NCBI GenBank assembly: GCA_043826455.1
Contig: JBDRQD010000035.1
Location: forward strand, 1-10,882
DNA: 10,882 nt
Source of the DNA: Candidatus Bathyarchaeota archaeon
GTDB taxonomy: Archaea; Thermoproteota; Bathyarchaeia; TCS64
Direction of reading: 5' to 3'
Each line of letters starts with the position of its first letter. Position 1 is the first letter of the stretch. The notes beneath the pieces are model-generated. The model had not been told where the DNA came from and did no database searches. It worked only from the letters and a program-made list of their open reading frames with translations. Of the stretch, positions 1 to 10,882 are shown one piece after another. The translations under genes and the position numbers were made by a program.

Positions 1-50
1 GCGGTGGCGGTGATGGGACCCCCCCTCCCCCCCACCCACACACACACAGG
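1..50 (+). repeat. Left copy of a GC-rich repeat motif (GCGGTGGCGGTGATGGGA-C7-T-C7-ACCCACACACACACAGG)
   Basis: Positions 1-24 match the reverse complement of 10822-10845 at 20/24. Both copies continue with an interrupted C-tract and a CACACAC tract. The copy may be truncated by the window edge. Confidence 0.8.
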
Positions 51-65
51 ATAATCCAACAACAC

Positions 66-75
66 TCTATAAACC
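66..75 (+). promoter_or_regulatory. Possible TATA box (CTATAAA) upstream of ORF 109-549
   Basis: TATA-like element about 35-40 nt upstream of the ATG at 109; motif match only. Confidence 0.3.
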
Positions 76-108
76 ACAAATACCCAGCCACCAACAACCC
101 ACCCAAAC

Positions 109-549
109 ATGCCCACAGCCATCACCGAACACACCCAAAAATGGACAATCACCATGGAAGCAGCAGACAAAACCATCCAACTACCCCTATACCAAGTAAC
201 AGAAGACATACTCCTAAACCCAGACTTCGCAGACAAACTAAGATACCTCCTCCTCGAAAACCCCCACTACCACCCCGCAAACAACATCACCCACATAATC
301 TCCCCCGAAAAAAAAGAGATAAAAGGCAAAGCCCTCTTCGTCATCCTCTGCCACCTCAAAGAGTACACCGAACGCAAATCCGGCTCCCAAAACCACTACC
401 TCTTCGGAGAACTCAAGAGCCACGGCTTCAGACTCATCGCAGCCGCAGACGACAAACTCACCGTCGACCGGTTCAGGTTCTGGATAAAGATCATAACCAT
501 GAAGCCATCACTCGTGAAAAGCCTCATCCTAACCCACATGACCCAGTGA
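109..549 (+). CDS. Hypothetical protein, 146 aa
   Basis: ATG start and protein-like amino-acid composition, unlike the Pro/Arg-rich overlapping frame. It ends 39 nt before cysK on the same strand. No family recognised. Confidence 0.55.
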   Translation: MPTAITEHTQKWTITMEAADKTIQLPLYQVTEDILLNPDFADKLRYLLLENPHYHPANNITHIISPEKKEIKGKALFVILCHLKEYTERKSGSQNHYLFGELKSHGFRLIAAADDKLTVDRFRFWIKIITMKPSLVKSLILTHMTQ

Positions 550-588
550 CCTCTTTAATAGGCTCAAAGGGATATCTTCACTGATCCC

Positions 589-1539
589 ATGTACTACAAC
601 AGTGTGCTCGAAGCCATCGGAAACACCCCCCTGATCAAACTCGGCAGAGTAGCCCCCAAAGGCGTATCCAACATATTCGTCAAGGCCGAGTACCTCAACC
701 CCAGCGGCAGCCTGAAAGACAGGATCGCCCTGGAGATGATAAGAGACGCCGAGGCCAGCGGCGCCCTAAAACCCGGCTACACCATCATCGACGCCAGCAC
801 CGGAAACACGGGCACAGCCCTCAGCTTCGTGGGAACCCAGCTCGGATACAACGTAGAGATATACATGCCTGAAGGCATGACCCGTGAACGCATCAAGATC
901 ATGGAGAGCTACGGAGCCAAGGTGCACGAGCTAGCAACGGAGGGAAGCAGCGAGGGGAGCGTGGCAGGGGCAGAGGTAGAGATCAGCACCAGAGTCAAAT
1001 GCCTCGAGGTGGAGCAGAGCAACCCAAGGGTCTGGTGGGCCCGACAGTTCAGCAACCCGTCCAACACAAAGGCTCACATTAAGACTGGCAGGGAGATACT
1101 CAAACAGCTGGACGGTAAAGTAGACGCCTTCGTGGCCTCCATAGGTGTAGGCGGCACCCTATACGGCGTAGCCAAGACTTTGAGAGAGCGGCTGCCAGAT
1201 GTCTTGATCGTGGGCGCGGAGCCTGCCTCAGCCCGGTATCCTCTCAGCGAGGGTTATACTCGTGTGCCTGGGACAGGTGACGAAGTGTGTGGCGGCATCA
1301 TCGAGGAGATGCTGCTCAGCGGGATCGTTGACCGGGTCGAGAAGGTGAGTAACGAGGACGCGGTGGCCATGTCTGACCGGCTAGTCAAGGAGGAGGGCTT
1401 ATTCTGCGGGATATCGTCGGGCGCTAACGTGTTTCTCGCCCTCAAGGTGGCTAAACAGTTAGGTCCAGCGAAGAACGTGGTGACGGTTCTCCCTGATCAC
1501 CGGGACAGGTATCTTTCTGAGAAGAGGTACACTACCTGA
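589..1539 (+). CDS. cysK: Cysteine synthase family PLP-dependent enzyme (CysK/CysM/CBS-like, fold type II)
   Basis: IGNTPL, KAEYLNPSGSLKDR (PLP lysine K43), STGNTG, QFSNPSN, GVGGT phosphate loop, EGLFCGISSGAN and PDHRDRYLS motifs. Confidence 0.9.
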   Translation: MYYNSVLEAIGNTPLIKLGRVAPKGVSNIFVKAEYLNPSGSLKDRIALEMIRDAEASGALKPGYTIIDASTGNTGTALSFVGTQLGYNVEIYMPEGMTRERIKIMESYGAKVHELATEGSSEGSVAGAEVEISTRVKCLEVEQSNPRVWWARQFSNPSNTKAHIKTGREILKQLDGKVDAFVASIGVGGTLYGVAKTLRERLPDVLIVGAEPASARYPLSEGYTRVPGTGDEVCGGIIEEMLLSGIVDRVEKVSNEDAVAMSDRLVKEEGLFCGISSGANVFLALKVAKQLGPAKNVVTVLPDHRDRYLSEKRYTT

Positions 1540-1867
1540 GTTTGAGGAGCGATCCTCTACTCTCTTCCATCATCTCCAGCATGTCTTGAGGGGTGAGGAT
1601 TATCTTGAAGTGGCTTGGCTTCACTATCTTTATCGCCCTACCTGTTGAGGGGTCTACTTCGTTGGTTATCATGACTAATCCCGCGGATCGGAGCTCGGTT
1701 ACTCTGTGCTGGACCGTCGTGTAGGGTATCTTTGTTTCTTCGGCTATCTGGGTGATGTACTTTGAGCCTTTCAAGATGTGGATGAGTATTTCCCAGGTGT
1801 GTCTTTTTCCCAGAACCTTGAGCTGGGCTTGTGTTCTCTTCATGTCTCTCACAGACACTCGGTTCAC
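1532..1867 (-). CDS. ArsR/Lrp-like winged helix-turn-helix transcriptional regulator
   Basis: The segment ILIHILKGSKYITQIAEETKIPYTTVQHRVTELRSAGLV fits a wHTH pattern. Start is GTG at 1867 or ATG at 1843. The stop overlaps the cysK stop convergently by 8 bp. Confidence 0.8.
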   Translation of the reverse strand: MNRVSVRDMKRTQAQLKVLGKRHTWEILIHILKGSKYITQIAEETKIPYTTVQHRVTELRSAGLVMITNEVDPSTGRAIKIVKPSHFKIILTPQDMLEMMEESRGSLLKLR

Positions 1868-1876
1868 CTGGTAATG

Positions 1877-1902
1877 TTTAGAAATATTTCAAAATTAAAT
1901 AA
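1877..1902 (-). promoter_or_regulatory. AT-rich promoter of the HTH gene with a palindrome (TTTaGAAATATTTCaAAA)
   Basis: Perfect 10-bp palindrome at 1881-1890, extending imperfectly to 1877-1894. A minus-strand TTATTTAATT TATA-like element lies at 1893-1902. Confidence 0.5.
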
Positions 1903-1937
1903 TTTGTTATCGAATTATCGGATTTCTGGATGTGTTA

Positions 1938-2306
1938 CTAGTTAGGATGATCCCCATCCCCCGGCTTAGGACGCTCCAGAGTCTGCCTCTGTATGGCCTT
2001 AAAAAGACTCAGCATACCACCCCTGGGTCCCTCCAAGATCGTTTCTCCTTTACTAGAAGAGTAAGAAAGCAAACCCTTCTTAGATAAGCGGCCCGTCTCA
2101 GAGAACTGAAGGCCCTTTATCTGCGCCCAGTTTTCGGTGATAATCTCCTCCTTCTTGAATAACACGCCGTGTTCCTTGTACAGAAGAAGCCTGTGAGAAG
2201 TAATGAAGACCCTGTAATCCTCCTCGTTATAGTTCACATTAAAGTCGCTCCAGAAGATGATCTTCTCCTCCAGGAGGAGATACTTCTCAATGGGCATACG
2301 CATCAA
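1938..2306 (-). CDS. Prokaryotic PH-domain-like protein
   Basis: The pattern LLLEEKII...VFITSHRLLLYKEHGVLFKKE...I..LQFSETG resembles bacterial/archaeal PH (bPH) domains. Start is TTG at 2306 or ATG at 2303. Confidence 0.6.
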   Translation of the reverse strand: MMRMPIEKYLLLEEKIIFWSDFNVNYNEEDYRVFITSHRLLLYKEHGVLFKKEEIITENWAQIKGLQFSETGRLSKKGLLSYSSSKGETILEGPRGGMLSLFKAIQRQTLERPKPGDGDHPN

Positions 2307-2353
2307 AGATGTCCTTAGGTTTAATAAGTTTCACCGGTTTAAACTGGCTATAT

Positions 2354-2362
2354 TAAAAAAGG
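2354..2362 (-). terminator. Possible archaeal oligo-T terminator after the flavoprotein gene
   Basis: The minus strand reads CCTTTTTTA immediately after the TAA stop of 2363-2902. Confidence 0.4.
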
Positions 2363-2902
2363 TTAAGGAAAAAGGCGTTTACCCGCTTCCTCAAGCATAG
2401 ACAGCTTGTGACCCTTGTTGACCTGCGTGATTGTCACTAGATCAAAGGTCTTGAAGCCTATCCTCTTCAGGTACTCCTCCAACAGATAGAGGGCTCTGGC
2501 CGCACCGTTGCCGCTCCCGCCAGCGGAGGCGATCCCCACGCTCAGCTTGTTCTTGTACCTCTCAAACCCACTGTGGGTCTCAACCCTTCTCAGCCTGTCC
2601 AGGAAGGTCTTGGCTGACTCACTCAGATCGTGCCAGTATACCGGCGTGGCGAAGACCAGAGCGTCAGACCCATCAATCTTCTCACGGATGGCCTGGAACT
2701 CGTCCTCCAGAACACACGCACCCTCTCTCCTGCACTGACCCCAGCCGCCGTCACACGCCTTACACTTCTTTATGACGTGGTCGTTGAGGTGAATGAGCTC
2801 CACTTGGTGTCCCTTGGACTCAGCCCCCTTAAGGAGCTGCTTCGCTGTAGTCGCGGTCAGCCCATCGTGGTTGGGGCTGCTCTGAATAGCTAGAACCTTC
2901 AT
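2363..2902 (-). CDS. Flavodoxin-fold iron-sulfur flavoprotein (Isf / NADPH-dependent FMN reductase family)
   Basis: N-terminal MKVLAIQSSPNHDGLT phosphate loop, four-Cys cluster (C47, C50, C57, C63), and DALVFATPVYW...KTFLDRL, all typical of the Isf/WrbA-like family. Confidence 0.85.
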   Translation of the reverse strand: MKVLAIQSSPNHDGLTATTAKQLLKGAESKGHQVELIHLNDHVIKKCKACDGGWGQCRREGACVLEDEFQAIREKIDGSDALVFATPVYWHDLSESAKTFLDRLRRVETHSGFERYKNKLSVGIASAGGSGNGAARALYLLEEYLKRIGFKTFDLVTITQVNKGHKLSMLEEAGKRLFP

Positions 2903-2944
2903 AGTGTTTCATGAAGTGGAACGGGGGAAGATAAAAGATGGTGC

Positions 2945-3979
2945 TCAGCCGAAGAACCTGTCCAGGGTCGTCCGCTTCCCAGTCACGCTGAAGCCCTTGT
3001 TCATCTTCTCTATGGCGTTCATGACGCGGCTCTGCCCGAAGTTACGTTCGCTGCAGAGGAAGCCGATTATGGCTGCGGTGTCGGGCTTTCTCCACTCCAG
3101 CTCGTAGTCTTCCGTGACTCTGGGGTGGAGGAACAGCTCCTTGATCTCCTCAGGCGTATGAGGGAACTCGGCGTTCTCAATGTGGGGGAGTGTAGCATCA
3201 AGGCTTCCGTGTTTCTTGATGAGCTTTAGCGCCGTCTTAGGGCCCACCCCCTTCACTCCATCCGGGTTGTAGTCAGTGCCCACCAAGATGCCCACGTCTA
3301 TGAGCTGATCCCTGGTGATCTCAAGGTCCTTCATCACCTTGTCGAGCTCCAGTATCTCGGGCTCGATCTTAATATAGACGTTCTTCCTGGGCAACTTCCT
3401 GCGCCCCGTTATACTCAGGTTCCTGAGGTGCCTCGGAGCCCCATACAGAAGGGAGTCATAGTCTTGGCTGGCCGCGCCCCACACGTCGCCCTTGGCCGCC
3501 ATGTAGGCTGTCTGTGCCTCCCCTTCGCCGGGGGCTTGGACCCAGGGTATGCCCATGTCGGTGAGAAGCCTCTTGGAGTCCTCGATGATGTCGGTGGTGG
3601 CTACCACGGCCTGCTGCCCGTAGCGCCTGGCCTTCTCCTCGTCGCCCTCCTTCACGGCTTTCTCGTACTCAACTTGAGCTTTTTGCCGTGTCTGGCGCCT
3701 CTGGTCCAGGGTTCTCTTCTTAAACACGTGGGGTCTGCCGTCGAAGACGTACACTATCTTGACGCCGGCTTCCATGAGGTTGCTGTTCCTGTAGATCAGG
3801 CCGCTGAGGTGGCTGGTGACGCGCCTCGACTGGTCACGGAGGGGCTCACCCTGCTTACCCCTGATGATGGAGAGGAACTGGTAGATGATATTGTTACCGT
3901 CGAAGGCTATGGTGCGTCCTGCTAGGTCCTCTATGGCCACCTTCCGCGGCTCAACAAGGTCGGCAAGCTGAACACCCAA
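2945..3979 (-). CDS. fen: Flap endonuclease 1
   Basis: MGVxL N-terminus (TTG start), DGNNIIYQFL, VFDG, EGEAQ, SQDYDSLLYG and GTDYNPDGVKGVGPKTA (H3TH) motifs, plus a C-terminal PIP-like TLDRFF. Confidence 0.97.
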   Translation of the reverse strand: MGVQLADLVEPRKVAIEDLAGRTIAFDGNNIIYQFLSIIRGKQGEPLRDQSRRVTSHLSGLIYRNSNLMEAGVKIVYVFDGRPHVFKKRTLDQRRQTRQKAQVEYEKAVKEGDEEKARRYGQQAVVATTDIIEDSKRLLTDMGIPWVQAPGEGEAQTAYMAAKGDVWGAASQDYDSLLYGAPRHLRNLSITGRRKLPRKNVYIKIEPEILELDKVMKDLEITRDQLIDVGILVGTDYNPDGVKGVGPKTALKLIKKHGSLDATLPHIENAEFPHTPEEIKELFLHPRVTEDYELEWRKPDTAAIIGFLCSERNFGQSRVMNAIEKMNKGFSVTGKRTTLDRFFG

Positions 3980-3990
3980 GCCCGTGCACC

Positions 3991-4209
3991 CTACGCTAGC
4001 TCTATGCGCCTCTTGCCCCTGGGTATCCTGTAGACCCTGATGAGGCCCTGGATCTCCATCTTCATGAGCATGATGTTCAGCTCGCTCTCACTGAGGCCCT
4101 CGTGGCGCTTCTGAACCTGTTTGAGGAGCTCGTCGAACTTGAGGGCTCCGCTCCTCTCCAGCTGCTCTATGATGGTTGTGGGTAATAGTTTCTCGTCCAT
4201 CTTCTTCAC
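3991..4209 (-). CDS. Small winged-helix protein, 72 aa, function unknown
   Basis: Helix-helix-helix-wing pattern (LKFDELLKQV...SESELNIMLMKMEIQGLIRV...KRRIEL). Its GTG start directly abuts the cdc48 TAG stop, and it ends 11 nt before fen1. Confidence 0.75.
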   Translation of the reverse strand: MKKMDEKLLPTTIIEQLERSGALKFDELLKQVQKRHEGLSESELNIMLMKMEIQGLIRVYRIPRGKRRIELA

Positions 4210-6381
4210 CTAAGCTATGTCTATGGGGGGCTTTCCCGTTTCCTTGAACCGTTTATTTGCGTCCATGTACCACTTTAACTCCTCAGGTGTTATGCTGGGG
4301 GCGATCTCTGTCATGGCTTTCTCAAAGTCCGCTATGCTCACCTTCTCGGTGTCCGGGTTCTTCCTCAGGGCGTGGAGGCCGGCCTCCCTAACCACGGAGT
4401 CTATGTCGGCCCCACTGTAGCCGTCCATCTTGCGGGCTATGCTCTCTAGTTTCACGTCCTCGGCCAATGGCATGTCCTTGGTTTTAATCTGCAGTATCTT
4501 CAGGCGGGCGCCCGTGTCGGGTGGCGGAGTGTAGACTCTGCGGTCGAACCTGCCGGGCCTCAGGACAGCTGGGTCTATTATGTCGGGCCTGTTGGTGGCG
4601 GCTAGGACCACCACGTTCTGTAGACTGAGAAGCCCATCAATCTCTGTCAGGAGCTGGCTTATGACGCGCTCGGTGACCCTGCTGTCGGCAGCTGAGCTCC
4701 TGGAGGGGACCAGGGCGTCGAACTCGTCGAAGAAGATGATGCTGGGGGCAGCCATCCTCGCCTTCCGGAATATCTCCCGGATGGCCTTCTCCGACTCGCC
4801 CACCCACTTGCTGAAGATCTCGGGGCCCCTGACGCTGATGAAGTTTGCCTCGGACTCGGATGCGACAGCTCTCGCGAGAAGCGTCTTGCCGCAGCCTGGT
4901 GGTCCGTGGAGAAGTATGCCCTTTGGGGGGTTTATTCCTAGCCTGGTGAACATCTCAGGCTTCTTCAGGGGCCACTCCACGGCCTCTTTCAGGTTCTGGA
5001 TGACCTCTTCCAGGCCGCCCACGTCGTCCCATTTCACGTTGGGTGACTCCACGTAGACCTCCCTCATGGCCGTGGGGGTGACCTCCCTGAAGGCGTCCAG
5101 GATGTCGGTGTTGTTTACCTCCATCTGGTCCAGGACCTCGTGGGGGATCCTCTTCTCCTCTAGGTCGATCCGGGGCAGGTAGCGGCGCAGGGCCTTCATG
5201 GCGGCCTCCCTGCTGAGGGCCTCCAGGTCTGCGCCAGTGTACCCGTGGGTGATCTCTGATATTCTTGTAATGTTCACATCGTCGGCAAGCGGCATACCCC
5301 TGGTGTGGATCTGCAGTATCTCCATCCTGCCGTCCCTGCCTGGGGTGCCTATCTCAACCTCCCTATCGAACCTTCCTGGCCGTCTGAGGGCTTCGTCGAT
5401 GGCGTCGGGCCTGTTGGTGGCCCCGATAACTATGATGTGGCCGCGGCCCTTGAGGCCGTCCATGCTGGCCAGGAGCTGGGCTACGACTCTCCGCTCCACC
5501 TCGCCGGTGACCTCGCTGCGCTTGGGAGCGATGGAGTCTATCTCGTCTATGAAGAGGATGCTGGGGGCGTTCTTCTCGGCGTCCTCAAACATCTTCCTCA
5601 TCCTGGCCTCTGACTCGCCGTAGAACTTGCTCATGATCTCTGGACCGTTGATGGCGTAGAAGTTGGCCTCCGACTCGTTGGCCACGGCCCTGGCCAGGAG
5701 CGTCTTACCGCAGCCGGGGGGACCGTGGAGGAGCACGCCCTTGGGCGGGTCGATACCCAGGCGCTGGAAGATCTCCGGGTGCCTCAGTGGCAGCTCCACC
5801 ATCTCCCTGATGCGCCTGATCTCCTCGTCCAGGCCGCCTATGTCCTCGTAGGTGGTCCTACTGGGCATCTCCAGCTCAGGGACCGGCTCACTCATGATGC
5901 TGATCTCCGTGGTCGGGGAGATCTTCACTATGCCTCCGGGGCGGGTGTTCACCACCATGAAGGGGACGCTGTGGCCCAGCATCATGATGAGGAGGGTGTC
6001 TCCCCTGGTGGCTGGCCTGTCTATTAGCCTGTCCTTGACGAACCTGATGAAGTCGTTGTCCACACTGATCCTGATGTCCACGGGGGCCAGCTTCACGGAC
6101 GCAGCGTACTCGGCCTCGGCCTTCTTCACAGTGACAAACTCGTTGATGGCCACGCTGCAGTTCTTCCTGATGAAGCCGTCGATTCTGATCAGGCCGAGGC
6201 CCTGGTCCTCGGGGTAGGCTGGCCACGCCTTGGCCGCTGTGGCCTTCTTTCCCTCGATCTCGACCACGTCGCCCACGGTCACGCCCAGCTTCTTCATGGT
6301 GTCGGAGTCCATTCTGGCTATGCTTCTGCCAACATCTCTCTGCTGCTTCGCTTCTGATACCTTTAATTGGATGTTGCTCAC
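4210..6381 (-). CDS. cdc48: CDC48/VAT (p97-like) type II AAA+ ATPase
   Basis: N-terminal double-psi-barrel domain, two GPPGCGKT Walker A motifs, Walker B motifs FIDEID and FFDEFD, and SRH/arginine fingers ALRRPGRFDR and VLRPGRFDR. GTG start with a GGTGA SD-like site upstream. Confidence 0.97.
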   Translation of the reverse strand: MSNIQLKVSEAKQQRDVGRSIARMDSDTMKKLGVTVGDVVEIEGKKATAAKAWPAYPEDQGLGLIRIDGFIRKNCSVAINEFVTVKKAEAEYAASVKLAPVDIRISVDNDFIRFVKDRLIDRPATRGDTLLIMMLGHSVPFMVVNTRPGGIVKISPTTEISIMSEPVPELEMPSRTTYEDIGGLDEEIRRIREMVELPLRHPEIFQRLGIDPPKGVLLHGPPGCGKTLLARAVANESEANFYAINGPEIMSKFYGESEARMRKMFEDAEKNAPSILFIDEIDSIAPKRSEVTGEVERRVVAQLLASMDGLKGRGHIIVIGATNRPDAIDEALRRPGRFDREVEIGTPGRDGRMEILQIHTRGMPLADDVNITRISEITHGYTGADLEALSREAAMKALRRYLPRIDLEEKRIPHEVLDQMEVNNTDILDAFREVTPTAMREVYVESPNVKWDDVGGLEEVIQNLKEAVEWPLKKPEMFTRLGINPPKGILLHGPPGCGKTLLARAVASESEANFISVRGPEIFSKWVGESEKAIREIFRKARMAAPSIIFFDEFDALVPSRSSAADSRVTERVISQLLTEIDGLLSLQNVVVLAATNRPDIIDPAVLRPGRFDRRVYTPPPDTGARLKILQIKTKDMPLAEDVKLESIARKMDGYSGADIDSVVREAGLHALRKNPDTEKVSIADFEKAMTEIAPSITPEELKWYMDANKRFKETGKPPIDIA

Positions 6382-6403
6382 CGGACGTTCACCCTAAATA
6401 TTC

Positions 6404-6434
6404 TCACTGTCTTGAAGGCAGTGACGGTTATAAA
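6404..6434 (-). promoter_or_regulatory. cdc48 promoter: TATA box (TTTATAA, 6428-6434) followed by a 21-bp inverted repeat (6404-6424)
   Basis: The plus strand reads TCACTGTCTT-G-AAGGCAGTGA, with arms matching 9/10. The repeat begins 3 nt downstream of the minus-strand TATA. Confidence 0.6.
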
Positions 6435-6475
6435 GATTAGTTATAGGCTGAGGGAGAAAACAGAGACCGTTTACC

Positions 6476-7543
6476 CTATATGACGCCTGTGGACTCGGCC
6501 AGCTTCCGGGCCTTCGCCTCGTTCAGGGCGATCCTGCTTAGGATGGTGTATCTCTCAGGCCTGACCCCCTGGGCTATGGTTAGGGCTTTCACCAGTACAT
6601 CTGAGTCGATACCCAGCTCTTCGGCCGTTGTGGGGGCACCGATGATCTGCAGGCTTCTCCTGATGGCCTTCCAGTTTATTCTGTGGAGCTTAGCCATCAT
6701 GATGACGCCGACGCCGCATTGCTCTCCGTGGAGTGCTGGTTTCTCGGCTATTTTGTCCAGGGCGTGGCTAAAGAGATGGGCTGATCCACTGGTGGGTTTA
6801 CTGCTTCCAGCTATGCTCATGGCCACCCCGCAGCTCACGAGGGCCTCAAGAACTGTCCTTATACCCTCCTGAGCCTTCTGTTTGATTAGCGCCGCCTGCC
6901 TCATGACGTGCTCTGAGCTCATGAGGCTTAGGTTGCCCGCGTAGCCTCCGTAGTAGTCGCCGTTATCATCGTGGGCGAGCCTCCAGTCCCTTACCTCCGT
7001 GGCCTTGCTGATGATGTCGCCGCACCCCGCTGCCGTGAACCTGTATGGAGACTCGGCTATGATCTTACTGTCCATTATGACGGCGATGGGGGAGGCCGCC
7101 TTTACAGTGTAGGGCCTACCCATACCCTTCACAGAGGCCAGACTACTAGCTATTCCGTCGTGGGACGCGACTGTTGGGACACTTATAAAGAACCTGCTGG
7201 TCTTGAAGGCGCTGAGCTTGGCCACGTCGATGTTTCGGCCGCCGCCTACCCCCAGTATTACGTCAGCCTCCAGTTCCTCCACCTTTTCGGTGACCTTGCC
7301 CACCGTCTCCAGTGTGGCGTCCTCCACGAAGATGCACTCGGCCCCCAGGCCGTCGCCCTCAAGGAATCTTTGAACCTGCTTACCGGCCACATGATACGTT
7401 GTTTTGCCTGTAACTATGAGGGCTGCCCGGAGGCCTAGTTCACTGCACACAGAGCACAGCCTGTTGAGTATTGACTCGCCCACCAGGACTATTCTAGGTA
7501 GGTCTATCCTGTGGATAGCGTTAAGATGCTCAACATTCGTCAA
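6476..7543 (-). CDS. egsA: sn-glycerol-1-phosphate dehydrogenase (archaeal ether lipid backbone)
   Basis: GVGGGRNIDVAK, VPTVASHDGIAS, GDIISK, SGSxHLFSHALD, LHGEQCGVG and RPERYTIL motifs. TTG start. Confidence 0.95.
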   Translation of the reverse strand: MTNVEHLNAIHRIDLPRIVLVGESILNRLCSVCSELGLRAALIVTGKTTYHVAGKQVQRFLEGDGLGAECIFVEDATLETVGKVTEKVEELEADVILGVGGGRNIDVAKLSAFKTSRFFISVPTVASHDGIASSLASVKGMGRPYTVKAASPIAVIMDSKIIAESPYRFTAAGCGDIISKATEVRDWRLAHDDNGDYYGGYAGNLSLMSSEHVMRQAALIKQKAQEGIRTVLEALVSCGVAMSIAGSSKPTSGSAHLFSHALDKIAEKPALHGEQCGVGVIMMAKLHRINWKAIRRSLQIIGAPTTAEELGIDSDVLVKALTIAQGVRPERYTILSRIALNEAKARKLAESTGVI

Positions 7544-7569
7544 TACTTGTATCTGCCTTTCACGCGATT

Positions 7570-7698
7570 ACGGTTTTAATCAGGTTGGCGTATACATATG
7601 TCTTTTCCTGATCAGGAAACCTTTTTAAAACGCGTATCTTTTTAAAGTACTTGGTCTTCCTTTCTAGGATACCTCTCTCGTAACTCTTTGTTTAGGAG
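7570..7698. promoter_or_regulatory. Divergent promoter region egsA/psmB
   Basis: Minus-strand ATTAAAA about 30 nt upstream of the egsA start. TTTTTAAA elements near 7622-7630 and 7638-7647. AGGAG SD at 7694-7698 before the psmB ATG. Confidence 0.5.
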
Positions 7699-7706
7699 AA
7701 GCAGAA

Positions 7707-8339
7707 ATGTCTACAGATACAGGGATGCTGAAGGGCACCACGACCATAGGGGTCGTGTGCAAGGACGGAGTCATACTCGGCACAGATACACGGGCTACCA
7801 TGGGCACGTATGTGGCTAGTAAGCATGCGAAGAAAGTGTACCAGATCACGGATAACCTCGCCATGACCATCGCGGGTGGAGTTGCTGTTGCCCAGAAGGT
7901 GGTGGAGATACTGAAGGTCAACGCGCGGCTCTATGAGCTTGAGAAGAACAGGTCAATTCCTGTAAAGTCTGCGGCTAGGCTCGTGTCCAACCTCCTGTTC
8001 AGTAACCGTGAGGTGGGGATGCCTCTGCCTATGCAGGCTCTCGTGGGGGGCTTCGACGAGACCGGCCCCCACGTCTACAACCTGGACCCCTACGGGAGCC
8101 TCAACGAGGAGAAGATGGTCTCCACGGGCTCGGGTTCGCCCTTCGCCTATGGTGTCCTTGAGGCCGAGTTCAAGGAGGACAGCTCCGTAGAGGAGATGCT
8201 ACCCGTAGTGGTGAGGGCCGTGGACGCCGCCATGAAGCGCGATGTGGCCAGCGGCGACAGCTTCGACATCGTTGTCATTGGCGACGGCGGCTTTAGGGAG
8301 CTTTCTTCCGAGGAGAAGCAGTCAATATTGAATAGTTGA
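7707..8339 (+). CDS. psmB: 20S proteasome beta subunit
   Basis: A 10-aa propeptide ending in KG is followed by catalytic Thr1 (TTTIG). DTRAT, KK and TGSGS motifs and RDVASG are present. Confidence 0.96.
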   Translation: MSTDTGMLKGTTTIGVVCKDGVILGTDTRATMGTYVASKHAKKVYQITDNLAMTIAGGVAVAQKVVEILKVNARLYELEKNRSIPVKSAARLVSNLLFSNREVGMPLPMQALVGGFDETGPHVYNLDPYGSLNEEKMVSTGSGSPFAYGVLEAEFKEDSSVEEMLPVVVRAVDAAMKRDVASGDSFDIVVIGDGGFRELSSEEKQSILNS

Positions 8340-10264
8340 GTTCGATTCCAATGGACAGTACGCAGGGCCTAACATACTCTGAGATAAGACAGGCTATACT
8401 AGACAAGATACCGCCGGAGGTGGGGATAACCCGGATAGAGTTTGAGGGTCCTCGGCTGGCGATATACTGCCACAAACCTGAGATTCTGCAGGAGAGCAGC
8501 CATATAGTGGGGGAGATCGCGGGCATCATCAAGAAGCGTATAGTGATCCGCAGCGACCCCACAGTCAGGATGCCAGAGCTCCAGTCCGAGAACATAATCA
8601 AGGACATTCTACAGGAAGCGGGCCTAGTGCAGGCCTACTTTGACCCCGCCCTGGGTGAGGTGGTGCTGGAAGTGGAGAAGCCGGGCGTGGCCATAGGTAA
8701 GAACGGTTTAAACGTGCTGGAGATCGTTAAACGGACTCACTGGAGCCCCAACTTCGTGCGCTCGCCGCCCATCCCATCCATGACTATAAAGCAGATCAGG
8801 GGCTTCCTGTACAGCAGGAGCAAGGAGCGGGAAAAGGTTCTCAGGGATACTGGTGAAGCCATCTTCAGGCCCATATACCAGCAGGCAGGTGATGTCAGGG
8901 TCACCTTTCTGGGGGGCAGCAGGCAGGTGGGCCGCTCAGCCATACTCATCAAGACCCGTGAGAGCGAGATACTCATGGACTGCGGCATCAACCCAGGCAG
9001 CAGGACACCCATCCAGAGCTACCCGCGGCTTGACGTTGAGGAGTTCGACATTAACCGCCTGGACGCCGTGGTCATCACCCACGCCCACCTGGATCACTGC
9101 GGCTTCCTACCCTACCTATATAAGTACGGGTACAATGGGCCTGTGTACTGCAGCGAGCCCACGGCCAGTGTCATGACGCTTCTGCAGAGCGACTACATCG
9201 ACGTCACCATGAAGGAGGGCAAGGTGCCGCCCTACAGCGCGGAGGACATCTTCGAGGTCATACTCCACACCATTCCCCTGTCCTACGGGGAGGTCACCGA
9301 CGTGTCCCCAGATATAAGGCTCACCCTCCACAACGCGGGCCACATCCTGGGCTCAAGCCTAGCCCACCTCCACATTGGGAAGGGCCTCCACAACATAGTC
9401 TACACGGGTGACTTCAAGTTCGGTCCCACGGCCCTCCTACAGCCGGCGTCCACCTACTTCCCCCGAGTAGAGACACTCATTATGGAGGCCACTTACGGGG
9501 CCCCTGACAACAACTCCCCCAGCAGGGACGAGACGGAGGGGGAGTTCGTGAGCATCGCCAACCATACCCTCAAGAGGGGAAAGGTCCTGATCCCCGTCCC
9601 CGCTGTGGGTAGGGCCCAGGAGATACTTATGGTCATCAACAAGTACATGGAGCAGGGGGACCTACTGGAGGTGCCCGTGTACATCGAGGGCATGATCAGC
9701 GAGGCCACGGGAATACACACGGCCTACCCCAACTACCTGAGCCACGAGATAAGGGACCAGATCCTTAAGGCGGGGGTGAACCCCTTCGAGTCGGACTACT
9801 TCACCGTCATCAAGCAGCATGACAGCCGGGACGAGATAGTCGCCGGAGGCCCCTGTATCATCATGGCTACGGCGGGCATGATGGAGGGCGGCCCCGTGCT
9901 GGAGTACTTCAAGAGGCTGGCCCCCGATAAGGAGAATGGCCTCATCTTCGTCAGCTACCAGGTCTCGGGCACACTGGGGCAGCGCATCCAGTCAGGGATG
10001 GCGTCAGCCCAGCTCTACAACCAAGACGGTAAGATGGAGGTCATCAACATAGACATGAGCACCCACACCGTCCACGGGTTCTCCGGCCACAGCGACAGGA
10101 GGCAGCTCATGAACTATGTGAAGAGGCTGAGGCCCCAGCCCAAGAAGGTGTTCGTGGTCCACGGCGAGGAGAGTAAATGCGAAAATATGGCCCGCTCCAT
10201 AAGCAAGATAAGGGGCGTCAGAGGGTACGCGCCAAGGTTGCTGGACACCTTCGCCCTGGCCTAG
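8336..10264 (+). CDS. fttA: Archaeal beta-CASP ribonuclease aCPSF1 / transcription termination factor FttA
   Basis: N-terminal KH domains (IEFEGP, KPGVAIGKNG), MBL motif HAHLDH, and GHILGS, YTGD, EATYG, FSGHSD and VHGE motifs. The TTG start overlaps the psmB TGA; an alternative ATG is at 8351. Confidence 0.95.
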   Translation: MSSIPMDSTQGLTYSEIRQAILDKIPPEVGITRIEFEGPRLAIYCHKPEILQESSHIVGEIAGIIKKRIVIRSDPTVRMPELQSENIIKDILQEAGLVQAYFDPALGEVVLEVEKPGVAIGKNGLNVLEIVKRTHWSPNFVRSPPIPSMTIKQIRGFLYSRSKEREKVLRDTGEAIFRPIYQQAGDVRVTFLGGSRQVGRSAILIKTRESEILMDCGINPGSRTPIQSYPRLDVEEFDINRLDAVVITHAHLDHCGFLPYLYKYGYNGPVYCSEPTASVMTLLQSDYIDVTMKEGKVPPYSAEDIFEVILHTIPLSYGEVTDVSPDIRLTLHNAGHILGSSLAHLHIGKGLHNIVYTGDFKFGPTALLQPASTYFPRVETLIMEATYGAPDNNSPSRDETEGEFVSIANHTLKRGKVLIPVPAVGRAQEILMVINKYMEQGDLLEVPVYIEGMISEATGIHTAYPNYLSHEIRDQILKAGVNPFESDYFTVIKQHDSRDEIVAGGPCIIMATAGMMEGGPVLEYFKRLAPDKENGLIFVSYQVSGTLGQRIQSGMASAQLYNQDGKMEVINIDMSTHTVHGFSGHSDRRQLMNYVKRLRPQPKKVFVVHGEESKCENMARSISKIRGVRGYAPRLLDTFALA

Positions 10265-10267
10265 GAC

Positions 10268-10579
10268 CTACTCCTTGTTTCTCCAGATCCTGACGTTCTT
10301 GGGGGTGATGATCACCCTCTCCTCGCCGAGGCGGGCGATGTCGCCGTCGTTGCTCTGGGCGTACTCGTTGAGCTCGTTGATGCCCCTCTTCACGTCCTCG
10401 ATGTTGTGCTTGGCCAGGGGAGCCACGTTACATATCACGATGTTGCCTGCCCGTACCTCGGCCTTGATGACGTCGATGTCCTCGTAGGCCCTGAGGGGTA
10501 TGGCTTTGATGTAGCGGGTGCCTCTGAGCTCCTCATCCTCTTCGGATTTGCCTACTAGGCGGTCGAGCATGCCCTTCAT
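10268..10579 (-). CDS. sepF: Archaeal cell division protein SepF (FtsZ membrane anchor)
   Basis: N-terminal amphipathic MKGMLDRLVG, then EVRAGNIVICNV...GDIARLGEERVIITP, matching the archaeal SepF core. Confidence 0.85.
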   Translation of the reverse strand: MKGMLDRLVGKSEEDEELRGTRYIKAIPLRAYEDIDVIKAEVRAGNIVICNVAPLAKHNIEDVKRGINELNEYAQSNDGDIARLGEERVIITPKNVRIWRNKE

Positions 10580-10598
10580 CTGGTCTCAGCCTCGGTAC

Positions 10599-10614
10599 TT
10601 TTATTATATATTTA
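10599..10614 (-). promoter_or_regulatory. Probable TATA box of sepF (AAATATATAATAAAA on the minus strand)
   Basis: AT-rich TATA element about 25-30 nt upstream of the ATG at 10579, consistent with a leaderless or short-leader transcript. Confidence 0.55.
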
Positions 10615-10657
10615 GTGGAGCGGGTATAGATGTTTCTACCCTTGTGTGCTTATATTA

Positions 10658-10882
10658 TTATCTAACGTTGCTGATGCCTGGCCTTGTGCATGAATATTGA
10701 TGGGGGATGCGTGTCAGCCATGTTTCGTGGTCTTCAGCCTCTATTTTTTCGGGCTTTATTTCGTCGGTCTTCTGGGCTGGAATACTTGTTCTCCGTGTGT
10801 GCGCGCCGGGGGGGGGGGGGCGGGGGGTCCCTTCGCCGCCGCCACGATTCCAGGTTTTATAGCCTTTTTTCTGGTTCGGAGG
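10658..10882 (-). CDS. Possible 3' fragment of an ORF running off the window edge (75 codons including the stop)
   Basis: The minus-strand frame is open from 10882 to the TAA at 10658-10660 (PPNQKKGYKTWNRGGGEGTPRPPPPGAHTRRTSIPAQK...NVR). This may be chance, because the strand is T-poor. Confidence 0.2.
   Translation of the reverse strand, partial: PPNQKKGYKTWNRGGGEGTPRPPPPGAHTRRTSIPAQKTDEIKPEKIEAEDHETWLTRIPHQYSCTRPGISNVR
10793..10845 (-). repeat. Right, inverted copy of the GC-rich motif (minus strand: GTGGCGGCGGCGAAGGGA-C6-G-C13-GGCGCGCACACACGG)
   Basis: 20/24 identity to positions 1-24. On the plus strand there is a G13-C-G6 tract at 10808-10827. Confidence 0.8.

Follow-up and report, generated by a model that had tools for sequence, protein, structure and literature searches.

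A dispersed archaeal repeat with an oriented C-tract and a one-sided strand-bias tract: a possible recombination hotspot

Why should a stretch of bathyarchaeal DNA begin and end with the same GC-rich motif in inverted orientation? The stretch analysed here (10,882 nt; hereafter, the window) is the whole of contig C35 in a 2.95-Mb draft genome, G000 (other G numbers denote the genomes compared with it, and C numbers contigs). Window positions 1-24 and the reverse complement of 10822-10845 are identical at 20/24 positions, the differences being C/T, T/C, T/C and T/A, as a previous sequence-only reading had found (three of four C/T), and the two end motifs form the longest inverted pair within the window (46 nt, 76%). 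The once-interrupted C-tracts into which they run, C7-T-C7 at 19-33 on the plus strand and C6-G-C13 at 10827-10808 on the minus strand, both point inward, again as described; the tract lengths at both ends, including the C13, are given as assembled. Each end of the window breaks inside a repeat copy. Positions 1-168 overlap the end of contig C21 at 95%, with C21 supplying the missing left part of the left copy, and the last 54 bases overlap the end of C4 at 96%, after which C4 enters G-runs. Genome-wide, a contig end is no more than 200 bp away for 8/43 family hits, compared with 1.8% expected. The suspicion that the assembly breaks at a multi-copy element was thus well founded, and contig breakage alone accounts for the presence of a copy at each edge of the window. 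A composite transposon or a pair of IS ends, already judged improbable, is ruled out, because there is no transposase among the 12 window proteins and each end continues into another contig (C21 or C4) as an ordinary copy. That the two copies are partner ends of one mobile unit is also ruled out by the absence of the right copy from the sepF loci of relatives (27/27). Contigs C4 and C62 both end in G/C-run noise at a repeat copy.

The ~50-bp motif is real; it makes up, however, only the 50 bp at the right end of an element of ~135 bp, and the strand-bias tract adjoining it had been missed. The window features are as follows:

1..18, plus strand: right (RYG-triplet) arm of the left copy; contig C21:73932-74012 carries the spacer and left arm of this copy
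19..33, plus strand: C7-T-C7 tract belonging to the left copy (read as G7AG7 on the minus strand)
34..48, plus strand: CAC-rich tail of the left copy, conserved in the family
49..900, plus strand: strand-bias tract of the left copy, from fourfold-site composition
109..549, plus strand: 146-aa ORF with no Pfam/NCBIfam match, a bystander inside the bias tract
10268..10579, minus strand: sepF, a conserved gene located beyond the right copy's C-tract; a bystander that anchors the site in relatives
10580..10796, minus strand: short A+C-rich stretch (142/217 bases) from the right copy to sepF
10797..10807, minus strand: CAC-rich tail of the right copy
10808..10827, minus strand: C6-G-C13 tract belonging to the right copy, length as assembled
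10828..10845, minus strand: right (RYG-triplet) arm of the right copy
10846..10882, minus strand: latter half of the right copy's spacer of phased A-tracts, with the rest and the left arm on contig C4:2332-2380

A profile HMM run on the G000 genome gave 43 hits (~41 loci), all with E ≤ 1.4e-7, compared with a best E of 0.18 in the reversed genome. The motif is therefore not a chance occurrence, and its confinement to two places at background significance, an outcome the sequence-only reading had allowed for, is excluded. The bare interrupted C-tract is uninformative by itself (139 observed vs 116-121 in three Markov simulations). The family is a ~135-bp intergenic, non-coding, dispersed repeat, in agreement with the dispersed, oriented chromosomal element first proposed, and consists, in order, of a CRC-triplet arm, a ~55-bp A-tract spacer with a 10-bp period, an inverted RYG arm and a C7TC7 tract. 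The arms are TGG/CGG triplet runs 55 bp apart, the spacer contains A4-6 runs with an A-tract period that peaks at 9.5-10 bp, and one anchor distance is fixed at 42 bp in 62/71 copies. G4Hunter-type maximum scores average 2.5 over the family (range 1.96-3.08 on the G strand). The consensus folds into 7 pairs around a ~65-column loop, and pairing is stronger between the two arms of one copy (7.9) than between swapped arms (7.0 ± 0.14; 137 copies, relatedness not controlled). Across the order, 19/79 genomes carry the repeat, in two genera only. Copies are single, not arrayed, and of mixed orientation: the two in the window are opposed 10.8 kb apart, and six hits on a single G079 contig comprise four plus and two minus. 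Orientation is therefore local, not replichore-wide, and a replichore-oriented site is ruled out.

As a sequence class the element is an interspersed repeat, and it has the defining features of none of the families tested. Rather than the terminal inverted repeats at fixed ends of a MITE, it has internal arms, conserved sequence extending past both and edges that vary; there is no target-site duplication at C25:24102, the longest word shared by the flanks (6.09 vs 5.99 ± 0.19 shuffled; 34 copies) gives no target-duplication signal, and no autonomous partner with the same ends was found among the multi-copy proteins or IS605/IS110 loci of draft G000. The MITE-like remnant suggested earlier thus fits poorly, and the ncRNA element lacks support: the repeat has no match in Rfam, and its covariation score, equalled by 186/500 shuffles (32 copies), is not significant. 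Of the roles suggested at that point, the best fit is recombination initiation or protein loading. The RYYYAAC...GTTRRRY ends of integron attC sites occur in 0/137 copies on either strand, with no cassette arrays, and the E. coli Chi octamer likewise in 0/137; a degenerate Chi variant occurs in 40/137 copies on the G strand, as expected from the triplet runs. A provirus packaging site was rejected after one exact-match scan of viral contigs with a 30-letter pattern returned nothing and no terminase was found among 36 flanking proteins. A retro-element and a gyrase site were also rejected, since no reverse transcriptase and no gyrase were found in G000. The proteobacterial REP/BIME sequences are similarly dispersed, GC-rich, intergenic, partly palindromic, modular, biased toward convergent genes and linked to recombination (PMC3184786). 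In contrast to their short GC-rich hairpins after GTAG/GGAG, the repeat has ~40 single 135-bp copies with arms 55 bp apart, and GTAG precedes the arm on the G strand in one subtype, 1/40 G000 copies. Neither does a RAYT lie beside the copies: the single Y1 transposase in G000 adjoins TnpB and is interrupted by an internal stop. The kilobase strand-bias tract described below is not reported for REPs in the available text of PMC3184786.

Past the C-tract, A+C at fourfold-degenerate sites is raised at 34/34 testable copies (those of the 43 with at least 40 fourfold sites), irrespective of gene direction. The mean downstream bias is +0.23, compared with +0.01 ± 0.10 at 557 repeat-free intergenic regions, and its decay fits 0.40*exp(-x/931 bp); upstream, 22/33 copies are positive (mean +0.08), with the same sign. 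Between 100 and 500 bp past the element, fourfold A+C is 0.90 in same-strand and 0.29 in opposite-strand genes against a background of 0.58. The left window copy illustrates this: in ORF 109-549, 59/61 fourfold sites are A or C, and a nearby PALP-family gene has 41/49 in its first 100 codons and 54/110 in the remainder. A tRNA effect was rejected as the cause, as the bias is equal at the 33 copies without a tRNA within 1.5 kb (0.90/0.28) and weak at tRNAs without a repeat copy (0.66/0.46). Within copies, T>C (0.23) and G>A (0.11) are the foremost departures from the consensus, compared with 0.04 each for C>T and A>G; they correspond to the pair of A and C deaminations reported for single-stranded mtDNA (PMC3269012). 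Between genomes, G-to-C and C-to-G differences are commonest, and thus the mutation spectrum is not purely that of deamination. The right window copy may be young: there is no bias in the 3' part of fttA, 530-980 bp away, where coding A+C (0.66 vs 0.48-0.60 in four close relatives) departs in the wrong direction, and sepF is equally C-rich in three relatives that lack the element. Some congeners show strong strand bias around sepF, where no copy was found. At site C15:86555, three relatives carrying the element show no bias. Five sites scored as empty in G000 are still biased (0.16-0.29). Cleanly empty sites, namely C15:83282, C15:144666, C25:24114 and C56:28854, are nearly unbiased there (0.02-0.05). 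Where G000 has no repeat, the relative is more biased at 8/10 sites, compared with 4/15 shared sites (p = 0.015, with kin not independent). Two further repeat families were compared: the second, with a C6TC6 tract, shows weak bias on the opposite side and strand (34/43, +0.08), and the third, without G7AG7, has a clear bias tract (18/19, +0.18). Polarity follows the A-tract strand. The G007-type elements show a flat G+T lean over 16 loci that is too weak for use as a gradient.

Comparison of copies among relatives points to exchange. Of the 23 shared sites, two were weakly mapped; in the other 21 pairs the relative's core ranks first among the 39 G000 cores only once, with a median rank of 20, and copies at one site are therefore no more alike than random copies. 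Indeed, G044 cores are 78, 89 and 71% identical, compared with 92-95% for their flanks, and the dominant subtype differs by genome, one accounting for 24/40 copies in G000 and another for 22/31 in G013 and 18/26 in G008. When relatives' copies were mapped to G000 by the downstream gene (n = 66), the G000 site held this family in 23 cases, the second or third family in 20, neither in 20 and a contig edge in three; 4/7 mapped G044 copies differ in G000. Sites thus swap between the ~135-bp family and the other two, with which it has mosaic modules in common, and from these comparisons we infer that the ~135-bp copies undergo gene conversion among themselves. Clear cross-site moves of upstream genes are few (5/28 scored, one of which, in G024, was rejected because it turned out to be same-site). 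An exact empty site lies at C25:24102; elsewhere empty sites have ragged edges, and insertion edges vary by site.

The repeat favors tRNA ends and convergent genes: a convergent copy lies no more than 120 bp from the end of 10/50 tRNA genes, compared with 9/2,711 protein genes. Where a hit has a downstream gene, that gene points away at 18/38. G000 has one IS200/IS605 TnpA gene, which adjoins TnpB and carries an internal stop; no repeat copy lies on its contig and no similarity to the repeats was found around it. Neither the 36 flanking proteins scanned nor the flank paralogues include a common transposase or integrase. In three RNA runs (contigs, from other strains), neighboring genes are covered and depth over the two copies is near zero; such contigs cannot show absence. 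Contigs of run X1 break at the C-tract, which may be an artefact of repeat skipping by the software.

The copy number, the fixed geometry, the one-sided bias tract and the same-site replacement of copies and repeat types in close relatives are plain from these data. On composition and comparison, we tentatively favor the possibility that the repeat acts as a recombination hotspot working in one direction, where ~1 kb of the G-rich strand is repeatedly left single-stranded. A candidate nicking or loading protein would assemble on the spacer, with its 10-bp phasing, and on the G7AG7 box, and the element would acquire a nick or a one-ended break. Removal of the C-rich strand 5'-to-3' away from the element would expose a tail of the G strand whose 3' end lies at the element, and C-to-T and A-to-G deamination of this tail would produce the A+C excess on the other strand. 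RadA would take the tail into a second chromosome copy, where it could prime replication; on the element's other side, the invasion would displace this strand as well, giving the weaker upstream bias of the same sign. Invasion of another repeat copy would convert the core and occasionally import that copy's upstream DNA.

One functional parallel is Chi, which with RecBCD or AddAB is an oriented site yielding a 3' single-stranded tail, with an effect that decays with distance. The archaeal host is not known to have a RecBCD-type pathway. The repeat resembles Chi as an oriented site proposed to start a decaying 3' tail and in its TGG/CGG triplet arms, and differs in that Chi is ≤8 bp and far more numerous. 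The Chi sequence and the preference of RecA for TGG repeats are described in PMC3763553. Archaeal origins with ORB elements and a G-string similarly place a G-rich string beside A/T-phased DNA (PMC4010727), and one copy lies 343 bp past the sole orc1/cdc6 gene found in G000. In contrast to such origins, only 1/43 hits is near an initiator, the element has no AT-rich unwinding block, the bias does not switch sign across the site, and a 12-base ORB core (≤2 mismatches, either strand) occurs in 0/137 copies, in keeping with the lack of an ORB match reported earlier, although ORBs are diverse and a lineage-specific box is possible. RadA-dependent origin-free replication likewise needs 3' ends for D-loops, and the available text of PMC5333045 and PMC11005403 names no dedicated start sites for it.

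Could the same tract arise without a dedicated protein? If G7AG7 and the paired arms folded on the G-rich template, C-strand synthesis would stop and a gap extending away from the element would remain; the gap would deaminate and recombination would repair it, yielding bias, conversion and losses. Such a replication block would have the observed polarity independent of fork direction and is consistent with the G4Hunter-type scores of 1.96-3.08, the termination of C4 and C62 in G/C-run noise and the ragged, deletion-like edges of empty sites. We consider it unlikely, however, as the second family shares the C6TC6 tract yet has its weak bias on the other side and strand, the third has a clear bias tract without G7AG7, polarity tracks the A-tract strand, and a plain block leaves the fixed-length phased spacer unexplained. 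Alternatively, in human mtDNA the once-interrupted G5AG7 of CSB II is reported to form an R-loop, end transcription and prime synthesis (PMC3488243 and PMC4176368), and the tract of the repeat resembles it; the H-strand has a one-strand G+T excess fitting single-strand deamination of C and A, and frequent tRNA neighbors (PMC3269012). Transcription into the G-tract could thus form a stable R-loop, end and prime DNA synthesis onward, with R-loop and D-loop displacing the G strand, which would explain the same sign on the two sides and fits the excess of convergent tRNA genes. This priming model is distinctly unlikely: RNA covering the element is an assumption, the downstream gene points away at 18/38 hits with bias there at least as strong (0.90 vs 0.29 around 0.58), and, in contrast to CSB II, the repeat has dozens of chromosomal copies in both orientations, a bias independent of gene direction and a ~1-kb tract.

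The element could instead be a passenger, a REP/BIME-like or non-autonomous mobile repeat landing in one fixed orientation in regions that are already single-stranded, such as strong terminators and tRNA ends. Its presence and absence among relatives, the exact empty site, the mosaic modules, the preference for tRNA ends and convergent genes, the TnpA gene and the bias at some empty sites agree with this. The near absence of bias at cleanly empty sites, the lack of target duplication and of a common transposase or integrase nearby, and the lone TnpA with its internal stop and no repeat similarity around it make it more doubtful still. Least probable of these is a chromatin or regulatory site under selection, in which a 60-bp histone-positioning spacer is joined to an operator box and the flanking composition is selected, not mutated. 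The 10-bp phasing of A/T against G/C over ~60 bp is the archaeal histone signature described in PMC3691661, G000 has two histone-fold genes, and the C-tract has a promoter position before radA paralogues. The same paper, however, reports that nucleosomes exclude pentamers made only of A/T, and runs of A4-6 occur in the spacer; moreover, neither conversion nor an exponential one-sided gradient at synonymous sites of both gene strands is explained.

No publication on the repeat was found in a literature search; new here are the conversion evidence, the site-swap evidence and a similar C-tract box before a second radA in distant relatives. With a mutation tract that has an orientation and decays exponentially at each of dozens of places, the repeat supplies a fossil map of one-strand DNA exposure. 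For candidate start points of archaeal recombination and of origin-free replication, the repeats offer coordinates, strand and tract length. They also mark sites of accessory-gene turnover and account for part of the assembly breaks in carrier genomes. A far-reaching extension of the hotspot model, which we regard as improbable, is that gene exchange and recombination-dependent replication in this archaeal family have dedicated start sites, defined by sequence, and that the repeats are these sites: a damage regulator of the Orc1 or wHTH type, recognizing the radA C-tract box, would recruit a nuclease and RadA to the ~40 sites, each would fire a 3' tail one way, and the sites would spread and be renewed by mutual conversion. 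The box, which was found post hoc and carries neither spacer nor arms, lies just before the TATA-like box of the second radA gene in distant relatives at 8 of the 9 loci with an orc1 or wHTH gene upstream, which we also count in favor of the hotspot model itself. A conserved tie between the element and the G000 orc1-wHTH pair was rejected, since among 66 scorable loci of that wHTH none has radA behind it and one has a C-tract; related repeats stand behind that wHTH only in G000, G013, G008, G085 and, weakly, G074.

By sequence comparison, the ~135-bp repeat is a real, multicopy and lineage-restricted element with a strong and unusual footprint, and there is direct comparative evidence of conversion between its copies. 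The window is the complete contig C35 of a draft assembly (G000, 2.95 Mb in 81 contigs; C numbers denote its contigs, other G numbers the genomes of relatives and L numbers loci or contigs from other genomes). Its genes, among them those for a PALP-family enzyme, FEN1, Cdc48, a proteasome subunit, FttA and SepF, are archaeal housekeeping and metabolic types, and the host is probably a member of the Bathyarchaeia. The inverted end motif described in the sequence-only reading is real, with its 20/24 match, its C-tracts and its inward orientation all confirmed, yet it constitutes only the right third of the longer element. A profile HMM finds 43 matches in G000, 39 of them near full length and all with E ≤ 1.4e-7, while the best E value in the reversed genome is 0.18. 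Two pairs of matches are halves of single copies, one split between C21 and the window start and the other between C4 and the window end; thus, the 43 matches represent ~41 loci. In addition, the genome has four variants that are shorter or degraded, one of them at E = 0.067, a range in which the reversed control reaches 0.042. The proposal that the assembly breaks at a multicopy element also holds, as 8 of the 43 matches lie within 200 bp of a contig end, compared with 1.8% expected. A 146-aa ORF at window positions 109–549, which has no Pfam or NCBIfam match, recurs at the C21 end and the C59 start; the window and the C21 end, which overlap at 95% identity, differ in where it starts, a sign of strain mixture in the assembly.

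The repeat consists of seven parts, given here in order on the C-rich strand.

Part 1, C-rich strand: short GC-rich lead-in
Part 2, C-rich strand: left arm of CRC triplets
Part 3, C-rich strand: spacer of ~55 bp with A-tracts, period peak 9.5–10 bp
Part 4, C-rich strand: right arm of RYG triplets, complementary to the left arm
Part 5, C-rich strand: four variable bases
Part 6, C-rich strand: C-tract, C7TC7 in 14 of the 40 copies scored
Part 7, C-rich strand: CAC tail

Copies are ~80% identical and indels are nearly absent. Among copies scorable by patterns, one anchor distance is constant in 62/71 and the other in 69/91. The two arms are able to pair, with 7 pairs in the consensus, and over 137 copies, kinship uncontrolled, an arm pairs better with its own partner than with one from another copy. 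Formal covariation over 32 copies is not significant, and an Rfam search matched no family.

Beyond the C-tract, A and C are abundant on the C strand. Coding-strand A+C at fourfold sites 100–500 bp from the tract is 0.90 in same-strand genes and 0.29 in opposite-strand genes, compared with a background of 0.58. Because the excess tracks the strand in both gene directions, it is a property of the DNA strand and not of coding or transcription direction. The bias is present at all 34 testable copies, its size falling with distance as 0.40 × exp(−x/931 bp), and does not occur in 557 control intergenic regions. Upstream of the copies there is a smaller excess with the same sign, and a neighboring tRNA is unnecessary for the bias. 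In all, 33 of the 70 strongest 500-bp bias peaks of the genome hold a copy, all with the same polarity, and many of the remaining peaks hold a second or third repeat family (~50 matches each). Going outward from the left copy of the window, fourfold sites are A or C at 59/61, then 41/49, then 54/110 positions. At the right copy, near sepF, the bias does not extend to fttA. As this copy is also missing from 27/27 sepF loci of relatives, and second-family pieces occupy the same spot in the nearest relative, G044 (91–93% identical around the copy), it may be a recent arrival. At the loci L104, L105 and L115 (from the congeners G015, G014 and G005), fttA and sepF are strongly strand-biased, with fttA coding A+C of 0.77–0.85 or 0.24–0.31 and no copy found by the model; a larger-scale skew or other repeats could be the source. 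An IS605-type element at C11:11200–14500 (TnpA with an internal stop, and TnpB) has ~1.5 kb of A+C-rich sequence to its left and no detected repeat copy.

By our own ORF calls the copies are intergenic, the two overlaps being with spurious A/C-rich frames. The genes past the C-tract are tRNAs and core genes, such as those for DNA polymerase B, NusA and SepF; the opposite flank mostly holds transport and metabolic genes of various kinds, many of them lower in GC. A convergent copy lies within 120 bp of the gene end for 10/50 tRNA genes compared with 9/2711 protein genes. A tRNA-Leu 3′ fragment, truncated copy and intact gene occur within 11 kb (C67:17927–17950, 20003–20110 and 29209–29325), which looks like repeated integration at that tRNA; two of these three pieces adjoin copies of the repeat. 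A heavily A-converted copy beside a tRNA-Leu (C39:51135–51250) has a tract of C6 followed by G7.

The second family (~50 matches of ~335 bp, ~80% pairwise identity; for example C2:23563–23894 and C64:19732–20063) combines a C6TC6 tract of its own with phased T-tracts and a palindrome, and shows a weak strand bias with polarity opposite to its C-tract; on C36 and C46 it stands back to back with the first. The third (51 matches of ~250 bp; for example C55:74043–74285 and C21:62573–62822) contains ~42-bp repeats internally, and its strand-bias tract is clear (18/19). Its outer parts also frame first-family copies, and thus the two form mosaics.

To follow turnover, 75 copies were taken from six relatives, of which 66 could be placed in G000 through their downstream DNA. 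At these sites G000 has the first family in 23 cases, the second or third in 20, none in 20 (two of which later revealed a short variant) and a contig edge in 3. Where sites are shared, the relative's core is as distant from the G000 copy at its own site as from a randomly chosen one, the own-site copy ranking first in 1 of 21 pairs (median rank 20 of 39); at C15:185050, G044 has nearly unchanged flanks around a core of 78% identity. A multibase subtype mark is dominant in G000 (24/40), with a different one in G013 (22/31) and G008 (18/26). At the C17 site, three relatives have the repeat inside third-family outer parts, where G000 has the third family's own middle instead. The mismatched cores, dominant subtypes and C17 swap can be explained by copying between repeats and cannot be explained by point mutation. 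The relative is the more biased at 8/10 sites where G000 lacks any repeat, compared with 4/15 shared sites, and four clean empty sites in G000 have almost no bias. There are counter-cases: five sites scored as empty keep some bias and one occupied site has none. The genes upstream of copies are in place in 20/28 cases and sometimes derive from beside another repeat; at the C75 site, the G013 gene is the one that precedes the C9 copy in G000.

With a sequence-only model scoring 42 candidates per genome, mostly in drafts, the repeat was found in 19/79 genomes of the order, including 7/31 congeners (34 matches in G013, 32 in G008) and 11/18 genomes of one further genus of the family; eight genomes of other families that were searched had none. 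The bare C6TC6 tract is more widespread (19/24 congeners) and is often preceded by a phased T-tract array. These arrays resemble the reverse complement of the spacer (scores of 20.8–21.7 compared with 15.9–17.6 for shuffled sequence), with hardly any likeness in the same orientation. The 1.5-Mb congener G007 has 28 C6TC6 matches (for example, at L057 and L065) in a related indel-free element whose T-tract array lies on the C strand. L240, a contig of a genome titled Ignavibacteriaceae, carries the repeat, is 75% identical over 2.1 kb to C46:1994–4094, and is probably mis-binned archaeal DNA.

According to PMC3269012, a one-strand G+T excess arising through C-to-T and A-to-G changes results from long single-stranded exposure in mtDNA, and base changes within the repeat copies fit this pattern. 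Exposure would affect the G strand, outward from the element past the C-tract, a shape expected of a 3′ tail that ends at the element or of a gap after stalled synthesis. We tentatively favor a reading in which a protein would make a break at the repeat, with resection away from the break and then RadA invasion. The reasons are that in each of the three families polarity goes with the strand bearing the phased A-tracts rather than with the G-tract, that the repeat keeps its geometry, and that a single model would then account for the weak bias upstream, for the conversion and for the variability of the upstream side. A fold-back block at the repeat appears unlikely.

A CSB II-like R-loop seems more doubtful again. 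The tract and the mutation signature of the repeat resemble those of CSB II (PMC3488243, PMC4176368 and PMC3269012), its setting resembles that of REP/BIME (PMC3184786) and its polarity that of Chi (Chi sequence in PMC3763553), and it does not share the tested defining features of any of the three. That it is a passenger repeat is slightly less probable still, and no mobility gene is common to the flanks of its copies; least probable would be a selected chromatin site. We found no description of the repeat in the open literature; supplementary lists of archaeal repeats or G4 motifs could mention it.

Distant class members have a single C-tract of the same form as that of the repeat between an orc1–wHTH pair and a radA paralogue, 10–25 bp ahead of a TATA-like sequence. 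When the best 30 radA loci are ranked, 11 of the top 20 have the tract and none of the bottom 10 does; of the 9 with orc1 or wHTH upstream, 8 have it. A degenerate form occurs at two of the three G000 radA genes. Damage-response promoters in other archaea are controlled by Orc1 paralogues (PMC10123103), which, with the radA-side tract, suggests that the C-tract is a putative protein-read box linked to recombination. The orc1–wHTH pair of G000 is a different paralogue, with radA behind it in 0/66 loci. The orc1/cdc6–wHTH–radA paralogue cassette is conserved in several families of the class (L256:1500–1530, L249, L349, L354, L345, L355 and L359) and, with its C-tract box, is a candidate DNA-damage module. 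The three full-length radA genes of G000 lie at C72:8197–9201, C12:4708–5715 and C57:29566–30549, that on C12 adjoining a tyrosine-recombinase gene. Directly ahead of gins–mcm in the genome G092 (L242:1380–1530) are phased A-tracts together with a C-tract and then a G-tract; several such tracts occur in that genome.
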